Shown here: in pieces, positions 1-64,000 of the stretch
Numbering within the stretch: position 1 is the first letter of the stretch
Layout of the letters: the number at the start of each line of letters is the position of its first letter
Sequence record: NC_027349.1
Reading direction: 5' to 3' (one strand)
DNA from: Escherichia phage HY01
DNA: 64,000 bases
Position numbers and translations under genes: made by a program
The notes under the pieces: generated by a model
Databases searched by the model: none
What the model was told of the DNA's origin: nothing
Seen by the model: only the letters and a program-made list of their open reading frames with translations

Positions 1-1545
1 CCTACCGCAAAAATTATCGCTAAAGCGAAAGAAGTAGGCGAATATCCAGCATTAGGTTCTAACTGGACCGCGGAAATTTCTTCGTCTTCCTCTGGTTTAG
101 CTGCAGTAATAACTCTTGGAAAAATTATTACTGATTCTGGTATTTTATTAGCTGAAATTGAAAATGCTGAAGCTGCTATGACAGCTGTTGACTTTCAAGC
201 AAATCTCGAAAAATATGGAATTCCAGGAGTAGTAGCTCTTTATCCAGGCGAGTTGGGCGATAAAATCGAAATTGAAATCGTATCTAAAGCTGACTACGCA
301 AAAGGTGCTTCTGCATTACTTCCAATTTATCCAGGTGGCGGAACACGCGCATCTACTGCCAAAGCAGTGTTTGGATATGGACCACAAACTGATTCACAAT
401 ACGCTATTATAGTTCGTCGCAACGATGCTATTGTTCAAAGCGTTGTTCTTTCAACGAAGCGAGGTGAAAAAGATATTTACGATAGTAACATCTATATTGA
501 CGACTTTTTCGCAAAAGGTGGTTCAGAATATATTTTCGCAACTGCACAAAACTGGCCAGAAGGCTTCTCTGGAATTTTAACTCTGTCTGGTGGATTATCA
601 TCAAATGCTGAAGTAACAGCAGGAGATTTGATGGAAGCTTGGGACTTCTTTGCTGACCGTGAATCTGTTGATGTTCAGTTGTTTATTGCGGGTTCTTGTG
701 CCGGTGAATCTTTAGAAACAGCATCTACTGTCCAAAAACACGTCGTTTCAATTGGGGATGCTCGCCAAGATTGCTTAGTACTGTGCTCACCGCCGCGCGA
801 AACTGTAGTTGGAATTCCTGTAACTCGTGCTGTTGATAACTTAGTCAATTGGAGAACCGCAGCAGGTTCATACACTGATAATAACTTTAATATCAGTTCA
901 ACCTACGCAGCAATTGATGGTAACTACAAGTATCAGTATGACAAATATAATGATGTAAATCGTTGGGTTCCATTAGCAGCTGATATTGCTGGTTTATGCG
1001 CGAGAACCGATAACGTTTCTCAGACTTGGATGTCTCCAGCTGGTTATAATCGCGGCCAGATTTTGAACGTTATTAAACTTGCTATTGAAACTCGCCAGGC
1101 GCAGCGCGACCGTTTATATCAAGAAGCTATCAACCCAGTAACTGGTACAGGTGGTGATGGTTACGTACTGTATGGTGATAAAACAGCTACTTCTGTTCCT
1201 TCTCCATTTGATCGTATTAACGTTCGTCGTCTGTTTAATATGTTGAAAACGAATATCGGACGTAGTTCAAAATATCGTTTATTTGAATTAAACAACGCGT
1301 TTACTCGTTCATCGTTCCGCACAGAAACATCCCAGTACTTACAGGGAATTAAAGCTCTCGGTGGAATTTATGAATATCGTGTAGTTTGCGATACAACAAA
1401 TAACACTCCGTCAGTAATTGATAGAAATGAGTTTGTTGCAACATTCTACATCCAACCGGCGCGCAGTATAAATTATATTACTTTGAATTTCGTCGCAACT
1501 GCTACTGGTGCAGATTTCGATGAGTTAACTGGTCTTGCAGGTTAA
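1..1545 (+). CDS. 18: Tail sheath protein gp18, 5'-truncated at window edge (frame open from nt 1; about 145 codons missing upstream)
   Basis: Open frame from position 1 through stop at 1545; protein matches T4 gp18 C-terminal 2/3 as I recall it; position upstream of 19. Confidence 0.9.
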   Translation, partial: PTAKIIAKAKEVGEYPALGSNWTAEISSSSSGLAAVITLGKIITDSGILLAEIENAEAAMTAVDFQANLEKYGIPGVVALYPGELGDKIEIEIVSKADYAKGASALLPIYPGGGTRASTAKAVFGYGPQTDSQYAIIVRRNDAIVQSVVLSTKRGEKDIYDSNIYIDDFFAKGGSEYIFATAQNWPEGFSGILTLSGGLSSNAEVTAGDLMEAWDFFADRESVDVQLFIAGSCAGESLETASTVQKHVVSIGDARQDCLVLCSPPRETVVGIPVTRAVDNLVNWRTAAGSYTDNNFNISSTYAAIDGNYKYQYDKYNDVNRWVPLAADIAGLCARTDNVSQTWMSPAGYNRGQILNVIKLAIETRQAQRDRLYQEAINPVTGTGGDGYVLYGDKTATSVPSPFDRINVRRLFNMLKTNIGRSSKYRLFELNNAFTRSSFRTETSQYLQGIKALGGIYEYRVVCDTTNNTPSVIDRNEFVATFYIQPARSINYITLNFVATATGADFDELTGLAG

Positions 1546-1580
1546 TACGGTGCATTCTAAAGGCCTGTTTCGGCAGGCCA

Positions 1581-1588
1581 TATAAATA
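1581..1588 (+). promoter_or_regulatory. T4-type late promoter TATAAATA upstream of gene 19 (second copy at 1640-1647)
   Basis: Exact TATAAATA octamer after hairpin GGCCTG-TTTCGG-CAGGCC. Confidence 0.5.
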
Positions 1589-1661
1589 CACTATATCCTT
1601 AATTCTTTAATTCTATATGCCCTAGGTTAAACATAGGGATATAAATACTACAGAGGCTAAT

Positions 1662-2153
1662 ATGTTTGTAGATGATGTAACACGAGCGTTTGAATCCGGT
1701 GATTTTGCTCGACCTAACTTATTCCAAGTAGAAATTTCTTATCTTGGACAAAATTTTACGTTTCAATGTAAAGCCACTGCTTTACCAGCTGGTATTGTAG
1801 AAAAAATTCCAGTCGGATTCATGAACCGTAAAATTAACGTAGCAGGCGATCGTACATTCGATGACTGGACTGTTACAGTAATGAACGATGAGGCACATGA
1901 TGCTCGCCAGAAGTTTGTTGATTGGCAAAGCATTGCTGCTGGGCAAGGAAACGAAATTACTGGTGGAAAACCAGCAGAGTATAAAAAGAGCGCTATTGTA
2001 CGCCAATATGCTCGTGACGCTAAAACTGTAACAAAAGAAGTCGAAATTAAAGGCCTGTGGCCTACTAACGTGGGTGAACTTCAATTAGATTGGGATTCAA
2101 ACAATGAAATCCAAACCTTTGAAGTAACTCTTGCTCTCGATTATTGGGAATAA
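1662..2153 (+). CDS. 19: Tail tube protein gp19 (163 aa)
   Basis: Length and order identical to T4 gp19; SD GAGG before ATG 1662. Confidence 0.9.
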   Translation: MFVDDVTRAFESGDFARPNLFQVEISYLGQNFTFQCKATALPAGIVEKIPVGFMNRKINVAGDRTFDDWTVTVMNDEAHDARQKFVDWQSIAAGQGNEITGGKPAEYKKSAIVRQYARDAKTVTKEVEIKGLWPTNVGELQLDWDSNNEIQTFEVTLALDYWE

Positions 2154-2185
2154 AATGAATGGGGAGAAATCCCCATCCTGCTTAA

Positions 2186-3810
<1,625 letters not shown>

Positions 3811-3811
<1 letters not shown>

Positions 3812-4059
3812 TGGAAGGTTTAATTGAAGCTATTAAATCAAACGACCTCGTAGCCGCTCGTAAATTATTTGCTGAAGCCATGGCTGCAAGAACGATTGAT
3901 TTAATTAAAGAAGAAAAAATCGCTATCGCTCGTAATTTCTTAATTGAAGGTGAAGAACCTGAAGACGAGGATGAAGATGATGACGAAGATGGTGATGATA
4001 AAGACGACAAAAAAGACAAAGACTCTGACGAAGATGACGAAGACGAGGATGATGAATAA
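3811..4059 (+). CDS. 67: Prohead core protein gp67 with poly-acidic C-terminus
   Basis: TAATG overlap with gene 20 stop; acidic D/E tail; size and position as T4 gp67. Confidence 0.8.
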
Positions 4060-4484
4060 TGCTTCTGATCCCTGAAACTCATGAATTAGTTCTCGAGAAT
4101 GTCGAAGCACTTATTCCTGAAGCACAGGGTCGCTTTGACGAATTGTCTTCTGCTTTAAATAAAGACGATATAAATACAATTGTCGAGAATATGCTTGATG
4201 ATGAAACTGATTTAGCAGTTGCATTAGCTTCTATTAATGAAAATATGCCGTTAAATGAATTCATCGTTAAACATGTTTCTGCCCGTGGTGAAATTACTCG
4301 CACTAAAGATCGCAAAACCCGCGAACGAAATGCATTTCAAACCACCGGGCTGTCTAAAGCAAAACGTAGACAAATTGCTCGCAAAGCTACCAAAACGAAG
4401 ATTGCCAATCCAGCAGGTCAATCTCGTGCTCAGCGTAAGCGTAAAAAAGCTCTTAAACGCCGTAAAGCATTAGGATTAAGCTAA
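4059..4484 (+). CDS. 68: Prohead core protein gp68 (141 aa), basic C-terminus
   Basis: Start overlaps gp67 stop (TAATG); size/position as T4 gp68. Confidence 0.75.
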
Positions 4485-5122
4485 TGAATGAACCCCAATT
4501 ACTAATTGAAACTTGGGGTCAACCTGGCGAAATTATTGATGGTGTGCCAATGCTTGAATCCCACGATGGAAAAGACTTAGGTTTAAAACCGGGTTTATAC
4601 ATCGAAGGAATATTCATGCAAGCAGAAGTCGTCAATAGAAATAAACGTCTTTATCCAAAACGCATATTAGAAAAAGCGGTAAAAGACTATATTAATGAGC
4701 AAGTTTTAACTAAACAAGCTCTCGGAGAATTAAATCATCCTCCACGCGCTAATGTTGACCCGATGCAAGCCGCTATCATTATAGAAGATATGTGGTGGAA
4801 AGGAAATGACGTATACGGACGAGCTCGTGTTATTGAAGGTGACCATGGTCCTGGAGATAAATTAGCAGCTAATATTCGTGCCGGATGGATTCCAGGAGTT
4901 TCTTCTCGTGGATTAGGTTCATTGACTGACACAAATAAAGGTTATCGTATCGTAAACGAAGGATTCAAATTAACTGTAGGTGTTGATGCAGTATGGGGTC
5001 CAAGTGCTCCAGATGCATGGGTAACTCCTAAGGAAATTACCGAATCACAGACGGCGGAAGCCGATACAAGTGCCGATGACGCCTATATGGCTCTCGCAGA
5101 GGCCATGAAAAAAGCGTTATAA
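4484..5122 (+). CDS. 21: Prohead core protease gp21 (212 aa)
   Basis: Size, order and sequence as T4 gp21. Confidence 0.9.
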   Translation: MNEPQLLIETWGQPGEIIDGVPMLESHDGKDLGLKPGLYIEGIFMQAEVVNRNKRLYPKRILEKAVKDYINEQVLTKQALGELNHPPRANVDPMQAAIIIEDMWWKGNDVYGRARVIEGDHGPGDKLAANIRAGWIPGVSSRGLGSLTDTNKGYRIVNEGFKLTVGVDAVWGPSAPDAWVTPKEITESQTAEADTSADDAYMALAEAMKKAL

Positions 5123-5152
5123 ATATTATTATCTAAACAACAGGACTACAAA

Positions 5153-5962
5153 ATGCTTAAAGAACAACTGATTGCCGAAGCGCAGAAAATTGATGCTTCC
5201 GTTGCTCTTGATAGTATTTTCGAATCAGTTAATATTTCTCCGGAAGCAAAAGAAACTTTCGGCACTGTATTCGAAGCTACCGTCAAGCAGCACGCCGTTA
5301 AATTAGCTGAATCTCATATCGCTAAAATTGCTGAAAAAGCAGAAGAAGAAGTAGAAAAAAATAAAGAAGAAGCCGAAGAAAAAGCTGAGAAGAAAATCGC
5401 TGAGCAAGCTTCTAAATTCATCGACCATCTTGCGAAAGAATGGCTCGCTGAAAATAAATTAGCAGTTGATAAAGGCATCAAAGCCGAACTGTTTGAATCC
5501 ATGCTTGGTGGATTAAAAGAGCTCTTTGTTGAACACAACGTTGTTGTTCCAGAAGAATCAGTTGATGTTGTAGCTGAAATGGAAGAAGAGCTGCAAGAAC
5601 ATAAAGAAGAATCAGCTCGTCTGTTCGAAGAACTCAATAAGCGTGACGCATATATCAATTATGTGCAGCGTGAAGTGGCATTGAGCGAAAGTACTAAAGA
5701 TCTGACTGAGTCTCAAAAAGAAAAAGTCTCTGCTCTGGTCGAAGGTATGGATTATTCAGATGAATTCTCAAGTAAATTGAGTGCCATCGTAGAAATGGTG
5801 AAGAAGTCTAATAAAGATGAAAGCACTATTACTGAGGGTATAAATACTCCTGATACTGAAGCAGCCGGACTGAATTTCGTCACTGAAGCTGTAGAAGATA
5901 AAGCTGCACCTGGTGCAGAAGATATTGTAAGTGTATATGCGAAAGTCGCATCTCGTTTCTAA
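5153..5962 (+). CDS. 22: Prohead scaffold protein gp22 (269 aa), charged coiled-coil rich
   Basis: E/K-rich helical protein between 21 and 23; size as T4 gp22. Confidence 0.9.
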   Translation: MLKEQLIAEAQKIDASVALDSIFESVNISPEAKETFGTVFEATVKQHAVKLAESHIAKIAEKAEEEVEKNKEEAEEKAEKKIAEQASKFIDHLAKEWLAENKLAVDKGIKAELFESMLGGLKELFVEHNVVVPEESVDVVAEMEEELQEHKEESARLFEELNKRDAYINYVQREVALSESTKDLTESQKEKVSALVEGMDYSDEFSSKLSAIVEMVKKSNKDESTITEGINTPDTEAAGLNFVTEAVEDKAAPGAEDIVSVYAKVASRF

Positions 5963-5980
5963 TTTTAAAGGTTAACACAA

Positions 5981-7546
5981 ATGACTATCAAAACTAAAGC
6001 TGAACTTTTGAACAAATGGAAGCCATTACTGGAAGGTGAAGGTTTACCGGAAATTGCTAATAGCAAACAAGCGATTATCGCTAAAATCTTTGAAAACCAG
6101 GAAAAAGATTTCCAGACAGCTCCGGAATATAAAGACGAAAAAATTGCTCAGGCATTTGGTTCTTTCTTAACAGAAGCTGAAATCGGTGGTGACCACGGTT
6201 ACAATGCTACTAACATCGCTGCAGGTCAGACTTCTGGCGCAGTAACTCAGATTGGCCCGGCTGTTATGGGTATGGTACGTCGTGCTATTCCTAACCTGAT
6301 TGCTTTCGATATTTGCGGTGTTCAACCGATGAGCAGCCCAACCGGTCAGGTATTCGCACTCCGCGCGGTATATGGTAAAGATCCGATCGCTTCCGATGCT
6401 AAAGAAGCATTCCACCCAATGTATGGTCCAGACGCAATGTTCTCTGGTCAGGGTGCTGCTAAGAAATTCCCAGCTCTGGCTGCTAGCACACAAACCGTTG
6501 TAGGTGATATCTATACTCACTTCTTCCAGGAAACTGGTACTGTGTATCTGCAAGCTTCCGCTGTAGTAACAATCGATGCTAGTGCTACCGATGCAGCTAA
6601 ATTAGATGCTGAAATTAAGAAACAAATGGAAGCTGGTGTACTGGTAGAAATCGCTGAAGGTATGGCTACTTCTATCGCTGAACTTCAGGAAGGCTTCAAT
6701 GGTTCTACCGACAACCCGTGGAACGAAATGGGCTTCCGTATCGATAAACAAGTTATTGAAGCTAAATCTCGTCAGCTGAAAGCTGCTTACTCTATTGAAT
6801 TAGCACAAGACCTCCGCGCTGTTCACGGTATGGATGCTGATGCTGAACTGTCTGGTATTCTGGCTACCGAAATCATGCTGGAAATCAACCGCGAAGTTGT
6901 TGATTGGATTAACTACTCAGCTCAGGTTGGTAAATCTGGTATGACCCTGACTCCGGGTTCTAAAGCTGGTGTATTTGACTTCCAGGATCCGATTGATATT
7001 CGTGGTGCTCGCTGGGCAGGTGAATCCTTTAAAGCTCTGTTGTTCCAGATTGACAAAGAAGCAGTTGAAATTGCTCGTCAGACCGGTCGCGGCGAAGGTA
7101 ACTTCATTATCGCTTCCCGTAACGTAGTTAACGTTCTGGCTTCAGTTGATACTGGCATTTCTTATGCTGCACAGGGTCTGGCTACCGGCTTTAACACTGA
7201 TACTACCAAGTCAGTATTTGCTGGTGTTCTGGGTGGTAAATACCGTGTATATATCGACCAGTATGCTAAACAGGATTATTTCACTGTAGGTTATAAAGGT
7301 CCGAACGAAATGGATGCTGGTATTTACTACGCTCCATATGTAGCTCTGACTCCGCTGCGTGGTTCCGATCCGAAGAACTTCCAACCAGTAATGGGATTCA
7401 AAACTCGTTACGGTATCGGTATCAACCCATTTGCAGAATCCGCTGCTCAGGCTCCGGCTTCTCGCATCCAGAGCGGTATGCCTTCTATTCTGAATAGCCT
7501 TGGTAAAAACGCTTACTTCCGCCGTGTATATGTTAAAGGTATCTAA
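5981..7546 (+). CDS. 23: Major capsid protein gp23 (521 aa)
   Basis: Sequence matches T4 gp23 (MTIKTKAELLNKWKPL...); biased highly-expressed codon usage. Confidence 0.95.
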   Translation: MTIKTKAELLNKWKPLLEGEGLPEIANSKQAIIAKIFENQEKDFQTAPEYKDEKIAQAFGSFLTEAEIGGDHGYNATNIAAGQTSGAVTQIGPAVMGMVRRAIPNLIAFDICGVQPMSSPTGQVFALRAVYGKDPIASDAKEAFHPMYGPDAMFSGQGAAKKFPALAASTQTVVGDIYTHFFQETGTVYLQASAVVTIDASATDAAKLDAEIKKQMEAGVLVEIAEGMATSIAELQEGFNGSTDNPWNEMGFRIDKQVIEAKSRQLKAAYSIELAQDLRAVHGMDADAELSGILATEIMLEINREVVDWINYSAQVGKSGMTLTPGSKAGVFDFQDPIDIRGARWAGESFKALLFQIDKEAVEIARQTGRGEGNFIIASRNVVNVLASVDTGISYAAQGLATGFNTDTTKSVFAGVLGGKYRVYIDQYAKQDYFTVGYKGPNEMDAGIYYAPYVALTPLRGSDPKNFQPVMGFKTRYGIGINPFAESAAQAPASRIQSGMPSILNSLGKNAYFRRVYVKGI

Positions 7547-7561
7547 TCTTTGACGATTTAA

Positions 7562-7590
7562 GGGACCTTCGGGTCCCTTTAGTTGTTTTT
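7562..7590 (+). terminator. Intrinsic terminator after gene 23
   Basis: GGGACC-TTCG-GGTCCC hairpin followed by T-rich run. Confidence 0.7.
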
Positions 7591-7594
7591 ATGG

Positions 7595-7602
7595 TATAAA
7601 TA
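7595..7602 (+). promoter_or_regulatory. Late promoter TATAAATA for gene 24
   Basis: Exact octamer about 28 nt upstream of ATG 7630. Confidence 0.55.
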
Positions 7603-7629
7603 AATCATATAAACCAAAAGGAAAGCGCA

Positions 7630-8913
7630 ATGGCTAAAATCAACGAACTTCTGCGCGAATCAACCACAACGAATAGCAACTCAATCGGTCGCCCAAATCT
7701 CGTTGCTTTGACTCGCGCTACCACTAAATTAATATATTCTGACATTGTAGCAACACAAAGAACTAATCAACCTGTTGCTGCTTTTTATGGTATCAAATAC
7801 CTTAACCCAGATAACGAATTTACGTTTAAAACTGGTGCTACTTACGCTGGCGAAGCTGGATATGTAGACCGAGAACAAATCACAGAATTAACAGAAGAGT
7901 CTAAATTAACTCTCAATAAAGGCGATTTATTCAAATATAATAATATCGTTTATAAAGTATTAGAAGATACACCATTTGCTACCATTGAAGAAAGCGATTT
8001 AGAATTAGCTCTTCAGATTGCAATTGTTCTTTTAAAGGTTCGTCTATTTTCTGACGCAGCGTCAACGAGCAAATTTGAAAGCTCTGATAGCGAAATTGCT
8101 GATGCTAGATTCCAGATTAATAAATGGCAAACCGCAGTTAAATCTCGTAAACTTAAAACTGGCATTACGGTTGAATTAGCACAAGATTTAGAAGCAAATG
8201 GATTCGATGCTCCTAATTTCTTGGAAGATTTGCTTGCAACTGAAATGGCAGATGAAATCAATAAAGATATTCTGCAGTCTTTGATTACAGTATCAAAACG
8301 TTATAAAGTTACAGGAATTACTGATACTGGATTCATTGATTTGAGTTATGCATCTGCACCTGAAGCTGGTCGTTCATTATACCGAATGGTGTGTGAAATG
8401 GTTTCGCATATCCAAAAAGAATCAACTTATACAGCAACGTTCTGTGTTGCTTCAGCTCGTGCTGCTGCGATTCTTGCTGCATCAGGTTGGTTAAAACATA
8501 AACCAGAAGATGACAAATATCTTTCACAAAATGCCTACGGGTTCTTAGCTAATGGTTTACCGCTTTATTGCGATACTAACAGCCCATTAGATTATGTAAT
8601 CGTTGGTGTAGTAGAAAATATCGGTGAAAAAGAAATTGTTGGATCAATTTTCTATGCTCCGTATACAGAAGGTCTTGACTTAGATGACCCTGAACATGTA
8701 GGTGCATTTAAAGTTGTAGTTGATCCAGAAAGTTTGCAGCCATCTATCGGTTTATTGGTTAGATATGCTTTATCTGCAAATCCTTACACTGTAGCAAAAG
8801 ATGAAAAAGAAGCAAGAATAATTGATGGTGGAGACATGGATAAAATGGCGGGTCGTTCAGATTTGTCTGTTTTATTAGGTGTTAAACTGCCAAAAATTAT
8901 CGTTGATGAATAA
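7630..8913 (+). CDS. 24: Capsid vertex protein gp24 (427 aa)
   Basis: gp23 paralog, size and position as T4 gp24; late promoter upstream. Confidence 0.9.
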   Translation: MAKINELLRESTTTNSNSIGRPNLVALTRATTKLIYSDIVATQRTNQPVAAFYGIKYLNPDNEFTFKTGATYAGEAGYVDREQITELTEESKLTLNKGDLFKYNNIVYKVLEDTPFATIEESDLELALQIAIVLLKVRLFSDAASTSKFESSDSEIADARFQINKWQTAVKSRKLKTGITVELAQDLEANGFDAPNFLEDLLATEMADEINKDILQSLITVSKRYKVTGITDTGFIDLSYASAPEAGRSLYRMVCEMVSHIQKESTYTATFCVASARAAAILAASGWLKHKPEDDKYLSQNAYGFLANGLPLYCDTNSPLDYVIVGVVENIGEKEIVGSIFYAPYTEGLDLDDPEHVGAFKVVVDPESLQPSIGLLVRYALSANPYTVAKDEKEARIIDGGDMDKMAGRSDLSVLLGVKLPKIIVDE

Positions 8914-8919
8914 AACAAA

Positions 8920-8943
8920 GGGACCGAAAGGTCCCTTTTTATT
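8920..8943. terminator. Bidirectional terminator between convergent genes 24 and rnlB
   Basis: GGGACC-GAAA-GGTCCC hairpin flanked by A-run and T-run. Confidence 0.65.
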
Positions 8944-9947
8944 TAACTTACCAATTCAATCCAAGCCGGACGAAGTACATCTTGTACCATTTTAACTAAT
9001 TCCTTCTTAATCAAAGAAGGATTATCCGCTTGAGTTAGAGTAATACCTTCACGAGAAGTTTCTTCCAAAATATCTTGAACAGTTAGTCCCATCACCTTTC
9101 CAAAATCTTTTGGACCAATTTCGCCAATTTTAGAAATAACGTTATTTACTCGGTTCAGTGTAACGTAGCAAGCTAAAATTCCCAGCAATTTATTATCAGC
9201 TTCTGACAACTCAACTTTAGCTTTAATAGGTTTATCAGACTTTTTCTTTTCACTAAATTTAGAGTTCTTGCATTTGATGGCTACGCGATTGCCATTAGGC
9301 ATCCAAGAAGGATAACAAGGTTTTAATACATATCCTTCAGCGGTAAATACTTCGCCTTTTGCTTCGGCATTCCAAACGCATTTATTTGCATCAACTAATC
9401 CAGCATGGTCTACTGTAAAATTATAATCTTGGACAACAGAATCTAAATCGTTTGGCAATTTAATAAGCTCTTCAAATTTACCGCGACCTAAAAGTGGAGC
9501 CATTTTAAATTTAAATGTATTACAGAATGATTCCATCATATAATCATCGACATAAGTCACATCACCGCTTTCGGTAGTAACAATAATGTCAAATACATAA
9601 AAATCTTTATCGCCATAATCGACATTCTTCTGAATGCCAGGTCCAGCAAATTCACCGAAGACTTGATAAGATACAACTGCTGAAGTTTCCATAATATCTT
9701 GTACTGCTTTAATGGAATCAGCGTAATTCTTTAGAATAATTTCATACCCAAAGAAATCTTCAGCAGGAAGAATAGGACCAGTACGTTTAGCACAAGTTGC
9801 TTTATCGCGTTCAATAATCAGTGAGAAATTTGTGCCATGAATCTTTTCACGAGCTACCCATTCGCCACCAGTCAATCCTAAACTGTAGAGTTTTTCAATG
9901 AATTTAGAATTGTAATGATTTTCAAGACTGCTATACTTTTTAAACAT
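8943..9947 (-). CDS. rnlB: RNA ligase 2 (334 aa)
   Basis: Nucleotidyltransferase lysine motif REKIHGTN near N-terminus; size/position as T4 Rnl2. Confidence 0.85.
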
Positions 9948-9956
9948 AATTAATCC

Positions 9957-10235
9957 TCAAAATGTAATTTCTAACCAATCACCATCACGCTGATCACTAT
10001 TGACTTTAAAGCTAAATCCTTCTTTTCTCAGCCAATCACCAATTTCTTCAGTAATCAATTTATCGCGAGCAGTACAATAATAACTAAAATATGTTTTACC
10101 TTGTTCAGCTGCTTTATTAGCAAGTTCCGAAAAATCTTTAATAAAACACTCTAGTTTAAACTGTTTACTTTTAAGTGCTTTTTCGCGTAATTGATTAGCG
10201 AAAGATTCATTTTCATAAAGATCATACTGTTCCAT
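9957..10235 (-). CDS. Hypothetical protein (24.2 position)
   Basis: ORF in operon with rnlB; position equals T4 24.2. Confidence 0.5.
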   Translation of the reverse strand: MEQYDLYENESFANQLREKALKSKQFKLECFIKDFSELANKAAEQGKTYFSYYCTARDKLITEEIGDWLRKEGFSFKVNSDQRDGDWLEITF

Positions 10236-10437
10236 TTTTCACCTTTTTATTAATATGTCTTTTTCTATAGACAACTTTTTCTCGAGTCTCAAATTTATTC
10301 TTAGCAGTCATAGCTCGAGCCCATAATACAGCCACTTCTTTCGCCTGCAAGTTCAATTCACGAGCAATTTCAATGAATGACTTTCCAGACTCATGAAGAG
10401 TAAACACCACAACCTCAGTTCTCATAATCAATCTCAT
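10222..10437 (-). CDS. Small helix-turn-helix protein (24.3 position)
   Basis: HTH-like segment GKSFIEIARELNLQAKEVAVLWAR; position equals T4 24.3. Confidence 0.5.
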   Translation of the reverse strand: MRLIMRTEVVVFTLHESGKSFIEIARELNLQAKEVAVLWARAMTAKNKFETREKVVYRKRHINKKVKNGTV

Positions 10438-10490
10438 GTTATCGAGTTGATGCCATTATATACAACGTTTTCTGATTGTGTTTTGCGTGC

Positions 10491-10520
10491 TTTCAAAATG
10501 AAGAAAGGGGCCGAAGCCCC
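10491..10520 (-). terminator. Terminator after hoc
   Basis: GGGGC-TTCG-GCCCC hairpin followed on minus strand by TTTCTTCATTTT. Confidence 0.5.
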
Positions 10521-10525
10521 TGATA

Positions 10526-11656
10526 TTATGGATAGGTATAGATGATACCAGTTTCTAAAGCAGTTTTATGAATGATGTATCCATTACGCGATTCTTGAAC
10601 ATCAACTTCTGGATAGTCTTTCATCATCTTCTGAAGAGTGTAACGATGCAAGTAGTACTTACTATCTGGGTCGTCAGTTTTCCAGTCTTTACCTTCTTCA
10701 GTCATTTTTTGGATTTCATCCATAACCCACCAACCGCACCAGATATAAGCTGAAGTACGATGTGGAAGAGGATGAACATAAGGTAATTCACCTTCTGGTT
10801 CCGGAGCAACTTTATCAGTTACCTGAACTTGACCTTCTGCTGTGATAGTTTTGCTATCATAATCAGTAGCGGTAACAGTTGCAGTAACTTCAATAGTTTG
10901 ACTTCCAACAGATGAGGTATCGACAGTATATACGTTAGTTGACCCTTCTACAGGAGAAGAATCTTTCTTCCACGAGTAAGTAATTTGTGCTGCCTCAGGT
11001 GCGCCAGTAACATTAGCAGTAAATGTAGCCGAAGCATCTTGCTGAACATTAATAGAAGGAGGAGTCAATGTAACCTGTGGATTCATTGTCTTCTTATTAA
11101 CAGTCAGTGATACTTCATTAGAAGTAACGCTCAGTGCATCATAATCTGCCGCGGTTACTTGAGCTACACACTTAATTTTTTTAACTCCGCTTGTAGTAGG
11201 AGTGTAATTGAATGTAGCACTAGTTGCTTCGCTCACAGGAGAACCATCTACATGCCACTGATACGTAGCAGATGCGCCTGATGGTTGAGAAGCTAAGGCA
11301 GCAGTAAATTGAACTGGGGTTCCAATTACTCCAGCAGCAGGACTAGCAGGAGTTACAGCTAAGGTAGTTGTCTGTGTCTTGTTTTGAACTGTGATAGTTG
11401 TAGTAGCTTCTGCTGTTTCAGCATCAGTATCTGGAACTGTGTTTGTTGCAACTACTTTAATAGTCTTTTGACCAGCAGGTCCTTTTAGTACATAACTAAA
11501 AGTTGCTTCAGTTCCATCTTGCGGAACATCGTCTACAGTCCAAGCATAGGTAATAGTTCCACCTCCAGTTTCACCACTGGGTGTAGCAGTAAACTGCTGA
11601 GTCTGATCTATAACTCCAGTAGGGGTTTTAGGAGTTATATCAACTGTAAAAGCCAT
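10526..11656 (-). CDS. hoc: Highly immunogenic outer capsid protein Hoc (376 aa)
   Basis: T/V/S-rich Ig-like repeat region plus conserved C-terminal module; size/position as T4 Hoc. Confidence 0.85.
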   Translation of the reverse strand: MAFTVDITPKTPTGVIDQTQQFTATPSGETGGGTITYAWTVDDVPQDGTEATFSYVLKGPAGQKTIKVVATNTVPDTDAETAEATTTITVQNKTQTTTLAVTPASPAAGVIGTPVQFTAALASQPSGASATYQWHVDGSPVSEATSATFNYTPTTSGVKKIKCVAQVTAADYDALSVTSNEVSLTVNKKTMNPQVTLTPPSINVQQDASATFTANVTGAPEAAQITYSWKKDSSPVEGSTNVYTVDTSSVGSQTIEVTATVTATDYDSKTITAEGQVQVTDKVAPEPEGELPYVHPLPHRTSAYIWCGWWVMDEIQKMTEEGKDWKTDDPDSKYYLHRYTLQKMMKDYPEVDVQESRNGYIIHKTALETGIIYTYP

Positions 11657-11665
11657 AAGTTATCC

Positions 11666-12346
11666 TTATTTTAATGTTACGAAAGAAGAGTTGCGTGTTT
11701 CACGAATTAGAACTGATCCGTCACGGTTAATGTAGTAAATTAAGCTAAATAAAGTTTGGTGTGCCGACGCGTGTTCAAAACTAGTTGGGTGAGATTTCCA
11801 ATCCGGAGTTTCAGCAATCCACTGGTAAATCCACCAAGGAACAGTGCAGAATCCTGGATTTTTTCCAATCAGCTGAAGATTCGGACTAAAGTTTTCCGGA
11901 AGAGTAAATACAGACGGCTTTTCAGATTCAATAATCTCAGCTACGGCCTGCTCGAATTTTTCTTCAACAAAAGGAGTATCTTCAATCAAAACATCGGTAT
12001 TTTCAGGAATTTTATCCTTTTCTACTACTTCAATTTTAATGTCAGATTTAACCGGAGAATCAATCAGAAGTGCTGCTTCTGGATTGACTTCTTCATCGTC
12101 ATATTTTAATCCTTCTGCAGCATCAGCAGCATTAATTAAGTCTTTAATAGATAACCCATCAGTCTCTGGCATAGGTTCACTAGCGAGCTTCTGGAGGGCT
12201 TCTTCAATATCAACAACGATATTATCAAAAGATTTATTCTTTTTGACCTTTATACCAAACTGTTCAGCATATTCAGCTAATTTAGCTTTAGCTTCTTTAT
12301 TATCATCAAGAGCCTTCAGCTCTGCAATATAATCTTTATCTATCAT
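11666..12346 (-). CDS. inh: Inh, inhibitor of prohead protease (226 aa)
   Basis: Size and position downstream of hoc as in T4. Confidence 0.7.
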   Translation of the reverse strand: MIDKDYIAELKALDDNKEAKAKLAEYAEQFGIKVKKNKSFDNIVVDIEEALQKLASEPMPETDGLSIKDLINAADAAEGLKYDDEEVNPEAALLIDSPVKSDIKIEVVEKDKIPENTDVLIEDTPFVEEKFEQAVAEIIESEKPSVFTLPENFSPNLQLIGKNPGFCTVPWWIYQWIAETPDWKSHPTSFEHASAHQTLFSLIYYINRDGSVLIRETRNSSFVTLK

Positions 12347-12359
12347 AATATTTCCTCAG

Positions 12360-12367
12360 TATAAATA
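12360..12367 (+). promoter_or_regulatory. Late promoter TATAAATA upstream of uvsW
   Basis: Exact octamer 30 nt before ATG 12397. Confidence 0.5.
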
Positions 12368-12396
12368 TAGATATATTTATTACATGGTATTTAGAC

Positions 12397-13908
12397 ATGA
12401 CTGACATTAAAGTACATTTTTATGATTTTAGTCACGTGAGAATTGATTGTGAAGAAAGTACATTTCATGAACTCCGTGATTTCTTTAGCTTTGAAGCTGA
12501 TGGGTATCGTTTTAATCCGAAGTACAAATATGGTCATTGGGATGGGCGAATCCGTCTTTTAGATTATAATCGACTTCTTCCATTCGGCTTAGTCGGGCAA
12601 ATTAAAAAGTTCTGTGATAACTTTGGCTATAAAGCCTGGATTGACCCGCAGATTAACGAAAAAGAAGAATTATCAAGAAAAGATTTTGATGAATGGCTTT
12701 CTAAATTAGAAATCTATTCAGGAAATAAAAGAATTGAACCGCACTGGTATCAAAAAGATGCAGTGTTCGAAGGATTAGTTAATCGTCGTAGAATTCTTAA
12801 TCTTCCAACATCCGCAGGTAAATCTTTAATTCAAGCTTTGCTTGCACGTTATTATTTGGAAAATTATGAAGGTAAAATTCTTATCATTGTTCCAACAACT
12901 GCTCTGACAACTCAGATGGCTGATGACTTTGTTGACTATCGTTTATTCAGTCATGCAATGATAAAGAAAATCGGTGGTGGAGCATCAAAAGATGATAAAT
13001 ATAAAAATGATGCACCAGTAATTGTTGGTACATGGCAAACTGTAGTAAAACAACCAAAAGAATGGTTCTCGCAGTTTGGAATGATGATGAACGATGAATG
13101 CCATCTTGCCACAGGAAAAAGTATTTCATCTATCATATCAGGTTTAAATAACTGCATGTTCAAATTTGGTCTATCGGGTTCATTACGTGATGGCAAAGCT
13201 AATATCATGCAGTATGTTGGAATGTTTGGTGAAATATTTAAGCCAGTAACGACTTCTAAATTAATGGAAGATGGACAAGTAACTGAGTTAAAAATTAATA
13301 GTATTTTTCTTCGCTATCCTGATGAGTTCACTACTAAATTAAAGGGAAAAACTTACCAAGAAGAAATAAAAATTATTACTGGGCTCAGTAAAAGAAATAA
13401 ATGGATCGCTAAATTAGCTATTAAGCTTGCGCAAAAAGATGAAAACGCTTTTGTCATGTTTAAACATGTATCACATGGTAAAGCTATTTTCGATTTAATT
13501 AAAAATGAATACGATAAAGTTTATTACGTATCAGGGGAAGTTGATACCGAAACCCGCAATGTAATGAAAACCTTAGCTGAAAATGGTAAAGGAATAATTA
13601 TAGTAGCTAGTTATGGTGTATTTTCTACTGGTATTTCAGTTAAAAATCTGCATCATGTTGTTTTAGCGCACGGTGTTAAATCTAAAATTATTGTATTGCA
13701 AACAATAGGTCGCGTATTACGTAAGCATGGTTCTAAAACAATCGCAACAGTCTGGGACCTCATAGATGATTGCGGTGTTAAGCCAAAATCTGCTAATACG
13801 AAAAAGAAATACGTTCATTTGAACTATCTTTTAAAACACGGCATTGATCGTATTCAGCGCTACGCAGATGAAAAATTTAATTACGTAATGAAAACAGTTA
13901 ATTTATAA
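12397..13908 (+). CDS. uvsW: UvsW DNA/RNA helicase (503 aa)
   Basis: Walker A (LPTSAGKS) and DECH box (MMNDECH); late promoter TATAAATA upstream. Confidence 0.9.
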   Translation: MTDIKVHFYDFSHVRIDCEESTFHELRDFFSFEADGYRFNPKYKYGHWDGRIRLLDYNRLLPFGLVGQIKKFCDNFGYKAWIDPQINEKEELSRKDFDEWLSKLEIYSGNKRIEPHWYQKDAVFEGLVNRRRILNLPTSAGKSLIQALLARYYLENYEGKILIIVPTTALTTQMADDFVDYRLFSHAMIKKIGGGASKDDKYKNDAPVIVGTWQTVVKQPKEWFSQFGMMMNDECHLATGKSISSIISGLNNCMFKFGLSGSLRDGKANIMQYVGMFGEIFKPVTTSKLMEDGQVTELKINSIFLRYPDEFTTKLKGKTYQEEIKIITGLSKRNKWIAKLAIKLAQKDENAFVMFKHVSHGKAIFDLIKNEYDKVYYVSGEVDTETRNVMKTLAENGKGIIIVASYGVFSTGISVKNLHHVVLAHGVKSKIIVLQTIGRVLRKHGSKTIATVWDLIDDCGVKPKSANTKKKYVHLNYLLKHGIDRIQRYADEKFNYVMKTVNL

Positions 13909-13933
13909 GGGCTTCGGCCCTTTGGAGAAAAAG

Positions 13934-14164
13934 ATGTTACTAGAATTTAAACAATTTCTTTATGAAGCTTCTATTGATGAATTTATGGGTAAAATTGCAT
14001 CATGCCAAACATTAGAAGGTCTAGAAGAACTTGAAGCTTATTATAAGAAAAGAGTTAAAGAAACTGAATTAAAAGATACTGATGACATCTCTGTGAGAGA
14101 TGCTTTGGCAGGAAAAAGAGCTGAATTAGAAGATTCAGACGATGAAGTAGAAGAAAGCTTTTAA
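13934..14164 (+). CDS. uvsW.1: UvsW.1 small acidic protein (76 aa from ATG 13934; track ORF uses TTG at 13922)
   Basis: GGAG SD 6 nt before ATG 13934; size equals T4 UvsW.1. Confidence 0.6.
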   Translation: MLLEFKQFLYEASIDEFMGKIASCQTLEGLEELEAYYKKRVKETELKDTDDISVRDALAGKRAELEDSDDEVEESF

Positions 14165-14219
14165 ATTAAAAAAGGCCCAACCAAAAAGGAAGGGCCAAAA
14201 CTATAGACTAAAGGTCACA

Positions 14220-14387
14220 CTATAGCAAAAGTTGTGTTTCATTTAATTGTTCTTCCGAACTTTCTGAAACTGGTAGTTCTTTAATGTAATTATAACAAGG
14301 CCCAGGATGTACAGGACCTTTGTCTGTTTCAACAACCAATGCAGAATCGATTGGAGTTTTACAGACAACACAAATCTTATCTGACAT
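14220..14387 (-). CDS. Small Cys-containing protein, 55 aa (uvsY.-2 position), absent from ORF track
   Basis: ATG 14387 preceded by AGAGGAGA SD; MSDKICVVCKTPIDS...; stop TAG at 14220-14222. Confidence 0.45.
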   Translation of the reverse strand: MSDKICVVCKTPIDSALVVETDKGPVHPGPCYNYIKELPVSESSEEQLNETQLLL

Positions 14388-14415
14388 GATTGTCTCCTCT
14401 AAATTATATATCTAT

Positions 14416-14640
14416 TTATATAACTCTCATATGCATATCAATGCCCATATCTTTAGAATAAAAATATTCATCAAGATATCCGGCAAATTTTCCTTTAATA
14501 TAAAGGACATCTTCACCGCATGGATGGTCGGCCAGGATACGAATATCCTGACGCTTGAGATTATACTTTTTCATTAAGAATTGAATTTCCGTTTCGAATT
14601 CTTCTTCATAATTAAAAGCATCATCAATGCTATATTTCAT
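14416..14640 (-). CDS. Hypothetical protein (uvsY.-1 position)
   Basis: ORF immediately downstream of uvsY, overlapping ATGA. Confidence 0.55.
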   Translation of the reverse strand: MKYSIDDAFNYEEEFETEIQFLMKKYNLKRQDIRILADHPCGEDVLYIKGKFAGYLDEYFYSKDMGIDMHMRVI

Positions 14641-15053
14641 TATTTTCCAGCCTCAAATGCTCGCATGTCTTGAATATGCTTAATAGCAAATCCACGTGAT
14701 TTTATAGCATCAAGAGCTCCGCTACAGAAATCCAATAAAATTCCCCAATATTGTAATGAAGTATCAACTTTTAAAACATCCTTATCAGCTGATAGAACTG
14801 TCTTCATTTCTGATTTCTCATAACGATCCATACTAAATTCATCACCATCTCCTCGTCCCGAGTAGTAGTCTAATTTAGCTTTAAGAGCAACTTTTTTCTG
14901 TGCGTCAATTCTAAGCATTTCCTTTTTAATACTTGAATGCTTATTAAGCCATTTACTATATAACATCACATTATTAGCTGCTTCATACTGTAATTTAGTC
15001 GAATCTATAAACACATCTTTCTTCAATTCTTCTTGAAGATCTTCTAATTTCAT
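14640..15053 (-). CDS. uvsY: UvsY recombination mediator (137 aa)
   Basis: Sequence as T4 UvsY (MRLEDLQEELKK... vs MKLEDLQEELKK here). Confidence 0.85.
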   Translation of the reverse strand: MKLEDLQEELKKDVFIDSTKLQYEAANNVMLYSKWLNKHSSIKKEMLRIDAQKKVALKAKLDYYSGRGDGDEFSMDRYEKSEMKTVLSADKDVLKVDTSLQYWGILLDFCSGALDAIKSRGFAIKHIQDMRAFEAGK

Positions 15054-15119
15054 ATTGTTCTCTATTCAATTGTTATTGGATGGACTTAGATTCATTATAC
15101 CACGTTTATACGTGAAGCA

Positions 15120-15518
15120 TTATACTCTATTACTGGAAGCCAGCTGTAGTTTTATCTGCTCAATATCATCAGGGTTATCGATGACCGAAAAGCGTATTTC
15201 TACTATCAGAGTATAATCATCATAAACTGGTATTACATTAACTGCTAATTTATCAATACGTGGCTCGTAGTTTCTTACTGCGCTTTCAATGTTACGCTCA
15301 ACAGTATCAGCAGTAAGAGGAGTCATATTCTCAAAAAGCTGATCAGATAAATCGCATCCAAATTCTGGGTCAAATGGCCTTGACCCTTTTCTGGTTGTAA
15401 TAATTCCTAAAAGACTATTTTTAATTGACCTTAATCCAAGAGACCTGGAAACGTCTTTGTCCCAATCCATTTTCATTTCTGGGTCAATGTCAGAATAAAG
15501 CTTATTAATATTTGCCAT
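15120..15518 (-). CDS. 25: Baseplate wedge protein gp25 (132 aa)
   Basis: Size/sequence as T4 gp25. Confidence 0.85.
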   Translation of the reverse strand: MANINKLYSDIDPEMKMDWDKDVSRSLGLRSIKNSLLGIITTRKGSRPFDPEFGCDLSDQLFENMTPLTADTVERNIESAVRNYEPRIDKLAVNVIPVYDDYTLIVEIRFSVIDNPDDIEQIKLQLASSNRV

Positions 15519-16144
15519 TACAATAGCTCAAAGAATTCTTTGAGTCCTCTTATTACATGAGCGTGAGTTTTTCCACACTCTGGACACTTAATTGGAACAG
15601 CCAAATAAACAGTAGGCTTTAAAAGCATATCTTTTATAGCTACAATATCTGACTCTGTGATGATAGAATATAAATCTTCCAGTTCTTTTTCATTTAAGTC
15701 TTCAACTGGAATGCTTTCACCGTTAGCATGAATCGTTTCTATACATGATACTATCATGTGGGCTATATTTTTATCATCAAAAATTTTAGGGTAATGGAAC
15801 TTAATTTTAATGTCACCCAGTGTATACCAGAGGTCTTCTGGTGCATCTATTTGTGTATGTAATAGATTTATATGAGTTGGTATTTCAGTTCCACAGGTGC
15901 ACTTCCAGGAGTTTTCGTGATTAACTTCTCCAAGAGAATGTGCCCATAAATGAATCAGCAGTAGTTCTGATTCTTGGCGGTTTAAATCTTTTGCATTTGT
16001 GCAGTCTTTAATTAGCTTTTTAACGATCTCTTCTACTGAACCGTTCTTTTTAGCAGTAATAAGTTCTAGATATTCTTTAAGAGTAAATGCGCGACAGTTG
16101 ATTATTTTAGAACCAACTCTCACATCAAATTTGTATTCATACAT
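15518..16144 (-). CDS. 26: Baseplate hub protein gp26 (208 aa)
   Basis: Size/position as T4 gp26; Cys pairs (CTCGTE, CPECGK). Confidence 0.8.
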
Positions 16145-16165
16145 ATTTAGCTCCTTTATTTATCA

Positions 16166-16177
16166 TATTTATAAATA
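16166..16177. promoter_or_regulatory. Overlapping divergent late promoters (TATAAATA on both strands) for genes 26 (-) and 51 (+)
   Basis: Sequence TATTTATAAATA reads TATAAATA on each strand. Confidence 0.5.
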
Positions 16178-16194
16178 GAATAAAAGGAGCATCT

Positions 16195-16944
16195 ATGGCA
16201 AACATTATTCGTTGTAAATTACCAGATGGTGTTCATCGTTTTAAACCATTTACGGTAGAAGATTATCGAGATTTTTTGTTAGTTCGAAACGATATAGAAC
16301 ATCGGTCACCACAAGAACAAAAAGAAATAATTGCTGATTTAATTGCCGATTATTTTGGAGACTATCCGAAGACTTGGCAACCATTTATATTTTTACAGGT
16401 ATTTGTAGGGTCAATAGGCAAAACTAAAGTACCGGTCACATTTGTATGCCCAAAATGTAAAAAAGAAAAGACAGTTCCATTTGAAATATATCAAAAAGAA
16501 TTAAAGGAACCTATTTTTGACGTAGCTAATGTTAGAATTAAATTAAATTTTCCTTCTGAGTTTTATGAAAATAAAGCAAAGATGATTACTGAAAATATTC
16601 ATTCTGTTCAAGTAGATGAAATATGGTATGATTGGAAGGAAATTAGTGAATCAAGTCAAATAGAACTTGTTGACGCCATTGAGATAGAAACATTAGAAAA
16701 AATTCTCGATGCAATGAATCCTATTAATTTAACACTGCATATGTCGTGTTGTAATAAGTATGTAAAAAAATACACTGATATAGTAGATGTGTTTAAGCTA
16801 TTAGTTAATCCAGATGAGATATTTACTTTTTATCAAATTAATCACACACTTGTAAAAAGTAATTATAGCTTAAATTCAATAATGAAAATGATTCCTGCTG
16901 AGCGCGGATTCGTATTAAAACTGATTGAGAAGGATAAACAATAA
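16195..16944 (+). CDS. 51: Baseplate hub assembly protein gp51 (249 aa)
   Basis: Size/position as T4 gp51; CPKC and CC Cys motifs. Confidence 0.8.
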
Positions 16945-18119
16945 TGAGTATGTTGCAACGCCCCGGATATCCAAATCTCAGCGTTAAATTATTTGAGAGT
17001 TATGACGCTTGGAGTAATAATAGATTTGTTGAATTAGCTGCTACTATTACCACATTAACTATGCGGGATTCTCTTTATGGTCGAAATGAAGGAATGCTAC
17101 AGTTTTATGATTCTAAAAATATCCATACAAAAATGGATGGGAACGAAATAATTCAGATTTCTGTAGCTAATGCAAACTATATTAATAATGTTAAAACAAG
17201 AATTTATGGATGTAAGCATTTTTCTGTATCTGTAGATTCAAAGGGCGATAACATCATTGCTATTGAATTGGGAACTATTCATTCCATAGAAAATCTTAAA
17301 TTTGGCAGACCGTTTTTCTCTGATGTAGGTGAATCTATAAAGGAAATGCTTGGCGTCATTTACCAGGATCGCACATTATTAACTCCAGCGATAAATGCTA
17401 TAAATGCTTATGTTCCTGATATTCCGTGGACTAGTACATTTGAAAACTATTTGTCATATGTCAGAGAAGTTGCTCTAGCTGTAGGAAGTGACAAATTTGT
17501 GTTTGTGTGGCAAGACATCATGGGAGTTAACATGATGGACTATGATATGATGATAAATCAAGAACCATATCCAATGATTGTTGGTGAGCCATCTTTAATA
17601 GGTCAATTCATCCAAGAATTAAAATATCCATTAGCATATGATTTCGTTTGGTTGACTAAATCGAATCCTCACAAACGTGACCCAATGAAAAATGCTACTA
17701 TCTATGCTCATTCATTTTTAGATTCTTCATTGCCAATGATTACTACAGGAAAGGGCGAAAACTCTATTGTAGTGTCAAGGTCAGGTGCTTATTCTGAAAT
17801 GACTTATAGGAATGGCTATGAAGAAGCTATTCGTCTTCAAACTATGGCGCAATATGACGGCTATGCTAAATGTTCTACTGTCGGTAATTTTAACTTAACC
17901 CCTGGCGTTAAAATTATTTTTAATGATAGTAAAAACCAATTTAAAACAGAATTTTACGTTGATGAAGTCATCCATGAATTATCAAATAATAATTCAGTAA
18001 CTCATCTATATATGTTCACTAATGCAACGAAACTGGAAACAATAGACCCAGTTAAGGTTAAAAATGAATTTAAATCTGATACTACCACTGAAGAAAGTAG
18101 TTCTTCCAATAAGCAATAA
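16944..18119 (+). CDS. 27: Baseplate hub protein gp27 (391 aa)
   Basis: Size/position as T4 gp27. Confidence 0.85.
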
Positions 18120-18597
18120 AGAAGTTTCTATTCCTAAAATGGGTCTTAAACATTATAACATTTTAAAAGATGTTAAAGGACCCGATGAAAATTTAAAACT
18201 TTTGATCGATTCTATTTGTCCAAATTTATCACCGGCAGAAGTTGATTTCGTTTCTATTCATTTATTGGAATTTAATGGAAAGATTAAATCTCGTAAAGAA
18301 ATAGATGGTTATACTTATGACATTAATGATGTTTATGTATGCCAAAGATTGGAATTTCAATACCAAGGAAATACATTTTATTTTAGACCTCCTGGAAAAT
18401 TTGAACAATTTTTAACTGTGAGCGATATGTTATCCAAATGCTTGCTTAAGGTCAATGATGAAGTTAAAGAAATTAATTTTCTTGAGATGCCAGCATTCGT
18501 TTTAAAATGGGCAAATGATATTTCTACAACTTTAGCAATTCCTGGCCCTAATGGTCCAATAACTGGAATTGGTAATATTATTGGATTATTTGAATGA
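18064..18597 (+). CDS. 28: Baseplate hub distal protein gp28 (177 aa)
   Basis: Overlaps 3' end of gene 27 in another frame; size as T4 gp28. Confidence 0.75.
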
Positions 18598-20366
18598 AAA
18601 AGCCACAAGAAATGCAAACGATGCGTAGAAAAGTTATTTCAGATAATAAACCAACACAGGAAGCGGCTAAATCCGCTTCTAATACTTTATCTGGACTTAA
18701 CGATATATCTACGAAATTGGATGATGCTCAAGCTGCTTCTGAATTAATTGCTCAAACTGTCGAAGAAAAATCGAATGAAATAATTGGAGCAATTGACAAT
18801 GTAGAAAGCGCAGTGAGTGATACTACTGCTGGTTCTGAGTTAATTGCTGAAACTGTTGAAATTGGCAATAATATTAATAAAGAAATCGGCGAATCGCTCG
18901 GGAGCAAATTAGATAAATTAACGAGTTTACTAGAGCAAAAAATTCAGACAGCTGGAATTCAACAGACTGGAACTAGTTTAGCCACGGTTGAAAGCGCTAT
19001 TCCTGTTAAAGTTGTTGAGGACGATACAGCTGAATCTGTGGGTCCTTTATTACCGGCTCCTGAAGCAGTTAATAATGATCCTGATGCTGATTTTTTCCCT
19101 ACCCCTCAGCCAGTTGAACCCAAACAAGAATCGCCAGAAGAAAAACAGAAAAAAGAAGCATTTAATTTAAAATTATCTCAAGCTTTAGATAAATTAACAA
19201 AGACTGTTGATTTTGGATTTAAAAAATCCATTTCAATTACTGATAAAATATCAAGTATGTTATTTAAGTATACTGTCAGTGCTGCTATTGAAGCCGCTAA
19301 AATGACTGCAATGATATTGGCTGTTGTTGTTGGAATAGATCTGCTGATGGTTCACTTTAAATATTGGTCAGATAAATTTTCGCAGGCTTGGGATTTGTTT
19401 AGTACAGACTTTACTAAATTCTCTAGCGAAACCGGAACATGGGGTCCTTTATTACAGAGCATCTTTAGTTCTATTGATGAAATTAAAAAATTCTGGGAAG
19501 AGGGAGATTGGGGCGGTTTGACGGTAGCTATTGTAGAAGGGCTTGGAAAGGTTCTTTATAATTTAGGAGAACTTATTCAGCTTGGAATGGCTAAATTATC
19601 TGCTGCAATTCTTCGAGTCATTCCTGGTATGAAGGATACTGCTGATGAAGTAGAAGGAAGAGCGCTGGAAAATTTCCAAAATTCTACTGGAGCATCTCTC
19701 AATAAAGAAGACCAGGAAAAAGTTGCAAATTATCAAGATAAAAGAATGAACGGAGACCTTGGTCCGATAGCAAAAGGATTAGATAAAATTGCTAATTGGA
19801 AAACCCGTGCATCTAACTGGATTCGTGGCGTTGATAATAAAGAAGCACTAACTACCGACGAAGAACGTGCAGCAGAAGAAGAAAAATTAAAGCAACTTTC
19901 GCCAGAAGAAAGAAAAAATGCTTTAATGAAGGCTAATGAAGCCCGCGCCGCGATGATTCGTTTTGAAAAATATGCTGATTCAGCTGATATGAGTAAAGAC
20001 TCAACGGTTAAATCAGTTGAAGCTGCCTATGAAGACCTTAAAAAACGGATGGATGACCCGGATTTAAATAATTCACCGGCAGTTAAAAAAGAACTTGCTG
20101 CTAGATTTTCTAAAATTGATGCTACTTATCAAGAGCTCAAGAAAAATCAGCCTAATGCCAAACCTGAAACTTCTGCTAAATCGCCAGAAGCAAAACAAGT
20201 CCAGGTAATAGAAAAGAACAAAGCACAGCAAGCTCCTGTTCAACAAGCATCTCCTTCGATCAATAATACTAATAATGTTATTAAGAAAAATACTGTCGTT
20301 CATAATATGACACCCGTAACGAGCACGACTGCTCCTGGTGTATTTGATGCGACTGGAGTTAATTAA
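18594..20366 (+). CDS. 29: Tail length tape-measure / baseplate hub protein gp29 (590 aa)
   Basis: Size/position as T4 gp29; long helical regions. Confidence 0.85.
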   Translation: MKKPQEMQTMRRKVISDNKPTQEAAKSASNTLSGLNDISTKLDDAQAASELIAQTVEEKSNEIIGAIDNVESAVSDTTAGSELIAETVEIGNNINKEIGESLGSKLDKLTSLLEQKIQTAGIQQTGTSLATVESAIPVKVVEDDTAESVGPLLPAPEAVNNDPDADFFPTPQPVEPKQESPEEKQKKEAFNLKLSQALDKLTKTVDFGFKKSISITDKISSMLFKYTVSAAIEAAKMTAMILAVVVGIDLLMVHFKYWSDKFSQAWDLFSTDFTKFSSETGTWGPLLQSIFSSIDEIKKFWEEGDWGGLTVAIVEGLGKVLYNLGELIQLGMAKLSAAILRVIPGMKDTADEVEGRALENFQNSTGASLNKEDQEKVANYQDKRMNGDLGPIAKGLDKIANWKTRASNWIRGVDNKEALTTDEERAAEEEKLKQLSPEERKNALMKANEARAAMIRFEKYADSADMSKDSTVKSVEAAYEDLKKRMDDPDLNNSPAVKKELAARFSKIDATYQELKKNQPNAKPETSAKSPEAKQVQVIEKNKAQQAPVQQASPSINNTNNVIKKNTVVHNMTPVTSTTAPGVFDATGVN

Positions 20367-20374
20367 GGAATAAT

Positions 20375-21469
20375 ATGGCAATTGTTAAAGAAATAACTGC
20401 TGATTTAATTAAAAAGTCCGGTGAGAAAATTTCAGCCGGACAGAGTACTAAATCAGAAGTAGCAACTAAAACATACACTGCCCAGTTTCCAACTGGGCGT
20501 GCTAGTGGTAATGACACTACAGGGGACTTCCAGGTAACAGATCTATATAAGAATGGATTATTATTTACTGCATACAATATGTCATCTAGGGATTCTGGAA
20601 GTCTTAGATCGATGAGATCTAACTACTCTTCTTCATCTTCGAGTATTTTAAGTACAGCTAGAAACACTATTAGTAGTACAGTATCAAAACTATCAAATGG
20701 ATTAATATCAAACAATAATTCAGGAACAATAAGTAAAGCTCCTGTCGCAAACATTCTTTTACCGAGATCTAAATCTGACGTTGATACATCATCACATAGA
20801 TTTAATGATGTTCAAGAAAGTCTTATCAGCAGAGGCGGAGGTACTGCTACTGGTGTGTTAAGTAATATTGCTTCAACTGCAGTATTTGGGGCACTGGAAA
20901 GTATAACACAAGGTATAATGGCTGATAATAATGAACAGATTTATACGACAGCCAGAAGTATGTATGGTGGTGCTGAGAATAGAACTAAAGTGTTTACATG
21001 GGATTTGACTCCACGTTCAACAGAAGATTTGATGGCTATTATCAATATCTATCAATATTTTAACTATTTTTCTTATGGTGAAACTGGTAAATCTCAATAT
21101 GCTGCTGAAATAAAGGGGTATTTAGATGATTGGTATCGTTCTACGTTAATTGAACCTTTATCTCCGGAAGACGCAGCTAAAAATAAAACACTATTTGAGA
21201 AAATGACATCGAGTTTAACTAACGTTCTAGTAGTTTCAAACCCGACAATTTGGATGGTGAAAAACTTTGGTGCAACATCTAAGTTTGATGGAAAAACGGA
21301 AATATTTGGCCCATGTCAAATACAGAGCATCAGATTTGATAAAACGCCTAATGGTAACTTTAACGGATTAGCTATTGCTCCAAACCTCCCTAGTACATTT
21401 ACTCTTGAGATTACTATGAGAGAAATTATCACGTTAAACCGTGCTTCTTTATATGCGGGGACTTTTTAA
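20375..21469 (+). CDS. 48: Baseplate-tail tube junction protein gp48 (364 aa)
   Basis: Size/position as T4 gp48. Confidence 0.85.
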   Translation: MAIVKEITADLIKKSGEKISAGQSTKSEVATKTYTAQFPTGRASGNDTTGDFQVTDLYKNGLLFTAYNMSSRDSGSLRSMRSNYSSSSSSILSTARNTISSTVSKLSNGLISNNNSGTISKAPVANILLPRSKSDVDTSSHRFNDVQESLISRGGGTATGVLSNIASTAVFGALESITQGIMADNNEQIYTTARSMYGGAENRTKVFTWDLTPRSTEDLMAIINIYQYFNYFSYGETGKSQYAAEIKGYLDDWYRSTLIEPLSPEDAAKNKTLFEKMTSSLTNVLVVSNPTIWMVKNFGATSKFDGKTEIFGPCQIQSIRFDKTPNGNFNGLAIAPNLPSTFTLEITMREIITLNRASLYAGTF

Positions 21470-22434
21470 TGTATTCTTTAGAGGAATTTAATAATCAAGC
21501 AATAAACGCAGATTTCCAGCGTAATAATATGTTTAGCTGCGTTTTTGCGACAACTCCATCAACTAAAAGCTCTTCGTTGATAAGTTCAATTAGCAACTTT
21601 TCTTATAATAACTTGGGCCTAAATTCAGATTGGTTAGGATTGACTCAAGGCGATATTAATCAGGGAATTACCACGCTAATTACCGCTGGCACACAAAAAC
21701 TGATAAGAAAATCAGGGGTTAGTAAATATCTTATTGGTGCCATGAGTCAACGTACAGTTCAAAGTTTATTGGGCTCATTTACAGTTGGTACATATTTAAT
21801 TGACTTCTTTAATATGGCATATAATTCATCTGGATTGATGATATACTCTGTAAAAATGCCAGAGAATAGATTATCCTATGAAACTGACTGGAACTATAAT
21901 TCTCCTAATATTCGTATAACTGGGAGAGAATTAGACCCTTTGGTTATTTCATTTAGAATGGATTCAGAAGCTTGTAACTATCGTGCGATGCAAGACTGGG
22001 TTAACGCTGTTCAAGACCCAGTAACTGGACTGCGTGCTTTGCCACAAGATGTCGAGGCAGATATTCAGGTTAATCTTCATGCTCGTAATGGATTACCTCA
22101 TACTGCAGTGATGTTCACCGGATGCATTCCAGTGTCAGTGAGCGCTCCTGAGTTATCATATGATGGAGATAACCAAATAACTACATTTGATGTTACTTTT
22201 GCGTATAGAGTCATGCAGGCTGGGTCGGTTGATAGACAAGCTGCGCTTGAGTGGCTTGAATCTGCTGCTATAAATGGCATTCAAAGCGTTCTCGGAAATA
22301 GTGGAGGTGTTACTGGATTATCTAATTCGCTTTCACGACTTAGTAGATTAGGGGGAACTGCTGGAAGCATTTCAAACATTAATACTATGACAGGAATTGT
22401 CAATTCGCAAAGTAAAATATTAGGAGCAATATAA
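21469..22434 (+). CDS. 54: Baseplate tail-tube initiator gp54 (321 aa)
   Basis: Size/position as T4 gp54. Confidence 0.85.
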   Translation: MYSLEEFNNQAINADFQRNNMFSCVFATTPSTKSSSLISSISNFSYNNLGLNSDWLGLTQGDINQGITTLITAGTQKLIRKSGVSKYLIGAMSQRTVQSLLGSFTVGTYLIDFFNMAYNSSGLMIYSVKMPENRLSYETDWNYNSPNIRITGRELDPLVISFRMDSEACNYRAMQDWVNAVQDPVTGLRALPQDVEADIQVNLHARNGLPHTAVMFTGCIPVSVSAPELSYDGDNQITTFDVTFAYRVMQAGSVDRQAALEWLESAAINGIQSVLGNSGGVTGLSNSLSRLSRLGGTAGSISNINTMTGIVNSQSKILGAI

Positions 22435-22438
22435 CAAT

Positions 22439-22468
22439 GGGGACCGAAAGGTCCCCATATTTTTATTT
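22439..22468. terminator. Terminator after gene 54 (bidirectional)
   Basis: GGGGACC-GAAA-GGTCCCC hairpin plus T-run. Confidence 0.65.
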
Positions 22469-22753
22469 ACGGAATGAAATAAAAGCAGCAACTGAAGCAA
22501 CTAAACTGTCTTCAATATAAACTTCAATTTTTACCGGAGCTTCTGACTCAAATTTACCTGTTACTACACCTTGGAAAATGCTTTCAGTCTGTTCTGGCTT
22601 TGAAAAATTTTCAGAAGGAAAAATTCCGAACTTTTTATCTGTTCCAAAAATTTTGATAAATTCATCATAAACTGCTTCATTAAAAGCGTTATCAGCAGGA
22701 ATAACGCCTTCAACTACAAGTTCTTGACCTAAAAAGCGTAAAGAAGATTTCAT
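22463..22753 (-). CDS. Hypothetical protein, 96 aa
   Basis: ORF with GAGGA SD, driven by the repeated early-promoter cassette at 22761-22814. Confidence 0.5.
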   Translation of the reverse strand: MKSSLRFLGQELVVEGVIPADNAFNEAVYDEFIKIFGTDKKFGIFPSENFSKPEQTESIFQGVVTGKFESEAPVKIEVYIEDSLVASVAAFISFRK

Positions 22754-22760
22754 TTTGTGT

Positions 22761-22814
22761 TCCTCATGTTATGTCAGTAAGATTATTATAACACAACACG
22801 AGGGACTTGTAAAC
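22761..22814 (-). promoter_or_regulatory. Early-promoter cassette copy A (-35 GTTTACA, 17-nt spacer, -10 TATAAT, leader with GAGGA SD)
   Basis: Minus-strand GTTTACAAGTCCCTCGTGTTGTGTTATAATAATCTTACTGACATAACATGAGGA. Confidence 0.55.
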
Positions 22815-24871
22815 TACATCTTGAACTTTTTAGACATTCCGTTGATGTTAACCAAAGAAGCCAAGATTTGAGAAACTTCGTTTTCCTCTTCTTTTGATTC
22901 TTCTACAAGGAATTGATTAAACCCAGCCATTGGACGAACTTCACCAGTTTCCATTAGATGATCGCCATCATATACCGATTCTTCTAATTGTTCAGAAGGA
23001 GGAACGATTGTGCCTTCAATTAGATACTTGTTATAAGCAGTTTCTTTCATCATGTACGTGCTTACTTTATTAATCTTCAACAAAATTCCACGCGGTAGAA
23101 TAACTTCAGCTTCTGATGGAAATCCCGATAAATGACCTGGAACGATAACTTTGATTCGCTCAGCCCCTTTAATTACCATACCTACGCTAGTTTCAGCATC
23201 TTCATTCGCATAAGCAGAATGACTGCCCATATGCATTAAATCTTCAGCATCAACAGAACCTTCTCCTTCACCAGAAAATACTGCGCCGGAATCATCTAGA
23301 GCCATATAGTTTTTACCATGCTCACCGAAGATATTTGGTTTAAGCGATGTTGATACGAAGTTCTTGAAATAGAACATTTTATTTTCAATATTATGGCGTA
23401 AAGTTTTAAAAGTAACTTCTTGTCCACGATAAAGCGTAGTTCCTGGAGGAAGAACTGAACCTTTGGCAAAGGCAGAATCCAGCGTCTCGATGTGTTTAAT
23501 AGCTCGTTCCATATATTCTTCACGGGTAGAATCTGGTTTACCCAAGAGGAACGAGTTCATTTCAACATATGAATCTGCACAATAATCTTCAATTACATCA
23601 GACTCAGCCTGAGTCAGTCCTTTTGGAGTTACTTCGGTGCTTGCGTATTCATATGCCTGAGCAGCAGATTCATTAATCAATTTATAAATGCCATTCATGA
23701 CAAATTGAATAATAGCTACCTTTTCGTCTGGCGTGGCTTTAGAACCTTTAACTAAATCATTGATAATTTTCTTAATAACATCAAAGCTATTAGAAATATT
23801 AATGTCAGCGAGATCGCTCAAAATTTTATCGGTTTTATAATCAAAGAATTCTTTATTCTTTAAATATTCTTGAGAACCTTGATGTGTTATATCGCTCTGC
23901 AGTCTGATAGACGGATCACGTAAACGTGCATGGGCCAATGCAATATGATTTCGGAAGCTTTCTAGTTCATAATCGTTAGATTTAAAACGAGAAGCACTTC
24001 TCATACCACCGATAGCTCCTTTACCGAAGTTTGAACCAATCTGAATAACGCCAGAGTTCATTGGTCCTTCTGCTTTATATACCGGAACTTTAGATTCAAA
24101 CTCTTGATATTTCTTAGCGGCAAAGCTATCACCCTGAAGCGAAGCATCGACAGTAGAATATTGAGCTTGCGCTGCTAATCGACGACTAATTTTAGTTTTC
24201 TGAATAACAGCTTGATCCGTGCGCTTATCATTTTCTAAAGCAATAGAAGCGGCAACAGCAACAGCTTTAGGAACAGCATTACCTGTTTTAACATCTACAT
24301 AAACATCACCAACCTTTGATTCAACTTTTGTGAATAACTCAGTTGAAATAGGAGGTACACCTGGAATGTCTTCTAAATTAGCATTTTTACGGTAAACCAT
24401 AATATATGCGTACTTTTTATCGTAATCCCAGATTTCCTTTAAAAGAACATATCGACCTGCTCCTTTAGTACGTACTAAACGGTCGGCAATAACTTGCATT
24501 TGACGAGCTGCACCATTTGTTTTACTCTTTAGTACGCGGAATAAGCATGCGTCAATTTTGTATTGTTTCATTGTCTGAAGAGCAGTATCAAAAACCGCAT
24601 TAATGACACCAATTGGATTTCCACCCAAGTTTTTAAGTTTAACTAATGATAGTTTCTCATTAACACCTATCATTACGATATGCATCATTTTATCGCCTGG
24701 CTTAACGTTTTTATTTGTATCACCGCCAGAGGTGTATGTACAAAATCTAAATCCAGGAAGCACGCTTTCTTCACCGGCTTGAATAGCAAAAATTTGAGGT
24801 ATTTTATGCTTAGGATTTAAGTTAACAACCGGCGCCGAAGCGCCGTCAAATAATTCTGTAATAAGTTCCAT
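22814..24871 (-). CDS. Alt-like ADP-ribosyltransferase paralog (685 aa)
   Basis: N-terminal about 220 aa and C-terminal ART domain homologous to the adjacent alt; R-S-E motifs (YRGQ, FVSTSL, EAEVILPRG); central region diverged. Confidence 0.8.
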   Translation of the reverse strand: MELITELFDGASAPVVNLNPKHKIPQIFAIQAGEESVLPGFRFCTYTSGGDTNKNVKPGDKMMHIVMIGVNEKLSLVKLKNLGGNPIGVINAVFDTALQTMKQYKIDACLFRVLKSKTNGAARQMQVIADRLVRTKGAGRYVLLKEIWDYDKKYAYIMVYRKNANLEDIPGVPPISTELFTKVESKVGDVYVDVKTGNAVPKAVAVAASIALENDKRTDQAVIQKTKISRRLAAQAQYSTVDASLQGDSFAAKKYQEFESKVPVYKAEGPMNSGVIQIGSNFGKGAIGGMRSASRFKSNDYELESFRNHIALAHARLRDPSIRLQSDITHQGSQEYLKNKEFFDYKTDKILSDLADINISNSFDVIKKIINDLVKGSKATPDEKVAIIQFVMNGIYKLINESAAQAYEYASTEVTPKGLTQAESDVIEDYCADSYVEMNSFLLGKPDSTREEYMERAIKHIETLDSAFAKGSVLPPGTTLYRGQEVTFKTLRHNIENKMFYFKNFVSTSLKPNIFGEHGKNYMALDDSGAVFSGEGEGSVDAEDLMHMGSHSAYANEDAETSVGMVIKGAERIKVIVPGHLSGFPSEAEVILPRGILLKINKVSTYMMKETAYNKYLIEGTIVPPSEQLEESVYDGDHLMETGEVRPMAGFNQFLVEESKEEENEVSQILASLVNINGMSKKFKM

Positions 24872-24874
24872 GAT

Positions 24875-26971
24875 TTATCCTTGAACGAACTTGTAAGGCA
24901 TGTTTGTAATATCTATGCAAGACGCAATAATTCCGAGAGATGATTCTGCTTTCTGTTTAACATTTGATGAAACAAATGATGCAAAGTCAACTCTGTCTTC
25001 TATTTCAATATCACCTGTCATTGCAACTACTTCGCCGGTTTCCATTAAACGGTCACCGTCATAAATTACTGATTCGGTGAGTTCTTCCGTAGTCATAACT
25101 TCAGCTTGAATGAGTTTTGTATTATTAGATGTTGTTCCGTCATTATTAGAAGCATCAGTTATTTTATTAACTTTGACCATCAATCCGCGTGGTAGAATAA
25201 CTTCAGCTTCTGTTGCTATTCCGAGACTTCCTGGATATACAACATTAACTTTATGAGCTCCATCAATTGCCCATCCTATTTGAACTTTAACGTATTCAGG
25301 ATTTTCTTTATACGCTCTTATTTCGTTTGGATTAATAGTTATTCCTTCTTCATTTTTATCAACTGTCAATTCATTACGAGCTTCTGGTTCTAAAAGACCA
25401 ATACCAGCATGTGTAATTCCAAAACGTCCAAAAATGATAGGAGTTAAAGAAGTAGATACAAAATTTCTGAAATAGAATACTTTATTTTTAACTAGTGCTT
25501 CGTATATAGGAGCAGTCATACTTTGAGCACGATAAACTGTAATGCCTTCTGGTATACGGTCGCCATTTTCAAAAGCTGAATCTAAGTTATTTATAGCAGA
25601 TTCAATTTCTTTTTCACTCATTACATCATATCGTTCTGGATTGTAGCGTCCTAAAAGAAGATTATTGATGTCAGTATATCCTGAACCGCAATACTCTCTA
25701 ATGCCACGCTTTTGTGATGGAGTATATTTAGAACCATCACGGGCAATAGTAATATCAATCATTGGACCTGCACCAATTCCAGAAAAACTATAAATCATTC
25801 TTTTGAGGAATTTAGTTTTTGCTGCGTTCCAGGAATTTTTAGTTATTTCTTCCCAGACTTCATCTGGCTGTCCTTTACGGGTTTTATTATGTTTATCAAG
25901 CCAATTATCTTTATATTCTTCAAAGAGTTGATTAACAGCTGCTGCGTATTTCTCTAAACATTTTATTGAAGTAGTTGGTTCATTTTTAATCGCATTAAGA
26001 ATTACATCTTTAATTTTTTCAGAAACTTCATTAACCTCACTTTTTGAAAAGAATTTATAATCATAGTGAAGTTCATCTGCAGTTCCTTCGGCAATAATTT
26101 TTGCTGTCTTAGTTTTAGAAGCTAATGAATTAATTCCAAGTTTCATTTCTTCTGCTTCAGGAATTAAAGGAGCTGTAGCATGTTTATTAAAATTGGCTGC
26201 GGTAGATTCATACTTCTGGAATAATTCGCTTTCAAATCTAGAAGATTCTAATGACTGGCTTTGTGCAATTGCTCTACGGGAAATTTTAACTTTAACGATT
26301 ACAGCTTGGTCAGAACGTTTATCATTTTCTTGTGCAATAGATGCTGCAATTGCCTCATTTTTAGTTACTTGAGCTCCGGTATCTTTATTGATATAAACAT
26401 CACCGACCTTCGATTCAACTTTAGTAAAGAGCTCGGTACTAATTTCCGGAACTCCTGGAATGTCTTCTAGTGATACATTTTTGCGATGTATAAGAATATA
26501 TGCATACTTTTTATCATAATCCCAGAGTTCCTTAAGAAGGACGTATCTGCCACCTGAACGACTACGGATAAGTCTATCAGCAATAACTTGAATTTGTCGA
26601 GCTTGACCAGCAGTTTTAGACTTAAGAATACGAAGCATGCAGGCATCAATTTTATACTGACGCATCGTCTGCATTGCAACAGTAAAAACTGAATTGATGT
26701 AATTAATTGGACTTGGACCGAGACCTTTTAATTTAGCAATTGAACCTTTAGCAGTTAGTGTAAAAGGAACAATGTGCATCATTTTATCGCCCATCTTTAA
26801 ATCGCGATTAGTATCACCTCCAGATGTATAGGTACATAAACGAAAGCCTGGTTGTTCAATTGCGTCATCAACATGAACTGAAAAAATTTGTGGTATTTTC
26901 TTCTTTGGATTTAAGTTTGTAATCGGAAGAGTAGTATCTTCGTCAAATAATTCTGTAATAAGTTCCATCAT
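24875..26971 (-). CDS. alt: Alt ADP-ribosyltransferase (698 aa; start may be second ATG at 26968)
   Basis: R-S-E ART motifs (YRAQ, FVSTSL, EAEVILPRG); late promoter TATAAATA and SD upstream; matches T4 Alt as recalled. Confidence 0.85.
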   Translation of the reverse strand: MMELITELFDEDTTLPITNLNPKKKIPQIFSVHVDDAIEQPGFRLCTYTSGGDTNRDLKMGDKMMHIVPFTLTAKGSIAKLKGLGPSPINYINSVFTVAMQTMRQYKIDACMLRILKSKTAGQARQIQVIADRLIRSRSGGRYVLLKELWDYDKKYAYILIHRKNVSLEDIPGVPEISTELFTKVESKVGDVYINKDTGAQVTKNEAIAASIAQENDKRSDQAVIVKVKISRRAIAQSQSLESSRFESELFQKYESTAANFNKHATAPLIPEAEEMKLGINSLASKTKTAKIIAEGTADELHYDYKFFSKSEVNEVSEKIKDVILNAIKNEPTTSIKCLEKYAAAVNQLFEEYKDNWLDKHNKTRKGQPDEVWEEITKNSWNAAKTKFLKRMIYSFSGIGAGPMIDITIARDGSKYTPSQKRGIREYCGSGYTDINNLLLGRYNPERYDVMSEKEIESAINNLDSAFENGDRIPEGITVYRAQSMTAPIYEALVKNKVFYFRNFVSTSLTPIIFGRFGITHAGIGLLEPEARNELTVDKNEEGITINPNEIRAYKENPEYVKVQIGWAIDGAHKVNVVYPGSLGIATEAEVILPRGLMVKVNKITDASNNDGTTSNNTKLIQAEVMTTEELTESVIYDGDRLMETGEVVAMTGDIEIEDRVDFASFVSSNVKQKAESSLGIIASCIDITNMPYKFVQG

Positions 26972-26991
26972 ATCCTCTCTAGTGTTTATTC

Positions 26992-26999
26992 TATTTATA
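26992..26999 (-). promoter_or_regulatory. Late promoter TATAAATA upstream of alt
   Basis: Minus-strand TATAAATA between terminator hairpin and alt SD. Confidence 0.45.
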
Positions 27000-27000
27000 A

Positions 27001-27023
27001 AATTAAAGGCCCGAAGGCCTTTA
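27001..27023 (-). terminator. Terminator hairpin downstream of ligase operon ORF
   Basis: AAAGGCC-TTCG-GGCCTTT followed by AATTTTAT on minus strand. Confidence 0.5.
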
Positions 27024-27209
27024 ATAATCTAGTGGTAAGAGAGTACGGTATATTTCAAACTTTGGCCCTTTTTCATAGGCATCAAATGTTTCTGTAAATT
27101 TATTATAAGCATACGCATCTACAAATTCGAGAATGACTTGCGATACCGAAGTAGAAACATCTCCACCTTCTTTTTGAGCTATAACAATTGTTTCTAAGTA
27201 AGCTTTCAT
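27021..27209 (-). CDS. Hypothetical protein, 62 aa
   Basis: ORF overlapping ligase stop (ATGA), followed by terminator hairpin. Confidence 0.4.
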   Translation of the reverse strand: MKAYLETIVIAQKEGGDVSTSVSQVILEFVDAYAYNKFTETFDAYEKGPKFEIYRTLLPLDY

Positions 27210-28666
27210 AGACCAGTTACCTCATGAAAATCACCAAATACATCCTCGAATGTATTAGCTTTAGTTTTATCTTCACGTAAACGAATCACAATCGGAAGAA
27301 ATAATTTAACGTAATCAGTGCGGCCATCAGATTTTAACCAACCATTGCATTCGCACTCTAGAATTTTTCCAATATAATAATTTTGGTTTTCCATAATGCG
27401 AGTACGGTCAAGTTCATGCGATTTTACACCGGCTTTATCTTTTAAACCTGAACCAGCATTTACTTTAATTTTTCCACACTCTGATTCAAGAATAAATCCA
27501 CCTGCTTTAGTAGGGTCTTTACGGTGAGGATAAATTCCTACAATTTTTAAATCAACATCAATTACTTCTTTAAATTTATAAAGATTTTTTGAACGAGCAT
27601 TTTCCCACAATCCATCGGTATTTTTGAGAATAATACCTTCAAGACCTTGGTCAATATACTTTTTATAAATTACCTTAGCTTCATCTAGGTTATTTACTAC
27701 TTGGTTTTCAATTAAAATTACTTTATCATATCCTGATGTCATTTGTTCTAGTTTAGAAAACCGTACATCATATTTTAAACGAAACGCCGGAAGACCGTAT
27801 ATTTCTACTAACGGGACATAATCCCAGACCTGAAACTTCATACATTGAGCTTCTTTTTCTGAAATAGTTCCCTTTAAAGATTTATTGGCAATTCCATTAG
27901 AAGTAGTACGAGATTCCGCTACTTCGGCAAACTCTTTAGCTTTACTGATTTCAGGAGCATCAAAAAGAAAATCTAGGCCTTCTGGTTCCTTTTTAACTTG
28001 CTCATGGTATACCAATTCGCCATCAATTAACACACCTTCTGGATGAATCTGGCGGGCTTCTGCGGTCATTTTGATTAATTCTTCTTTAAGAAGATCTAAT
28101 CCTAGATATTCATTACCAGCTCGTGATAAAAGACGAACATCATCTAATTCATCACCTCTAACTTCAGCAAAACACCGGGCTCCATCTGCTTTTAACTGTG
28201 CAAAGGCTGGAAATTTGATATTCTTACTAATGCCTTTTTCATCATAAGAACTTGCCAGCATTTGAGGTTGTTCAGGAATTAAACCTGGCCAAACTTTATT
28301 TGCAATAGATACCGAAGCACCGCATTCGAGGTCTCGCATCATAACTCGACGCAAAACTTCAACATCATCCTTTTTACCATCAGTGATATATCCAGTTAAT
28401 TCCTCAATTGCAGCATTTCCAGTCAATTTCCGAGTAGCTAACGTGAATTCAATGAAGTCAAGCATATCGGTAATAGTCAGCATTCCAAAACTCTGAGTAG
28501 CAATACCAGGTTTAGGCCATTTCTTGATATAATACTGTAACCCACGAGAATAAGTCAGACGATATACTCGTTTAAGCAATTCGTTATCTTTATTCCTTTC
28601 AAGAATTGCTTGCTTCTGCTTAGTTGATCCAATAGATGCTATTTCATTCAGAATTTTAAGAATCAT
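27206..28666 (-). CDS. 30: ATP-dependent DNA ligase gp30 (486 aa)
   Basis: Adenylation motif KADGAR; size/sequence as T4 DNA ligase. Confidence 0.95.
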   Translation of the reverse strand: MILKILNEIASIGSTKQKQAILERNKDNELLKRVYRLTYSRGLQYYIKKWPKPGIATQSFGMLTITDMLDFIEFTLATRKLTGNAAIEELTGYITDGKKDDVEVLRRVMMRDLECGASVSIANKVWPGLIPEQPQMLASSYDEKGISKNIKFPAFAQLKADGARCFAEVRGDELDDVRLLSRAGNEYLGLDLLKEELIKMTAEARQIHPEGVLIDGELVYHEQVKKEPEGLDFLFDAPEISKAKEFAEVAESRTTSNGIANKSLKGTISEKEAQCMKFQVWDYVPLVEIYGLPAFRLKYDVRFSKLEQMTSGYDKVILIENQVVNNLDEAKVIYKKYIDQGLEGIILKNTDGLWENARSKNLYKFKEVIDVDLKIVGIYPHRKDPTKAGGFILESECGKIKVNAGSGLKDKAGVKSHELDRTRIMENQNYYIGKILECECNGWLKSDGRTDYVKLFLPIVIRLREDKTKANTFEDVFGDFHEVTGL

Positions 28667-28932
28667 TGTTCATCCTTCAGAGTTTGATTTACATTTCTAT
28701 TATAAATCAATTCATCATTAAGCTCAGGCAAAGACCTGTGATATGTAGTTCTAACTTTATTTCCTTGCATCCAATGCTTGATATAAATGAAACCTTGCTC
28801 TACACATTTTTTAAAAATTCGTTCGTCTTTTTGAGCTCGGAATTCTGGATTGCATCTAAAAAATTGATTTACGTGACCGTAATCACGTGTAGTATTACCT
28901 TCATTTTCATAAATAGTGTGAACGACAAACAT
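28663..28932 (-). CDS. Hypothetical protein, 89 aa (30.1 position)
   Basis: ORF in ATGA-overlapping early operon. Confidence 0.5.
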   Translation of the reverse strand: MFVVHTIYENEGNTTRDYGHVNQFFRCNPEFRAQKDERIFKKCVEQGFIYIKHWMQGNKVRTTYHRSLPELNDELIYNRNVNQTLKDEQ

Positions 28933-29795
28933 TAGAATGCTCCTTGGAAAATATTATCACCACTAGTAAATCTATTAAAATACCCTGCATCACCAGGCTT
29001 AGTATAACTCCACGTATGGAATGGATTCATATGATACGGGTGTGTATAATATGGATTATATGGATGTGTATAATATGGATTATACGGATTAAATCCAGGA
29101 GTTCTCCAGGTAGTGTTCCAAGGAAAAGAATCGGTTTTAACCATCTTCTCAATTACATCTTTTATAGCTTTTTCACTATCAAAACTTTCTTTATTTTCCT
29201 TCGGTGAAAAAAGCTTATTTTCTACATCATTCCATGTATAAACTCGCTGAGCGGTTTTTGGAATATTATCACGCTCTCCTCGAGCCATCCAATAAACAGG
29301 AACATTTAATATTTCACTCGCGTGGTCGCAGTGGTGAGCGAGATCGTCAATATAACAAATTACGTTATATTTCTCTTTTGCCTTTTTGAACAACTCTTCT
29401 TTTGAAGAATCATGACCACACATCATTACTTCTGAGAAGGCACCAGGAAAAAGAGCATTCAAATTAAATTGACGATTTAATAGAGCATCAATAGAATCAC
29501 CCAATGCTGTAACAGCTACAAAATTATAATCTTCTTTTAATTTGTTAATTACACACAGGGCATCTTTATATGGAGACAAGTAACGAATAAAATCTGATCG
29601 ATTGTATTTTTCAATTAACTTGACACCAAGTTCTTCATCACAATTAAAGAGTTTACCTGGAGAAATAAATTTCTCATCTTGGATCATTTTTAAAATATGT
29701 TCTAACGGAAGATTATATTTCTGAGCAAAATAAGGAAGACCTGATTGCCAGCTTAAACATACTCCATCAATATCAGTTAAAATAGTAGGCTTCAT
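28932..29795 (-). CDS. HAD-like hydrolase-fold protein with C-terminal Tyr/Pro-rich tandem repeat (287 aa; 30.2 position)
   Basis: N-terminal ILTDIDGV (DxDG motif I of HAD phosphatases); YIDD; repeated NPYYTHPY encoded by 24-bp tandem DNA repeat. Confidence 0.6.
   Translation of the reverse strand: MKPTILTDIDGVCLSWQSGLPYFAQKYNLPLEHILKMIQDEKFISPGKLFNCDEELGVKLIEKYNRSDFIRYLSPYKDALCVINKLKEDYNFVAVTALGDSIDALLNRQFNLNALFPGAFSEVMMCGHDSSKEELFKKAKEKYNVICYIDDLAHHCDHASEILNVPVYWMARGERDNIPKTAQRVYTWNDVENKLFSPKENKESFDSEKAIKDVIEKMVKTDSFPWNTTWRTPGFNPYNPYYTHPYNPYYTHPYHMNPFHTWSYTKPGDAGYFNRFTSGDNIFQGAF
29042..29089 (-). repeat. 24-bp tandem direct repeat inside the 30.2-like gene (encodes NPYYTHPY twice)
   Basis: GTGTATAATATGGATTATA occurs twice 24 bp apart. 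Confidence 0.7.
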
Positions 29796-30256
29796 AGAGA
29801 GTCTCTTAATAGGTTTAACACATCAATAAATTCAGCTTCAGTTAGTATTGTATCATCTTTTGTTAGACCACTAGCCATGCTGTGCTTCAAAACTTTTCCT
29901 TTCGAGGCTTGTAATGCATCGCGAAAGCCCCTGTTTTGGAACGCTGCTTCAAAATATGCATTTGTGTATAGCTCTTTCCACGCCGGGGAGTATCTTGAAA
30001 ACGGAACTCCAAGCCAGAACAATGTGCCACGGTCCTGAGCTCTTGCATAAGCTCGTCCAGCTTTTTGTGCGTCCAACCCGGACATCCCAAATATACGTCT
30101 TTGCTGTTCAACATTTTTCACCTTACATCCTTGGAGGAATCCTTCGAGACCTCCAAATTGGATACCATCCATAACGAAAGGCCATTGGGCAAAATTGCTT
30201 AATGCACATGATGGCCATCTAAAATTGCTTCTAATCTCTAACTCAGACATTTTCAA
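29792..30256 (-). CDS. Conserved hypothetical protein, 154 aa (30.3 position)
   Basis: ORF with translational coupling to neighbours. Confidence 0.55.
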   Translation of the reverse strand: MKMSELEIRSNFRWPSCALSNFAQWPFVMDGIQFGGLEGFLQGCKVKNVEQQRRIFGMSGLDAQKAGRAYARAQDRGTLFWLGVPFSRYSPAWKELYTNAYFEAAFQNRGFRDALQASKGKVLKHSMASGLTKDDTILTEAEFIDVLNLLRDSL

Positions 30257-30449
30257 TACTTATAATTTCAACATCAGCCCAATGACCATAGCAAGGAAGA
30301 CGAAATTCAACTGGCCAGTTAGGGTCCTTTTCTAATATAATAGACTTAACTTGTGGTTCTTCATGTTCATCGGTATACGGACCTTTATACGTTACTTTAT
30401 ATGTGACCTTAATGTACTGAATTCCAAAAATCTTATTAATTATATTCAT
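30243..30449 (-). CDS. Hypothetical protein, 68 aa
   Basis: ORF in early operon. Confidence 0.45.
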   Translation of the reverse strand: MNIINKIFGIQYIKVTYKVTYKGPYTDEHEEPQVKSIILEKDPNWPVEFRLPCYGHWADVEIISIENV

Positions 30450-30643
30450 ACTAATTCCTTTAATCCATAGATAGGAGATAATTCATCACCCATACGAAGG
30501 TCTTCATTTCCATCTACCCAGGAAACAATATAAGCTTCTTTTATTTGAACGTCTCTCCATTTAAATGCAGGCAAAACCTTAGAAATTAATCCAGGTATAC
30601 CGACTCCCTTTAATTCAACAGTTTGACCTAAAAAGAATTTCAT
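30446..30643 (-). CDS. Hypothetical protein, 65 aa
   Basis: ORF in early operon, ATGA overlap. Confidence 0.45.
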   Translation of the reverse strand: MKFFLGQTVELKGVGIPGLISKVLPAFKWRDVQIKEAYIVSWVDGNEDLRMGDELSPIYGLKELV

Positions 30644-30930
30644 TAGAACCTCATCTGAAAACCATGCGATTTAACATTACCACCACCAATGTCAGAAATA
30701 TTAATTTCACGCGCAATTGAAGGGTCAATGTCAATTTCACGGTTGAGTTTAGTGATAGCTAGAGTATCACGCCCATTTACAGTACGGAACTCTAAAGGGC
30801 AGACTACATTGACGTAGTTTTTAATCGATTCACTGGTAGGCTGCAAATGAACAGGAAGGTCTTTAGGCGCCTTTGAGAAAACCACTTCACAGAAATTTTT
30901 GCGGGTATCAAAATAAGTAGTCATAAACAT
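30643..30930 (-). CDS. Hypothetical protein (95 aa from ATG 30930; track ORF extends to 30981)
   Basis: GAGGA SD 9 nt upstream of ATG 30930; track extension would run through an intergenic hairpin. Confidence 0.45.
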   Translation of the reverse strand: MFMTTYFDTRKNFCEVVFSKAPKDLPVHLQPTSESIKNYVNVVCPLEFRTVNGRDTLAITKLNREIDIDPSIAREINISDIGGGNVKSHGFQMRF

Positions 30931-30970
30931 AGTATTTTCCTCAGTAAGGGGCCGAAGCCCCTGTTTTATT

Positions 30971-31348
30971 TTAAATATCAAATTCGTTAAGAACTACATC
31001 AAAGATTGCTTCAAGATGCTCAGGTTTAGCTCTGTTACTCAAAATATGACGAATCCAAGTTTTAACCAGAAGCTTACGATTGACGCCATTCCAGCAAGGA
31101 TGAGTACCTAAATCACGTTGACGGAAATCATCATCCAGAGCGATTTTGAAGTTGGAGCCTTCCATTGTGATTGAAACCGTGATGCCATTTTCAAATCGCA
31201 TATAAACGTAGTTAGGAGTCATATACTGTTCAATTTCGCATACTGATCCATTTTGATGTTTCCAAAGGCAAATAGTATCAATAGAACCTGCAATACCATT
31301 AGAAACATATTTACGTTCAAAGTTGATGTAGTTCATTTTATTCTCCAA
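30971..31348 (-). CDS. Hypothetical protein, 125 aa
   Basis: ORF in early operon. Confidence 0.5.
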   Translation of the reverse strand: MENKMNYINFERKYVSNGIAGSIDTICLWKHQNGSVCEIEQYMTPNYVYMRFENGITVSITMEGSNFKIALDDDFRQRDLGTHPCWNGVNRKLLVKTWIRHILSNRAKPEHLEAIFDVVLNEFDI

Positions 31349-31403
31349 GATGTTTAATTGCGGTACAGGTATATAATATCATATCCTGTACCAAAGTAAA
31401 CAA

Positions 31404-31736
31404 TTATTTTACTACTTTCCAATGCTTCATGTCAAGTTTGCCAACTTTTTTCATCTTCTCAATTAAGCGTTCAGCACGTTGGCGAGCTGTAACATAATAC
31501 CATTCACCTAATTCATTTTGTTCAATTTTTCCAACGATTACTGTATTCAATTCATAAATCCAACCAGTAAAGAAATTATGAACTTGAATTGTAAAGGTGA
31601 AATCTGTTCCCATACCTTCTGTTGTTTCTACTTCAATAATATCACCTTCAACTGCCATTAAGAACCACATAGTTTCATCATATTTACCATTGAAGCATTT
31701 AGTTTTAACTGTAGCGTTCAGATTAATCGTTTTCAT
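31404..31736 (-). CDS. Hypothetical protein, 110 aa
   Basis: ORF in early operon. Confidence 0.5.
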   Translation of the reverse strand: MKTINLNATVKTKCFNGKYDETMWFLMAVEGDIIEVETTEGMGTDFTFTIQVHNFFTGWIYELNTVIVGKIEQNELGEWYYVTARQRAERLIEKMKKVGKLDMKHWKVVK

Positions 31737-31813
31737 TTTATTCTCCTTTGTTTGTGTAAGATAATACTATCACAAAGGAACTATACTGTAAACAACTTTG
31801 TGCAATCTTTGGA

Positions 31814-31841
31814 AAATAAAAAAGGACTCCCGAAGGAGTCC
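31814..31841 (-). terminator. Strong intrinsic terminator after the small basic-protein gene
   Basis: GGACTCC-TTCG-GGAGTCC followed by TTTTTTATTTT on minus strand. Confidence 0.65.
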
Positions 31842-31846
31842 TCAAC

Positions 31847-32065
31847 TTATGCTTTCTGCTTACCAAAACGAGAAGCATCATCTCGAAGAACCGCACGTGC
31901 TCGGCGCATGATCTTCTCAACAGTTTGATTGATACGAGAGTTCGACCCACGCTTGTAACCAGCGCGTTTAGAATCACCAACTTTCTTTTCAACTGCTTTC
32001 TTTGCTTTAGCTTGTTTTGCCATTATAAATTCTCTTTTAAATGAAAATGCAGGACTTATTGGCAT
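31847..32065 (-). CDS. Small Lys/Arg-rich basic protein (72 aa, or 58 aa from ATG 32023); encoded on minus strand although ORF track labels it +
   Basis: Reverse-complement translation gives MAKQAKAKKAVEKK...RFGKQKA; followed by strong intrinsic terminator. Confidence 0.45.
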   Translation of the reverse strand: MPISPAFSFKREFIMAKQAKAKKAVEKKVGDSKRAGYKRGSNSRINQTVEKIMRRARAVLRDDASRFGKQKA

Positions 32066-32142
32066 TGCCTGCGCAAGCCCTCAAGGGGAACATAGGTTTT
32101 GTATATTTACCGACAGGATAACCATAAACCTCGTCAACATAA

Positions 32143-32391
32143 TTACTTCAGTGTTACCACAAAGTGACGAACTGCTTTTCGTGCAGCAGAAGCCAGAGGC
32201 TTAGCATACTTAAGTTCATCTTTTTCCTGAAGCTCAGCGGCTAATGCAGTTTGAGCAGGATTCAGATGTTTGAAATAACGCAGGATTTCAAGAGCTTCGG
32301 CTTCAACATCAATAGATGCGCCATAGTTTTCGTGACCATTATTCCATGCGTTTCGTTGCAGTTCAAGAGCGTGTTGTAATTGTTTAATCAT
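32143..32391 (-). CDS. rIII: rIII lysis-inhibition accessory protein (82 aa)
   Basis: Size and position between 31 and the 30.x genes as in T4. Confidence 0.65.
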   Translation of the reverse strand: MIKQLQHALELQRNAWNNGHENYGASIDVEAEALEILRYFKHLNPAQTALAAELQEKDELKYAKPLASAARKAVRHFVVTLK

Positions 32392-32538
32392 TTAAAAATT
32401 CTCGTTAGAGATTAAAACTCGGTAGTCACGTTCTTCTGAATTTCATCTTCTTTCGACAGATCTCTCAGTTGTAGACTACCACATAGAATTGTTCGGTTAA
32501 CTTATTATTCCGACACCCAATTCATATTATTATTTATA

Positions 32539-32877
32539 TCACTTATAAAGACATGGAATAGCTTTATAGTGACAGGTAACGAATTTTTGTTTAATTTCTT
32601 TTGGCTGCTTAAGACCCAGAGCTACAAAAGGATGCGGAACGTTTCGAATTTGACCAACTGGCAGAGAAGTCAAATCACCAACTTCGCAGAAACCTTCAGG
32701 AACATCAGGACCAACAGAGTGAATTACACACAGTTCAGGAACTTCACCTTGAACACGTTTACCGATAATAAGTCCTGATTCTGTAACTTCTTCATCACCG
32801 GCTTGTGCAGGTTCAGAAACTAAAATAACATATTCACCGACAGCACGAATTGGTAGTAGCTGTTGTACTTCAGACAT
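32539..32877 (-). CDS. 31: gp31 co-chaperonin (GroES analogue, 112 aa)
   Basis: Size/position/sequence as T4 gp31. Confidence 0.85.
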
Positions 32878-32933
32878 CGTTTTTCCTTTTTGTTAACAGA
32901 TGAATTAATAATAACAAATAATTCTTAAAGCAT

Positions 32934-33242
32934 TTATTTACCAATAAATTGAAGCAAATGCTCAACTTTCATACCATTAACAGAAATCAATTTGTCAATA
33001 GAAAAACCTCGCCATACACCAAGCTCAACATCAAATACTGGAATCATATCAGTAGATTCTTTCCGAGTAGATTCAGTCAATTTACCGGTTTGCATGGTTG
33101 GCATAAAGTCTGCATCACGAGTACCTTTCATAATACGAATAGTACCATCAGACTTTTCAAAAACCACGTTTGAAATACCCATGGACAATTTAGTTTTCAA
33201 AATTTCACGAATTGCTACTTTCTGTTCAGTCGTCAGTTTCAT
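32934..33242 (-). CDS. Hypothetical protein (31.1 position)
   Basis: ORF. Confidence 0.5.
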   Translation of the reverse strand: MKLTTEQKVAIREILKTKLSMGISNVVFEKSDGTIRIMKGTRDADFMPTMQTGKLTESTRKESTDMIPVFDVELGVWRGFSIDKLISVNGMKVEHLLQFIGK

Positions 33243-33479
33243 TTATTTACCTATCACAGTTTTAATATGAGTTGTTCCACGTTCTTTAAGAGTGGAAAGC
33301 AATTTTTGGCATTTTTCTAAATCAGATTTCCAACTATACGGTCTATCAATACAAACCCAGTTTGACTTATAATACTGCTTCCATTTAGAGAAAAAATACT
33401 TCTTATACTCTACAGCAAATGAAATGTTCTCGTTGGAATAAGAACTAATTGCTGTGAGTTGTACCAAACGAAATTTCAT
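33243..33479 (-). CDS. Hypothetical protein (31.2 position)
   Basis: ORF. Confidence 0.5.
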   Translation of the reverse strand: MKFRLVQLTAISSYSNENISFAVEYKKYFFSKWKQYYKSNWVCIDRPYSWKSDLEKCQKLLSTLKERGTTHIKTVIGK

Positions 33480-34060
33480 TATTCACCACAGAATTCGTTG
33501 ATATTTTCCCAATTTAACTTATTCAAGTTTTTCTTAGGAACATTAAACACTTCAATACCCGCATTTCGCAGAATATCATCCCATCCAGGTTTATTTTTAT
33601 CGTATGTTTCGCAATAAACCAGCTTTTTAATTCCAGATTGAGCTATCGCTTTTGCACAATCCTGGCAAGGAGAAAGTGTTACATACATAGTAGCACCTTC
33701 AATTGAAGAACCGTTTCGTGCAGCAAACAAAATTGCATTTAGTTCAGCATGAATTTCATTTTTAGACGACCATTCAGAGTGAGCGCTACGGTGTTCTTTC
33801 GCCAAGACAAAACGATCAGTTGAACCAAACGATACACATTCGGATTTATGACCTTGAATGATAGTATGTTTAGGTTTATTCAACAACCAACCTTGCTCAG
33901 CAGCATAATCACAACAGTTCACACCACCTGCCGGAGAACCGTTATATCCAGTAGAAATAATACGTCCATTCTTTTCAATTACTGCTCCTACCTTCCAGGA
34001 GCAACATTTGGATTCTTGTGATACTAAATATGCAATTTGAAGTACTGTACTCGCTTTCAT
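33479..34060 (-). CDS. cd: dCMP deaminase (193 aa)
   Basis: Cytidine/deoxycytidylate deaminase zinc motifs HAELNAI and PCQDCA. Confidence 0.9.
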   Translation of the reverse strand: MKASTVLQIAYLVSQESKCCSWKVGAVIEKNGRIISTGYNGSPAGGVNCCDYAAEQGWLLNKPKHTIIQGHKSECVSFGSTDRFVLAKEHRSAHSEWSSKNEIHAELNAILFAARNGSSIEGATMYVTLSPCQDCAKAIAQSGIKKLVYCETYDKNKPGWDDILRNAGIEVFNVPKKNLNKLNWENINEFCGE

Positions 34061-34395
34061 TTCATAATCACCAGATAAGCAGATTTAGCAGTTTCAACAC
34101 GATAAATTTCGTGACGAAGTTTAGTTATACTTTTAATAACAGAACTAATTATATTCTGCCCGTCTTTAAAGCGGTTTTTCTTATCAATAAAAATTGCACC
34201 AGCCATCTTTTTGTGAAGCTCAACCGGATACTTCGTCACAATAATAGCATCATACACAGAAGGATGAATACTGTTCACCAGAGTATCATTCATTAAAGTT
34301 ATTCTAATGAACTGTGCTGTGTCAGAGTCAAGCGCTCTATGATCGCCAGTATCATTTTCAAGACAATTATCAATTATATCAGTTAAATTCATCAT
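34057..34395 (-). CDS. Hypothetical protein, 112 aa
   Basis: ORF in cd-pseT interval. Confidence 0.5.
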   Translation of the reverse strand: MMNLTDIIDNCLENDTGDHRALDSDTAQFIRITLMNDTLVNSIHPSVYDAIIVTKYPVELHKKMAGAIFIDKKNRFKDGQNIISSVIKSITKLRHEIYRVETAKSAYLVIMK

Positions 34396-34628
34396 AGTAC
34401 GCCATACACCCTTTGTGCTTCAACTAATCCATCAAAATCCAGTTTAAGATGTGTTATTTGGTCACCATCACCTGGATTCACAATTACTAATACTGAACGA
34501 GGAGTTTCGGTAATAACACGAACCGATGTTTCAGGAAATCGTTCAGAAACCTTATTTACCAATTCTTGAGCAAATAGTTTAACTTTTTCTTGGAATTCTT
34601 TAACAGTAATTGGTTTTTCACTTAGCAT
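34392..34628 (-). CDS. Hypothetical protein, 78 aa
   Basis: ORF. Confidence 0.5.
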   Translation of the reverse strand: MLSEKPITVKEFQEKVKLFAQELVNKVSERFPETSVRVITETPRSVLVIVNPGDGDQITHLKLDFDGLVEAQRVYGVL

Positions 34629-35149
34629 GTTGATCCCAGCTCCTTACTTTCAACGTTTTTAACTAATTTGACAGAAACTAATTCAGCATCTTGAGTAATC
34701 ATTACCGGACCTTCTTCATACTCTTCAAGATATTCTAGAGCTTTCTTTTTAGCTTCTTCCTTCGTATCAGTTTGAGCATAGATATAGAACATACAACCAG
34801 TAATACCTACTACTTTCCACTTAATTTCTTTATCAGTTTTAATTTCAAATTTACTGACAGAACCATCTTTTTGAACTTCTTCGAAAAAAGAATATTCTAG
34901 CATATAAGCAATTGAAAATAACGGACTAACTTTATAGGATTCACCCATTACATCAACAGCTTTATACCAGCAATCATCAATTTCGCGTTTAATGCTAATA
35001 ACATTTTTCGCAGGATCTATTTTTACTTTAAATGAATTTTCCCCAATAAACTGGGCAATTCGTTTATTAGCCCCGCAAGTTTCATTAAAAATATCTTTAT
35101 ATCCAGCTTTAAAGCGATAAACCTTATCTTCTTCAAACCATTCGCTCAT
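34622..35149 (-). CDS. Hypothetical protein, 175 aa
   Basis: ORF. Confidence 0.5.
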   Translation of the reverse strand: MSEWFEEDKVYRFKAGYKDIFNETCGANKRIAQFIGENSFKVKIDPAKNVISIKREIDDCWYKAVDVMGESYKVSPLFSIAYMLEYSFFEEVQKDGSVSKFEIKTDKEIKWKVVGITGCMFYIYAQTDTKEEAKKKALEYLEEYEEGPVMITQDAELVSVKLVKNVESKELGSTC

Positions 35150-35211
35150 TTCAATTTCCTCATTTGTTTTGGTAGAGCTATAATATCACAACTCTACCGT
35201 AAAGTAAACTA

Positions 35212-35487
35212 TTAAATTGCTTTGAATTCTGATGTCTGTGATTCAAAACGAATATCGCCTTTGATGACTAGCTCAGCATCAAGACCGAATACGACAATGA
35301 TATGCGCGGAACCTGGATACAGCGTAATAGCAATAGAATCCACCTGGTCTGGAAGCAAAGTGTTCAATACATGAGTCACTTGAGCATGAATTCGAAGCTC
35401 AGCTGCATTATCAAGCTTTTCAAACATGTTATTAGCGATAATTTGACTAAACACTACTTCTACGATTTTAGAATAAGTCGGAAACAT
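35212..35487 (-). CDS. Hypothetical protein, 91 aa
   Basis: ORF preceded by early-type promoter. Confidence 0.45.
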   Translation of the reverse strand: MFPTYSKIVEVVFSQIIANNMFEKLDNAAELRIHAQVTHVLNTLLPDQVDSIAITLYPGSAHIIVVFGLDAELVIKGDIRFESQTSEFKAI

Positions 35488-35489
35488 AT

Positions 35490-35690
35490 TTACCTCACAT
35501 AATTTTCTTCAAGCCAATCAATAACATCCAACGCATTATCAAAAGTTGAACCATCTACTTTGTCTTCTGTTTCATAATCAAGAACATCTAAACCCACTCT
35601 TCCATCAACAATAGGCCATAAACAAAATAGATATTTCTTTTCTTTTTCAATTTTATCACAAAGTCGATAAATCTTTTCTATGTTATTCAT
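35490..35690 (-). CDS. Hypothetical protein, 66 aa
   Basis: ORF. Confidence 0.45.
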   Translation of the reverse strand: MNNIEKIYRLCDKIEKEKKYLFCLWPIVDGRVGLDVLDYETEDKVDGSTFDNALDVIDWLEENYVR

Positions 35691-35879
35691 AAGTTTTCCA
35701 TGGTAAAGGCAGTTTAGTTTTCTTTACTGTTAGTTCAACATCAGGATTCTTTTCTCTTAATTTAAGACATTCCTCCCAAGCCCTAATTTCACTAGTGAAT
35801 ACACAAAATTGCCCATTACTAGTACCAACTAAACCGCTATTTACAATAACAATAGCCCAAGTTTCATGATGCAAAGCCA

Positions 35880-35880
<1 letters not shown>
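35683..35880 (-). CDS. Hypothetical protein, 65 aa
   Basis: ORF. Confidence 0.45.
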
Positions 35881-37101
<1,221 letters not shown>

Positions 37102-37105
<4 letters not shown>

Positions 37106-37332
37106 TTATTTTTCTCAACCAATGATTGAATATAATCATGCAGGTCTTTAGATGCTTTACCCCACTTATTTTGATATTCATTTTTAAGATTAGCCCGAGA
37201 TTGAGCTAATAAAACATCATTAGTTGGAGGTAAAGATTCTAATCTTTGAATCTGACGTCCATAAATCATTGCAGCCATCTCAGATTCATAAATCAATCCT
37301 TTGAGATGTTCAAATTGATGCCATGAAATCAT
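37102..37332 (-). CDS. Hypothetical protein, 76 aa
   Basis: ORF. Confidence 0.45.
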
Positions 37333-37628
37333 TTACATTTATCCTCTTTTAGCTCTTGACGATAATAACATATCATAGTTTTTTGGTCATGTACATATCG
37401 TTTTACATCATTAAGCCAAATACGAAATTCCTGGGAATCTTCAAATGGCATACCGACCCAAGCTTTACCATCAATAACTTTAACTTGCCAAGAAAGTTTA
37501 GCTTCATCGTATGACTTTATTTGTACTGGCCAATTAGGATGAACTGTTTCTTTCTTTACTTCTAGAGGCTTTGTCGAACAACCAACTAGAAGACCAATAG
37601 ATAATATTACTGCTGATAGTTTAATCAT
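37329..37628 (-). CDS. Outer-membrane lipoprotein, probable o-spanin (99 aa)
   Basis: Signal peptide with lipobox LLVGC|S; adjacent to i-spanin-like gene; T4 spanins map to pseT.2/pseT.3. Confidence 0.6.
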   Translation of the reverse strand: MIKLSAVILSIGLLVGCSTKPLEVKKETVHPNWPVQIKSYDEAKLSWQVKVIDGKAWVGMPFEDSQEFRIWLNDVKRYVHDQKTMICYYRQELKEDKCK

Positions 37629-37978
37629 TTAGAAAGGTCCTGGATGTCTTCTGCGAACTTGTTGAAGGAGTTGTTGATTTGTTTTTCAACCAATCCTGGC
37701 TTATGAGCCACCACATCCGCCTTCTTTGCATCTTTGCGCAGTTTTTCATTTTCACGCTCAATAGCAGCAATTGCCTCACGATTTTTATTATTCATCGCAT
37801 CAATATAATTATACTGAATTCGCAAATTATTTAATGCTAAAGCGTTTTCATTGGCCGTTTTTGTAATTTCTACAACAGACGTTTCTAATCTTTCAATTTT
37901 ATTTTTTAAAATTAAAGAAGTTCCGCCCAATGCAATTACAATTAATAACAAGCCTGTTGTCGTATTACTTAATTGCAT
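37625..37978 (-). CDS. Inner-membrane coiled-coil protein, probable i-spanin (117 aa)
   Basis: N-terminal TM helix GLLLIVIALGGTSLIL followed by helical charged domain; overlaps o-spanin start. Confidence 0.6.
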   Translation of the reverse strand: MQLSNTTTGLLLIVIALGGTSLILKNKIERLETSVVEITKTANENALALNNLRIQYNYIDAMNNKNREAIAAIERENEKLRKDAKKADVVAHKPGLVEKQINNSFNKFAEDIQDLSK

Positions 37979-38472
37979 AAAGTTTTAATAACCTCTATAA
38001 TATCGTCTTGAGAAAGACCGTTAATTAAAATATGATGTTCAGCCGGAGATTTAGAAATTTTAAAGCATGCCTCAACATCTTCTGCCATATCCGATGCGCT
38101 ACGATTTGGATTACTAATTCCAAGACGATGTTTTCCCGTTAAAGGATTAACGATGATATAGCATTTACAGTTATTAATATGAACATTAGGTTGAGTCTGA
38201 TTAATGAATACATCACAATCATATTTCGCAAGCTGATTTTCTAAAAAGACTTTCATCTCCTCAACTGCATCAGGAAGCATATCACGGGCTTGCTCAAGAC
38301 GACGATTTCGATATTCTTTAATGGTCGTTTTCCGCTTGACTTGCTTAGCTAAATCTTTCTTAAGATCGGTGATATATCCAACTCGACGATTTCCTTTAAA
38401 TACAGAAATCCCATCTGTAGTATCACCGTATGCTTCAACGACCATCTCAGTAGTAATAAGCTGCAAATCCAT
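37969..38472 (-). CDS. alc: Alc, host transcription terminator on dC-DNA (167 aa)
   Basis: Size/position as T4 Alc. Confidence 0.7.
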   Translation of the reverse strand: MDLQLITTEMVVEAYGDTTDGISVFKGNRRVGYITDLKKDLAKQVKRKTTIKEYRNRRLEQARDMLPDAVEEMKVFLENQLAKYDCDVFINQTQPNVHINNCKCYIIVNPLTGKHRLGISNPNRSASDMAEDVEACFKISKSPAEHHILINGLSQDDIIEVIKTLCN

Positions 38473-38479
38473 TATAAAG

Positions 38480-38533
38480 TCCTCATGTTATGTCAGTAAG
38501 ACTACTATAACACAACACGAGGGACTTGTAAAC
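38480..38533 (-). promoter_or_regulatory. Early-promoter cassette copy B upstream of alc (52/54 identical to copy A)
   Basis: Same 54-bp sequence with two C/T differences that turn -10 TATAAT into TATAGT. Confidence 0.5.
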
Positions 38534-38536
38534 AGC

Positions 38537-40124
<1,588 letters not shown>

Positions 40125-40151
40125 AATAAAATGGGCCTTGCGGCCCACTCC

Positions 40152-41330
40152 TTAAAAATATTTTTTAAAACTCATCATAACTTTATCATCAACATCATTA
40201 TCAATCTGTGCTACAAGATAAGATGACAGTTCTACTTCTTGTGGCGCGGATTGAACATTATCAGAATTAAGGTATTCACGAATCCAAGGATACGGGTGTT
40301 TAACCGGAGCATCGGTAATTGGGCATGGAAGACCACACTGTTTCATACGAGATACAGTTAAGTAATCAATAAAGCTCCACATGCTATTTGTATTTAATCC
40401 AGGAACATCGCCATCTTTAAATAAATGAACTGCCCAGTCTTTTTCTTGACGGTTAACTTCCATGAAAATATCAACTGCTTCTTGTTCACACTCTTGAGCA
40501 ATTTTAACCCATTCATCACCGTCAGTGCCAAGTTGAAGTTGACGAATAATATATTGAGTGCCTTTAAGATGAAGTTGTTCATCACGTGCAATGAACTTCA
40601 TAATCTTGGCATTACCTTCCATGATTTCCATGTTCTTATGGAAGTTAAAGGTACATGCGAAAGATACATAAAAACGAATAGCTTCCAATGCATTGATTAC
40701 ATGGAGGCAAAGATAAAGAGATTTCATTAGTGCTCGTTTAGCTTCGGCTTCTTGTTTAATAGCTCGATTTAAACGAAAATCAGCATCAGGAGATTCTTTA
40801 GCTAGTTCTACAAATTCTTTAGCATTTTCCCATTCACGGGTCTTCTTAAGAACATCATCGTAATAGCGACCAATGGACTCAGCGCGTTTCATAATATCTT
40901 CATCTAATACAATCTCATCAAATACCTTTGACGGATCAGTATAAAGATTTCGCATGATATGGGTATATGAACGGCTGTGAATAGTTTCACTAAAAGTCCA
41001 TGTAGCAACCCACGTATCAAGGCTTGGGTCTGAAATTAACGACATAAGTACAGCAGACGGTGCACGACCCTGAATGCTATCCAAAAGTGATTGATACTTC
41101 AGGTTATTAGTAAAAATATCTTGCTGATACTGAGGAAGCTTGTTAAATTGTGCAGCATCCATCATTAAGTTTACTTCTTCAGGACGCCAGAAAAATGACA
41201 ACTGCTTTTCGGTTAAATCTTCAAAAACTTTATGACGTTGAATATCATAACGCGCAATACCAAGACCTGATCCGAAGAACATAGGTTCTTTTAAAACATC
41301 AACTGGATTTGTATTAAAAACTGTGCTCAT
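40152..41330 (-). CDS. nrdB: Ribonucleotide reductase small (beta) subunit, uninterrupted (392 aa)
   Basis: Di-iron ligand helices (EAIRFY, ARDEQLH); contiguous ORF, no intron. Confidence 0.9.
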   Translation of the reverse strand: MSTVFNTNPVDVLKEPMFFGSGLGIARYDIQRHKVFEDLTEKQLSFFWRPEEVNLMMDAAQFNKLPQYQQDIFTNNLKYQSLLDSIQGRAPSAVLMSLISDPSLDTWVATWTFSETIHSRSYTHIMRNLYTDPSKVFDEIVLDEDIMKRAESIGRYYDDVLKKTREWENAKEFVELAKESPDADFRLNRAIKQEAEAKRALMKSLYLCLHVINALEAIRFYVSFACTFNFHKNMEIMEGNAKIMKFIARDEQLHLKGTQYIIRQLQLGTDGDEWVKIAQECEQEAVDIFMEVNRQEKDWAVHLFKDGDVPGLNTNSMWSFIDYLTVSRMKQCGLPCPITDAPVKHPYPWIREYLNSDNVQSAPQEVELSSYLVAQIDNDVDDKVMMSFKKYF

Positions 41331-41381
41331 AAATTTTCCGCTTAGTTAATAGATAGTGACTCGTCCGTGAGTCAAATTATA

Positions 41382-42371
41382 TCATAATTTACAGGATGAA
41401 CAATCTTCAGCTTTTGGAGTTTCTATTTCATAATCATCAGTACCAGAACCGTCGCGGGTATTATGATAATAGAAATTTTTTCCGCCAAAATACCAAAAGT
41501 ACAAAAGGTCATCAATCATTACAGACATTGGAACCTTTCCTTTTGGAAAAATCTGCGGGTCATAATATGTATTCGCTGAAGCTGATTGACATACCCATTT
41601 CAGCATAATAGCTACCTGCGTAAGATAAGGTTTATTACCTTTCTTAGCTAATTTCCATGTATAATCATAGAGGTCTATGTTATGTTCAATATTGGGCACG
41701 ACTTGATTAAAGGAACCCTCTTTTGATTCTTTAACCGAGACTGGTCCACGTGGAGGCTCGATGCCGTTTGTACTGTTAGAAACTTGGGAAGATGACTCAC
41801 ATGGCATAAGTGCTGATAATGTGCTATTACGGATGCCAAAGAGCTTAAGGTCTTCCCGCAGCTCCGACCAGTCACAAACGTATTTTGGAGCTGCGATTTG
41901 GTCAATCTTTTTATTGTACCAGTCGATAGGTAATTCGCCTCGAGACCAACGAGTGTCTGAATAATATTCGCAAGGTCCTTTTTCTTTGGCGAGCTTAATG
42001 GATGCTTTAATGAGCCCATACTGTAATCTCTCAAATAGTTCATGTGTTAAATCGTTAGCATCTTCATAAGAAGCAAAGTTACTTGCCAGCCAAGCTGCAT
42101 AGTTAGTAACACCTACGCCAAGGTTTCGACGCTTTTTAGCTTTTTCTGCTTCAGGAACTGGATATCCTTGGTAATCCAAAAGATTATCAAGAGCGCGAAC
42201 TTGAACTTCTGCCAATTCATTAATTTTATCTTGGTCTTGCCAATCGAAGTTATCTAGCACAAATGCAGAGAGAGTGCAGAGGCCCACTTCACCTTTGTTT
42301 TCAATAACTTGTATTGTTGTATACTCATCATCTTCGTAAAATTCATCTACAAATTCATAATCAATATTCAT
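41382..42371 (-). CDS. nrdA: Ribonucleotide reductase large subunit, C-terminal fragment (329 aa)
   Basis: Contains GEVGLCTLSAF class I RNR region and C-terminal Cys pair; own ATG overlapping HNH stop. Confidence 0.8.
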   Translation of the reverse strand: MNIDYEFVDEFYEDDEYTTIQVIENKGEVGLCTLSAFVLDNFDWQDQDKINELAEVQVRALDNLLDYQGYPVPEAEKAKKRRNLGVGVTNYAAWLASNFASYEDANDLTHELFERLQYGLIKASIKLAKEKGPCEYYSDTRWSRGELPIDWYNKKIDQIAAPKYVCDWSELREDLKLFGIRNSTLSALMPCESSSQVSNSTNGIEPPRGPVSVKESKEGSFNQVVPNIEHNIDLYDYTWKLAKKGNKPYLTQVAIMLKWVCQSASANTYYDPQIFPKGKVPMSVMIDDLLYFWYFGGKNFYYHNTRDGSGTDDYEIETPKAEDCSSCKL

Positions 42372-43071
42372 TTAATTCTTCTACCTTTTTTCGAGATATT
42401 CCTAGAGCTTTAGATGCTCGATGTATTGATTGATATTCTATACCGTTTATTTTTACAGCAATTAAGTTATGGGGTTTTAATCCCTTTGGATGAGGTTTAC
42501 TGACGTATTCTTGATTATCGTTTTCAGAGATATTATCAAGCTTTCGACACTTAAAGCCTTTATGTTGAGACCTTTTGCCTTTGCATACGGCCGACATTGC
42601 CGAAGCATTGAGTGAATGTAGTTCGCAAAATTCTCTTAGGCCTTTATGGATTTCTTCATGACCGTCCGGGAAAGTAAATACCCAAGTTGTTTGAAGTTTT
42701 TCTCTATGCTCGTCAGTTACCGGAATACCTTTGTTCCAAGCTGGTTTGCCTTTATTATTTTCAGATACAGAAATAGCCAATTTTCTTCTAAGCCACCCAT
42801 GGCGTTTATTGGTGTTCTTTCGTTCAATATTATCTTCAGAATAAACACACATCATATTAGCGGCAAATACCAATTTATGATTATCTGGATATATCTTTAC
42901 TAATAATTGATGAGCTATGTAATGCTCTTCGGGTGTCAAATCTACCAGGTTTTCCTTTGTATCAGAACCACCAATACACAGAGGTATAATATGGTGTGAT
43001 TCGGTATAGCAATCTAATTTTCTGTTCTTAGCTTTAGAAATAAGGTTATTGTAAATTTTAGAATAATCCAT
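42361..43071 (-). CDS. HNH homing endonuclease (236 aa) inserted within nrdA
   Basis: HNH motif ESHHIIPLCIGGSDTKENLVDLTPEEHYIAH; C-terminal HTH-like region. Confidence 0.8.
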   Translation of the reverse strand: MDYSKIYNNLISKAKNRKLDCYTESHHIIPLCIGGSDTKENLVDLTPEEHYIAHQLLVKIYPDNHKLVFAANMMCVYSEDNIERKNTNKRHGWLRRKLAISVSENNKGKPAWNKGIPVTDEHREKLQTTWVFTFPDGHEEIHKGLREFCELHSLNASAMSAVCKGKRSQHKGFKCRKLDNISENDNQEYVSKPHPKGLKPHNLIAVKINGIEYQSIHRASKALGISRKKVEELNEY

Positions 43072-43116
43072 AACTTTTCCTCTTGTTATGGATTATTTAT
43101 TAACGGTCTGTGTACT
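42361..43116 (-). mobile_element. Homing-endonuclease gene insertion splitting nrdA
   Basis: Interval between the conserved nrdA N- and C-parts, occupied almost entirely by the HNH ORF. Confidence 0.65.
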
Positions 43117-44550
43117 TTATTTGCTTTGAATTATACCGCCAGGATTAGCTTCATAAAACTTAGCTACATCCGACTTCTTAATTTTGATTAAACGGGTTTG
43201 TTGGCTATTCACATCATTTGTTGGAATAGCAATTTCACAGCACAAATTACTCTGACGAATAGGTGCTTTTTCACGAATAAACGGAGTATAGTTATTCGTA
43301 TTATCAATGAACTGCACATAAATCCTTGCTGTTCCTGATCGTTCAGTCATGAGTAGTTCAAACAGTTCACGTGCTTTAATACGCTTTTTACGAATATTAG
43401 GGTCTTTTTCTGCGGCTTCGTATAATTCACGGAAACGGTCTTGGTCTTTAAAATAAGAATAATAAAGCTCGCCACCCATTTCATGCGGACTGAACAAAGT
43501 AATGTAGTCGTTCTTTCCAAAACGTTCCATCATCAAATCATTCAGCTGGACGCCATAATCCATATGACGGATACGGTTTTCTTCTACGCCTTTGTTATTT
43601 TTCAAAACGAGAAGATTTTCAACTTCCAAATGCCAAATAGGATAATAAGCAGTAGCAGCGCCGCCACGAATTCCGCCCTGTGAACACGATTTAACAGCAG
43701 TCTGAAAATGTTTCCAAAAAGGAATAACACCAGTATGACGCACTTCACCTGTGCCAATCTTAGAACCTTCGGCACGAATCATACCAACGTTAATACCAAT
43801 TCCAGCGCGTTTGGAGATATATTCAACAATTGAAGCAGAAGCCTTATTGATAGACTTCAGCGAATCACCTGCCTCAATAACAACACATGAACTAAACTGC
43901 CGAGTTGGAGTACGACAACCAGCCATAATAGGAGTTGGCAATGAAATCTGTCGAGTAGATACTGCTTCATAAAAACGAATAACATGTTTTAATCTATCAA
44001 CAGGTTCATCTTGATGCAATGCCATTCCAATAGTCATAAATGCAAACTGTGGAGTTTCATAAATTTGACCGGTGGTTTTATCTTTAACTAGATATTTTTC
44101 TTTTAATTGCATCGCCCCGGAATAAGTAAATTCCATATCCCGCTCGTGCTTAATTTTTGATTCTAAAAATGTAATTTCTTCTGCTGAATATTTTGACAAC
44201 AGTTCAGGGTCGTATTTACCTTCATTTACACAGTAAGAAATATGGTCAATAAATGAACGTGGTTCATACTGACCGTAAACATGCTTACGAAGAGCGAACA
44301 TTAAACAGCGCGCAGCTACGTATTGATAATCAGGCTCTTCAACTGAAATAGAATTCGCAGCAGCCTTAATTACAATAGTTTGAATGTCATCAGTGGTCAT
44401 TCCATCACGGAGATATGATTTAATATTTTCATATAATTCATAAGGATCTACAGATGTTCCTTCAGCTGCCCAAGATAAAACTTTAATAATTTTTTGCGGG
44501 TCAAAGCTTTGAGAAACACCACTACTTTTGATAACATTAATTAATTGCAT
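43117..44550 (-). CDS. nrdA: Ribonucleotide reductase large subunit, N-terminal fragment (477 aa)
   Basis: ATP-cone N-terminus, class I RNR active-site region ending SNLCCEIAIPTND, then 31 non-conserved residues and stop. Confidence 0.85.
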   Translation of the reverse strand: MQLINVIKSSGVSQSFDPQKIIKVLSWAAEGTSVDPYELYENIKSYLRDGMTTDDIQTIVIKAAANSISVEEPDYQYVAARCLMFALRKHVYGQYEPRSFIDHISYCVNEGKYDPELLSKYSAEEITFLESKIKHERDMEFTYSGAMQLKEKYLVKDKTTGQIYETPQFAFMTIGMALHQDEPVDRLKHVIRFYEAVSTRQISLPTPIMAGCRTPTRQFSSCVVIEAGDSLKSINKASASIVEYISKRAGIGINVGMIRAEGSKIGTGEVRHTGVIPFWKHFQTAVKSCSQGGIRGGAATAYYPIWHLEVENLLVLKNNKGVEENRIRHMDYGVQLNDLMMERFGKNDYITLFSPHEMGGELYYSYFKDQDRFRELYEAAEKDPNIRKKRIKARELFELLMTERSGTARIYVQFIDNTNNYTPFIREKAPIRQSNLCCEIAIPTNDVNSQQTRLIKIKKSDVAKFYEANPGGIIQSK

Positions 44551-44867
44551 AAGTCCTCAACTTGAAAATCGTCTTTAAACAATCGGTTAACTATATGAGC
44601 TATTATATCACCATGACACGGCTTTGGTTTACATGTGCATCCTAGCCTCATTCCACGTAAAGGTTCTAAATGTGCTTTAGTTATTTCTCCGGATTTAATT
44701 CGACGTATAAAATCTTTTTTGAATAATTCAATGGCAGCCTCCCGGCTGCCAGCATCTTTACCGACGTAATTTCCCCAAAATGTACCACGGTGAATATTAA
44801 CATCAAAGTCGGATTTATATTTATTCACTACTTGGCATAGACGGCCCGCGCGGTGATAATTCGTCAT
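44541..44867 (-). CDS. Small Cys-motif protein, 108 aa
   Basis: ORF overlapping nrdA start; C-terminal [11 protein letters not shown] motif. Confidence 0.5.
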
Positions 44868-45084
44868 ATTGTTTTTCCGTTAAAACAGTAATATCATAAT
44901 AACAATCTGAAGAAGTTTTAACCGTAGAAATTTTATTATCAAAATACTCACGAGTCATTTTATGAGTATAATATTTTTTGCCATAAATTATAATAGGCTG
45001 ATTTGGTCCTGGAACTTCTAACTCGCTTGGGTTAGGAAGTGTAAAAAGAACTACACCAGAAGTATCTTTAAATCGTAAAATCAT
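44821..45084 (-). CDS. Hypothetical protein, 87 aa
   Basis: ORF; overlaps next ORF by 47 nt. Confidence 0.4.
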
Positions 45085-45107
45085 ATATCCTCACAATTAA
45101 TAATTAA

Positions 45108-45968
45108 TTACACCGCCATTTTTCCTTTAATAGGAGGGTGAGATACATAGTTGTTAAGAACAAAATTATGCGGCTTTGCGAATTGACTCAACCAAAATAC
45201 CTGTGATTCTGTGTCCCATTCATCAAATTCATCTGGAAATTTTAATTGTAATTCGCATAAATCCATAGGTTCACGACGTAAAATTTCTTTACATTGTTCT
45301 ACGTGATTCATATAGATATGAGTATTACCACCAGAAAATATCAAATCTCCTGGAATAAGATTACACATCTTAGCTACAATATGAACTAATGCAGCATATG
45401 ATGCAATGTTGAATGGCAAGCCCAAGAACACGTCAACACTTCTTTGATACCACTGCAAATCCAAATAGCCATTACGCACATTAAACTGATAGAACATATG
45501 ACAAGGCGGTAATGCCATATATTTAAGTTCAGCTGGATTCCATGCAGAAACAATTTGACGCCTATCATTCGGCAGTTTTTTAATACGATCAATAACTTCT
45601 ATAATTTGGTCTACACCGCCAAAATCACGCCATTGTTTTCCATAAATTGGACCAAGTTCACCACTATGATATCCTAAATCTTTTGCTTGATTTTCGTAAT
45701 TTTCATCCCAGACTGTTTTGCCTTGAATTAATGAATCATGTTGAATTAATCGTAAATCATTGACATTTGTGCTTCCCGATAAAAACCATATTAGCTCAGC
45801 AATGCAAGCTTTCCAGGCGAGCTTCTTAGTTGTTACTGCAGGAAAACCTTTAGTTAAATCCCAGCGTAATTTAGTACCGAACAAAGCAATTGTTCCTGTG
45901 CCCGTTCGGTCATCGGTTTCATAGCCATTTTCAAAAATGTCTTTAATTAAATCTTGGTATTGTTTCAT
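45108..45968 (-). CDS. td: Thymidylate synthase, uninterrupted (286 aa)
   Basis: Conserved TS motifs (PCH, catalytic Cys region); contiguous, no intron. Confidence 0.9.
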   Translation of the reverse strand: MKQYQDLIKDIFENGYETDDRTGTGTIALFGTKLRWDLTKGFPAVTTKKLAWKACIAELIWFLSGSTNVNDLRLIQHDSLIQGKTVWDENYENQAKDLGYHSGELGPIYGKQWRDFGGVDQIIEVIDRIKKLPNDRRQIVSAWNPAELKYMALPPCHMFYQFNVRNGYLDLQWYQRSVDVFLGLPFNIASYAALVHIVAKMCNLIPGDLIFSGGNTHIYMNHVEQCKEILRREPMDLCELQLKFPDEFDEWDTESQVFWLSQFAKPHNFVLNNYVSHPPIKGKMAV

Positions 45969-46013
45969 TTAGTACCTTATATAAATTATAATACATTTTA
46001 TGAAGCTAAATAA

Positions 46014-46361
46014 TCAATACGGTTTAGCATCAAATTTTCTTTCAATTTCAGGCGTGAAATATAATTCTTTACCACGCTTGGAAAAGCGACCAATAATATG
46101 ATAATTATTCTCATCAAACGTGATATTGCCAATATCCATAGCTTTCAACCAAATATCGATATTTCTATCCAGTTTTATATCAAAATTCCAATACGGAGAA
46201 CTATTACCGAAAATACTGCAAGCGGATTCAGTGAAACAACTGCTATAAATCTTGTCTTTAGGAACTACTAATTGATAGACGCCTTTAATAAACTGAGGAC
46301 CCTGCCATTTTGGCTGTTTCGCGCCTTTTTCTAATAGAATAGGGTAATAATTAAAGTTCAT
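46014..46361 (-). CDS. Hypothetical protein, 115 aa, between frd and td
   Basis: ORF filling a 414-bp frd-td spacer. Confidence 0.5.
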   Translation of the reverse strand: MNFNYYPILLEKGAKQPKWQGPQFIKGVYQLVVPKDKIYSSCFTESACSIFGNSSPYWNFDIKLDRNIDIWLKAMDIGNITFDENNYHIIGRFSKRGKELYFTPEIERKFDAKPY

Positions 46362-46381
46362 ATTTTCTGCCGCGCGTTATT

Positions 46382-46969
<588 letters not shown>

Positions 46970-47224
46970 TCAAAACCCCCTTTCAATAAACCATTCAGTG
47001 GCTTTATTAGCATCAAAGAATAATTCTTCATATGTCTTTTCTTTGTTTTCAAAAACTGTCACACAAACACGTTGACAGTCTCCGCAGTATTCTTCTGACA
47101 TGCTCAAAGCGTCAGAAAACATTTCATTAAATTCATTTAAATCAGGATTATGTAATGCATTAAAAATTGCATAATCGAATTCATCATTCATAAATTCAAA
47201 TACAAAAATCATATTACCTCCCAC
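46970..47224 (-). CDS. Hypothetical protein, 84 aa
   Basis: ORF. Confidence 0.45.
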   Translation of the reverse strand: MGGNMIFVFEFMNDEFDYAIFNALHNPDLNEFNEMFSDALSMSEEYCGDCQRVCVTVFENKEKTYEELFFDANKATEWFIERGF

Positions 47225-47568
47225 TGAAAAGGGTCAGAAGCATATCCGCTAGCTTTAATCATTTTAACTAAAGTTACCATGCCTTTGTTAACTGCTTGCG
47301 CAATTTCATTAAAAACTTCATCACTATCATCGTAAAGGTCATTAAAAAGTTCTAACACGTTCTTCTGAACTTTTAATTTACGGCCGACAATTTCGCCTAC
47401 AGTAAATTCGTTTCCGCCAAATCCAGCGTAAAATGTAATTACACCCATTAACTGGCTTTCGCGAGAATCTATGTCATGTGATAAATTAATAAAAGCCGTC
47501 CCAGGCGCGGTTTTAAGTCGACAACGAATTCTTACTTGGATAATTCCAGTTATATGAATGTCAGACAT
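47209..47568 (-). CDS. Hypothetical protein, 119 aa
   Basis: ORF. Confidence 0.45.
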   Translation of the reverse strand: MSDIHITGIIQVRIRCRLKTAPGTAFINLSHDIDSRESQLMGVITFYAGFGGNEFTVGEIVGRKLKVQKNVLELFNDLYDDSDEVFNEIAQAVNKGMVTLVKMIKASGYASDPFQWEVI

Positions 47569-47578
47569 AATATTTTCC

Positions 47579-47821
47579 TCAAACAGACTTTTTCACAATT
47601 TTCCAATCAGCTTTAAACTGTTCAACGTCAGAATGATAAATCCAAAATCCTGCGCTTTCTCCATCCTCATAAAGAGGGCATCCATCGCATTCATCTTCCC
47701 ATCCCATATCACGTAAAAGATGTTCAGCTTTTTCAACAAGTTCAGAATCTTTACCAATGATATTAAAATACCATTTACCTCTAACTTCTGAATCTTTAAT
47801 GCTCTGGCGTTGTAATCTCAT
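47579..47821 (-). CDS. Hypothetical protein, 80 aa
   Basis: ORF with GGAG SD and early-type promoter upstream. Confidence 0.45.
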   Translation of the reverse strand: MRLQRQSIKDSEVRGKWYFNIIGKDSELVEKAEHLLRDMGWEDECDGCPLYEDGESAGFWIYHSDVEQFKADWKIVKKSV

Positions 47822-47875
47822 TTTATTCTCCTTAGTTGATAGGGTAATAGTATCACACTACTACCCTGTTGTAAA

Positions 47876-48277
47876 CTACTTTTTGAAAGTTTTTCGCAAA
47901 AGTTCAATGATTTCATCTACATTGTTTTCGTCTACAATGCAGTGAATTTTTGTTACGCCAGAAATCTTGTCTTCGACTTCATCTTCTTCAGAAGTCGGTT
48001 CTTTATACTCGCGGAAACAATAAAACTCTTCTTCACTAAGTTCAAAATAATCATCACCCATGCCATCATCATTATAGATTTCGCCATTAGCACAAATGAT
48101 TTCAGTTACATAATCAAAGCCATCTAAATTTGATATTGATTTAACTTCAAACCAACCACCATTTTCTTGAATGATGCCGACCATATTAGCATTTGATGAA
48201 CTAATATCAATGAAAGATTTAATACGATGTGGATTTAACTCATATTTTTTGCCGATTTCCATTTTGATTTTCCTCAT
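47876..48277 (-). CDS. Hypothetical protein, 133 aa
   Basis: ORF. Confidence 0.45.
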   Translation of the reverse strand: MRKIKMEIGKKYELNPHRIKSFIDISSSNANMVGIIQENGGWFEVKSISNLDGFDYVTEIICANGEIYNDDGMGDDYFELSEEEFYCFREYKEPTSEEDEVEDKISGVTKIHCIVDENNVDEIIELLRKTFKK

Positions 48278-48307
48278 TTTGATAGGGGCTTGATAGCCCC
48301 TTAATAA

Positions 48308-48556
48308 TTATTGTTCAATCAGTCCCATGTAAAATTCTACATCTTCAGAATCCATACCATCACAATATTCATTAGCCATAAAGCGGGTGAGGTCTTCAAG
48401 AGGGCCTTCAATAACGATTTGAATACTCCAAAACTTAGAATCTTGCACGCTTGTGATACTAAGTTCAGGATAATGATTACGAATAATTTCTTCAATATAT
48501 TCAAAATCAACGATGTCAATATCAACTTTAGCCATATTGTTTTCCTCTTTAATCAT
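48308..48556 (-). CDS. Hypothetical acidic protein, 82 aa
   Basis: ORF with early-type promoter upstream. Confidence 0.45.
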
Positions 48557-48619
48557 CAGCAGTATTGCCGATAGTTGTATAGTACCATAGTCCTTGTGGT
48601 ATGTAAACTGTTTTGTGAA

Positions 48620-48647
48620 AAAATTTTAAAATAAAAAAGGGGACCTC
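48620..48647 (-). terminator. Terminator after gene 32
   Basis: GGGGACCC-TAGA-GGTCCCC hairpin followed by TTTTTTATTTT on minus strand. Confidence 0.65.
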
Positions 48648-48679
48648 TAGGGTCCCCAATTAATTAGTAATATAATCTA

Positions 48680-49588
48680 TTAAAGGTCATTCAAAAGGTC
48701 ATCCAGGTCCGTGTCATCAGCACTAGATGAACTGCCAGAGCTTGAGCTCATAAAATCATCTTCAGTTTTTGTTTTGAAGTCATCAACATTAAATGCATCC
48801 AAATCATCAGCAACTTTATCGGCTTTCTTAGCGGCAGTTGCTGCGGCACCACCCATAGCAGCAGTTCCCATAACTTGACTGAACTTAGTGCTCAGTTCTT
48901 CAAACGATTTGAATTTATCTTTAGAAGTCATTTCAGAAAGGTCAACCATTTGTTCGAACAGTTCTTTCTGGAAAGATTCATCATCAATGTTTGGAATCGC
49001 AGATTGATTCAGGAATTTAGATTCGTCGTAGTTACTAAAACCAGAAACTTGTTTAACTTTCAGTACAAAGTTAGCACCTTCCCACGGACAAGTTACATCA
49101 ACCGGAGTTTCACCCATTTCAACATCAACTGCAATCATTGCATTGATTTTATCCCAGATTTTCTTACCGAAACGGTATTTAAATACTTTACCTTCATTTT
49201 CTGGAGCAGCTGGGTCTTTTACTACAAGAATGTTAGCCCAGTAAGAAGTTTTACGTTTAACAAGACCGTACTCTTTATTGTCAGTATTATACAAATCATT
49301 TTTACTGATGTACTGACATACTGGGCAAGAATCGTAATCACCGTAGGTAGATGAGCATGTTTCGATATACCATTTACCATTTTTCTTGAAACCGTGATTT
49401 ACAAGAAGTGCGAATGGTGCTTGTTCATCATTTTTAGACGGAAGAAAACGAATTACTGCTTGACCGTTACCCGCATTATCGAGTTTCAGTTTCCACTCGC
49501 CTTTATCTTCAGAAGAAAAACCACCTTTATTTCCAGCCAGTTTAGCCATTTGTGCAGCGAGTTCAGCAGTAGATTTACGTTTAAACAT
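48680..49588 (-). CDS. 32: Single-stranded DNA-binding protein gp32 (302 aa)
   Basis: Sequence as T4 gp32; acidic C-terminal tail; autoregulatory leader upstream. Confidence 0.95.
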
Positions 49589-49625
49589 TTTTATTTCCTT
49601 TTTAATTTAATTAACAGTTGGTGCT
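49589..49625 (-). promoter_or_regulatory. gene 32 autoregulatory translational operator (AU-rich unstructured leader)
   Basis: Minus-strand TTAATTAAATTAAAAAGGAAATAAA immediately before ATG, as in T4 gene 32 leader. Confidence 0.6.
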
Positions 49626-49638
49626 ATGACACTTTACC

Positions 49639-50271
49639 TCATAGCTGGCATAATTCACAATACTCTGGGTCTTCGAGAGGTATCCAACCTGAGTTGAAAT
49701 ACTTTACCATCGATTTAGCAGTTGTATCAGTTATATTTATATTACCTTTAACTCTTCGCCATCCAGGAGTTTTACCGTACAGATTAGAGGATAATAATAA
49801 CACATAATTCTCGTAAGCAATATGAGATAATTTCCAAGACTCTATATTAGCTCGTGATGTTTTCCAAGGTCTAAAATCGTCACGGTTCATATAATTAGCC
49901 AATCTCATATGCTCTCTAACTTCCGGGTCTTTGGCTGGATGAGTTTCACCACTCACACCAAATCCGCCGCCAGCATATACCAGATTAAAATAGTCTGGAT
50001 TATCTCTGGCATTTACTTCAAGTTGGTATTTTCGCTCTGCTTCAATAACATCCAAATCATCATCAATTTGAATTATTTTAACGCTCGGTTTTTGAAGCAT
50101 TACCGCATTTAAAAATCTTTTTTGTTTACACGAACTCCAGTATTCCTTTCCGGAAGAGTCATATATTATTCCATTCTCAAATGAGCAATTTAATTTACTG
50201 CCGATATAGTAGTACGGCGGAGTCTTATTTTTGACACGGTCTTCAAATGTAAACCAATATACTATATTCAT
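49639..50271 (-). CDS. GIY-YIG homing endonuclease, Seg-like (210 aa)
   Basis: N-terminal IVY...YYIGS and ERKYQLEVNARDN resembling I-TevI/Seg catalytic motifs; sits where T4 segG lies. Confidence 0.6.
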   Translation of the reverse strand: MNIVYWFTFEDRVKNKTPPYYYIGSKLNCSFENGIIYDSSGKEYWSSCKQKRFLNAVMLQKPSVKIIQIDDDLDVIEAERKYQLEVNARDNPDYFNLVYAGGGFGVSGETHPAKDPEVREHMRLANYMNRDDFRPWKTSRANIESWKLSHIAYENYVLLLSSNLYGKTPGWRRVKGNINITDTTAKSMVKYFNSGWIPLEDPEYCELCQL

Positions 50272-50272
50272 A

Positions 50273-50926
50273 TTAATACTTACAGGATTTCACAGTTTCA
50301 ATGAAAACACTTTTAGCTTTCTGTGAATCAATATTTAAAATTTTTCTATAAGCTTTTAACTTTATAGAATAATTATTCCAGACTAAATTATCAGTCTGTT
50401 CATCATGTTTATCAATTATATTTAAAAACGAATCAAGCAAGATAAACGTCTCAAACGAAATTATATTCGATTGAAGTAGTTTAAAAATATAACTTGATTG
50501 AACTTTTGGATTATACTCAAAGATTTCTTTAAAAGCAGAAACTTCAACTTTTTTACTAAAATAATAAATGTTGCGAATATCTTCTTCAAACTTAAATTTA
50601 ATTTGCTTTAAGCGTCCGATATATTCACGATAAAACACAAGTGCATCAGCGTCAGAGATGTCACCAATCCAAGCATCTTGGTTAGCAACAAGATTGCTTA
50701 TAAAGATTAAAGCAAGTTCCTTTAATTTATATTTTTCTGATAACTTCTGGAAAAAATACTTATCCCTTCGCTTTTGATAAGCGGCATCAGACACCCGCAT
50801 GCACCAATTATACTTAATTACATCATACTTTCCATTCATATGTTGTTTTATCATTAAGTATAATTTATAAACTGATTTACCATCAATGTATCTTTCACCA
50901 CCAGCAGGCATGCGGAGTTTAATCAT
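50273..50926 (-). CDS. 59: gp59 helicase loader (217 aa)
   Basis: Sequence as T4 gp59. Confidence 0.85.
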   Translation of the reverse strand: MIKLRMPAGGERYIDGKSVYKLYLMIKQHMNGKYDVIKYNWCMRVSDAAYQKRRDKYFFQKLSEKYKLKELALIFISNLVANQDAWIGDISDADALVFYREYIGRLKQIKFKFEEDIRNIYYFSKKVEVSAFKEIFEYNPKVQSSYIFKLLQSNIISFETFILLDSFLNIIDKHDEQTDNLVWNNYSIKLKAYRKILNIDSQKAKSVFIETVKSCKY

Positions 50927-51270
50927 AGTAGAAAATCTAATGTATTAGTTTTTTCACAACGAACAACAGAAGGACGTAAAAGATTTTCGTCAATAGCTTC
51001 TGACTGAATTTTTTCAATTATACCCGAAGGAATAAATTTAGCAAATTGAGTTTCAGGAATAGAATTTTCTTCTAAGAATGCTGTTGTAGCTTCAAGATAA
51101 CTCATTCCAAACTCTTCTACCATTTTTTCAATGATAAATCCATTTTCTTGACGATCAAGAAGCTTTGCAATTTCATCCTTTTCTTTCTTAATTGAAAGTT
51201 CTTTTTCTGAAAGACCGGTCTCATCGACCGGACGAATATCATTTAGAGAAAACTGTGTCATAAAGTTCAA
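50923..51270 (-). CDS. 33: gp33 late transcription co-activator (115 aa)
   Basis: Size/position as T4 gp33. Confidence 0.75.
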   Translation of the reverse strand: MNFMTQFSLNDIRPVDETGLSEKELSIKKEKDEIAKLLDRQENGFIIEKMVEEFGMSYLEATTAFLEENSIPETQFAKFIPSGIIEKIQSEAIDENLLRPSVVRCEKTNTLDFLL

Positions 51271-51508
51271 CTACCTCTTCGGTTTCAGCTTCAAACACAT
51301 CACGGTTATCTTTATGATACAAAGCTAACAGACGATTAAACATCTTTCCATCAACACCAAGTTCATCTTTGGCGCGAATTCGAATATCTTTAATCAATTC
51401 ATTATAACCAGAAATTTTCAGTTTATGATCAGATGCTTCTTTGATAAATTTAGCTAAGTCTTCGCCATGGATAGCTTCATCAAATTCAACCATTTCTTTT
51501 TTAGCCAT
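51239..51508 (-). CDS. dsbA: DsbA double-stranded DNA-binding protein (89 aa)
   Basis: Size/position as T4 DsbA. Confidence 0.7.
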   Translation of the reverse strand: MAKKEMVEFDEAIHGEDLAKFIKEASDHKLKISGYNELIKDIRIRAKDELGVDGKMFNRLLALYHKDNRDVFEAETEEVVELYDTVFSK

Positions 51509-51516
51509 TATTCACC

Positions 51517-52434
51517 TCAAAATTCATTAATGCTATTAGTTAATTTAGAAAGACCCGCTTTTACAAAATATGAATAAATTTTGCCACGCGGTGGTAATTT
51601 ATATGAATTATAGTAATTCACAATGTTTGAAGCAATATTATCAGGAATATAATCAAAATCAATTAGAACTAAATTTTCTTTATATCGATTATATTCAGAT
51701 TCAGTGAGAAGCACCTTAGCTTGCTCACGGTCATTAGCAATAGCTTCAACAATAGATGTTTTCATTGAAGGAGTTCGTTCACCTTCAACTCTGGTAAACC
51801 AAAAGTCAGATCGTACTTTAACTGAAGCGACGTTATCCTTTTTATCACCTTTAAGAATTTTAGTCATACAGTCAATTTCAGCAGAACCGCTTTTAATTTT
51901 AACCCATTTCTTGTGCATCGGTGACCATTGCTTAACATTTGGGTATTTGTGAAGTTGAGTAAAGTCACCATCCGACGAAATGATTAAAATCTTATGTCCT
52001 TCTAAAGAGAACTTTTTAACAAGAACAGCAATGTGGTCATCTGCTTCATACTTATCAATATCCATAACAATGTATGGCATATAAGCTTTCAATTCATCTA
52101 TAACTTTATGGCTGGATTCAAAATAACCTTCCCAGTCCCAAGTAGATTCTTCTCGTGCTTTTCCACGGTTTTTCTTATAGTAATAAGCGAAATCACGGCG
52201 CCAATATCCTGATTTTGCGTTATCGATACACAGTACAATTTTAGTGTATCCAAGAGTTTTTGCTTTTTTGACATTAAACTTAATTGAGTTCAATATCAAA
52301 TGACGAACCATTGATAAATTAATTTTTTCTTTATCTGGAAAGTTTACTAGAGCAGTCGAAAGTGCAATTTGACTAAAGTCAATTAAGCAAATTCCTTCTT
52401 TGTAATCTTCATCCAGCATCATTTCTAAATCCAT
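51517..52434 (-). CDS. rnh: RNase H / 5'-3' exonuclease (305 aa from ATG 52434; track ORF extended to 52449)
   Basis: FEN-family acidic motifs; matches T4 RNase H (MDLEMMLDEDYKEG...). Confidence 0.85.
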   Translation of the reverse strand: MDLEMMLDEDYKEGICLIDFSQIALSTALVNFPDKEKINLSMVRHLILNSIKFNVKKAKTLGYTKIVLCIDNAKSGYWRRDFAYYYKKNRGKAREESTWDWEGYFESSHKVIDELKAYMPYIVMDIDKYEADDHIAVLVKKFSLEGHKILIISSDGDFTQLHKYPNVKQWSPMHKKWVKIKSGSAEIDCMTKILKGDKKDNVASVKVRSDFWFTRVEGERTPSMKTSIVEAIANDREQAKVLLTESEYNRYKENLVLIDFDYIPDNIASNIVNYYNSYKLPPRGKIYSYFVKAGLSKLTNSINEF

Positions 52435-52463
52435 ATGAACCTCGTTCAATTAGTGAGATTTCT

Positions 52464-52493
52464 ATTATATACTATCCAAATCTTAAAGTAAAC
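52464..52493 (-). promoter_or_regulatory. Early-type promoter for rnh (-35 GTTTAC, -10 TATAAT)
   Basis: Minus-strand GTTTACTTTAAGATTTGGATAGTATATAAT. Confidence 0.45.
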
Positions 52494-52496
52494 AAG

Positions 52497-52504
52497 TATA
52501 AATA
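52497..52504 (+). promoter_or_regulatory. Late promoter TATAAATA for gene 34
   Basis: Exact octamer 35 nt before ATG 52539. Confidence 0.55.
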
Positions 52505-52538
52505 CTTATTATTGAAAACACAATAGGAGCCCGGGAGA

Positions 52539-55500
52539 ATGGCCGAGATTAAAAGAAAGTTCAGAGCAGAAGATGGTCTGGACGCAGGTGGCGATAAAAT
52601 AATCAACGTAGCTTTAGCTGATCGTGCCGTAGGAACTGACGGTGTTAACGTTGATTACCTAATTCAAGAAAACACAGTTCAACAATATGATCCAACTCGT
52701 GGATATTTAAAAGATTTTGTAATCATTTATGATAACCGCTTTTGGGCTGCTATAAATGATATTCCAAAACCAGCAGGAGCTTTTAATAGTGTACGCTGGA
52801 GAGCATTACGTACTGATGCTAATTGGACAACTGTTTCATCAGGACCTTATCAATTAAAGTCAGGCGAATCAATTTCAGTTGATACTGCAGCTGGTAATGA
52901 CATTACATTTACTTTGCCATCTTCTCCAATTGATGGAGATACTATCGTTCTTCAAGATATTGGTGGAAAACCTGGTGTTAACCAAGTTTTAATTGTAGCT
53001 CCAGTGCAAAGTATTGTAAACTTCAGAGGCGAACAAGTACGTTCAGTACTAATGACTCATCCAAAATCGCAGATAGTTTTAATTTTTAGTAATCGTCTGT
53101 GGCAAATGTATGTTGCTGATTATAGCAGAGAAGCTGTGGTTGTGACGCCGGCAAGTCTTTATCAAGCGCAATCTAACGATTTTATCGTGCGCAGATTTAC
53201 TTCAGCCGCGGCGATTAATATTAAACTTCCGAGATTTGCTAATCACGGCGATATTATTAATTTCGTCGATTTGGACAAATTAAATCCACTTTATCATACA
53301 ATTGTTACTACATACGATGAAACGACTTCAGTACAAGAAGTTGGAACTCATTCCATTGAAGGCCGTACATCGATTGATGGTTTCTTAATGTATGATGATA
53401 ATGAAAAATTGTGGAGATTGTTTGACGGGGATAGTAAAGCACGTTTACGTATTATAACAACTAATTCAAATATTCGTCCAAATGAAGAAGTTATGGTATT
53501 TGGAGCGAATAACGGAACAACTCAAACAATTGAACTTCAGCTTCCAACCGATATTTCCACTGGTGATACTGTTAAAATTTCCATGAATTATATGAGAAAA
53601 GGACAAACAGTTAAAATCAAAGCTGCCGGTGAAGATAAAATTGCTTCTTCAGTTCAATTGCTGCAATTCCCAAAACGTTCAGAATATCCACCTGAAGCTG
53701 AATGGGTGACTGCACAGGAATTAGTTTTTAACGGTGAAACTAATTATGTTCCAGTTTTACAACTTGCTTATATCGAAGATTCTGACGGAAAATACTGGGT
53801 TGTACAGCAAAACGTTCCAACAGTTGAAAGAGTCGATTCTTTAAATAATTCTACTAGAGCAAGATTAGGCGTAATTGCTTTAGCTACACAAGCTCAAGCT
53901 AACGTCGATTTAGAAAATTCTCCACAAAAAGAATTAGCAATTACCCCAGAAACATTAGCTAACCGTACTGCTACAGAAACTCGTAGAGGTATCGCAAGAA
54001 TAGCAACTACCGCCCAAGTGAATCAGGATACTACATTCTCTTTTGCTGACGATATTATCATCACTCCTAAAAAGCTGAATGAAAGAACTGCTACAGAAAC
54101 TCGTAGAGGTGTTGCTGAAATTGCTACGCAACAAGAAACTAATACAGGTACTGATGATACTACGATCATCACTCCTAAAAAGCTTCAAGCTCGTCAGGGT
54201 TCTGAATCATTATCTGGTATTGTAACCTTTGTATCTACCGCAGGAGCTACTCCAGCTTCTAGTCGTGAATTAAATGGTACAAATGTTTACAATAAAAACA
54301 CTAATAATTTAGTTGTTTCGCCTAAAGCTCTGGATCAGTATAAAGCTACTCCAACACAACAAGGCGCAGTAATTTTAGCAGTTGAAAGTGAAGTAATTGC
54401 TGGACAGAGCCAAGAAGGATGGGCAAATGCGGTTGTAACACCAGAAACGTTACATAAAAAGACATCAACTGATGGAAGAATTGGTTTAATTGAAATTGCT
54501 ACGCAAAGTGAAGTTAATACAGGAACTGATTATACTCGCGCAGTCACTCCTAAAACTTTAAATGACCGTAAAGCAACTGAAAGTTTAAGTGGTATAGCTG
54601 AAATTGCTACGCAAGTTGAATTCGACGCAGGCGTCGACGATACTCGTATCTCTACACCATTAAAAATTAAAACCAGATTTAATAGTACTGATCGTACTTC
54701 TGTTGTTGCTCTATCTGGATTAGTTGAATCAGGAACTCTCTGGGACCATTATACCCTTAATATTCTTGAAGCAAATGAGACTCAGCGTGGTACACTTCGT
54801 GTAGCTACACAAGTTGAAGCTGCTGCAGGAACATTAGATAATGTTTTAATAACTCCTAAAAAGCTTTTAGGTACTAAATCTACTGAAGCACAGGAAGGTG
54901 TTATTAAAGTTGCAACTCAGTCTGAAACTGTAGTTGGAACGTCAGCAAATACTGCTGTATCTCCAAAAAATTTAAAATGGATTGTACAGAGTGAACCTAC
55001 TTGGGCAGCTACTACTCTGGTAAGAGGTTTTGTTAAAACTTCATCTGGTTCAATTACATTCGTTGGTAATGATACAGTTGGTTCAACACAGTCATTAGAA
55101 TTATACGAGAAAAATAGCTATGCAGTATCACCATATGAATTAAACCGTGTATTAGCAAATTATTTGCCGTTAAAAGCAAAAGCCGTAGATAGTAATTTAC
55201 TGGATGGTCTAGATTCATCTCAGTTCATTCGTAGGGATATTGCACAAACGGTTAATGGTTCACTAACCTTAACCCAACAAACGAATCTGAGTGCCCCTCT
55301 TGTATCATCTAGTACTGCTACGTTTGGTGGATCAGTTTCAGCAAATAGTACACTAACCATTTCTAATACTGATGGAACAGCAACTCGTCTGATTTTTGAG
55401 AAAGGACCTCAAACTGGAACGAACCCGGCTCAAACGATGACAGTCAGCGTGTGGGGGAATCAATTTAGTGGGGAATCAAACACAACACGTTCTACCGTAT

Positions 55501-56411
55501 TTGAAGTTAGTGATGAAACATCTTATCACTTTTATTCTCAACGCGATAAAGATGGTAATATAGCATTTAGCATTAATGGTACTGTAATGCCAATAAATGT
55601 GAATGCTTTAGGTTCTTTGAACGCGAACGGCGTTGCAACATTCGGTAGTTCAGTTACTGCTAATGGCGAATTTATCAGTAAATCGTCGAATGCTTTTAGA
55701 GCAATAAACGGTGATTATGGATTCTTTATTCGTAATGATGCTGCTAACACCTATTTTATGCTTACTGCATCTGGCGATCAGACTGGTGGATTTAATGGAT
55801 TACGTCCATTATCAATTAATAATCAATCTGGTCAAGTAACGATTGGTGAAAGCTTAATCATTGCCAAAGGTGCTACTATAACTTCAGGTGGTTTAACTGT
55901 CAACTCGAGAATTCGTTCTCAGGGTACTAAAACCTCTGATTTATATACTCGTGCGCCGACATCTGATACTGTAGGATTCTGGTCAATCGATATTAATGAT
56001 TCAGCCACTTATAACCAGTTCCCGGGTTATTTTAAGATGGTTGAAAAAACTAATGAAGTGACTGGACTTCCATACTTAGAACGTGGCGAAGAAGTTAAAT
56101 CTCCTGGTACATTGACTCAGTTTGGTAACACACTCGATTCGCTTTACCAAGATTGGATTACTTATCCAACGACCCCAGAAGCACGCACCACTCGCTGGAC
56201 ACGCACATGGCAGAAAACCAAAAACTCTTGGTCAAGTTTTGTTCAGGTATTTGATGGGGGTAACCCTCCTCAACCGTCTGATATCGGTGCTTTACCATCT
56301 GATAATGCTATAATGGGGAATCTTACTATTCGCGATTTCTTACGAATTGGTAATGTTCGCATTATTCCTGACCCAGTGAATAAAACGGTTAAATTTGAAT
56401 GGGTTGAATAA
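52539..56411 (+). CDS. 34: Long tail fibre proximal subunit gp34 (1290 aa)
   Basis: Size/position as T4 gp34; internal 39-40 aa repeats; late promoter upstream. Confidence 0.9.
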   Translation: MAEIKRKFRAEDGLDAGGDKIINVALADRAVGTDGVNVDYLIQENTVQQYDPTRGYLKDFVIIYDNRFWAAINDIPKPAGAFNSVRWRALRTDANWTTVSSGPYQLKSGESISVDTAAGNDITFTLPSSPIDGDTIVLQDIGGKPGVNQVLIVAPVQSIVNFRGEQVRSVLMTHPKSQIVLIFSNRLWQMYVADYSREAVVVTPASLYQAQSNDFIVRRFTSAAAINIKLPRFANHGDIINFVDLDKLNPLYHTIVTTYDETTSVQEVGTHSIEGRTSIDGFLMYDDNEKLWRLFDGDSKARLRIITTNSNIRPNEEVMVFGANNGTTQTIELQLPTDISTGDTVKISMNYMRKGQTVKIKAAGEDKIASSVQLLQFPKRSEYPPEAEWVTAQELVFNGETNYVPVLQLAYIEDSDGKYWVVQQNVPTVERVDSLNNSTRARLGVIALATQAQANVDLENSPQKELAITPETLANRTATETRRGIARIATTAQVNQDTTFSFADDIIITPKKLNERTATETRRGVAEIATQQETNTGTDDTTIITPKKLQARQGSESLSGIVTFVSTAGATPASSRELNGTNVYNKNTNNLVVSPKALDQYKATPTQQGAVILAVESEVIAGQSQEGWANAVVTPETLHKKTSTDGRIGLIEIATQSEVNTGTDYTRAVTPKTLNDRKATESLSGIAEIATQVEFDAGVDDTRISTPLKIKTRFNSTDRTSVVALSGLVESGTLWDHYTLNILEANETQRGTLRVATQVEAAAGTLDNVLITPKKLLGTKSTEAQEGVIKVATQSETVVGTSANTAVSPKNLKWIVQSEPTWAATTLVRGFVKTSSGSITFVGNDTVGSTQSLELYEKNSYAVSPYELNRVLANYLPLKAKAVDSNLLDGLDSSQFIRRDIAQTVNGSLTLTQQTNLSAPLVSSSTATFGGSVSANSTLTISNTDGTATRLIFEKGPQTGTNPAQTMTVSVWGNQFSGESNTTRSTVFEVSDETSYHFYSQRDKDGNIAFSINGTVMPINVNALGSLNANGVATFGSSVTANGEFISKSSNAFRAINGDYGFFIRNDAANTYFMLTASGDQTGGFNGLRPLSINNQSGQVTIGESLIIAKGATITSGGLTVNSRIRSQGTKTSDLYTRAPTSDTVGFWSIDINDSATYNQFPGYFKMVEKTNEVTGLPYLERGEEVKSPGTLTQFGNTLDSLYQDWITYPTTPEARTTRWTRTWQKTKNSWSSFVQVFDGGNPPQPSDIGALPSDNAIMGNLTIRDFLRIGNVRIIPDPVNKTVKFEWVE
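53967..54185 (+). repeat. Tandem coding repeats within gene 34 (period about 117-120 bp)
   Basis: ACTGCTACAGAAACTCGTAGAGGT at 53967 and 54087; ATCATCACTCCTAAAAAGCT at 54055 and 54165. Confidence 0.7.
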
Positions 56412-56419
56412 GAGGTATT

Positions 56420-57535
56420 ATGGAAAAATTTATGGCAGAGTTTGGACAAGGATATGTCCAAACGCCATTTTTATCGGAAAGTAATTCAGTAAGATATAAA
56501 ATAAGCATAGCGGGTTCTTGCCCGCTTTCTACAGCAGGACCATATGTCAAATTTCAGGATAATCCTATCGGAAGTCAAACATTTAACGCAGGTCTTCATT
56601 TAAGAGTTTTTGACCCTTCTACGGGAACATTAGTTGATAGTAAGTCATATGCTTTTTCGACATCAAATGATACTACGTCAGCTGCTTTTGTTAGCTTCAT
56701 GAACTCTTTGACGAATAATAGACTTGTTGCTATATTAACTAGCGGAAAGGTTAATTTTCCTCCTGAAGTAGTATCTTGGCTAAGAGCCGTGGGAACGTCT
56801 GCTTTTCCATCTGATTCTATATTGTCAAGATTTGACGTATCATATGCTGCTTTTTACACTTCTTCTAAAAGAGCTATTGCATTAGAACATGTTAAATTAA
56901 GTAATAGAAAAAGCACAGATGATTATCAAACTATTTTAGATGTTGTATTTGACAGTTTAGAAGACGTTGGAGCTACAGGATTTCCTAAAAGAACATATGA
57001 AAGCGTCGAGCAATTTATGTCAGCGGTCGGTGGAACTAATAACGAAATTGCACGTTTACCAACTTCATCCGCGATAAGTAAATTATCTGATTATAATTTA
57101 ATTCCTGGCGATGTTCTTTATCTTAAAGCACAGCTATATGCTGATGCCGATTTACTTGCGCTTGGAACTACAAATATATCTATCCGTTTTTATGATGAAT
57201 CGAATGGATATATTTCTTCAACACATGCTGAGTTTACTGGACAAGCTGGGTCATGGGAATTAAAGGAAGACTATGTAGTTATTCCAGAAACCGCAGCGGG
57301 ATTTACAATATATGCACAAAGAACTGCTCAAGCTGGTCAAGGCGGCATGAGAAATTTAAGCTTTTCTGAAGTATCAAGAAATGGCGGAATTTCAAAACCT
57401 GCCGAATTTGGCGTCAATGGTATTCGAGTTAATTATGTCTGTGAATCTGCTTCACCTCCGGATATAATGGTACTTCCTACGCAAGCATCGTCTAAAACTG
57501 GTAAAGTGTTTGGACAAGAATTTAGAGAAGTTTAA
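56420..57535 (+). CDS. 35: Long tail fibre hinge protein gp35 (371 aa)
   Basis: Size/position as T4 gp35. Confidence 0.85.
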   Translation: MEKFMAEFGQGYVQTPFLSESNSVRYKISIAGSCPLSTAGPYVKFQDNPIGSQTFNAGLHLRVFDPSTGTLVDSKSYAFSTSNDTTSAAFVSFMNSLTNNRLVAILTSGKVNFPPEVVSWLRAVGTSAFPSDSILSRFDVSYAAFYTSSKRAIALEHVKLSNRKSTDDYQTILDVVFDSLEDVGATGFPKRTYESVEQFMSAVGGTNNEIARLPTSSAISKLSDYNLIPGDVLYLKAQLYADADLLALGTTNISIRFYDESNGYISSTHAEFTGQAGSWELKEDYVVIPETAAGFTIYAQRTAQAGQGGMRNLSFSEVSRNGGISKPAEFGVNGIRVNYVCESASPPDIMVLPTQASSKTGKVFGQEFREV

Positions 57536-57540
57536 ATTGA

Positions 57541-57574
57541 GGGAGCCTTCGGGTTCCCTTTTTCTTTATAAATA
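57541..57574 (+). terminator. Terminator after gene 35 followed by late promoter TATAAATA (57567-57574) for gene 36
   Basis: GGGAGCC-TTCG-GGTTCCC plus T-run, then TATAAATA. Confidence 0.6.
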
Positions 57575-57597
57575 CTATTAAAATAAAGGGGCATACA

Positions 57598-58254
57598 ATG
57601 GCTGATTTAAAAGTAGGTTCAACAACTGGAGGCTCTGTCATTTGGCATCAAGGAAATTTTCCATTGAATCCAGCCGGTGACGATGTACTCTACAAATCAT
57701 TTAAAATATATTCAGAATATAATAAACCACAGGCAGCTGATAACGATTTCGTTTCTAAAGCTAATGGTGGTACGTATTTAAATAAAGTAATTTTTAATAA
57801 AGGAATGACTGTTCCTGGTGCAGGGTCAGGTGACAATGGTATTTTTGCTGGTCCTGGTGATAATGCCACGTATGATACTACAAATATGGATATTGTTTCG
57901 TGGTATGGTATTGGTTTTAAATCATCACAAGGAACAGCAGGTAGAACTGTAGTAATTAACACACGAAATGGAGATATTAGCTCAAAGGGTGTAATTGAAG
58001 CATCACAAATACGCGCAACTTCATTATCACCAGTAAATAATTATGACCTTACACGGAAAGATTATGTTGATGGAGCAATAAATATCGTTACAGCAAACGC
58101 AAACTCTAGAGTATTACGCTCTGGAGACACTATGACAGGAAATTTAACTGCGCCAAACCTTTTTTCACAGAATCCTGCATCTCAACCCTCGCATGTTCCA
58201 CGATTTGATCAAATTGTTATTAAGGATTCTGTTCAAGATTTCGGCTATTATTAA
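57598..58254 (+). CDS. 36: Long tail fibre distal connector gp36 (218 aa)
   Basis: Size/position as T4 gp36; late promoter upstream. Confidence 0.85.
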   Translation: MADLKVGSTTGGSVIWHQGNFPLNPAGDDVLYKSFKIYSEYNKPQAADNDFVSKANGGTYLNKVIFNKGMTVPGAGSGDNGIFAGPGDNATYDTTNMDIVSWYGIGFKSSQGTAGRTVVINTRNGDISSKGVIEASQIRATSLSPVNNYDLTRKDYVDGAINIVTANANSRVLRSGDTMTGNLTAPNLFSQNPASQPSHVPRFDQIVIKDSVQDFGYY

Positions 58255-58262
58255 GAGGACTT

Positions 58263-61812
<3,550 letters not shown>

Positions 61813-61842
61813 TTTGAATAAATATCCTTAAAAGGAGGGTCT

Positions 61843-62499
61843 ATGGCAGCACCTAGAATATCATTTTCGCCCTCTGATATTCTGTTGGGTGTTCTAGATC
61901 GCTTGTTCAAAGATAACGCTACCGGGAAGGTTCTTGCTTCCCGGGTAGCTGTCGTAATTCTTTTGTTTATAATGGCGATTGTTTGGTATAGGGGAGATAG
62001 TTTCTTTGAGTACTATAAGCAATCAAAGTATGAAACATACCGTGAAATTATTGAAAAGGAAAGAAATGCACGCTTTGAATCTGTCGCCCTGGAACAACTC
62101 CAGATAGTTCATATATCATCTGAGGCAGACTTTAGTGCGGTGTATTCTTTCCGCCCTAAAAACTTAAACTATTTTGTTGATATTATAGCATACGAAGGAA
62201 AATTACCTTCAACAATAAGTGAAAAATCACTTGGAGGATATCCTGTTGATAAAACTATGGATGAATATGCAGTTCATTTAAATGGACGTCATTATTATTC
62301 CAACTCAAAATTTGCTTTTTTACCAACTAAAAAGCCTACTCCCGAAATAAATTACATGTACAGTTGTCCATATTTCAATTTGGATAATATCTATGCTGGA
62401 ACAATAACCATGTACTGGTATAGAAATGATCATATAAGTAATGACCGCCTTGAATCAATATGTGCTCAGGCGGCCAGAATATTAGGAAGGGCTAAATAA
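61843..62499 (+). CDS. t: Holin T (218 aa)
   Basis: Single N-terminal TM helix (VAVVILLFIMAIVWY) and large C-terminal domain; sequence as T4 T. Confidence 0.85.
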   Translation: MAAPRISFSPSDILLGVLDRLFKDNATGKVLASRVAVVILLFIMAIVWYRGDSFFEYYKQSKYETYREIIEKERNARFESVALEQLQIVHISSEADFSAVYSFRPKNLNYFVDIIAYEGKLPSTISEKSLGGYPVDKTMDEYAVHLNGRHYYSNSKFAFLPTKKPTPEINYMYSCPYFNLDNIYAGTITMYWYRNDHISNDRLESICAQAARILGRAK

Positions 62500-62772
62500 T
62501 TATTTGTTTGTATACATCTCTAGATATCGATATACACCCTCAAAACCCTCGTTGAATTCGTCGATGAGGGTTTTCTTATCTTCTTGAGTTAATTCAGAAA
62601 CAATTTTACGGAATGAATTCTGATTTAACTTTCTACCTTCATGCGTTACTCCAATCTCATTCAGAAATGCAATAAAATTAGCACGATTCTCAACAATATC
62701 TTCTCTGGAAAATTTAATCAAAATAGACGCAACAGTAATAATTTCACGAACTGTATCAATATTTTTATTCAT
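62500..62772 (-). CDS. asiA: AsiA anti-sigma70 factor (90 aa)
   Basis: Sequence as T4 AsiA as recalled (MNKNIDTVREIITVASILIKF...). Confidence 0.8.
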   Translation of the reverse strand: MNKNIDTVREIITVASILIKFSREDIVENRANFIAFLNEIGVTHEGRKLNQNSFRKIVSELTQEDKKTLIDEFNEGFEGVYRYLEMYTNK

Positions 62773-62781
62773 TAACTATAC

Positions 62782-62937
62782 CACTCAATTAGTTGACTTT
62801 ACTATAATATCATCAGACGCTTGATTTGTAAACTGGTCTGTGGTATTTTCTTCAAAAATTTTTTCTACGAATTCCTTGAACGACTTACGTTCCTGAGCTA
62901 TATTATGCTCGATTACTTTTTCAAGATTATGACTCAT
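62782..62937 (-). CDS. Small ORF, 51 aa, absent from ORF track
   Basis: ATG 62937 overlaps upstream stop (ATGA); contains the asiA early promoter. Confidence 0.3.
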
Positions 62938-63212
62938 TCGAAATAATCTTCAATTTCATAATCAAGAACATAAATCATTATAGTTTTTAATACATCATCA
63001 ATACTTTTTCCTGGAGCTGGAATTACGTAAAAATATCCCGCCTTTGAGGTATCTTTATAAGTTCCAACCAAGAAATCATTATTTTCAAGATGCAGTTCTT
63101 CAACCAATTCATTAACAATTGAGTGGTATAAATTTGGTAGAAACTTATATAGCTTTTCTAAAATATCAATTTTGATTGTATATTGAACCACAGATTGAGA
63201 ATCAATAATCAT
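62934..63212 (-). CDS. Small acidic protein, 92 aa (possibly Arn anti-restriction protein)
   Basis: Acidic 92-aa ORF at the position where T4 arn lies; identity not confirmed from sequence. Confidence 0.4.
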   Translation of the reverse strand: MIIDSQSVVQYTIKIDILEKLYKFLPNLYHSIVNELVEELHLENNDFLVGTYKDTSKAGYFYVIPAPGKSIDDVLKTIMIYVLDYEIEDYFE

Positions 63213-63295
63213 AGACCTTCCCCTTATGTTTCTGTTTGCGATTAGATTCTTTGAACGCTTTCCTTTTATCCTTATGGACAGAAGCTCTATTAAAA

Positions 63296-63514
63296 TTATG
63301 TTTTGCGACTAAATTGTTCATAATGCTGAATTACCTCTCTTAAACATTTGCATGTGAATGAAAACTTTTTAGCTACACCACATTCAAATATATGTTCTCT
63401 TAAATCACGTGTATCAGTATATCCCATCTCAACAATAAAATGCCGTATTAGATTTTTATCTTTATCATTGAGAGAATTAAAATAATCGGATTTTGAATTA
63501 ATTTCCCTGGCCAA
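63296..63514 (-). CDS. Hypothetical protein, 72 aa
   Basis: ORF. Confidence 0.4.
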   Translation of the reverse strand: MAREINSKSDYFNSLNDKDKNLIRHFIVEMGYTDTRDLREHIFECGVAKKFSFTCKCLREVIQHYEQFSRKT

Positions 63515-63794
63515 ATTGAATCACCTTCAGTTGACGTTTTAGTTCTTTTATCATTTCTTCGTTCATCGCAATATAAAGATCACGTAAAGCAGGTTTTAGC
63601 ATTCCATTTACTGGAGAACTAAATGGACATACATAATCTTTTCCTACAAGCTTTTTAGTTAATTCCATGTCACAAAACTGAAATGCTGGTTCATTGGCAT
63701 AAATTCCCCAATTAGTTGACATCATTTTATTGGCATATTCCAATGCCTGGATTTGATTCATAATTCCATCAATTTGAAACTTTTTAATATTCAT
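63498..63794 (-). CDS. Hypothetical protein, 98 aa
   Basis: ORF. Confidence 0.4.
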   Translation of the reverse strand: MNIKKFQIDGIMNQIQALEYANKMMSTNWGIYANEPAFQFCDMELTKKLVGKDYVCPFSSPVNGMLKPALRDLYIAMNEEMIKELKRQLKVIQFGQGN

Positions 63795-63988
63795 TAGTAA
63801 AGGTCCTCAGAGTAAAGTTCTTTTTCACTACCACCGCGTTCAATACGTACTTGTCCAGCGTAAGTTGCAATAATCATTGCTTCTTCACGTGTCCAATAAT
63901 TACTATATTGGTCAATAAACCCTTGATCATCATCACAAACTTGCTGAGTAACTAATTGAGGTTTAACTACATCTAAAACTTCGGCCAT
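63794..63988 (-). CDS. Hypothetical acidic protein, 64 aa
   Basis: ORF. Confidence 0.4.
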
Positions 63989-64000
63989 GTCTTTAGAATA

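Follow-up and report, generated by a model that had tools for sequence, protein, structure and literature searches.

The alt locus of Escherichia phage HY01: a tandem pair of ADP-ribosyltransferase genes whose domains have different histories

Introduction

How do two adjacent phage genes come to share their N-terminal part and their catalytic domain while the regions in between have no detectable similarity? The window analysed here, a stretch of 64,000 nt from Escherichia phage HY01, contains such a pair as side-by-side ORFs on the minus strand, one spanning 24875-26971 (698 aa) and the other 22814-24871 (685 aa). An earlier note on this DNA read them as tandem Alt-type ADP-ribosyltransferase (ART) paralogs in which duplication had been followed by replacement or diversification of a central module. 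Alt itself is known from T4 (gpAlt, NP_049811), where it is a NAD+-arginine ADP-ribosyltransferase packaged in the head as a core protein of about 40 copies, with both ends trimmed by gp21 (PMC9026906).

The pair is not new. It is described or interpreted in the T4 annotation, in PMC1524935, in the annotation of Bas37 (KarlGJung), whose bas37_0032 is named "Alt2" and which has the same gene pair as HY01, and in PMC13600099. Alt-like pairs were reported in phage 6phi13/SHFML-11 (PMC13600099) and in 44RR (Nolan et al. 2006, PMC1524935), and functional divergence of the pair has already been inferred in a 2026 paper. The sources on Bas37, 6phi13/SHFML-11 and 44RR give no domain-wise histories, fusion alleles or biochemical data on Alt2, and in the searchable literature we found no direct evidence of Alt2 packaging, processing, injection, activity or targets unlike those of Alt. 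What is added here are the histories of the single domains, the divergence of the T4 and PEC04 cassettes, the crossovers of fusion alleles, a 1.69-kb deletion in T4 and the helical architecture that the middle regions probably share.

Results and Discussion

The alt transcription unit

The window is 100% identical in DNA to Escherichia phage PEC04 (Tequatrovirus), and 372 phage records match the alt region at 95-99% identity, Bas37 at 97.5%. The order of genes 30, alt.1, alt, alt2, alt.-3 and 54 is common to T4, Bas37 and IME281. We are thus dealing with a Tequatrovirus alt locus, comprising the known alt gene, named Alt in the PEC04 and Bas37 annotations, and its full-length neighbour alt2 (Table 1). 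Translation of alt most likely begins at the second ATG (26968, MELITE...), since the PEC04 annotation and T4 Alt begin there; the alternative ATG at 26971 gives the 698-aa reading. Only 3 nt separate the alt stop codon from the alt2 ATG, and this junction is the same in T4.

Promoter, alt, alt2, alt.-3 and terminator make up one late transcription unit, with alt.-3 as its last gene. The earlier note had seen a single late promoter ahead of the pair, and TATAAATA does lie on the minus strand 23 nt 5' of the MELITE start codon, directly after a hairpin predicted to be the terminator of alt.1 and gene 30. A second TATAAATA inside alt (25588-25595) encodes Ala-Ile-Asn and is probably incidental, because it is absent from T4 and IME281. 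The span of the earlier note, starting at 22463, also covers alt.-3, a third gene that was not mentioned there.

Table 1. Features of the alt locus in the window (alt residues numbered from the ATG at 26968)
Feature	Position	Strand	Basis or details
Hairpin AAAGGCCTTCGGGCCTTT, G+C-rich, then T-run	27005-27022	-	read from sequence
T4-type late promoter TATAAATA of the alt-alt2 unit	26992-26999	-	exact match
alt (alt1), 697 aa, PEC04-type allele	24875-26968	-	ORF; PF03496, E = 1.6e-37
alt N-terminal domain, residues 1-238	26255-26968	-	alpha/beta fold, PF26846 (Tevenvirinae_ADPRT); model pLDDT 70-88
alt helical middle, residues 239-415	25724-26254	-	predicted all-helical
alt ART catalytic domain, residues 416-628	25085-25723	-	PF03496; R480, S505-T-S507, E587-A-E589
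alt C-terminal tail, residues 629-697	24875-25084	-	YDGDxLMETGE and PxKF motifs conserved; low pLDDT
Shine-Dalgarno AAGGA for alt2	24878-24882	-	sequence; within last codons of alt
alt2, 685 aa	22814-24871	-	ORF; PF03496, E = 3.2e-20; "Alt2" in Bas37 annotation
alt2 N-terminal domain, residues 1-238, with MELITE	24158-24871	-	alignment, motif scan, model
alt2 helical middle, residues 239-420	23612-24157	-	all-helical, pLDDT 76-93
alt2 ART catalytic domain, residues 421-629	22985-23611	-	R482, S507-T-S509, E587-A-E589
alt2 C-terminal tail, residues 630-685	22814-22984	-	predicted disordered; pLDDT < 50 over 630-685
Sigma-70/T4-early-type promoter before alt.-3	22785-22813	-	TTTACA, 17 nt, TG-TATAAT; 11/12 matches
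alt.-3, 96 aa, DUF5498	22463-22753	-	PF17602, E = 1.4e-64; 100% identical to T4 Alt.-3
Bidirectional intrinsic terminator	22437-22458		between alt.-3 and convergent gene 54

Comparison of alt and alt2 by segment

Over their whole length the two proteins are 41% identical (BLASTP E = 9e-158), and both match the ART family PF03496; they are tandem Alt-type paralogs. The similar N-terminal parts that had been noticed correspond to residues 1-238 (161/237, 68% identical). The ART domains are 36-38% and the C-tails 42-47% identical, while the middles (alt 239-415, alt2 239-420) are only 11-19% identical, which is chance level. The description of the middles as unrelated thus holds for sequence, no significant similarity being found at sequence or profile level, but the stretch concerned is about 180 aa long rather than 200-250 aa. 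The catalytic Arg, S-T-S and E-x-E are invariant among 25 aligned sequences, so that inactivating changes are found in neither copy; R480 and S505/S507 of alt have R482 and S507/S509 as counterparts in alt2, and E587/E589 bear the same numbers in both. Both genes are predicted to encode C3/VIP2-like mono-ADP-ribosyltransferases, arginine-specific on account of the R-S-ExE motif.

The tails retain the same motifs. In alt the invariant residues are Y636, D637, G638, D639, E643, G645, E646, K693 and F694; alt2 keeps YDGDHLMETGE and KF, with Y634, D635, G636, D637, E641, G643, E644, K682 and F683 invariant. A motif scan found L-x-E sites at 632 and 643 of alt and, conserved, at 631 and 641 of alt2, and MELITE at the N-terminus of both proteins fits the motif L/I-x-E of the gp21 protease.

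Relationship of the two middle regions

A central module replaced by a non-homologous one from elsewhere would account for the chance-level identity, and several searches agree with such an origin. In tblastn against 50,697 phage records neither middle ever matches the other paralog, each being found at one place per record (790 records for alt, 444 for alt2), and profile comparison of the middles with hhalign gives a probability of only 1.2% (P = 0.045; ART domains 1e-48, N-domains 5e-100, negative controls 0.26-0.28). Real replacement of cassettes between alleles has moreover taken place at this locus, in T4 as against PEC04 alt. The weak hhalign match is nevertheless collinear over 133 columns, and in the AlphaFold models both middles are all-helical, with helices nearly equal in number, order and length in the stretch that leads from the N-domain to the first strand of the ART domain. 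SP18 alta, which represents a third type, also aligns collinearly with both full-length models (657 and 706 columns; TM 0.72/0.79 for alt2). The alt2 middle matches alt2-type genes only, at 90% identity or more in 400 records, T2 and T6 included, and at about 46% in 44 Dhakavirus-type records; it was found in no other protein context by tblastn or by two further searches, both weak nulls. The models therefore do not favour a foreign module, and we consider replacement rather unlikely. They suggest one highly diverged helical architecture rather than a foreign insert, extreme divergence of a single ancestral helical domain being at least as likely as replacement.

Discordant histories of the domains

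The paralogs do not differ in a central module alone, nor are the similar N-terminal parts just what duplication left behind. When genera are compared, sequences of the same paralog type group together in the middle, in the ART domain and in the C-tail, so that these three parts behave like a single cassette. The N-domains cluster by phage lineage and have thus had another history than the remainder of the gene. Within a genome the N-domains of paralogs are 67-68% identical, as against 42-47% for orthologs of different genera, and a neighbour-joining tree unites PEC04 alt, T4 alt and PEC04 alt2, and likewise the Aeromonas phage L9-6 pair, each with a bootstrap of 100.

Cassettes also differ between alleles. 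PEC04 alt shares with T4 Alt its locus, late promoter, MELITE start and R-S-ExE ART domain, the N-domain being 100% and the C-tail 93% identical, yet the middles are only 32% and the ART domains 65-66% identical. The corresponding dS values are 0.15 (N-domain), 0.24 (tail), 1.31 (middle) and 1.18 (ART), from which the two alleles appear as near-identical ends around anciently diverged cassettes (dS > 1). The nearer relative of the PEC04 cassette is in Dhakavirus IME281, whose alt middle is 66% and whose ART domain is 94% identical (dS 0.45) although the neighbouring genes are only 58-68% identical. The alt locus turns out to be a mosaic in which effector cassettes can be exchanged. These may comprise at least three old types, swapped when phages recombine within the conserved flanking parts, and the alt-alt2 pair itself would be ancient, older than the split of Tequatrovirus and Dhakavirus.

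Lineage clustering of the N-domains could alternatively have arisen if alt had been duplicated independently in each lineage and foreign cassettes then imported, rather than by homogenisation or co-evolution of N-domains in an ancient pair. The bootstraps of 100 agree with this, as do the demonstrable import of the alt ART domain across genera and the clustering of SP18 alta with Dhakavirus 04086_a, which suggests transfer of a whole gene. Against it, Tequatrovirus and Dhakavirus have the two types in the same order, type 1 upstream of type 2, and with the same flanking genes, alt.1 and alt.-3; divergence of the type-2 cassettes (45-67%) is near that of the neighbouring genes and fits vertical descent; and a residual orthology signal persists in the N-domains (47% for orthologs, 42-43% for cross-paralog pairs). 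Independent duplication is thus a possible but tentative reading, and we prefer the ancient pair. The paralogous N-domains of PEC04 have a dS of 1.39, however, so that recent gene conversion has not occurred there, which counts against the preferred reading.

Loss of cassettes and persistence of alt2

In ECML-134, SCS4 and PST the sole alt gene is a fusion of the alt1 N-domain to alt2, and five metagenome contigs also carry such a fusion as their only alt gene, with four distinct fusion proteins. The fusions have six different crossover points, and recombination between the paralogous N-domains may repeatedly delete a cassette in this way. T4 lost alt2 by another route, internal deletion. Its alt.-1/alt.-2 (NP_049810, NP_049809), annotated as the remnant of an alt duplication ("an old duplication of the first part of gene alt"), are orthologous to the first ~116 and last few codons of alt2 (95.8% DNA identity). 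An internal deletion removed 1.69 kb between them, its junction showing an overlap of 9 nt, and a 1-nt frameshift is present as well. The T4 state is therefore a recent loss and not a partial duplication: the gene that is dead in T4 is alt2, present here at its full 685 aa. Neither cassette is essential, since T4 and about 91 GenBank records sharing its deletion junction thrive without alt2, and ECML-134 and PST without the alt1 cassette.

The loss in T4 and in the 91 records, together with the non-essential nature of alt itself in T4 (PMC9026906), would be expected if alt2 were a redundant duplicate heading for loss, with no function apart from alt and a middle diverging by neutral drift. This is very unlikely, because about 400 GenBank phages, T2 and T6 among them, have full-length alt2 (at 95% identity or more in ~395 records), the catalytic residues are invariant, dN/dS between PEC04 and IME281 is low (ART 0.10, middle 0.31), the type-2 cassette also persists in Dhakavirus, and ECML-134 and PST kept the cassette of alt2 when they lost that of alt1. 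Neither gene is disrupted, purifying selection acts on both, and their layout is that of co-transcribed genes.

Proposed function and related systems

The explanation that we favour, with somewhat better than even confidence, is a tandem late pair of Alt-family ARTs with lineage-specific N-domains and exchangeable effector cassettes. Alt and Alt2 would be synthesised late, become part of the prohead core and there be cut at either end; they are probably injected together with the DNA. MELITE would serve as gp21 prohead-protease site, and the N-domain (~230 aa, alpha/beta, common to the paralogs of one genome) may fit the head core of its own phage and so serve incorporation and ejection. The effector cassette would consist of the ~180-aa helical region and the ART domain, followed by a disordered tail (invariant YDGDxLME-TGE and KF) that is probably a propeptide removed by gp21, C-terminal processing being reported for T4 Alt (PMC9026906). 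The two cassettes may ADP-ribosylate different host proteins, be it RNA polymerase alpha, a defence system or some other target. The only functional hint of a possible role in target recognition, and of cassette alleles that are not equivalent, is that T4 Alt counters Mokosh type I and the PEC04-type Bas37_0033 does not substitute for it (10.1101/2025.11.20.689424).

The pair is ordinary for T4-like phages, T4 itself having lost the second copy. Among other Straboviridae, SP18 (alta/altb), Aeromonas phage L9-6, Acinetobacter phage ZZ1, Phi1/RB49 and Dhakavirus IME281 and 04086 have tandem alt paralogs that are likewise flanked by gene 30 (DNA ligase) and gene 54. They follow the same domain plan in two or three copies, but the cassette types differ and some copies are split or truncated; SP18 alta and 04086_a represent a third type without the YDGD...KF tail. 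Injected effectors with a 10-aa signal (PMC9026906, PMC12373910), which are trimmed by gp21 and act in host takeover or anti-defence, likewise combine a conserved delivery part with a variable, exchangeable effector part. The conserved parts of Alt are however a 230-aa domain and a C-terminal tail, and there is no immunity gene, so the likeness is one of analogy and not of membership. To the R-S-E ADP-ribosyltransferases C3, VIP2, iota-toxin and Vis the sequence identity is only 14-25%, and the N-terminal and helical regions of Alt are phage-specific in comparison with that class.

The alt locus and its two genes

The 4.9-kb region that holds the two genes is 100% identical to that of Escherichia phage PEC04 (KR233165, Tequatrovirus hy01), and the corresponding region of 372 other phage records is 95-99% identical. 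Genes are arranged as in T4: 29, 48 and 54 lie on the plus strand, and the minus strand carries alt.-3, alt2, alt, alt.1 and the ligase gene 30. By synteny the pair therefore occupies the place of the Alt family, between gene 30/alt.1 and alt.-3/gene 54 and behind a late promoter. The earlier note had described tandem minus-strand Alt-type ADP-ribosyltransferase (ART) paralogs of 698 and 685 aa within positions 22463-26971. Both reading frames match PF03496 (ADPrib_exo_Tox) on the C-terminal side (E = 1.6e-37 for alt and 3.2e-20 for alt2), which confirms the tandem pair. The length of 685 aa stands; for the upstream protein the second ATG is the most likely start (MELITE..., 697 aa), as in the PEC04 annotation and in T4 Alt. 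The span includes both genes, and also alt.-3, which the note did not mention.

Positions of features in the window and in the comparison loci
Feature	Sequence	Position	Strand	Description
alt ORF	window	24875-26971	-	698 aa from first ATG
alt2 ORF	window	22814-24871	-	685 aa
alt.-3	window	22463-22753	-	96 aa, DUF5498, E = 1.4e-64
Late promoter TATAAATA	window	26992-26999	-	directly after terminator hairpin
Promoter before alt.-3	window	22785-22813	-	near-consensus sigma-70/T4-early; TTTACA, 17 nt, TG-TATAAT; 11/12 matches
alt.1	window	27021-27209	-	62 aa, Pfam 'Phage_blade' PF24647, E = 1.9e-29
S-T-S/E-x-E insert of alt	window	~25290-25425		residues ~515-560
S-T-S/E-x-E insert of alt2	window	~23190-23330		residues ~515-560
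T4 alt.-1/alt.-2 remnant	L002 (NC_000866)	5066-5451		compared with window 22814-24871
Fusion gene	L012 (ECML-134)	2501-4561
Fusion gene	L013 (Yersinia phage PST)	2501-4561
SP18 alta	L005	3995-5869		third cassette type
04086 tandem alt-like genes	L009	1484-8035		three genes, types 3, 1, 2
04086_a	L009	1484-3379		third cassette type

Only 3 nt separate the alt stop codon from the start of alt2, which has its own AAGGA ribosome-binding site. As the note had stated, a late promoter is obvious for the upstream copy only. A second TATAAATA, at 25588-25595 inside alt, was weighed as a possible internal late promoter serving alt2. It is probably incidental: the bases code for Ala-Ile-Asn, and the motif occurs in phage Bas37 and is missing from T4 and from the Dhakavirus IME281. 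The two genes are both intact, under purifying selection and closely coupled behind one late promoter.

Domains and catalytic residues

The two proteins are 41% identical overall (BLASTP, E = 9e-158), and this identity is unevenly distributed. The N-terminal 238 aa are 68% identical, in line with the high similarity noted earlier, the next approximately 180 aa 11-19%, the ART domain 36-38% and the C-terminal tail 42-47%. The N-terminal domain (Tevenvirinae_ADPRT, PF26846) has precomputed matches on both alt2-type and alt-type relatives, and that of alt is identical to T4 Alt (100%, 237/238 aa). The R-S-E motifs reported for both C-terminal domains are present and are invariant in 25 aligned family members: the Arg (R480 in alt, R482 in alt2), S-T-S (S505-S507 and S507-S509) and E-x-E (E587-E589). 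An inactivating change in the catalytic Glu or S-T-S of alt2 was looked for and none was found. Structural similarity to solved R-S-E ARTs assigns the catalytic domain to the R-S-E (C3/VIP2-like) mono-ADP-ribosyltransferases; a sequence search of the PDB returned no match for alt2, and for alt only weak matches to the N-terminal ART helix. Motifs of the gp21 type (MELITE|L, L(T/E)E|S and LME|T) occur in both proteins, and the conserved tail is predicted to be disordered.

The stretch between S-T-S and E-x-E cannot be aligned across cassette types, a cassette being the helical middle region plus the ART domain (type 1 in alt, type 2 in alt2), and is modelled with low confidence. Substrate choice in related toxins depends partly on the segments ahead of E-x-E, which makes the loop a further candidate determinant of specificity, next to the helical middle.

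Relationship of the middle regions

The earlier note had proposed that the central 200-250 aa are unrelated and had been swapped or had diverged after duplication. In the segment-wise comparison the middles could not be aligned with each other. Used as a tblastn query, the middle of alt found one place in each of 790 phage records and never matched alt2, and the middle of alt2 found one place in each of 444 and never matched alt. Profile-profile comparison (hhalign) gave P = 0.045 and a probability of 1.2% for a collinear match over 133 columns, against 1e-48 for the ART domains, 5e-100 for the N-domains and 0.26-0.28 for negative controls. By these searches the middles are unrelated in sequence, as claimed, although their length is nearer 180 aa. 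In two large protein collections the alt2 middle (182 aa) matched one 112-aa fragment (word-indexed) and nothing in a 50%-representative set, weak nulls that say little about other contexts of the module, as hundreds of alt2 proteins exist yet the latter search gave no self-like match.

The AlphaFold models (mean pLDDT 76 and 75) suggest a different view of their origin. Both middles are predicted to be all-helical, and the series of helices correspond almost one-to-one from the N-domain to the first ART strand. The alt2 model superposes on alta from the Gaprivervirus SP18, which has a third type of cassette, over 657 columns (TM 0.72/0.79) with middles just 13% identical. The alt model is collinear with it over 706 columns at TM 0.42/0.45, values limited by variable domain orientation, since even a 98%-identical fragment scores 0.34/0.49. 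The models give no support to a true replacement of the middle by non-homologous sequence, and extreme divergence of one helical domain appears somewhat likelier than the acquisition of a foreign module. The earlier description of a swapped central region is thus correct in that the middles differ, but incomplete: the whole effector part differs, and the likeness of the N-domains has a lineage-bound history.

Discordant histories along the gene

That history can be seen by comparing PEC04 with IME281, which carries two tandem copies at the same position. Residues ~28-175 of the N-domain group by genome, with identities of 67-68% for paralogs within a genome, 47% for orthologs across genera and 42-43% for cross pairs. 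From residue ~236 onward the grouping is by paralog type. Same-genome paralogs are 15-19% identical in the middle, 38-39% in the ART domain and 42-43% in the tail, compared to 66%, 94% and 54% for alt orthologs and 44%, 59% and 64% for alt2 orthologs. The groupings of middle and ART domain are based on identity matrices, and that of the N-domain also on a neighbour-joining tree of 13 sequences, in which PEC04 alt, T4 alt and PEC04 alt2 are joined with bootstrap 100, as are the two Aeromonas phage copies.

We rejected a recent gene conversion of N-domains in the same genome, as dS between the two copies is 1.39 in PEC04 (dN/dS 0.20) and 1.75 in IME281. Synonymous divergence is so high that any homogenisation is therefore old and the likeness is kept by selection. 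The N-domain, we infer, has to match a lineage-specific partner, with the head core as the most plausible one, a constraint that would be common to all paralogs of one phage.

Exchange of cassettes between phages

Alleles of alt itself also differ. Between PEC04 and T4 the ends of the gene are nearly the same (dS 0.15 in the N-domain; 93% identity and dS 0.24 in the tail), while the core is of ancient divergence (middle 32%, dS 1.31; ART domain 65-66%, dS 1.18) and the neighbouring genes are 90-100% identical. As judged from these divergences, the difference is an allelic cassette replacement via recombination in the conserved flanks. Between PEC04 and IME281 the alt ART domain has a dS of 0.45 at its 94% identity, whereas the neighbouring genes are just 58-68% identical, which indicates that this domain moved between genera fairly recently. 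More cassette alleles are found among the database protein matches, for example P0016/P0018, P0013-15 and P0017. Polymorphic-toxin-like systems join a conserved delivery domain to a variable toxin domain, with the cognate immunity gene downstream. The conserved flanks and variable cassettes of alt recall them as an analogy only: no immunity gene is evident at the locus, and the downstream alt.-3 is conserved irrespective of cassette type.

Fusion genes formed by recombination in the N-domains

Among the alt2-type proteins, several carry an N-domain of alt type, in part or over its whole length. Painting of informative sites located six switch points in these alt1N::alt2 fusions, at codons ~51-54, 100-102, 109-110, 148-152, 183-187 and 221-224. 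Each fusion is a clean single switch, and the PEC04 parental sequences are identical over 2-11 nt at the switches. Wherever context exists the fusion is the sole alt gene after alt.1, with alt.-3 directly next to it where the record extends; this is the case in the isolated phages ECML-134 and Yersinia phage PST and in the long contigs with P0003 and P0005. Phage SCS4 gave a single match with identical coordinates. As read from this arrangement the fusions are products of unequal crossovers in which the alt cassette was lost and that of alt2 retained.

We also considered whether the fusions could be assembly chimeras. The contigs of P0004 and P0007 stop just past the gene, while those of P0003 and P0005 span both flanks and three fusions are in complete genomes of isolated phages. 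The identical stretches at the crossovers are also too short for k-mer mis-joins, making chimeras unlikely. Besides L012 and L013, the fusion loci carry the numbers L010, L011, L014, L015 and L016.

Distribution of alt2 and its loss in T4

Full-length alt2 is present at 95% identity or higher in about 395 GenBank phage records, and 400 records, T2 and T6 among them, have its specific middle at an identity of 90% or above. This distribution, the invariant catalytic residues and purifying selection led us to reject the possibility that alt2 is a pseudogene. Comparison with T4 alt and its neighbours, as the earlier note had advised, showed that the second copy of T4 is the deleted remnant alt.-1/alt.-2. 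This remnant shares 95.8% identity with PEC04 alt2 across the initial ~376 nt, carries a 1-nt frameshift and has a 1.69-kb internal deletion joining codon ~116 to the last codons across a 9-nt overlap, a junction common to 91 GenBank records. The T4 annotation states that alt.-1 and alt.-2 'reflect an old duplication of the first part of gene alt'. The frameshift and the internal deletion argue that the T4 state is a recent loss and not a partial duplication, and that the annotation has it the wrong way round.

Tandem alt copies are at the same position in other genera. They are found in the Dhakavirus 04086 (three copies), in SP18 (alta/altb), in the Biquartavirus L9-6, in the Zedzedvirus ZZ1, where the second is split, and in the Krischvirus Phi1, together with an extra short ART gene. 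The third 04086 gene as annotated is N-terminally truncated, contains one ambiguous base and is preceded by a gap of ~740 nt; the cause could be faulty sequencing or decay of this copy. Cassettes of the third type, in SP18 alta and 04086_a, are without the YDGDxLMETGE...KF tail and have another short C-terminus. Should packaging or processing depend on the tail, such proteins may be treated in another way.

Possible roles of Alt and Alt2

About 40 copies of T4 Alt are in the head core, where gp21 removes an N-terminal propeptide and a C-terminal segment; this cleavage is established for T4 Alt only (PMC9026906), and alt and alt2 here carry candidate motifs for it. The T4 protein is injected with the DNA and ADP-ribosylates RNA polymerase alpha at Arg265 as well as other proteins (PMC9026906, PMC2988021); such modification of host proteins, too, is established for T4 Alt alone (PMC2988021). 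By analogy Alt2 would take the same route of head core, gp21 trimming and injection, and would modify a target set other than that of Alt. In a recent screen T4 Alt is reported to help the phage evade the Mokosh type I defence, and the PEC04-type Alt of Bas37 to be no substitute (10.1101/2025.11.20.689424); this contrast is the sole functional hint that cassette differences matter.

The gene pair is already known descriptively, and the classification is unchanged: it is a known pair in a sequenced phage. Alt paralogs were listed in several T4-like phages (Nolan et al. 2006, PMC1524935), the annotation of the BASEL phage Bas37 names bas37_0032 'Alt2', and a 2026 paper inferred functional divergence of two Alt-like paralogs with 43% identity (PMC13600099). 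Our literature search turned up no experimental study of Alt2.

Among injected phage enzymes Alt is the classic example, and nearly all work has been on T4, which carries a deleted second copy. Our proposal is that the alt locus could be a polymorphic injected-effector system in which a lineage-specific head-incorporation domain and a conserved cleavable tail carry cassettes that are swappable even across genera, and that Alt2 could act as another injected enzyme, directed at a host or defence target of its own and unstudied because T4 deleted alt2. We hold this tentatively, with doubt slightly outweighing belief. If the presumed injection of Alt2 holds, most relatives, including T2 and T6, inject two different ADP-ribosyltransferases. 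Even the 'same' alt gene exists as anciently diverged cassette alleles. The map of variable and lineage-specific parts, together with the natural single-cassette phages (ECML-134, PST and T4), provides ready-made material for mapping targets.

Neighbouring genes

The alt.1 gene lies between the ligase gene and alt; immediately beyond its stop codon come the hairpin terminator and the late promoter of alt. On the other side, the early-type promoter between alt2 and alt.-3, whose -10 element is TATAGT in T4, suggests that alt.-3 may have early expression in addition to that from late read-through. Mutants of T4 Alt.-3 with a C-terminal extension evade the CmdTAC defence by blocking CmdA degradation (PMC11618068). 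The Alt.-3 protein is 100% identical between PEC04 and T4, whose cassettes differ, and is conserved whatever alt cassettes are present.

Follow-up and report, generated by a model that had tools for sequence, protein, structure and literature searches.

Two predicted early promoters of Escherichia phage HY01 that lie 15.7 kb apart are almost the same sequence, which raises the question of why two loci should hold a whole 54-bp block in common and not only a promoter consensus. We analyzed this pair within a 64,000-nucleotide stretch of the phage genome (NC_027349.1; the window), which matches the Tequatrovirus Escherichia phage PEC04 (KR233165) at 100% identity. The original prediction was that a minus-strand element made of promoter, leader and SD recurs with two substitutions upstream of alc, that this suggests recent promoter transplantation or gene conversion, and that the two copies could co-regulate their downstream genes and act as a site for homologous recombination or deletion. 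Our analysis leads to a different emphasis: the 54-bp unit is probably a composite cassette of the promoter-early stem-loop (PeSL) type, with a hairpin that would mask the ribosome-binding site, ancestral at alc and copied to alt.-3.

The minus-strand 54-mer, GTTTACAAGTCCCTCGTGTTGTGTTATAATAATCTTACTGACATAACATGAGGA, is found exactly (0 mismatches) at 22761–22814, which we call copy A. The second occurrence was reproduced with the same coordinates and mismatch count as originally described: copy B, at 38480–38533 on the minus strand, differs at 2 positions (TATAATAAT vs TATAGTAGT) and is 52/54 identical to A. The number of chance matches expected was 0 in 100 dinucleotide-preserving shuffles, and a general repeat search of the window also recovered the pair (family D9), whose members are direct repeats. 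Consensus promoter boxes and an SD are present in both copies, in agreement with the composition originally proposed, and copy B does sit upstream of alc, between the rnlA stop and the alc ATG. The features of the two loci are as follows.

22761–22814, minus strand: cassette copy A (the alt.-3 copy), the exact 54-mer, between the alt.-2 stop and the alt.-3 ATG
22808–22813, minus strand: copy A -35 hexamer, TTTACA, from the promoter scan
22785–22790, minus strand: copy A -10 hexamer, TATAAT, at the hairpin top; its first base is also the last one of the 5' arm
22790–22803, minus strand: copy A hairpin 5' arm, cassette positions 12–25, CCUCGUGUUGUGUU, from the fold and pair list
22762–22775, minus strand: copy A hairpin 3' arm, cassette positions 40–53, GACAUAACAUGAGG, leader plus the SD core GAGG
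22463–22753, minus strand: alt.-3 ORF, 96 aa, served by copy A, from the ORF list
22437–22458, both strands: bidirectional terminator-like hairpin, 9-bp stem with 6 GC pairs, from the terminator scan
22814–24871, minus strand: alt.-2 ORF, 685 aa, a full-length Alt paralogue, its stop overlapping cassette base 1
38480–38533, minus strand: cassette copy B (the alc copy), 2 mismatches, between the rnlA stop and the alc ATG
38527–38532, minus strand: copy B -35 hexamer, TTTACA, from the promoter scan
38504–38509, minus strand: copy B -10 hexamer, TATAGT, from the promoter scan
38509–38522, minus strand: copy B hairpin 5' arm, cassette positions 12–25, from the fold and pairs
38481–38494, minus strand: copy B hairpin 3' arm, cassette positions 40–53, with the SD core, from the fold and pairs
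37969–38472, minus strand: alc ORF, 167 aa, served by copy B; it encodes the host-transcription inhibitor, and related records name it alc
38537–39661, minus strand: rnlA (gene 63), the next gene 5' of copy B, with transcripts that run on through the cassette

The 5' end of rnlA was set here by the 1125-nt CDS length in related records; the ORF list gives 38537–39697, from an upstream GTG. The alt.-3 product shares 100% protein identity with T4 Alt.-3, and its name is taken from the T4 annotation.

Judged by its sequence, the cassette contains a putative strong sigma-70 early promoter. In a consensus scan, copy A reads TTTACA-17-TATAAT, an 11/12 match with a 17-nt spacer and a TG before the -10 box, while copy B reads TTTACA-17-TATAGT, a 10/12 match that also has the TG. 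A generic resemblance among early promoters had been named at the outset as the finding that would speak against anything special about this pair. We compared pairwise, over 54 nt, nine sites of the 64-kb window that resemble early promoters and lie on the cassette strand: the cassette pair reached 52/54, against a mean of 24.6 and a maximum of 35/54 for the other 35 pairs, and we rejected the idea that the cassette is a generic early-promoter feature on the ground that no other promoter pair in the window exceeds 35/54.

Identity between the copies breaks off exactly at either edge of the 54-mer. On the 5' side, the alt.-2 stop TAG overlaps base 1 of copy A and the rnlA stop TAA lies 3 nt upstream of copy B; on the 3' side, the spacers between SD and ATG are unlike each other (ACACAAAATG vs CTTTATAATG). 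The A-rich runs near the cassettes, AAAAAGTTCAA and AAAAAATTTAT, fall within upstream coding sequence. Since the alt.-2 stop overlaps the first base of the cassette, alt.-2 transcripts read through copy A. The terminator scan found no terminator between alt.-2 and copy A and no terminator-like site in the interval 38200–38900 around copy B; the terminator at 22437–22458 closes the alt.-3 unit, gene 54 being convergent.

The feature that best accounts for 54 bp behaving as one unit, and one that the original prediction overlooked, is an inverted repeat whose hairpin is modeled to mask the SD. Positions 12–25 of the cassette, which are promoter spacer and in copy A include the anti-SD CCUC, pair with positions 40–53, which hold the leader and the SD core. 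The -10 box (positions 25–30) and the predicted transcription start fall in the hairpin loop, the start being placed at about position 37 from the location of the -10 box. RNA that reads through the cassette thus carries both arms of the hairpin, and RNA from the cassette's own promoter would carry the 3' arm only. The fold of 22745–22830 (minus strand), spanning copy A, has a predicted energy of -23.7 kcal/mol (z -4.46), and that of 38464–38549 (minus strand), spanning copy B, has -26.9 kcal/mol (z -4.55), with 0/200 shuffles as stable in either case. When the leaders were folded alone, they reached -4.5 and -3.2 kcal/mol with z > 0, no better than shuffles. We rejected a smaller structure limited to a 6-bp TGTTAT/ATAACA stem because the full read-through fold shows a long helix. 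Between 22000 and 39500, a search of Rfam 15 returned no match with E <= 1 at either copy. Other early promoters in the window also have hairpins around the -10 box, and at the early promoter at 31792 the hairpin is predicted to mask that promoter's own SD with 9 bp.

These folds suggest that the cassette hairpin would mask translation. The predicted probability that the SD is unpaired is ∼0 in read-through RNA of both copies and 0.8–0.9 in the own transcript of alc. In the own transcript of alt.-3 it is only ∼0.02–0.03, the SD being held there in a weak 5-bp pairing with codons 3–4 that is predicted to open for ∼3 kcal/mol. Measured as the predicted cost of opening the SD, the difference is 11–12 kcal/mol in read-through RNA versus 2–3 kcal/mol in own transcripts, and for the whole ribosome-binding site it is 19–25 kcal/mol versus 3.2–3.5 kcal/mol. 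We propose that RNA entering from rnlA or from alt/alt.-2 would fold into a hairpin of 14–17 bp that buries the ribosome-binding site, while RNA from the cassette's own promoter would begin in the loop near position 37 and, lacking the 5' arm, would leave the ribosome-binding site open. Translation of the downstream gene would thus depend almost entirely on the gene's own immediate-early transcript, and the cassette would insulate alc and alt.-3 from upstream middle and late transcription units.

Published time-course data for T4 (supplement of PMC9697503) can be set beside this proposal. There, alc and alt.-3 are each classed as early in RNA and early in protein, rnlA as early RNA and late protein, alt as middle RNA and late protein, and alt.-1 and alt.-2 as middle RNA with no protein class assigned. 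These classes are what separate early promoters before alc and alt.-3 predict; they are also compatible with the masking of read-through RNA, though they do not prove it. The suggestion that the two cassettes co-regulate their genes fits the same data, in which alc and alt.-3 share both their RNA and their protein class (PMC9697503).

Carrying the 54-mer search into related genomes, as had been advised, placed both copies throughout Tequatrovirus. A 74-nt query around copy A has 998 places in 501 phage records, i.e. two per genome, and these records are all Tequatrovirus except for one partial match. T4 has both copies, 1 base apart, and T6 has both, 5 apart. We rejected a recent event private to HY01/PEC04 because ∼500 records carry both copies, and the description of the event as recent has to be given up, since the presence of both copies in these records, T4 and T6 included, means that it predates the radiation of the genus. 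An exact-pattern scan of IMG/VR for the cassette yielded no more than 6 stretches, a number that does not suffice for an analysis of populations.

Both copies were read directly in 18 genomes, with HY03 (a rearrangement) and Ge15 (an IS insertion) left out of the pairing of copies. Within a genome, A and B show 0–5 differences (mean 2.11), and between genomes the mean is 2.49. Orthologues of A have a diversity of 2.9 and those of B one of 1.5, and no position separates A from B genus-wide in the 18 genomes, so that the divergence between A and B is no greater than that of each copy from its own orthologues. In the 18 sampled genomes and in ∼500 records, the two cassettes occupy one fixed pair of gene junctions, and among the genomes compared there is no indel bounded by a cassette. 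Common polymorphisms fall at loop positions 27, 29, 32, 33 and 34 or at position 11, which is outside the helix. The stem changes C15U, G16A, G40A and C42U keep pairing in every case, and changes that break a pair occur in two haplotypes only (C12A, and G16U in the alc copy of T6); across 17 haplotypes, 99.2% of cells are paired. In the T6-type variant of copy A (C11U, C15U, G16A) the helix is lengthened into the A-specific flank, with a predicted -25.7 kcal/mol and z of -6.3. No double compensatory change occurs among the 17 haplotypes within Tequatrovirus, which can be attributed to the low divergence of the genus. The similarity of the copies, kept within 0–5 differences, probably reflects the combination of a young genus (2–5% divergence) with constrained stems, and occasional further exchange between A and B may add to it.

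Outside the genus, we compared alc upstream regions from 35 IMG/VR T4-like contigs and from RB69, VR20, NC-G, VAC36 and CF1. In most of the Tevenvirinae genera sampled, the promoter of alc contains GTTTACA and has a spacer that pairs with leader and SD, and the sequences involved differ widely. Examples of alc arm pairs in other genera are listed here.

UCUCCAUUUGGUUGUGU with ACACUAACCAAAUGGAGA
UCCUCAUUUUGUUG with CAACAAAAUGAGGA
CCUCUCAUUUUU with AAAAAUGAGAGG
CCUCGUUUGUU with AACAAACGAGG
UCUCCUCAU with AUGAGGAGA

Folded individually, the 14 distinct alc upstream sequences have z-scores from -3.5 to -7.1, and the SD is masked in 12 of the 14. Many double changes preserve the pairing of spacer positions 2–16 with the leader; position 6, for example, takes part in CG, AU, UA, GC and GU pairs, and position 8 in CG, UA, AU, GC and UG pairs. 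In this covariation count the 5' side was anchored on the -35 hexamer, independent of the fold, but the 3' partners came from each sequence's own fold and the count is therefore biased toward structure, whereas the per-sequence z-scores are unbiased. RNAalifold predicted no structure for the alc leaders of many genera aligned with MAFFT, a result attributable to the hairpin arms being out of register between genera. RB69-type phages have no mask at alc, only a small spacer hairpin, so at least one genus can do without the mask.

The alt.-3 locus was sampled outside Tequatrovirus in Dhakavirus, Gaprivervirus, Mosigvirus, Marfavirus and Moonvirus, from 14 contigs and five GenBank records. In all of these genera alt.-3 has an early promoter whose only hairpin is a short one in the spacer, of the CCACA-AGGA-UGUGG type, and the SD is free. 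The flanks of the site are orthologous between genera: the left one reads ...TTCAAAATGTAG|TTTACAA, the right one ACATGAGGA|A.ACAAAATG. The Tequatrovirus cassette, for its part, shares its architecture and some of its sequence, e.g. GTTGTGTTA, with alc promoters elsewhere. As the alt.-3 promoter is simpler in other genera and the alc promoter there is cassette-like, it is the alc cassette that appears to have moved into the alt.-3 site. The simplest reading is that the alc tract from -35 to SD was copied over an older alt.-3 promoter in the stem lineage of Tequatrovirus, and alc would accordingly be the ancestral site of the cassette. We infer a mechanism in which the copying would have been anchored by two short motifs already common to the alc and alt.-3 promoters. 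The comparison of alt.-3 with alc across genera thus upholds the copying between loci that the original prediction offered as transplantation or gene conversion, and what does not stand is its recency. In other genera we found no homogenization of the pair: by global alignment, paralogue identity was 0.65–0.74, versus 0.66–0.72 for orthologues and 0.67 across loci. Concerted evolution of the promoter pair outside Tequatrovirus is therefore unsupported, paralogue identity being not above that of orthologues or across loci.

The class of cassette and the principle of masking are both already published, and this is no new kind of system. PeSLs are the promoter-early stem-loop cassettes of T4-type phages described by the Krisch laboratory (Arbiol et al. 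2010, PMC2839356; Comeau et al. 2014, PMC4122927), with stem–loops that lie either between the two promoter boxes or across the -10 box (PMC2839356; PMC4122927) and for which their authors propose a role in terminating or attenuating transcription rather than one in translation. The present cassette resembles them in its order of parts (an upstream stop, a sigma-70-like early promoter with 17-nt spacing, a stem–loop, an SD and an ATG), in fitting the PST/T4 consensus TTTACW-N17-TAYWAT at both copies, and in being repeated within the genome, as PeSLs have been proposed and shown to recombine and move as units. The transfer from alc to alt.-3, together with a half-cassette in Mosigvirus LF82-41, corresponds to the shuffling those papers describe. 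Unlike PeSLs, which are merely similar to each other, the two copies are 96–100% identical over 54 bp; they are 15.7 kb apart, on either side of essential genes and not of ORFans in a hyperplastic region, and have no associated indel or ORF swap. The stem is also not of the G-tract/C-tract kind, and the A-rich runs before the -35 box belong to coding sequence, which extends as far as the box, and not to an intergenic spacer. Finally, the 3' arm is the SD itself, which points to translational masking instead of the termination proposed for PeSLs.

Masking of this kind has precedents in T4 e, soc, 49 and I-TevI, whose ribosome-binding sites are hidden by hairpins with a promoter inside them (review PMC3014915). 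In these genes upstream transcripts hide the SD, the AUG or both in a helix, a promoter in or after the 5' arm yields a shorter, translated RNA without that arm, and the protein is known to belong to a temporal class different from that of the read-through RNA. The geometry of the cassette fits this arrangement, though its mask is predicted and theirs are shown by experiment. In the known cases, however, the internal promoter is a late one (TATAAATA) and it is early and middle read-through RNA that the mask keeps silent, whereas the cassette has an early sigma-70 promoter and would silence middle and late read-through RNA, the mirror image. Because its internal promoter is not of the late type, the cassette works like this family without being a strict member of it. 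With ordinary T4 early promoters (Pe; Hinton 2010, PMC2988021), which have a GTTTAC -35 box, a TG-extended -10 box and an A-rich upstream region and lie before early genes, the cassette shares all of these features; it differs in that ordinary Pe sites have only a consensus in common (<=35/54 in the window), in contrast to 52–54/54 for the cassette pair. Three aspects are modestly new: the mirror-image design with an early promoter, covariation that is clear at alc, and a transplant to alt.-3 that can be dated.

The published view of PeSLs suggests another role for the hairpin, in transcription: it could terminate or attenuate polymerase arriving from rnlA or alt/alt.-2, or stabilize the 3' ends of upstream mRNAs, with the promoter restarting transcription beyond it. 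A PeSL stem–loop of RB49 cut downstream lacZ about as much as rrnB T1 did (PMC2839356), the SA20RB record has a WebGeSTer "rho-independent terminator" exactly over copy A, and the hairpin is stable at the energies given above (-23.7 and -26.9 kcal/mol). We nevertheless consider this role unlikely to be the main one, as the stem has no U-tract and the terminator scan is blank at both copies, yet finds a terminator 300 nt downstream; with no U run after the stem at either copy, we rejected the hairpin as an intrinsic terminator. Both a 3' arm ending precisely in the SD and a 5' arm starting with the anti-SD are present in 12 of 14 lineages. A terminator has no need of arms built on SD and anti-SD, which argues against a purely transcriptional role, although transcriptional and masking roles are not mutually exclusive. 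Ribosomes offer a further alternative. Those that finish at stop codons 0–3 nt from the cassette cover the base of the helix and could open the hairpin, and if they do, the hairpin would be a coupling device instead of a block, with alc and alt.-3 translated from long transcripts only together with rnlA and alt.-2. The adjoining stops (TAG over base 1 at A, TAA 3 nt upstream at B), the conservation of this placement in other genera and an anti-SD that begins only 11–12 nt past the stop codon would all suit such coupling. A terminating ribosome, however, reaches just the first few pairs of a 14–17 bp helix, and the T4 alc and alt.-3 proteins are earlier than those of rnlA and alt, which argues against dependence on upstream translation; we regard coupling as improbable.

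Could the pair instead be the footprint of a recent duplication, or of ongoing conversion, between two ordinary promoters, with complementarity that has no function and repeats that matter mainly as recombination substrates? Copying between the loci did happen, no difference is fixed between A and B, PeSL pairs recombine in RB49 and phi1, and A and B differ slightly less within a genome than between genomes (2.11 vs 2.49, permutation p = 0.026). Three cassette haplotypes occur at both loci. The two-site TATAATAAT haplotype is found at A only in PEC04, NBEco003, sb1-4, 4E10 and others, and at both loci in ZCEC15 and G28; where the exact TATAATAAT state occurs at B (REP2/3, UFV05-11, KMB39/40 and others), there is no exact PEC04-type match to the A 74-mer, the A haplotypes of REP2/3, UFV05-11 and KMB39/40 being judged by mismatch to this 74-mer and not by direct reading. 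On the other side, the shared polymorphisms lie in the unconstrained loop, and sites 29 and 32 occur in all four combinations. Since the shared variable sites mutate freely, recurrent mutation can explain the shared haplotypes, and ongoing gene conversion between A and B is only weakly suggested, possible but unproven. The event is moreover old, being fixed in ∼500 genomes, and the alc hairpin is kept with compensatory changes in genera that have no second copy, which indicates that the complementarity is selected and not accidental. Nor is the idea of a substrate for deletion or inversion supported, since direct repeats give no inversion and a deletion would lose essential genes: the 15.7 kb between the copies holds genes 30 and 31, both essential in T4, and the product of a direct-repeat crossover would therefore not be viable. 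The only extra copy, a third one in G28, was carried along by an exact tandem duplication of 351 bp whose junction falls within alc and rnlA; since that junction is not at the cassette, we rejected this copy as a case of cassette-mediated recombination. A mere footprint of duplication thus has, in our estimate, a low probability.

A PeSL-type cassette with a masking hairpin, copied from alc to alt.-3, gives a reason why these 54 bp are copied and conserved together as one block: base pairing ties the promoter spacer, the leader and the ribosome-binding site to one another. It also provides, in a very well studied phage genus, a clean and datable case of one promoter being displaced by an entire regulatory cassette. 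For those who engineer T4-like phages or use T4 early promoters, it is of practical relevance that the spacer of the cassette promoter carries an anti-SD. The cassette further predicts a layer of control on Alc, the inhibitor of host transcription, and on Alt.-3, which is linked to escape from CmdTAC. In T4, alt.-3 is non-essential, and C-terminal extensions of its product let the phage escape the CmdTAC defence (PMC11618068). We tentatively extend this, at a little short of an even chance, to the view that the alc cassette is a conserved and portable 'temporal insulator', an early promoter nested in an SD-masking hairpin, and that late synthesis of Alt.-3 is selected against. If so, the protein would be made only from its own immediate-early transcript despite the presence of middle and late RNA, and selection against late Alt.-3 synthesis, downstream of the late-expressed alt genes, would provide a handle on the function of Alt.-3.

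Hairpins at early promoters are seen elsewhere in the window, where significant hairpins surround the -10 boxes of further early promoters with z-scores of -2.1 to -4.6. These promoters are listed below.

Early promoters of the window with a hairpin around the -10 box
47812-47876, minus strand, early promoter with a hairpin around the -10 box
35146-35209, minus strand, early promoter with a hairpin around the -10 box
31332-31401, minus strand, early promoter with a hairpin around the -10 box
31733-31793, minus strand, early promoter with a hairpin around the -10 box that masks its own downstream SD

At the last of these, UUCCUUUGU is predicted to pair with ACAAAGGAG over 9 bp, and the downstream SD would therefore be masked. 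The early promoters at 62832 and 52492 are without a hairpin around the -10 box. Among other phages, Gaprivervirus genomes (VR20, sequence L028, at 14623-14856, together with the phage sequences L041, L042 and L062) carry an additional alc-like ORF in the rnlA/alc interval, the leader of which differs, with a GC-rich hairpin covering the -35 box and a second predicted hairpin, 3′ of the -10 box, that masks the SD even on the ORF's own transcript.

Hairpins resembling terminators are also found in the window. The 16-nt terminator hairpin core GGGACCGAAAGGTCCC lies at two distant sites, 8920-8935 and 22440-22455, the latter copy being the bidirectional terminator that separates alt.-3 from gene 54. 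An Rfam match to the Rhizobiales sRNA Atu_C8, located between 30.9 and 30.8 (31808-31891, minus strand), scored 31.4 bits (E = 0.0064), below the gathering score of 50, and is probably a chance resemblance to a terminator-like hairpin.

Duplication and possible rearrangement affect several of the genes concerned. In the window, alt (24875-26971) and alt.-2 (22814-24871) are two full-length paralogues that share blocks of about 72-97% identity at a spacing of 2094-2097 nt; in T4, the second alt copy has decayed to the small ORFs alt.-1 and alt.-2. In the Tequatrovirus phage Ge15 (PP359696, sequence L022), the cassette copies are farther apart because IS-type transposase genes (8510-9544), annotated as InsC and InsD, sit within the gene 30.x region. 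In phage HY03 (NC_031047, sequence L021), the gene order at 538-1534 is interrupted inside an alt-like gene, beyond which lies an unrelated block in the opposite orientation (a nudix hydrolase, a lysozyme-like gene, tk and others), reflecting either rearrangement or misassembly.

The cassette itself may have been copied or moved in two further phages. Phage G28 (MG867727, sequence L010) contains an exact tandem duplication of 351 bp (995-1345 and 1346-1696) that takes in the cassette together with the 3′ end of rnlA and about 50 codons from the start of alc. As a result, G28 has three cassette copies, and an alc ORF is truncated. The cassette does not coincide with the duplication junction, and the duplication could be either a real recent event or an assembly artefact. 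The sole match outside Tequatrovirus among the 501 records is in Mosigvirus LF82-41 (PV660463, sequence L009), where TATAGTAGTCTTACTGA-AACATGAGGAACACAAAATG, at about 16985-17043, lies in the promoter of a 66-aa ORF in the denB/ndd interval. The alt.-3 copy of Tequatrovirus is matched over its 3′ half, the locus-specific SD-ATG spacer included, and the 5′ arm is absent. This looks like half a cassette transferred both between genera and between loci.

What the first reader, a model, noticed from the sequence alone, without database searches (positions are those of the whole stretch)
31814..32065. Small lysine/arginine-rich protein gene with its own strong terminator, mis-stranded in the ORF track
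Reverse-complement translation gives a 58-72 aa highly basic protein (MAKQAKAKKAVEKKVGDSKRAGYKRG...). It is followed by a GC-rich hairpin plus a T7 run and sits between rIII and the 30.x block. The ORF track labels it plus strand, but the sequence shows it is minus. Its composition suggests nucleic-acid binding (histone-like or ribosome-associated).
Basis: seen in the sequence. Interest (0 to 1): 0.35.

Follow-up and report, generated by a model that had tools for sequence, protein, structure and literature searches.

The report
Phage T4 gene 30.9 ortholog
This is the already catalogued phage T4 gene 30.9: a real, very basic 58-amino-acid protein gene on the minus strand, closing its transcription unit at a conserved terminator, with no known function, so the finding is correct but ordinary.

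Summary
Window 31847..32023 (minus strand) encodes a 58-aa protein (6.5 kDa, pI 11.4, net charge about +13). It is 100% identical to T4 gp30.9 (NP_049823/P17310). It lies between rIII and 30.8 and is followed by a UUCG-capped hairpin plus U6AU4.

The 72-aa extension is not conserved, so the start is the MAKQ methionine at 32023. The reading frame is open in 35 of 35 distinct relatives. dN/dS is about 0.3, or 0.08-0.2 for close pairs. The terminator keeps its stem through compensatory changes.

About 1000 T4-like phage genomes carry the gene, from Escherichia to Aeromonas and Pseudomonas phages. It always sits just after gene 31 or rIII. No E. coli genome has it.

No Pfam, NCBIfam, PDB or Foldseek relative exists. 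AlphaFold gives only a disordered Lys-rich tail, an invariant RxGYKRxSNxR motif and one amphipathic Arg-rich helix.

My best guess is that it folds onto a polyanion, most likely RNA or the ribosome. That is inference only. Histone-like or ribosomal-protein homology is not supported.

In passing I found an unannotated, strongly covarying 60-nt hairpin. It sits in the rIII leader here and in the 30.9 leader in other phages.

The parts
31847..32023 (-). Gene 30.9 coding sequence: 58 codons plus a TAA stop at 31849..31847. The product is MAKQAKAKKAVEKKVGDSKRAGYKRGSNSRINQTVEKIMRRARAVLRDDASRFGKQKA.
   Evidence: Searches give the coordinates. The protein is 100% identical to T4 gp30.9, with one synonymous difference. 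It hits PHROG 1427 at E=2.3e-31. The frame is open in 35/35 relatives. dN/dS is about 0.3.
32024..32065 (-). In-frame upstream extension that produces the mechanical 72-aa ORF. It is not part of the protein; it is leader RNA.
   Evidence: The extension differs between lineages or is absent, and several relatives have an in-frame stop within 5 codons or fewer of the MAK start.
32029..32048 (-). Mini-hairpin AUUUUC-N8-GAGAAU that pairs a pyrimidine tract with the purine-rich Shine-Dalgarno-like AAGAGA (32036..32031), 7 nt before the AUG.
   Evidence: RNAfold predicts it. The equivalent pairings in relatives are UCUCC/GGAAGA, AUUCU/AGAAU and CCUC/GAGG. A regulatory role is inferred only.
32049..32088 (-). 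Conserved leader hairpins: CCCC-UUGA-GGG at 32088..32078 and GCAGG...CCUGC at 32072..32049.
   Evidence: They are conserved across lineages, with CAGG/CCUG changing to CUGG/CCAG in L023 and L034. Folding z-scores are no different from controls, so support is weak.
31813..31843 (-). Intrinsic terminator: a 9-bp stem with a UUCG tetraloop, followed by U6AU4.
   Evidence: Searches identify it. It is present right after the stop in 39 of 40 related loci, and 5 of 9 stem pairs show compensatory changes.
31764..31792 (-). T4 early-type promoter TTTACA-N17-TAGTAT (with TG) for gene 30.8. Together with the terminator it forms a PeSL-type terminator/promoter cassette.
   Evidence: One search finds it. 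The PeSL consensus TTTACW-N17-TAYWAT for T4/PST comes from PMC4122927. GTTTAC is conserved after the terminator in relatives.
32143..32391 (-). Gene rIII, the upstream neighbour, probably co-transcribed with 30.9.
   Evidence: Searches identify it. No terminator-like site lies between gene 31 and the 30.9 terminator.
32421..32480 (-). Covarying 60-nt three-helix hairpin ('R1') in the rIII leader. Its internal loop, UACAAC / GAAGAACGUG, is invariant. In other Tevenvirinae the same element sits in the 30.9 leader.
   Evidence: locate and align it. On the alignment 98.5% of cells are paired and 9/17 pairs changed on both sides. The covariance model gives one hit in the window at 87 bits. It is not in Rfam.
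32531..32538 (-). T4 late-promoter consensus TATAAATA, immediately after the gene 31 stop. A candidate start for a late rIII-30.9 transcript.
   Evidence: This is a consensus match only; function is inferred from established T4 late-promoter knowledge.

Best explanation
Identity (confidence about 0.97). This is the ortholog of bacteriophage T4 gene 30.9. It is a genuine protein-coding gene on the minus strand. It is the last cistron of the gene 31-rIII-30.9 transcription unit. That unit ends at a conserved rho-independent terminator, which together with the next early promoter forms a PeSL-type cassette.

Mechanism (inferred, confidence about 0.35). The 58-aa product is not a globular protein. 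It has a disordered Lys/Ala-rich N-terminal tail, an invariant basic motif R20-x-G-Y23-K24-R25-x-S-N28-x-R30, and one amphipathic helix (about residues 29-53) with an Arg-rich face. I propose that it folds only when it docks onto a polyanionic partner. The most likely partner is RNA, either rRNA in the ribosome or structured mRNA. On this view it acts from early infection onward as a small accessory RNA-binding factor rather than as an enzyme.

Its translation is probably tuned by a mini-hairpin that occludes its weak purine-rich Shine-Dalgarno sequence.
For: Identity. The protein is 100% identical to T4 NP_049823 and has the same neighbours. It hits PHROG 1427 at 2.3e-31.

Real gene. There are 68 protein clusters in the first search, 164 with a broader profile, and 1004 phage records by tblastn. 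The start methionine is conserved while N-terminal extensions are not. The frame is open in 35/35 distinct sequences. Median dN/dS is 0.30, and 0.08-0.21 for close pairs. Invariant residues show synonymous codon variation.

Expression. The T4 30.9 transcript was classed 'early', as were rIII, 31, 31.1 and cd (PMC9697503 Table S2). The protein was not detected there. That is expected, because the longest tryptic peptide is 7 aa.

Terminator.

Mechanism. Net charge is +13.5 and pI is 11.4. Two AlphaFold runs give only one confident helix (pLDDT 83-91) and a low-confidence N-terminal half. The helix is amphipathic, with muH 0.59. Across 72 diverse members, R20, Y23, K24, R25 and R30 are invariant. 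Extra tails in distant members are again Lys/Ala/Pro-rich, for example AKSRKPSATKAAKAAKKI in Pseudomonas phage PspYZU05. No member shows a credible fusion to any known domain. The gene sits in a unit whose leaders carry conserved structured RNA.
Against: No experiment or homology links the family to RNA, DNA or ribosomes. The best PDB profile hits are a SlmA helix (E=0.15) and eL29 (E=5.1). Both are noise.

High positive charge is equally compatible with DNA binding or with binding an acidic protein.

The conserved hydrophobic face of the helix (I31, V35, I38, A42, V45, L46, F53) suggests a protein-protein or self-association surface. That could just as well mean a protein target.

Ten of 40 loci that have the gene lack the R1 RNA motif. 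There is therefore no strict protein-RNA co-occurrence.

The leader hairpins immediately upstream of 30.9 are not thermodynamically exceptional.
Confidence: 0.5

Rival explanations
1. gp30.9 is a protein-binding modulator. It would be an intrinsically disordered basic peptide whose amphipathic helix docks on a host or phage protein, for example as an inhibitor of a host enzyme or an anti-defence factor. Many small T4 early proteins work this way (my own knowledge).
For: The transcript is in the early class. Small size, predicted disorder and a single amphipathic helix with a conserved hydrophobic face all fit. An invariant short linear motif is typical of peptide-protein recognition. No nucleic-acid-binding fold was detected.
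Against: The gene is conserved from Escherichia to Aeromonas and Pseudomonas T4-like phages, with an invariant motif. That argues for a universal target rather than a strain-specific defence system. The extreme charge and the variable, low-complexity Lys-rich tails look more like polyanion binding.
Confidence: 0.22
2. gp30.9 is a DNA-binding, histone-like protein. It would coat or condense phage or host DNA through its Lys/Arg-rich tail and basic helix.
For: Composition supports it: 33% K+R, an AKAKKA-type tail, and H1-like KAAKAAKK tails in distant homologs.
Against: There is no match to HU/IHF, H-NS, Fis or any DNA-binding Pfam family at E<=1. No dimeric or HTH fold is predicted. To my knowledge it is not reported among T4 virion or internal proteins. 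The invariant Tyr-containing motif suggests specific rather than bulk electrostatic binding.
Confidence: 0.15
3. gp30.9 is a membrane- or lysis-associated cationic amphipathic peptide that works with its neighbour rIII in lysis inhibition.
For: It lies immediately downstream of rIII in nearly all Tevenvirinae, is probably co-transcribed with it, and has the same style of leader. It has a cationic amphipathic helix.
Against: Aeromonas Biquartavirus and Pseudomonas phage PspYZU05 keep the gene directly after gene 31 but have no rIII at that locus. Mean hydrophobicity of the helix is low (-0.46 on the Eisenberg scale), so it is not a typical surface-seeking helix. Gene order in this block is conserved in general, so synteny is weak evidence.
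Confidence: 0.06
4. The ORF is not a functional protein. It would be a chance ORF, a leader peptide whose sequence does not matter, or the real gene would be on the plus strand.
For: The nearest GenBank record, PEC04 (100% identical DNA), does not annotate it. The protein was not seen in T4 proteomics. The plus strand has a 58-aa ORF at 31752..31928.
Against: dN/dS is 0.08-0.3, residues are invariant despite synonymous change, and indels occur only in multiples of three. The frame is open in 35/35 sequences while no antisense frame is kept open. The missing proteomic signal is explained by tryptic peptides of 7 aa or fewer. The plus-strand ORF starts with TTG and runs through a promoter and a terminator.
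Confidence: 0.01

Closest known systems
Bacteriophage T4 gp30.9 (NP_049823; UniProt P17310, 'Uncharacterized 11.1 kDa protein in Gp30-rIII intergenic region'; PHROG 1427)
   Same: Identical 58-aa sequence, same strand, same neighbours (rIII upstream, 30.8 downstream) and same terminator.
   Different: Nothing of substance differs. The rIII-30.9 spacer is 119-122 nt here against 244 nt in T4. The old UniProt entry uses a 97-aa upstream-extended ORF that conservation does not support.
PeSL cassettes (promoter-early stem-loop; Arbiol et al. 2010, PMC2839356; Comeau et al. 2014, PMC4122927)
   Same: A stem-loop terminator is followed within about 30 nt by a T4 early promoter, TTTACA-N17-TAGTAT. 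The published T4/PST consensus is TTTACW-N17-TAYWAT. The arrangement is conserved after 30.9 in relatives.
   Different: There is one mismatch in the -10 hexamer (G where the consensus has Y). I did not check whether this particular site is listed in those papers. The rIII-30.9 side, not only the PeSL side, is the indel-prone part here.
Phage-encoded ribosome-binding factors, e.g. PhiKZ014 of Pseudomonas phage PhiKZ (PMC10914614), and phage copies of ribosomal protein bS21
   Same: Early expressed, conserved within a phage group and basic. This is the kind of role I propose (for PhiKZ014).
   Different: PhiKZ014 is a large multi-domain protein that clamps 5S rRNA, and it has no sequence relation to gp30.9. 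gp30.9 matches no ribosomal-protein Pfam model, bS21 included, at E<=1. Ribosome association of gp30.9 is untested.
Arginine-rich-motif peptides such as lambda N (binds the boxB RNA hairpin) - my own knowledge
   Same: A short basic segment that is disordered alone and becomes helical on a structured RNA. A structured hairpin lies in the same transcription unit.
   Different: There is no sequence similarity. The gp30.9 helix is amphipathic with a hydrophobic face and is less Arg-dense. No binding has been shown, and 10 of 40 loci lack the R1 hairpin.
Small basic nucleoid-associated / histone-like proteins (HU, H-NS, H1-like tails)
   Same: High Lys/Ala content in the tail.
   Different: There is no homology. 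It is monomeric-helix sized at 6.5 kDa, and it has a specific invariant motif.

Membership tests
T4 gp30.9 family (PHROG 1427) | Sequence match to T4 gp30.9 or the family profile | tested here: met
   100% amino-acid identity to T4 with one synonymous nucleotide difference. PHROG 1427 E=2.3e-31 over residues 1-58.
T4 gp30.9 family (PHROG 1427) | Position between gene 31/rIII and 30.8, on the same strand | tested here: met
   Distant members are also in this position.
T4 gp30.9 family (PHROG 1427) | Invariant motif R-x-G-Y-K-R-x-[ST]-N-x-R followed by a helix | tested here: met
   Alignments A1, A5 and A6. Helix 29/33-53 in both AlphaFold models.
Protein-coding gene (as opposed to a chance ORF or leader peptide) | Purifying selection on the amino-acid sequence and conserved frame and start | tested here: met
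   Median dN/dS 0.30 over 539 pairs. Frame open in 35/35. Synonymous variation at invariant residues.
Rho-independent terminator | GC-rich stem-loop immediately followed by a U tract, conserved in position, with covariation | tested here: met
   9-bp stem, UUCG loop, U6AU4. 5 of 9 pairs show compensatory changes in 18 lineages. Actual termination was not measured.
PeSL terminator/early-promoter cassette | Stem-loop followed by TTTACW-N17-TAYWAT | tested here: met
   TTTACA-N17-TAGTAT, 11 of 12 against the PeSL consensus (consensus from PMC4122927).
Bacterial ribosomal proteins (e.g. bS21, bL32-bL36) or ribosome-associated small proteins | Match to a family profile or to a solved ribosomal protein | tested here: not met
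   No Pfam or NCBIfam family at E<=1. PDB profile search gave only eL29 at E=5.1, which is not significant. Foldseek against PDB gave 0 hits. The exhaustive HMM search found no cellular protein family.
Bacterial ribosomal proteins (e.g. bS21, bL32-bL36) or ribosome-associated small proteins | Physical association with ribosomes | not testable with these tools
   Needs gradient fractionation or cryo-EM of infected cells.
Histone-like / nucleoid-associated DNA-binding proteins (HU/IHF, H-NS, Fis) | Family profile match and a dimeric DNA-binding fold | tested here: not met
   No Pfam hit. The models show a single helix and no compact fold.
Arginine-rich-motif RNA-binding peptides (lambda N type) | Short Arg-rich helix that binds a specific RNA hairpin | tested here: inconclusive
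   A basic helix and nearby conserved hairpins exist. There is no homology, no binding data and no strict co-occurrence.
Rfam RF02502 (Atu_C8 sRNA) | Score at or above the gathering threshold of 50 bits | tested here: not met
   31.4 bits over 31808..31891. I attribute the match to the terminator hairpin.

The most novel reading that the evidence does not exclude
gp30.9 is a conserved phage-encoded RNA-binding factor, either ribosome-associated or bound to the structured leaders of the rIII/30.9 mRNAs. Those leaders include the covarying 60-nt hairpin with the invariant internal loop UACAAC/GAAGAACGUG. That hairpin sits in the rIII leader in T4-type phages and in the 30.9 leader in Klebsiella-type phages. 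Under this reading, protein and hairpin would form an undescribed post-transcriptional control module shared by about 900-1000 Tevenvirinae genomes.
Probability: 0.1. Interest if true: 0.6.

Novelty: already known. Interest (0 to 1): 0.2.

Why it matters
As found, it matters little. The gene, its strand and its terminator are already in the T4 reference annotation. The check mostly corrects bookkeeping: the true start, the true strand, missing annotation in some records and false annotation in others.

The residual value is that gp30.9 is one of the most widely conserved T4 'hypothetical' proteins. It is in about 1000 genomes, it carries an invariant motif, and it is absent from E. coli genomes. 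It is also invisible to standard tryptic proteomics. [quoted passage not shown] A 58-aa basic protein is cheap to synthesise and test.

The unannotated covarying hairpin in the same transcription unit is a separate lead for a new cis-regulatory RNA family, and it is better supported.

Tried and rejected
1. Pfam, NCBIfam, PDB sequence/profile search and Foldseek gave no usable relative. I rejected the SlmA match (E=0.15, one helix) and the eL29 match (E=5.1) as noise, because the exhaustive 1.84-billion-protein HMM search did not recover either family.

2. The sub-threshold Rfam hit to Atu_C8 (31 bits against 50) is, in my reading, just the terminator hairpin.

3. I looked for a sigma-70 or early promoter in the rIII-30.9 spacer. 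The scan found none, and my manual attempts to fit early or MotA-type boxes failed on spacing.

4. I tested whether the 65 nt before the 30.9 ribosome-binding site is unusually stable. Mean z was -0.78 against -0.76 for controls (p=0.62), so there is no support. RNAalifold on T4-type leaders found no compensatory pair. Only the CAGG/CCUG to CUGG/CCAG change, seen by eye, supports hairpin 2.

5. I checked the 278-bp extra insert of phage NBG2 for tRNA and Rfam families and found nothing.

6. The terminator-like hairpin inside the CDS (31885..31869) needs a CGA codon that only 7 of 34 sequences have. I treat it as chance.

7. I considered reading the 3' internal loop GAAGAAC of the R1 hairpin as a K-turn. 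I rejected this by my own reasoning, because the opposite strand lacks the A and G needed for the tandem G.A pairs.

8. The IUPAC pattern scan of IMG/VR for the R1 loop was too loose. Only 2 of 80 loci were confirmed by the covariance model.

9. Literature searches found no functional study. Driukas & Nivinskas 2003 (Biologija) on rIII/30.9 expression and Miller et al. 2003 are not held.

10. tblastn found no paralog in the window. No DNA homolog exists in 5,426 E. coli genomes.

Full report
WHAT IS THERE

The minus strand of window 31847..32023 reads ATG GCA AAA CAA ... GCA TAA. It encodes MAKQAKAKKAVEKKVGDSKRAGYKRGSNSRINQTVEKIMRRARAVLRDDASRFGKQKA, 58 aa. An in-frame ATG at 32065 gives the mechanical 72-aa ORF.

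Three nucleotides after the stop lies the hairpin GAGGACUCC-UUCG-GGAGUCCUU, at 31843..31822, followed by U6AU4. Next comes a T4 early-type promoter, TTTACA-N17-TAGTAT, at 31792..31764. It precedes the next gene at 31404..31736.

Upstream are an 82-aa ORF (32143..32391) and a 112-aa ORF (32539..32877). The first is T4 rIII and the second is the co-chaperonin gp31.

The window is a Tequatrovirus. The 501 bp around the finding are 100% identical to phage PEC04, and 760 phage records match.

IDENTITY

The T4 reference genome annotates exactly this ORF as gene 30.9. It is T4p212 / NP_049823, 177 bp, on the minus strand between rIII and 30.8. The window differs from T4 by one synonymous base, so the protein is identical. 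It belongs to PHROG 1427, of unknown function, at E=2.3e-31.

IS IT A REAL GENE, AND WHERE DOES IT START?

A search of 5.8 billion proteins returned 68 clusters. A broader profile returned 164. Nearly all are small, at 53-105 aa. The named ones are 'hypothetical protein', apart from one false enzyme name described under item 5 below. tblastn found the gene in 1004 of 50,697 phage records, covering Escherichia, Klebsiella, Shigella, Yersinia, Serratia, Edwardsiella, Enterobacter and Pseudomonas phages.

In alignments the MAK start is conserved. The N-terminal extensions (72 aa, 97 aa and others) differ between lineages, and several lineages have a stop codon within five codons upstream. The 58-aa form is therefore the real one.

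In 40 loci fetched from IMG/VR, the frame is open in 35 of 35 distinct sequences. No other frame is kept open. Nei-Gojobori dN/dS has a median of 0.30 over 539 pairs, and 0.08-0.21 for close pairs. Invariant residues such as R41, A42 and R43 are encoded by several synonymous codons. Indels are confined to the Lys-rich tail and are multiples of three. The plus-strand ORFs at 31752..31928 and 31925..32044 are mechanical.

EXPRESSION

In a published T4 time course, the 30.9 transcript is classed 'early'. So are rIII, 31, 31.1 and cd. The 30.9 protein was not detected (PMC9697503, Table S2). Non-detection is expected, since the longest tryptic peptide is 7 residues.

No terminator-like site lies between gene 31 and the hairpin after 30.9. 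A late-promoter consensus, TATAAATA, sits right after the gene 31 stop at 32538..32531. From these I infer that 30.9 is the last cistron of early read-through transcripts and of a late rIII-30.9 transcript.

A 2003 paper on in vivo expression of rIII and 30.9 (Driukas & Nivinskas, Biologija) is cited in PMC9409239. It is not held in the library.

TERMINATOR

A hairpin plus T run directly follows the stop in 39 of 40 loci. In 18 lineages, 5 of 9 stem pairs show compensatory double changes, for example ACUCC/GGAGU, AACC/GGUU, AGAC/GUCU and GCUCC/GGAGC. With the adjacent early promoter it fits the composite terminator/promoter 'PeSL' motif described for T4-like phages. The published consensus for T4/PST is TTTACW-N17-TAYWAT (PMC4122927). 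So the 'own strong terminator' is the end of a transcription unit, not a private feature of this gene.

THE PROTEIN

It is 6.5 kDa with pI 11.4 and net charge +13.5. Nineteen of its 58 residues are K or R.

Two AlphaFold runs, with 27 and 72 aligned sequences, give mean pLDDT of 65 and 70. The only confident element is a helix at residues 29/33-53, with pLDDT 83-91. The N-terminal half is low-confidence. The helix is amphipathic (muH 0.59). One face is hydrophobic: I31, V35, I38, A42, V45, L46 and F53. The other is Arg-rich.

Across 72 diverse members the invariant positions are R20, Y23, K24, R25 and R30. G22, N28 and R43 are nearly invariant. The motif is R-x-G-Y-K-R-x-S-N-x-R.

An exhaustive HMM search of 1.84 billion representative proteins found only 18 hits. 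Most are small proteins (41-92 aa) of the same layout. The exceptions are:
- a 617-aa repeat protein that I judged spurious;
- the 97-aa upstream-extended T4 call;
- one short-contig chimera;
- a 20-aa fragment.
No cellular family was found.

Pfam, NCBIfam, PDB profile searches and Foldseek gave nothing significant. No E. coli genome has related DNA. The window has no paralog.

DISTRIBUTION AND CONTEXT

In Tevenvirinae the order rIII - spacer - 30.9 - terminator - early promoter - 30.8 is kept. Three more distant cases were checked:
- Aeromonas phage avDM9-HANS (Biquartavirus): a 63-aa member directly follows gp31, with no rIII between them.
- Pseudomonas phage PspYZU05: a 92-aa member follows gp31 and carries a Lys/Ala/Pro-rich C-terminal tail.
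- A metagenomic contig: the order is 31.1 - gp31 - rIII - an 88-aa member.
So the gene does not depend on rIII. Synteny in this block is conserved in general, and by itself it says little about function.

MECHANISM

What is shown:
- The protein is conserved and under purifying selection.
- It is transcribed early.
- It is too small and too charged to fold alone.
- It carries a short invariant basic motif containing a tyrosine, next to an amphipathic basic helix.

What is inferred: it acts by docking onto a polyanionic partner and folding there. I rank the candidate partners as follows.

| Candidate partner or role | Confidence | Main reasons |
|---|---|---|
| RNA (ribosome or structured mRNA) | about 0.35 | The target must be shared by hosts as different as Escherichia, Aeromonas and Pseudomonas. 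The added tails in distant members are again low-complexity and basic. The transcription unit is rich in conserved RNA structure. |
| A protein target | 0.22 | The conserved hydrophobic face of the helix suggests a protein contact surface. |
| DNA | 0.15 | Composition only. |
| A lysis or membrane role with rIII | 0.06 | Phages without rIII keep the gene, and the helix has low hydrophobicity. |
| Non-functional ORF | 0.01 | Excluded by the conservation data. |

None of these readings has direct evidence.

LEADER OF 30.9

The rIII-30.9 spacer varies from 119 to 416 nt among relatives. This window has the shortest form. T4 has 122 nt more and NBG2 has 278 nt more. All variants keep the last 115 nt or so.

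That conserved part holds three elements:
- a small hairpin, CCCC-UUGA-GGG;
- a second hairpin, GCAGG...CCUGC, which becomes CUGG/CCAG in two lineages and a long GGGAGC...GCUCCC hairpin in Klebsiella-type phages;
- a mini-hairpin that pairs a pyrimidine tract with the purine-rich ribosome-binding site. The pairing is UUUUC/GAGAA here, and UCUCC/GGAAGA, AUUCU/AGAAU or CCUC/GAGG elsewhere.

Folding energies are not exceptional, so I report this as suggestive only.

SIDE FINDING: A COVARYING HAIRPIN

The long hairpin of the Klebsiella-type 30.9 leaders is the same element that sits 70 nt upstream of rIII in this window (32421..32480, minus strand).

I aligned nine distinct copies from both contexts against a three-helix model. 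The model runs:
- outer stem;
- 5' loop UACAA;
- middle stem;
- inner stem capped by UC-GAAA-GA;
- 3' loop AAGAACGU;
- outer stem.

On this alignment 98.5% of cells pair, and 9 of 17 pairs have changes on both sides. Slid controls give 30-46% pairing and 0-2 such pairs. The internal-loop sequences are invariant.

A covariance model finds one copy in the 64-kb window, at 87 bits. It also finds a short 35-bit copy in an unrelated 47-kb viral contig. BLAST finds the element once per genome in 907 phage records. In the 30 records listed it was either unannotated or fell under rIII or hypothetical-protein annotations. Rfam 15 has no match.

Ten of the 40 loci lack it. They carry other hairpin types at the same two positions, and at least one of those types is again shared between rIII and 30.9 leaders. 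The function is unknown. This is the more novel observation in the neighbourhood, but it lies outside the finding.

VERDICT

Novelty is 'already known', since this is T4 gene 30.9 with an annotated terminator, and the function remains unknown. Interest is low at 0.2. The most novel reading not excluded is a phage RNA- or ribosome-binding factor linked to the covarying leader hairpin. I give that reading a probability of about 0.1.

Noticed in passing
window 32421..32480 (-): An unannotated 60-nt three-helix hairpin sits 70 nt upstream of rIII. Its internal loop UACAAC / GA(A/C)GAACGUG is invariant and it has a GAAA cap. 98.5% of cells are paired and 9/17 pairs are compensatory. There is a single copy in the window, one copy per genome in 907 phage records, and no Rfam family. 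In Klebsiella-type and other Tevenvirinae the same element sits in the 30.9 leader instead.
   Followed up: yes
L065 10499..10541 (+) (IMGVR_UViG_3300042356_000620): A short version of the same hairpin (UAUAGCA-CUACAAC-...-GACGAACGUG-UGCUAUA, 35 bits) lies in an unrelated 47-kb viral contig. It follows a T-rich terminator-like stretch and is not next to rIII or 30.9. The motif may therefore be more general.
   Followed up: partly
L012, L014, L018, L023, L025, L038, L039 leaders: The rIII and 30.9 leaders draw on a shared set of hairpin types. One type is outer stem-UGC-inner stem with loop YUAAAC-UACCG. Another is GGUGGAG-AUGCG-UUAAG..CUUAA-GG-CUCCACC, found in rIII leaders and in the 30.9 leader of L018. 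Each is followed by a mini-hairpin that pairs CCUC or UCUCC with the Shine-Dalgarno purines. I saw the stem covariation by eye and did not count it.
   Followed up: partly
window 32024..32142 (-); L003 6542..6785; L002 1559..1955: The rIII-30.9 spacer is an indel hot spot, ranging from 119 to 416 nt among relatives. This window has the minimal form, T4 has +122 nt and NBG2 has +278 nt. The inserts hold no tRNA, no Rfam family and no convincing ORF.
   Followed up: partly
GenBank/UniRef records of relatives (H12, H16, H17; P0018): A 68-aa 30.9 homolog, P0018, is named '1,4-alpha-glucan branching enzyme' in UniRef. The same GH-13 name is attached to a feature at this locus in several phage GenBank records. 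A protein this small cannot be that enzyme, so this looks like a propagating annotation error.
   Followed up: no
L001 (KR233165 PEC04) 1559..1964: The record that is 100% identical to the window over this stretch does not annotate gene 30.9 at all. Other records annotate the unsupported 72-, 97- or 102-aa extended forms.
   Followed up: yes
window 32531..32538 (-): The T4 late-promoter consensus TATAAATA lies directly after the gene 31 stop codon, upstream of rIII. Seventeen copies occur in the window against 9 expected. This suggests a late rIII-30.9 transcript in addition to early read-through.
   Followed up: partly
window 31869..31885 (-): A terminator-like hairpin, CGAGA-UGAUGCU-UCUCG + UUUUGG, lies inside the 3' end of the 30.9 coding sequence. 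It depends on codon choices that most relatives do not share, so it is probably chance.
   Followed up: yes
window 31737..31760 (-): The ribosome-binding site of gene 30.8 is AAAGGAGAA. It contains GGAG, the motif cut by the T4 RegB endoribonuclease. The 30.7 transcript is a known RegB target (PMC9409239). The purine tract of 30.9 lacks GGAG, so the two neighbours may differ in RegB sensitivity.
   Followed up: no
window 31808..31891 (-): A sub-threshold Rfam match to the Rhizobiales sRNA Atu_C8 (31.4 bits, gathering score 50, E=5e-4). I attribute it to the terminator hairpin.
   Followed up: yes

Follow-up and report, generated by a model that had tools for sequence, protein, structure and literature searches.

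A probable MobE-type endonuclease cassette divides the ribonucleotide reductase gene nrdA of Escherichia phage HY01

Organization of the locus

The analysed window comprises 64,000 nucleotides of Escherichia phage HY01 (NC_027349.1) and is 100% identical to Escherichia phage PEC04. According to the ORF list and the sequence, nrdA, encoding the large subunit of ribonucleotide reductase (RNR), is present as two ORFs on the minus strand with an HNH gene in between:

43117..44550, minus strand: nrdA-a, 477 aa, N-terminal part of the RNR large subunit plus a foreign C-terminal tail of 28 aa
42361..43071, minus strand: HNH gene, mobE-type, ORF of 236 aa
41382..42371, minus strand: nrdA-b, 329 aa, C-terminal part of the RNR large subunit with an acidic foreign head in front
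40152..41330, minus strand: nrdB, 392 aa, intron-less, partner subunit (ORF list and PEC04 annotation)

Coordinates and lengths of the three ORFs (477, 236 and 329 aa), as given in a preliminary description, were all confirmed from the sequence. nrdB lies directly downstream of the split gene, with no mobE between nrdA-b and nrdB. nrdA-a ends with TAA at 43119..43117, followed by a second in-frame stop in the spacer; it shares its frame with the HNH ORF, with the two stops between them, and nrdA-b is in a different frame. No continuous frame runs through the insert, and both nrdA parts have their own stop or start as well as a ribosome-binding site of their own. The HNH stop codon TGA (42363..42361) lies inside ATGAATATTGA, 8 nt past the nrdA-b ATG, and an in-frame TAA (42374..42372) directly 5' of this ATG, both as described before. 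The nrdA-b start is preceded by one further element:

42375..42392, minus strand: Shine-Dalgarno-like AAGGTAGAAG, 5' of the nrdA-b ATG, within the HNH 3' end

Its AGG/GAGG, at -9 to -16 from the ATG, is kept in 8/8 lineages compared, which suggests independent initiation. In the earlier proposal the C-terminal part was translated independently and coupled to the HNH gene; the term coupling fits only in part.

The insertion was mapped against the intact nrdA genes of T4 and MLF4. In the alignment to T4, homology extends up to ...GTGAATAGCC (window position 43203) and resumes from ~42293. With homology ending at 43203, the tail of nrdA-a amounts to 28 residues past ...NDVNS, or 31 past ...ND, the latter being the number of non-conserved residues counted previously. 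The sequence outside the HNH ORF, put earlier at about 140 bp, amounts to ~200 nt between the breakpoints, of which the 45-nt spacer (43116..43072) is non-coding and the remainder codes for the two tails. The insertion point falls within the barrel loop of the active site, past the catalytic NLCCE loop and ahead of the GLCTL cysteine, and the active-site cysteines are divided over two polypeptides: nrdA-a ends with ...NLCCEIAIPTNDVNS plus tail, and nrdA-b contains ...GEVGLCTLSAF, with the GLCTL Cys at position 32 (31 in Aeh1).

nrdA-a comprises the ATP-cone, the all-alpha domain and the first barrel half with the NLCCE active-site loop (Pfam: ATP-cone, Ribonuc_red_lgN, and Ribonuc_red_lgC positions 1-221), and nrdA-b the second barrel half with the Cys in GLCTLSAF and a C-terminal CxxC (Pfam: Ribonuc_red_lgC positions 219-523). 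Residues 1-449 of nrdA-a are ~100% identical to >100 clusters of intact 754-aa NrdA, so that any rescue of function must come from the cassette. For the nrdA bodies, a large part of the signal of purifying selection dates from before the cassette entered.

Terminal extensions

Each nrdA part carries an extension at the break:

43120..43203, minus strand: C-terminal tail (CTE) of nrdA-a, QQTRLIKIKKSDVAKFYEANPGGIIQSK, cassette-borne, without counterpart in T4/MLF4 nrdA
42294..42371, minus strand: N-terminal head (NTE) of nrdA-b, MNIDYEFVDEFYEDDEYTTIQVIENK, cassette-borne, absent from intact nrdA

By tblastn, the CTE matched only in the 33 cassette-bearing phage records, and among 1.84 billion cluster representatives no intact NrdA aligned with NTE residues 1-17. 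The two extensions are oppositely charged, with a net charge of +4 for the 31-residue CTE region counted from VNS (after ...PTND) and of -9 for the 30 NTE-region residues before LCTL; in every lineage the values lie between +4 and +7 for the tail and between -7 and -14 for the head. Two cores, [TK]xL[IVF]K[IV][KR]KxD/E[VI]xxF in the CTE and YE[IF]VxEFYEDxEYTT[ILV][EQ][VI] in the NTE, are kept in 8 aligned lineages including Aeh1, and additionally in contig L151. Mean identity over the 8 lineages is 57-64% for the tail cores, 53% for the HNH protein and 64-69% for the neighbouring enzyme body. With pN/pS values of 0.30 (CTE, at pS 0.82) and 0.33 (NTE), pS being near-saturated for both, the sequence comparison indicates purifying selection on the tail cores (pN/pS about 0.3).

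Both extensions align with those of Aeh1 (CTE: LIKIKKSDVAKF vs LFKVKKSEVDKF in Aeh1; NTE: EFYEDDEYTTIQVI vs EVYEDEEYTTVEIE in Aeh1), the distances to the conserved residues PT and LC being identical. Their Aeh1 counterparts are the 32 residues deleted in an inactive tail mutant (CTE) and the 17 residues deleted in a tail mutant (NTE; PMC3045599).

An FYE...IQ-like stretch in both flanks had been proposed as a target-site remnant. This is unsupported: the similarity is marginal here, with 253 of 5000 shuffled proteins and 23 of 2000 shuffled DNA sequences reaching its level, conservation across the family is lacking, and comparing the CTE and NTE families by profile gave a probability of 0.5%.

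The endonuclease and its upstream region

The HNH protein consists of an N-terminal HNH nuclease followed by a NUMOD-like / I-TevI-like DNA-binding region (Pfam: I-HmuI_NUMOD-like above the cut-off, HNH weak), and its HH..N..H catalytic motif is invariant and intact. It was assigned to PHROG 655 (E 2.8e-60), a PHROG shared with the annotated T4 mobE. The match to Aeh1 MobE covers 229 of 236 aa at 47.6% identity (E 2.5e-61) and includes the C-terminal DNA-binding half; the match to T4 MobE is confined to the N-terminal 126 residues (46% identity). Among 9 phages, dN/dS of the HNH gene is 0.20.

Between nrdA-a and the HNH gene, the following features were identified:

43072..43116, minus strand: spacer, 45 nt, non-coding, between the nrdA-a stop and the HNH start
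43115..43108, minus strand: GTACACAG box, in the spacer
43101..43094, minus strand: late-promoter-like AATAAATA, in the spacer, overlapping the 5' arm of the hairpin
43084..43075, minus strand: Shine-Dalgarno AAGAGGAAAA of the HNH gene, in the spacer
43062..43097, minus strand: predicted RNA hairpin, 13-bp stem and 10-nt loop

The spacer is identical in 8/9 cassette-bearing phages compared, BYEP01 having one 3-nt indel, and across 8 lineages the spacers contain a box of the ATAAATA type and a GTACA box. The T4 late promoter consensus is TATAAATA; the late-promoter-like box AATAAATA matches it in 7/8 positions and thus falls short of the full TATAAATA. In the predicted hairpin, the Shine-Dalgarno sequence is placed in the loop, and the AUG and first codons of the HNH gene in the 3' arm. 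The fold has -13.8 kcal/mol and a z of -4.18, with 0/200 shuffles equally stable. Equivalent hairpins were predicted for Aeh1 (z -4.96) and 5/6 metagenomic relatives (z -3.75 to -6.2; weak in L094), such that the endonuclease start is covered in 7/8 lineages, by hairpins differing in sequence and with compensating changes.

The recoded block and distribution of the cassette

On the 3' side of the cassette, homology to intact nrdA resumes with a diverged segment:

42234..42293, minus strand: recoded nrdA block, codons GEVGLCTLSAFVLDNFDWQD, with almost entirely synonymous changes relative to intact alleles

This block has 13 differences from T4 in 60 nt, its protein changes being limited to A452G and I454V; counts per 30 nt are 0-1 in the left flank and 0-3 in the sequence downstream of the block. 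Among cassette-bearing phages, the points at which the sequence switches back vary, a pattern of co-conversion tracts. The block probably represents a cassette-borne, cleavage-immune copy of the homing site.

T4-like phages account for 33 records with the split architecture and its cassette (out of 492 matching records), metagenomes for 7 lineages, and Aeh1 is a further case. The metagenomic lineages comprise six Logan/ENA contigs, with the HNH gene (51-67% identity) embedded in nrdA alike, and one further contig with the cassette (L151). Two contigs (L096 and L099) are cut off by their ends, and the whole locus is present on five. None of the three ORFs is disrupted in the 9 phages of PEC04 type that were examined, nor in L094, L095, L097, L098 and L151, nor in Aeh1. 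Cassette identity between PEC04 and F2/JM17 is 98-100%, in nrdA bodies that are 67-85% identical there; a near-identical cassette in divergent nrdA backgrounds indicates horizontal spread. Synonymous diversity is 0.02 in the tail and 0.35-0.38 in the flanks, and the cassette is clearly young and spreading, its flanks being identical to intact alleles. The near-identical cassette, the variable recoded flank and the HNH dN/dS of 0.2 are indirect signs of a putative homing mobility, in which cassette-free alleles would be cut site-specifically and inheritance would be super-Mendelian.

Alternative explanations

The split may have inactivated nrdA, in which case the phage would live on the host RNR and the ORFs would be recent, undecayed pseudogene halves; we consider this unlikely. 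T4 nrdA is dispensable on wild-type hosts, being listed as 'auxiliary', so that intact ORFs alone are no proof that the split enzyme works, and the cassette is young in coliphages, where an nrdA-a body still ~100% identical to intact alleles means that there has been little time for decay. However, the three ORFs are intact not just in these phages but in the five metagenomic lineages and Aeh1 as well, the tails, which make sense in the split state only, are conserved as protein where the HNH proteins are 43-69% identical, and full activity is documented for the homologous enzyme of Aeh1 (PMC3045599).

A (split) intein whose halves would be the tails, with protein trans-splicing ligating the NrdA pieces, is very improbable. 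RNR genes fractured by split inteins and a homing endonuclease do exist, two of which (L033 and L038, with inteins at NLC|C) were recovered here; the charge complementarity of the tails resembles split inteins, and Crona et al. speculated that the Aeh1 tails are possibly remnants of a degenerate intein (PMC3045599). Yet the tails, with 28 and 26 aa, are too short compared with the ~100-aa N-intein halves of L033/L038, the tail does not start with Cys/Ser, and the head does not end with HN-Cys/Ser/Thr. Pfam detected only RNR domains in both nrdA halves here, but Intein_splicing in the L033/L038 halves, and hhalign of the tail families against these intein halves gave probabilities below 0.3%. 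In L151, the cassette lies 10 codons from a true intein situated at NLC|C, and the mature Aeh1 proteins retain their tails (PMC3045599). A contiguous intein is contradicted by the stops separating nrdA-a from nrdA-b, which break the frame.

A group I intron with an HNH ORF, as the T4 nrdB intron with I-TevIII, from which splicing would restore one nrdA mRNA, is extremely improbable, in agreement with the preliminary description. Such introns occur in T-even phages (td, nrdB, nrdD), and joining the nrdA reading frames at codon boundaries would in principle be feasible. In positions 39000-47000, however, the Rfam model Intron_gpI gave no match at E<=1, whereas the positive controls, the introns in nrdB of BYEP01 and T4, were recovered by this search with 68.7 and 35.7 bits, respectively. 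Only 45 nt are non-coding, the remainder outside the HNH ORF is conserved as protein in 8 lineages (pN/pS about 0.3, with many synonymous changes), nrdA-b has its own ATG and Shine-Dalgarno sequence in every lineage, and both Aeh1 polypeptides, tails included, were seen in infected cells (PMC3045599).

A sequencing or assembly artefact is hardly conceivable, as 33 records, deposited independently and coming from several countries, show the split structure, and so do independent assemblies of metagenomes.

Proposed function of the cassette

It is highly likely that nrdA has been split into separately translated genes by a free-standing, MobE-type HNH homing-endonuclease cassette of ~0.96 kb (43203 to ~42234). 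As the comparisons show, the cassette supplies the basic nrdA-a tail, the acidic nrdA-b head, the endonuclease gene with its predicted hairpin and late-promoter-like box, and ~60 nt of recoded nrdA copy, components that Aeh1 and eight further lineages have likewise kept. On the basis of the Aeh1 experiments, NrdA-a and NrdA-b would be spliced neither as RNA nor as protein and would assemble non-covalently, the tails being needed for formation of the (NrdA-a/NrdA-b)2 dimer of heterodimers and for binding of NrdB2 to give an active enzyme. In these genomes, the two CDSs annotated as 'nrdA' are best taken for nrdA-a and nrdA-b, which together encode a single enzyme, rather than for fragments or pseudogenes.

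The predicted hairpin may keep the endonuclease untranslated on early and middle nrdA transcripts, and the protein may instead be translated from short late transcripts, in which the 5' arm is missing. In co-infecting phages it would then cut the cassette-free nrdA at or close to the GLCTLSAFVLDNFD codons in their un-recoded form, a position deduced solely from the recoded block, and subsequent repair would copy the cassette in, together with variable flanking tracts.

More tentatively, the two tails may constitute a conserved two-piece reassembly module of the mobile element, which, with the endonuclease, the hairpin/late-promoter switch and the recoded immune copy, would form a self-contained 'gene-splitting' cassette, homing into an active-site loop without intron or intein and spreading in T4-like coliphages; the enzyme body would be unadapted, and the tails alone would make the split neutral. 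If so, the tails would amount to a portable tag of natural origin for split-protein complementation. The split RNR of Aeh1 was described as a unique accident of transposition, with tails lacking a database match (PMC3045599). The same cassette and tails are found in at least nine lineages, moving among nrdA genes of E. coli, Shigella, Yersinia and Salmonella phages, and this recurrence changes the evolutionary reading to one in which 'antidote' tails travel with the selfish gene. Questions of how tails rescue a bisected barrel, where MobE cuts and how far co-conversion extends can now be addressed in T4-like phages and E. coli K-12, the most tractable system.

Comparison with known systems

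In fractured RNR genes with split inteins and a homing endonuclease (Dassa et al. 2009, PMC2677866), nrdA forms two genes with an endonuclease between them, as here. There (L033, L038), intein halves at NLC|C presumably ligate the protein, whereas the cassette described here lies 10 codons downstream of the NLC|C intein site and has no intein features.

T4 MobE belongs to the same PHROG and has the N-terminal HNH domain in common, but its C-terminal DNA-binding half is unrelated, and its gene lies between nrdA and nrdB, where it splits nothing. In T4 this region contains mobE, and nrdB has an intron; neither is found at nrdB here, and a T4-type intergenic mobE is absent from the window.

In T4 gene 39 / mobA / gene 60, a Mob-family HNH cassette likewise splits an essential topoisomerase gene and adds C-terminal and N-terminal extensions, as with nrdA here. 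The homologous recoded target region ('HomR') of that system has its analogue in the recoded block 42293..42234. The target gene is different, the C-terminal domain of MobA is unrelated, and nrdA here has no translational bypass element.

The closest relative is nrdA-a / mobE / nrdA-b of Aeh1, the 'genes-in-pieces' RNR (Friedrich et al. 2007; Crona et al. 2011, PMC3045599; Gibb & Edgell 2007, 2009), in which separate polypeptides form an active holoenzyme and deletion of the tails causes an about 2000-fold loss of activity (PMC3045599). The insertion site in the barrel loop is the same, the endonucleases are orthologous, and basic tail and acidic head are homologous. Further likenesses are a spacer of 45 nt (46 nt in Aeh1), the overlap of endonuclease stop and nrdA-b start, and, together with a late-promoter-like box, a hairpin covering the site where translation of the endonuclease begins; for Aeh1, as cited in PMC2988022, Gibb & Edgell described a hairpin of like kind that sequesters the mobE RBS, and a late promoter.

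In contrast to Aeh1, with its relocated operon, nrdA here is of T4 type and in the usual td-nrdA-nrdB-denA position. The hairpin buries the AUG and holds the Shine-Dalgarno sequence in the loop, whereas the latter is in the stem in Aeh1; the distal halves of the tails are unlike; and the cassette is visibly young and spreading here, which is not visible for Aeh1. The tail-dependent (NrdA-a/NrdA-b)2 NrdB2 holoenzyme is known only for Aeh1 (PMC3045599).

In the consulted text of a 2022 preprint (bioRxiv 10.1101/2022.08.31.505936), 'MobE_split' insertions with conserved tails appear as an unpublished remark with a supplementary alignment, in a text that names no phages and gives no boundaries, tail analysis or regulation; the split nrdA described here fits that description. 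As proposed earlier, the locus resembles the Aeh1 split gene rather than an intron, and the full-length MobE homology, the homologous tails and the shared layout of the sequences argue that its relation to the Aeh1 cassette is one of homology, not mere analogy. The locus is thus a further case of the known Aeh1-type arrangement, conserved-tail MobE insertions having already been mentioned in that preprint.

Organization of the split nrdA locus

The window matches Escherichia phage PEC04 (Tequatrovirus) at 100% identity and carries the usual T4 block frd-td-nrdA-nrdB-denA on its minus strand, with nrdA represented by two ORFs and an endonuclease gene between them:

44550..43117, minus strand: nrdA-a, ORF of 477 aa; Pfam matches are the ATP-cone and the all-alpha domain, followed by barrel positions 1-221
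43071..42361, minus strand: HNH gene, ORF of 236 aa between the two nrdA ORFs; PHROG 655
42371..41382, minus strand: nrdA-b, ORF of 329 aa; Pfam finds barrel positions 219-523

The nrdA-a and HNH ORFs share a frame with two stops between them, and nrdA-b is in a different frame; the HNH gene terminates 8 nt into the nrdA-b ORF (ATGAATATTGA), and a TAA stands immediately 5' of the nrdA-b ATG. ORFs, stops, frames and overlap thus bear out every element of the split described in the preliminary description, whose estimate of the sequence outside the HNH ORF was too low: it amounts to about 200 nt, all but 45 nt of it coding. GenBank already carries such loci as two nrdA CDSs and a homing endonuclease. 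PHROG 655 is the family of both the window HNH protein and the annotated T4 mobE; in a Pfam scan of the HNH protein, the HNH match was weak and an I-HmuI NUMOD-like match was above cut-off. We refer to nrdA-a's C-terminal tail (CTE), the spacer, the HNH gene, the N-terminal head of nrdA-b (NTE) and a recoded nrdA block as the cassette.

Unlike in T4, td (45968..45108, 286 aa) and nrdB (41330..40152, 392 aa) are intron-less in the window and mobE is absent between nrdA and nrdB (41381..41331), leaving the cassette as the sole mobile element of the td-nrdA-nrdB block. Other cassette carriers have a group I intron in nrdB (BYEP01), an extra ORF between nrdA-b and nrdB (236Ecol005PP, FL12 and the metagenomic loci L094 and L099) or a GIY-YIG gene upstream of nrdA-a (RPN226 and metagenomic L095).

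Cassette family and tail conservation

Full-length HNH relatives in the protein database form a graded series of 51-67% identity, and all six that were looked up (L094-L099) are likewise embedded in nrdA. Scanning metagenome contigs for a DNA pattern yielded a seventh metagenomic carrier, L151; counting Aeh1 and the PEC04 type as well, there are nine lineages. Quantitative comparisons were made on eight aligned lineages (PEC04 type, L094-L099, Aeh1); L151, which has the same tails, was read separately. In all of them the core of the C-terminal tail, [TK]xL[IVF]K[IV][KR]KxD/E[VI]xxF, and that of the N-terminal head, YE[IF]VxEFYEDxEYTT[ILV][EQ][VI], are kept. Mean identity over the eight lineages is 57% and 64% for the tail and head cores, 53% for the endonuclease and 64-69% for the adjoining enzyme body. 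A codon comparison, with synonymous sites near saturation, yielded pN/pS values of 0.30 and 0.33 for the tail cores, and in every lineage the tail has a net charge of +4 to +7 and the head of -7 to -14. Core conservation, pN/pS and charge together argue that the tails code for protein, are under selection and belong to the mobile unit.

These data also bear on whether the split is a loss of function tolerated thanks to the host RNR, an unlikely but conceivable reading for the young insertion in this phage, as T4 nrdA is auxiliary; against this, the tails are conserved long-term as protein though without the split they would serve no purpose, and the Aeh1 split enzyme is active.

An intact NrdA with the tails as a continuous insert, i.e. 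an ancestral or 'healed' allele, was sought in several collections. With tblastn queries of each tail, 50,697 phage records returned only the 33 cassette carriers; with phmmer, the first 75 nrdA-b residues were compared with 1.84 billion representatives, and residues 1-17 stayed unaligned outside their own cluster. A degenerate EDxEYTT DNA pattern matched only Aeh1 in an nrdA context in IMG/VR, and a longer pattern yielded one further cassette carrier, L151, in the metagenome collection. Neither a fused allele nor one lacking the endonuclease turned up among the phage records, protein representatives, IMG/VR and metagenome contigs scanned. Searching IMG/VR with the HNH alignment for related loci gave Aeh1 as the only full-length relative; the remaining loci have the N-terminal HNH domain alone in common and are mostly intergenic mobE genes downstream of intact nrdA. 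Homologue searches returned a single candidate for a 70-residue fragment query and near-identical T4-like NrdAs only for the N-part query.

The L151 locus (7782..3770, minus strand, of OEQO01000002.1, a 128-kb metagenome contig) contains an nrdA invaded three times. Its nrdA-a ORF has 758 aa owing to two in-frame mini-inteins (KSC|LTPNTLVW...VLTHN|CSQGG and NLC|LSGDSLVD...ILVHN|CLEI), and the gene is further split by a MobE-type cassette with the conserved tails and an HNH protein 67% identical to that of the window.

Intron and intein searches

Within the reach of computation, a group I intron in nrdA is excluded: an Rfam scan at E<=1 gave no group I intron match, whereas the same search recovers the positive controls, the introns in nrdB of BYEP01 and T4; the non-coding sequence is too scant; and protein-level constraint acts on the 'extra' sequence. 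The locus is therefore read as a split gene, as proposed beforehand. An intein or split intein is excluded as well, since the reading frames are interrupted, junction nucleophiles and HN motif are absent, Pfam finds RNR domains only in the window halves whereas the real fractured nrdA genes of L033 and L038, our positive controls, match the intein model, hhalign of the tail families against the RNR split-intein halves of these two loci was negative, and L151 has both the cassette and, ten codons from it, a true intein at NLC|C.

L033 (76..2501) and L038 (16..2457), like L040-L044, are 'fractured' nrdA loci with recognisable split-intein halves at NLC|C, between which lies an HNH endonuclease in L033 and a GIY-YIG endonuclease in L038; both have a separate mobE-like gene downstream of nrdA. 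In L034 (144..2444, plus strand; IMG/VR 3300042400_000402), nrdA is interrupted in the same barrel loop by a different ORF, 235 aa long, with an N-terminus that is GIY-YIG-like by eye and has no match in Pfam. Its tails are unrelated to those of the cassette, and the 40-aa N-tail (FKLSLDDGTEVLIPG...) gives a weak Pfam intein splicing match (E 0.016); L034 may be a degenerate split intein.

Insertion point and recoded flank

As suggested in the preliminary description, the insertion point was mapped by alignment to the intact nrdA of T4, complemented by that of MLF4, the closest cassette-free relative found. On the left, identity to T4/MLF4 nrdA reaches ...AATGATGTGAATAGCC at window position 43203 and ends abruptly. 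On the right, nrdA identity returns at ~42293, not cleanly, with the following block:

42293..42234, minus strand: recoded nrdA block, 60 nt, codons GEVGLCTLSAFVLDNFDWQD; 13 positions differ from T4

The differences from the un-recoded T4 counterpart (GCTGAAATTGGATTGTGTACTCTCTCTGCATTCGTATTAGAT) are almost all synonymous; farther downstream the count is 0-3 per 30 nt, and on the left flank 0-1. Eight other cassette-bearing phages also have the recoded block and return to host-type sequence at differing points, which is the pattern of co-conversion tracts. This suggests that the cassette brings along, as this block, its own version of the nrdA target, resistant to the endonuclease at the putative cleavage site; for MobA, a related element in the topoisomerase gene of T4, a 2022 preprint (bioRxiv 10.1101/2022.08.31.505936) likewise describes such a region ('HomR').

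An 'FYE...IQ' repeat on both flanks had been put forward as a possible target-site remnant. It was rejected, being marginal in shuffle tests of the window, negative in profile comparison, unconserved in relatives and absent from the family.

Spread among phages

The cassette is present in 33 of 492 phage records matching the flanks, from Escherichia, Shigella, Yersinia and Salmonella phages, including JM17, classified in Mosigvirus, and several Tequatrovirus species; the three ORFs had the same lengths in all nine alleles compared. Between PEC04 and F2/JM17, the nrdA body is only 67-85% identical, but identity is 98-100% from ~43250 to 42750. Synonymous diversity rises from 0.02 in the tail through 0.17 in the HNH gene to 0.35-0.38 in flanking nrdA, and nrdA-a residues 1-449 are ~100% identical to more than 100 intact 754-aa NrdA clusters. 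A near-identical cassette within diverse flanks and an intact-like body indicates a recent arrival in otherwise ordinary alleles; judged by its sequence, the enzyme body is unchanged, with nothing altered to accommodate the split. For the HNH gene, dN/dS is 0.20 and the HH...N...H motif is invariant, consistent with an active endonuclease.

In its central, NUMOD-like portion (42750..42450, minus strand), the HNH gene occurs in two haplotypes of 70-82% DNA identity, one in PEC04, RPN226 and, over most of the stretch, F2, the other in fPS-90, 236Ecol005PP, BYEP01, FL12, JM17 and FL33; outside this portion, cassette identity is 98-100%. Modules seem to have been exchanged within the DNA-binding region.

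Expression signals

Two predicted elements precede or overlap the HNH start:

43097..43062, minus strand: predicted hairpin over the HNH start, 13-bp stem, -13.8 kcal/mol, z -4.18
43101..43094, minus strand: late-promoter-like box AATAAATA, overlapping the hairpin 5' arm

None of 200 shuffles was as stable as the hairpin, which places the Shine-Dalgarno sequence AAGAGGAAAA in its loop and the HNH AUG and first codons in its 3' arm. The T4 late promoter is TATAAATA, matched by AATAAATA at 7 of 8 positions. Equivalent hairpins were found in Aeh1 and five of six Logan/ENA relatives (z -3.75 to -6.2), with stems that differ in sequence yet compensate (GGAUUAUU with AAUAAUCC here, GAACUAUUU with AAAUAGUUC in L095), and an ATAAATA-type box in every spacer of eight lineages. 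Experiments on Aeh1 mobE demonstrated both a hairpin that sequesters the RBS and a late promoter (Gibb and Edgell, summarized in the review PMC2988022). By analogy, the regulatory logic is likely the same here, with a putative late promoter: on long early and middle nrdA transcripts the endonuclease would be silent, and from short late transcripts without the hairpin 5' arm it would be translated. As an AGG/GAGG lies 9-16 nt upstream of the nrdA-b ATG in eight of eight lineages compared, translation of nrdA-b is probably independent of that of HNH, which matters because NrdA is needed early.

Just past the nrdA-a stop, near the late-promoter-like box, lies a GTACA(C/T)A box (GTACACAG, 43115..43108, minus strand), present in seven of eight lineages compared (window, the Aeh1 locus L012, L094-L099; the L099 variant is GTGCATA). 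This box may be an operator or, given that the Aeh1 mobE transcript reportedly has an RNase E-like site, an RNA processing site.

Comparison with Aeh1 and published systems

Layout, full-length MobE homology and aligned tails substantiate the earlier assignment to the Aeh1 nrdA/mobE type. In Aeh1 and the window, respectively, nrdA-a has 473 and 477 aa, the spacer 46 and 45 nt, the endonuclease (mobE, HNH) 237 and 236 aa, and nrdA-b, overlapping the endonuclease end in both, 323 and 329 aa. The window HNH protein is 47.6% identical to Aeh1 MobE across 229 residues (E 2.5e-61), whereas its match to T4 MobE is confined to the first 126 residues. The C-terminal tails (window ...PTNDVNSQQTRLIKIKKSDVAKF..., Aeh1 ...PTVPMGKKEKMLFKVKKSEVDKF...) and N-terminal heads (window ...DEFYEDDEYTTIQVIENKGEVGLC, Aeh1 ...YEVYEDEEYTTVEIEVDVSEISLC) align, and their distances to the conserved PT and LC residues are identical. 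They correspond to the segments of 32 and 17 residues whose deletion in Aeh1 reduced activity ~2000-fold and for which there was no database match at that time (Crona et al., PMC3045599).

The Aeh1 td-nrdA.1-denA block (L003, NC_005260 170000-219999) is without nrdA or nrdB, and the split nrdA operon (L012) lies ~160 kb away, adjoining nrdD; the Aeh1 cassette thus sits in a relocated RNR operon, the coliphage cassette in the canonical T4 position.

In remarks citing unpublished work, the preprint (bioRxiv 10.1101/2022.08.31.505936) calls NTE and CTE conserved, and its supplementary file lists 'MobE_split' sequences; with the GenBank annotation, the kind is therefore already known and its recurrence already noted. 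Added here are the exact boundaries, the recoded flank, quantified tail conservation, evidence of recent spread into unchanged T4-type alleles and the conserved start-codon hairpin. The main value of the locus is as an E. coli-based system for open mechanistic questions.

Follow-up and report, generated by a model that had tools for sequence, protein, structure and literature searches.

A selectively maintained small gene between frd and td of Escherichia phage HY01, and the probable origin of the T4 frd/td overlap by deletion

In Escherichia phage HY01 the genes for dihydrofolate reductase (frd) and thymidylate synthase (td) are separated by a complete open reading frame of 115 codons, here called ORF115. 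We consider it quite probable that ORF115 is a genuine, selectively maintained accessory gene of the early/middle region which descended together with the frd-td module, and that the overlap of the two genes in T4 is the product of a 417-bp deletion. Its family appears to be confined to T4-like phages of enterobacteria, where it occupies the interval between frd and td at every locus examined; some lineages would have kept two tandem paralogues, Tequatrovirus and Jiaodavirus one, T4 and the RB69-type Mosigvirus none. The first-pass annotation had seen a small gene inserted into a normally tight operon. That the gene is extra with respect to T4, genuine and complete has stood; its insertion into a normally tight operon has not, since in Tequatrovirus records with the ORF outnumber those with a contiguous T4-type junction by about 357 to 35, the same family occurs in other genera and the composition is not foreign.

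The window, i.e., the whole stretch of 64,000 nucleotides that was analysed (sequence record NC_027349.1), holds the following features in and around the interval:

46382-46966, minus strand: frd (dihydrofolate reductase, 194 aa), stop codon TGA at 46382-46384
46362-46381, minus strand: spacer between frd and ORF115, 20 nt, AATAACGCGCGGCAGAAAAT, containing the CGCGCG patch
46014-46361, minus strand: ORF115, ATG to TGA, 115 aa, beginning MNFNYYPILLEKGAKQ
45969-46013, minus strand: spacer between ORF115 and td, 45 nt
45108-45968, minus strand: td (thymidylate synthase, 286 aa), without intron, start codon ATG at 45966-45968
46380-46388, minus strand: left copy of TAAATGAAA, comprising the last frd codon, TGA and 2 nt beyond
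45963-45971, minus strand: right copy of TAAATGAAA, comprising TAA, the td ATG and AAA
46371-46376: CGCGCG
45985-45990: TATAAT
45975-45978: AAGG, Shine-Dalgarno sequence of td

The gene order on the minus strand is gene 32 (48680-49588), small frd.x ORFs, frd, ORF115, td, nrdA.2, nrdA.1 and nrdA. ORF115 has the orientation of frd and starts 20 nt downstream of it. From the frd stop to the td start there are 413 nt (45969-46381), not the 414 bp first reported for this spacer; the complete minus-strand frame of 115 codons, the CGCGCG patch and the TATAAT-like element had all been placed correctly. Over 45900-46450 the window shows 100% identity with Escherichia phage PEC04 (Tequatrovirus hy01), and the ORF115 protein is identical to PEC04_0169 (AKN44656), a "hypothetical protein" in the PEC04 annotation, and to the HY01 protein YP_009148673.

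That ORF115 is a real gene maintained by selection is confirmed by comparison of its sequences. In a set of ten Tequatrovirus plus recombinant Mosigvirus copies, nearly every pair with at least 8 differences has a dN/dS of 0.02-0.08, with dS reaching 1.0; the outlier (0.21) is a close pair, L012 and L016, which differ at 10 positions. The ORFs of the window and of T2 differ at 9 of 348 nt, and 8 of these differences are synonymous, 1 non-synonymous.

The distribution of the gene is broad. A megablast search (at least 80% of a 551-bp query) retrieved about 357 phage records with the ORF, T2, T6, RB27, RB32 and AR1 among them, and about 360 Tequatrovirus genomes list ORF115 as a hypothetical protein. 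The protein itself was found by tblastn in 574 phage records, 213 of which lie below 60% identity and belong to other genera; these are phages of Klebsiella, Enterobacter, Citrobacter, Erwinia, Serratia, Salmonella and Raoultella. RB32ORF229c (ABI95053) and its orthologues in T2, T6, RB27, AR1, HY01 and PEC04 are the same gene in the same position, with 97-100% protein identity; from most of these copies the window differs by G13 in place of D13 and, upstream, by CGCGCG in place of CGCGTG. Beyond Tequatrovirus, at least 8 other T4-like genera have relatives of 27-62% identity in the frd-td interval, in many cases beside a tandem paralogue. Family members in this interval come from Kanagawavirus, Jiaodavirus, Moonvirus, Marfavirus, Roskildevirus, Winklervirus-type phages, Pectobacterium phage PM2 and metagenomic lineages.

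The loci inspected were those of the Mosigvirus recombinants PHB12 and JQD51, Kanagawavirus IME523, Jiaodavirus RoM12a, Roskildevirus Cronus, Moonvirus Merlin, Marfavirus VAC36, 14 IMG/VR contigs and two metagenomic contigs. A family member stands between frd and td in all of these loci, at least 25 in number, and follows frd directly except in Cronus, where a paralogue comes first. In Jiaodavirus the ORF even overlaps both frd and td through start/stop overlaps. At eight loci the ORF is 99, 93, 62, 44, 32, 30, 27 and 30% identical to that of the window, and Frd, in the same order, 86, 94, 45, 45, 44, 44, 45 and 43%; over the same set identities thus extend from 99% to 27% for the ORF, from 94% to 43% for Frd and from 90% to 69% for Td. 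By these identities, ORF115 and Frd have diverged to a comparable extent, as one would expect from descent of the ORF together with the module. The conserved position beside frd and td may, of course, just reflect the general collinearity of T4-like genomes.

Recombination complicates the picture. PHB12, a Mosigvirus, has a Frd and an ORF of the Tequatrovirus type (94% and 93% identical to those of the window, respectively) next to a Td that is 99% identical to that of RB69, which implies a crossover between ORF and td. Consistent with a crossover at this site, the ORF-td spacers of PHB12 and JQD51 are about 30 nt shorter than that of the window. The few Mosigvirus genomes with the ORF are, as judged from such mosaics, recombinants. 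Since T-even genomes recombine as freely as PHB12 demonstrates, presence and absence of the ORF follow no simple tree. Judged by protein identity (85.6% to the Frd of T4 and T2, 94-95% to that of RB32 and PHB12), the frd of the window is an allele of the RB32/PHB12 type. The td group I intron with I-TevI occurs in T4 and in several phages with ORF115 (KarlGJung, L014), and is absent from the window. As KarlGJung carries both the ORF and the intron, presence of the ORF is independent of that of the intron.

In some phages the interval harbours a second ORF of 113-144 aa: Merlin (gp259), VAC36 (UEP19396), IME523 (gp190), Cronus (AWD90399) and the metagenomic L029 and L030. Its products are of similar size and have the motifs QKKW, HGxY and GRFxKxGS in common with the ORF115 family. 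Profile-profile comparison of the two families (hhalign) gave a probability of 99.2% and an E of 1.5e-19, searches with HMMs bear this out in both directions, and Foldseek on BFVD retrieved the 144-aa neighbour in Cronus independently. Unlike ORF115, the paralogue carries some 20 additional residues after QKKW and is absent from Tequatrovirus; no further copy was found in the window or in a 12-kb region of T4. The interval appears to have held two related genes, of which Tequatrovirus and Jiaodavirus would have kept one and T4 none.

How T4 came to its overlap can be read from the junctions. In the T4 reference (NC_000866) frd extends over 145109-145690 and td ends at 145112; the genes overlap by the 4 nt ATGA and the ORF is missing, just as the first-pass annotation had stated. 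That ORF115 is something extra holds for the comparison with T4; it does not hold for the T-even phages at large, since T2, T6 and RB32 carry it. When the window, T4 and T2 are aligned, T4 differs by a clean gap of 417 bp. This is exactly the distance between the two copies of TAAATGAAA, which bound the extra DNA. If one copy is removed together with everything in between, the exact junction of T4 and RB69, TATAAATGAAACAATAC, results; for T4 the sequence so rebuilt reads TATAAATGAAACAATACC. The frd and td genes of RB69 likewise overlap by 4 nt, in the letters found in T4, GTGTATAAATGAAACAATACC. Both phages have the flanking genes of the window and, at the junction, its letters, TATAAATGA joined to AACAATAC, but lack the 417 bp that in the window separate the TAAATGAAA copies. 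The ATGA overlap of T4 would then have arisen from a 417-bp deletion between these copies and would not be the ground state.

The repeat need not surprise. The window contains TAAATGAAA 9 times where 3.3 copies are expected, a number reached in 0 of 100 shuffles. With its succession of stop, start and Lys codon, TAAATGAAA is a common gene-boundary motif and offers microhomology for a deletion. Its frequency at gene boundaries also means that two flanking copies do not require a target-site duplication. At the interval boundaries of more distant genera no 9-bp repeat was found. The repeat had been seen before: the GenBank record of RB32 (DQ904452) already annotates the ORF with the note "flanked by 9 bp repeat".

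The direction of the change, loss and not gain, is the best reading by parsimony over the outgroups. Fused junctions of the T4 type (contiguous) were counted in 35 records, many of which are T4 isolates or laboratory variants, and those of the RB69 type in 134. With only 58% identity of the RB69 Frd to those of T4 and the window, the fused junctions of T4 and RB69 sit in very different frd backgrounds; the direction is, for this reason, not proven. Either the same repeat-mediated deletion occurred two times, or the fused junction is an old polymorphism. It is also conceivable that the common ancestor of Tequatrovirus and Mosigvirus was fused and that the ORF was re-acquired later, and flanking repeats of 9 bp could also have been left by a target-site duplication, which counts against loss.

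The product of ORF115 is a protein of 13.6 kDa with a pI of 8.8; in most members of the family the pI is 7.7-9.4. By profile comparison it belongs to PHROG 1928, a phage protein family without assigned function (E 8.9e-35, 120 bits; residues 4-111 against positions 2-125 of 126). An exhaustive HMMER search found only 22 proteins among 1.84 billion representatives, 20 of them single-domain proteins of 95-116 aa; the two long matches are spurious, P0021 being a repetitive reverse-transcriptase fragment and P0023 having no family match. All named members are "hypothetical proteins" of T4-like enterobacterial phages. In the alignment of 23 sequences (A3), Q16, W19, G27, G91, K95 and G97 are invariant, and the most conserved motifs are LLExDxKQ(K/P)KW and IGRFxKxGxxxxF, complemented by (H/K)G(I/V)Y and GN. 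If a frd-td interval family of Tevenvirinae is defined by about 95-119 aa, the motifs LLExDxKQxKW, HGxY and IGRFxKxGxxxxF and a gene between frd and td, the protein of the window fits in size, motifs and position.

Searches for known domains remained fruitless. Pfam gave no match to the protein of the window at E up to 1 and no recurring family among the 23 members, only 9 unrelated weak hits to single members (e.g., PF18431 RNAse_A_bac, E 0.14). PDB sequence and profile searches yielded no match, PADLOC nothing meaningful for the 23 members (one of them matched PDLC03259 MTase_II with an E of 0.019), and a literature search by locus tags, accession numbers, PHROG number and general terms found no paper that discusses ORF115.

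The predicted structure is more informative. AlphaFold2, which with 4 sequences gave a poor model (pLDDT 53), reached a pLDDT of 91.8 and a pTM of 0.84 with the 23-sequence alignment, and this model was used. It comprises strands at residues 6-12, 27-34, 38-40, 48-50 and 62-64, a helix at 68-77 and strands at 80-82, 86-96 and 99-104. ORF115 is thus predicted, with high confidence, to be a small beta-rich domain with one helix. The homology and structure searches that had been proposed for the protein thus led to PHROG 1928 and to a confident fold for which the structure search found no significant structural neighbour and no nuclease among the matches. The weak matches were mostly OB folds: RecO, HIN, Teb1, LEF-3, Cdc13, S1, RPA14/32, Stn1-Ten1, SSB, CspA and PriB. 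An OB fold is a closed barrel of five beta-strands with a helix between the third and the fourth, and the order of elements in the secondary structure of the model is compatible with it. The predicted succession of strands, one helix and a long beta-hairpin is in keeping with that of OB-fold domains such as SSB, RPA, S1, CspA and the N-terminal domain of RecO. Like OB-fold domains that bind nucleic acids, ORF115 is basic and has conserved aromatic and basic residues in two loops. Its similarity to solved OB-fold domains is not significant, and on the strength of the model we call it OB-fold-like and do not file it as an OB fold.

What such a protein might do can only be proposed with low confidence. 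Our tentative suggestion is an accessory protein that would bind a ligand or nucleic acid and be expressed together with the genes for nucleotide precursors. It would be a small beta-barrel of OB-fold-like shape and mildly basic character, and its conserved loops with basic and aromatic residues (KQxKW, GRFxKxG) would provide the surface that contacts nucleic acid or a protein partner from the nucleotide-precursor machinery. In the laboratory ORF115 must be dispensable, since T4 and RB69 lack it.

Instead of nucleic acid, the protein could bind Frd and/or Td or the dNTP-synthesising complex and act as an adaptor or regulator of the thymidylate module. The strict position between frd and td at every locus, even where Frd identity has fallen to about 44%, the joint travel of frd and ORF in the PHB12 recombinant and the start/stop overlaps with both genes in Jiaodavirus speak in favour of this idea. 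T4 and the 134 RB69-type phages, however, have functional frd and td without ORF115, and adjacency is weak evidence in genomes that are collinear in general; we consider such a role unlikely. A speculative variant goes further and makes the family, with its tandem paralogue, an unrecognised third component of thymidylate synthesis, with a new OB-like fold, that physically couples or regulates dihydrofolate reductase and thymidylate synthase or tethers both to DNA or the replisome. It is a long shot. If it were true, T4 and RB69, the model phages for this pathway, would belong to the minority in which the component has been lost.

Alternatively, ORF115 might serve host takeover or counter-defence, with a value that depends on the host strain and, hence, repeated loss and reshuffling. 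This role would suit a gene that is small, dispensable, restricted to certain lineages and located in the prereplicative region, that is polymorphic in its presence and whose tandem paralogues come and go; the same pattern is typical of phage accessory genes in general. A dN/dS of about 0.05 and the slow divergence within Tequatrovirus, however, are not the signature of an arms race, and PADLOC gave no match (its models being defence and not anti-defence proteins). The proposal has little probability in its favour.

As to origin, the first reading of the locus, a small gene inserted into a tight operon, deserves a fair hearing. Spelled out, it would make the ORF a recently inserted mobile or foreign cassette, be it a moron or a free-standing gene of the homing-endonuclease type, which would have duplicated a 9-bp target in an ancestral frd/td overlap. 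Identical 9-bp direct repeats do flank the extra 417 bp, some T-even phages have the ORF and others lack it, the segment of frd and ORF has moved between genera by recombination (PHB12), and records of the BASEL collection, L011 included, call the ORF a "putative homing endonuclease". The T-even seg and mob homing endonuclease genes are likewise small, variably present and wedged among genes of nucleotide metabolism (PMC2988022). Unlike these, ORF115 has no nuclease motif, family or fold: a test for HNH, GIY-YIG, LAGLIDADG, His-Cys box and PD-(D/E)xK found neither a catalytic motif nor a nuclease-family match, the 23 members gave no HNH, GIY-YIG, LAGLIDADG or other meaningful Pfam match, and the predicted fold resembles no nuclease of the PDB. 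The BASEL label has to be rejected. Nor is the occurrence sporadic as that of seg and mob genes; although polymorphic in Tequatrovirus and Mosigvirus, the ORF keeps its position across genera. Its relatives occupy the same interval in at least 8 other genera, diverged to a degree similar to Frd and without the 9-bp repeat, and the repeat itself, being a common boundary motif, does not call for a duplication event. Finally, the deviation in local GC or codon usage that had been envisaged does not exist. The GC content of the ORF is 0.333 (0.363 in the window), its GC3 0.30 and its codon-adaptation index, built from neighbouring genes, 0.66, all of which fall into the range of the neighbours; a foreign origin is rejected on composition. 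The insertion is largely refuted by the synteny of the outgroups, and we regard it as very improbable.

The idea that ORF115 is a fortuitous reading frame, lying in a spacer without coding function or in an RNA element, can draw on its small size and is practically without any chance of being correct: a chance frame is ruled out by the substitution pattern (dN/dS 0.02-0.08), and the profile family of full-length members (about 100-116 aa), the confident AlphaFold2 model, the insignificant RNA folding of the two flanking spacers (z-scores +1.8 and -1.3) and the lack of any Rfam family at gathering score point the same way. A match to Rfam Yar_1, a Drosophila lncRNA, at 46259-46330 on the plus strand, i.e., inside the ORF and opposite to it, has 26.9 bits against a gathering score of 50 and is regarded as due to chance.

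We return to ORF115 as a genuine member of the module and to its expression. It would be read with frd on the prereplicative transcript; co-transcription can be inferred because no terminator separates the two, none having been found in 45000-47600. The 20 nt upstream of its start codon (46362-46381) are likely its ribosome-binding region, as can be inferred from their position. The CGCGCG patch is, by comparison with the relatives, just part of the stretch upstream of the start codon and not a conserved element; they read CGCGTGGCGG, CACGTGGCGG or GCTACTGGCGG there, and mostly end in GCGTGGCGGAAAAT.

The second spacer may matter for td. In T4 and RB69, td has neither a Shine-Dalgarno sequence of its own nor a promoter-like element and must use the frd message, whereas td of the window is preceded by AAGG and the spacer with TATAAT. 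Having its own Shine-Dalgarno sequence, td would not be translationally coupled to frd as in T4. The spacer may also add a putative middle promoter of the MotA type. In T4 middle promoters a good -10 element, TAtaaT, is preceded at a distance of 12 ± 1 bp by a MotA box, (a/t)(a/t)(a/t)TGCTTtA (PMC2988021). In the window, TTTAGCTTCA (46001-46010) matches 9 of 10 positions of the box and is followed, after 10 nt, by a perfect TATAAT. The one mismatch and the spacing of 10 bp, which is outside the consensus, weaken the case; a -10 element at 12 bp from TTTAGCTTCA would read TAATTT. The promoter-like part falls into the roughly 30 nt that are absent from the PHB12 and JQD51 spacers, and a scan for sigma-70 promoters found no enrichment over shuffles.

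Some neighbouring loci of the window are worth mentioning in their own right. Within 41382-44550 (minus strand) nrdA consists of two pieces: an N-terminal one at 43117-44550 (477 aa), residues 1-449 of which are 99.6% identical to T4 NrdA, and a C-terminal one at 41382-42371 (329 aa), which has an ATG of its own. The two pieces flank an ORF of 236 aa (42361-43071) with an HNH-like motif, SHHIIP..GG.D..EN.V.LT.EEH, annotated in PEC04 as "putative homing endonuclease"; the Rfam scan of the whole window revealed no group I intron. By its sequence, this arrangement suggests a ribonucleotide reductase of the "genes-in-pieces" kind, interrupted close to the NLCxEI region of the active site by a free-standing endonuclease gene. 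A comparable case is the mobE-split nrdA of Aeromonas phage Aeh1. Between frd.1 (47579-47821) and frd, the minus strand has two more ORFs, one of 119 aa at 47209-47568 and one of 84 aa, if counted from GTG, at 46970-47224, for which PEC04 annotates 243 nt instead. In T4 the gap between frd.1 and frd measures 71 nt only, and T2 and RB32 have one ORF there; the region directly upstream of frd is, to judge from these comparisons, a second indel hot spot.

Public annotations of the frd-td interval are unreliable. In JQD51 (L007, PV204681) the product names are shifted by one gene, with the result that ORF115 figures as "dihydrofolate reductase" and an nrdA.2-like ORF as "thymidylate synthase". In SF2-1 (H10, PQ571308) the match covers three features, one of which bears the name "putative glucose-1-phosphate adenylyltransferase" where other records have "hypothetical protein". 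Early T2 entries (AY310907, LC348380) leave ORF115 unannotated.

ORF115 is an ordinary accessory gene and already known; it is annotated in hundreds of genomes, and even its repeat is on record. What changes is the T4-centred expectation: the textbook ATGA overlap would be a derived deletion scar common to T4 and the RB69-type phages, and most T4-like phages of enterobacteria would have one or two small genes of a single uncharacterised family between the two enzymes. Strong purifying selection and a confident fold without a significant structural neighbour make this family a reasonable, and cheap, target for functional work.
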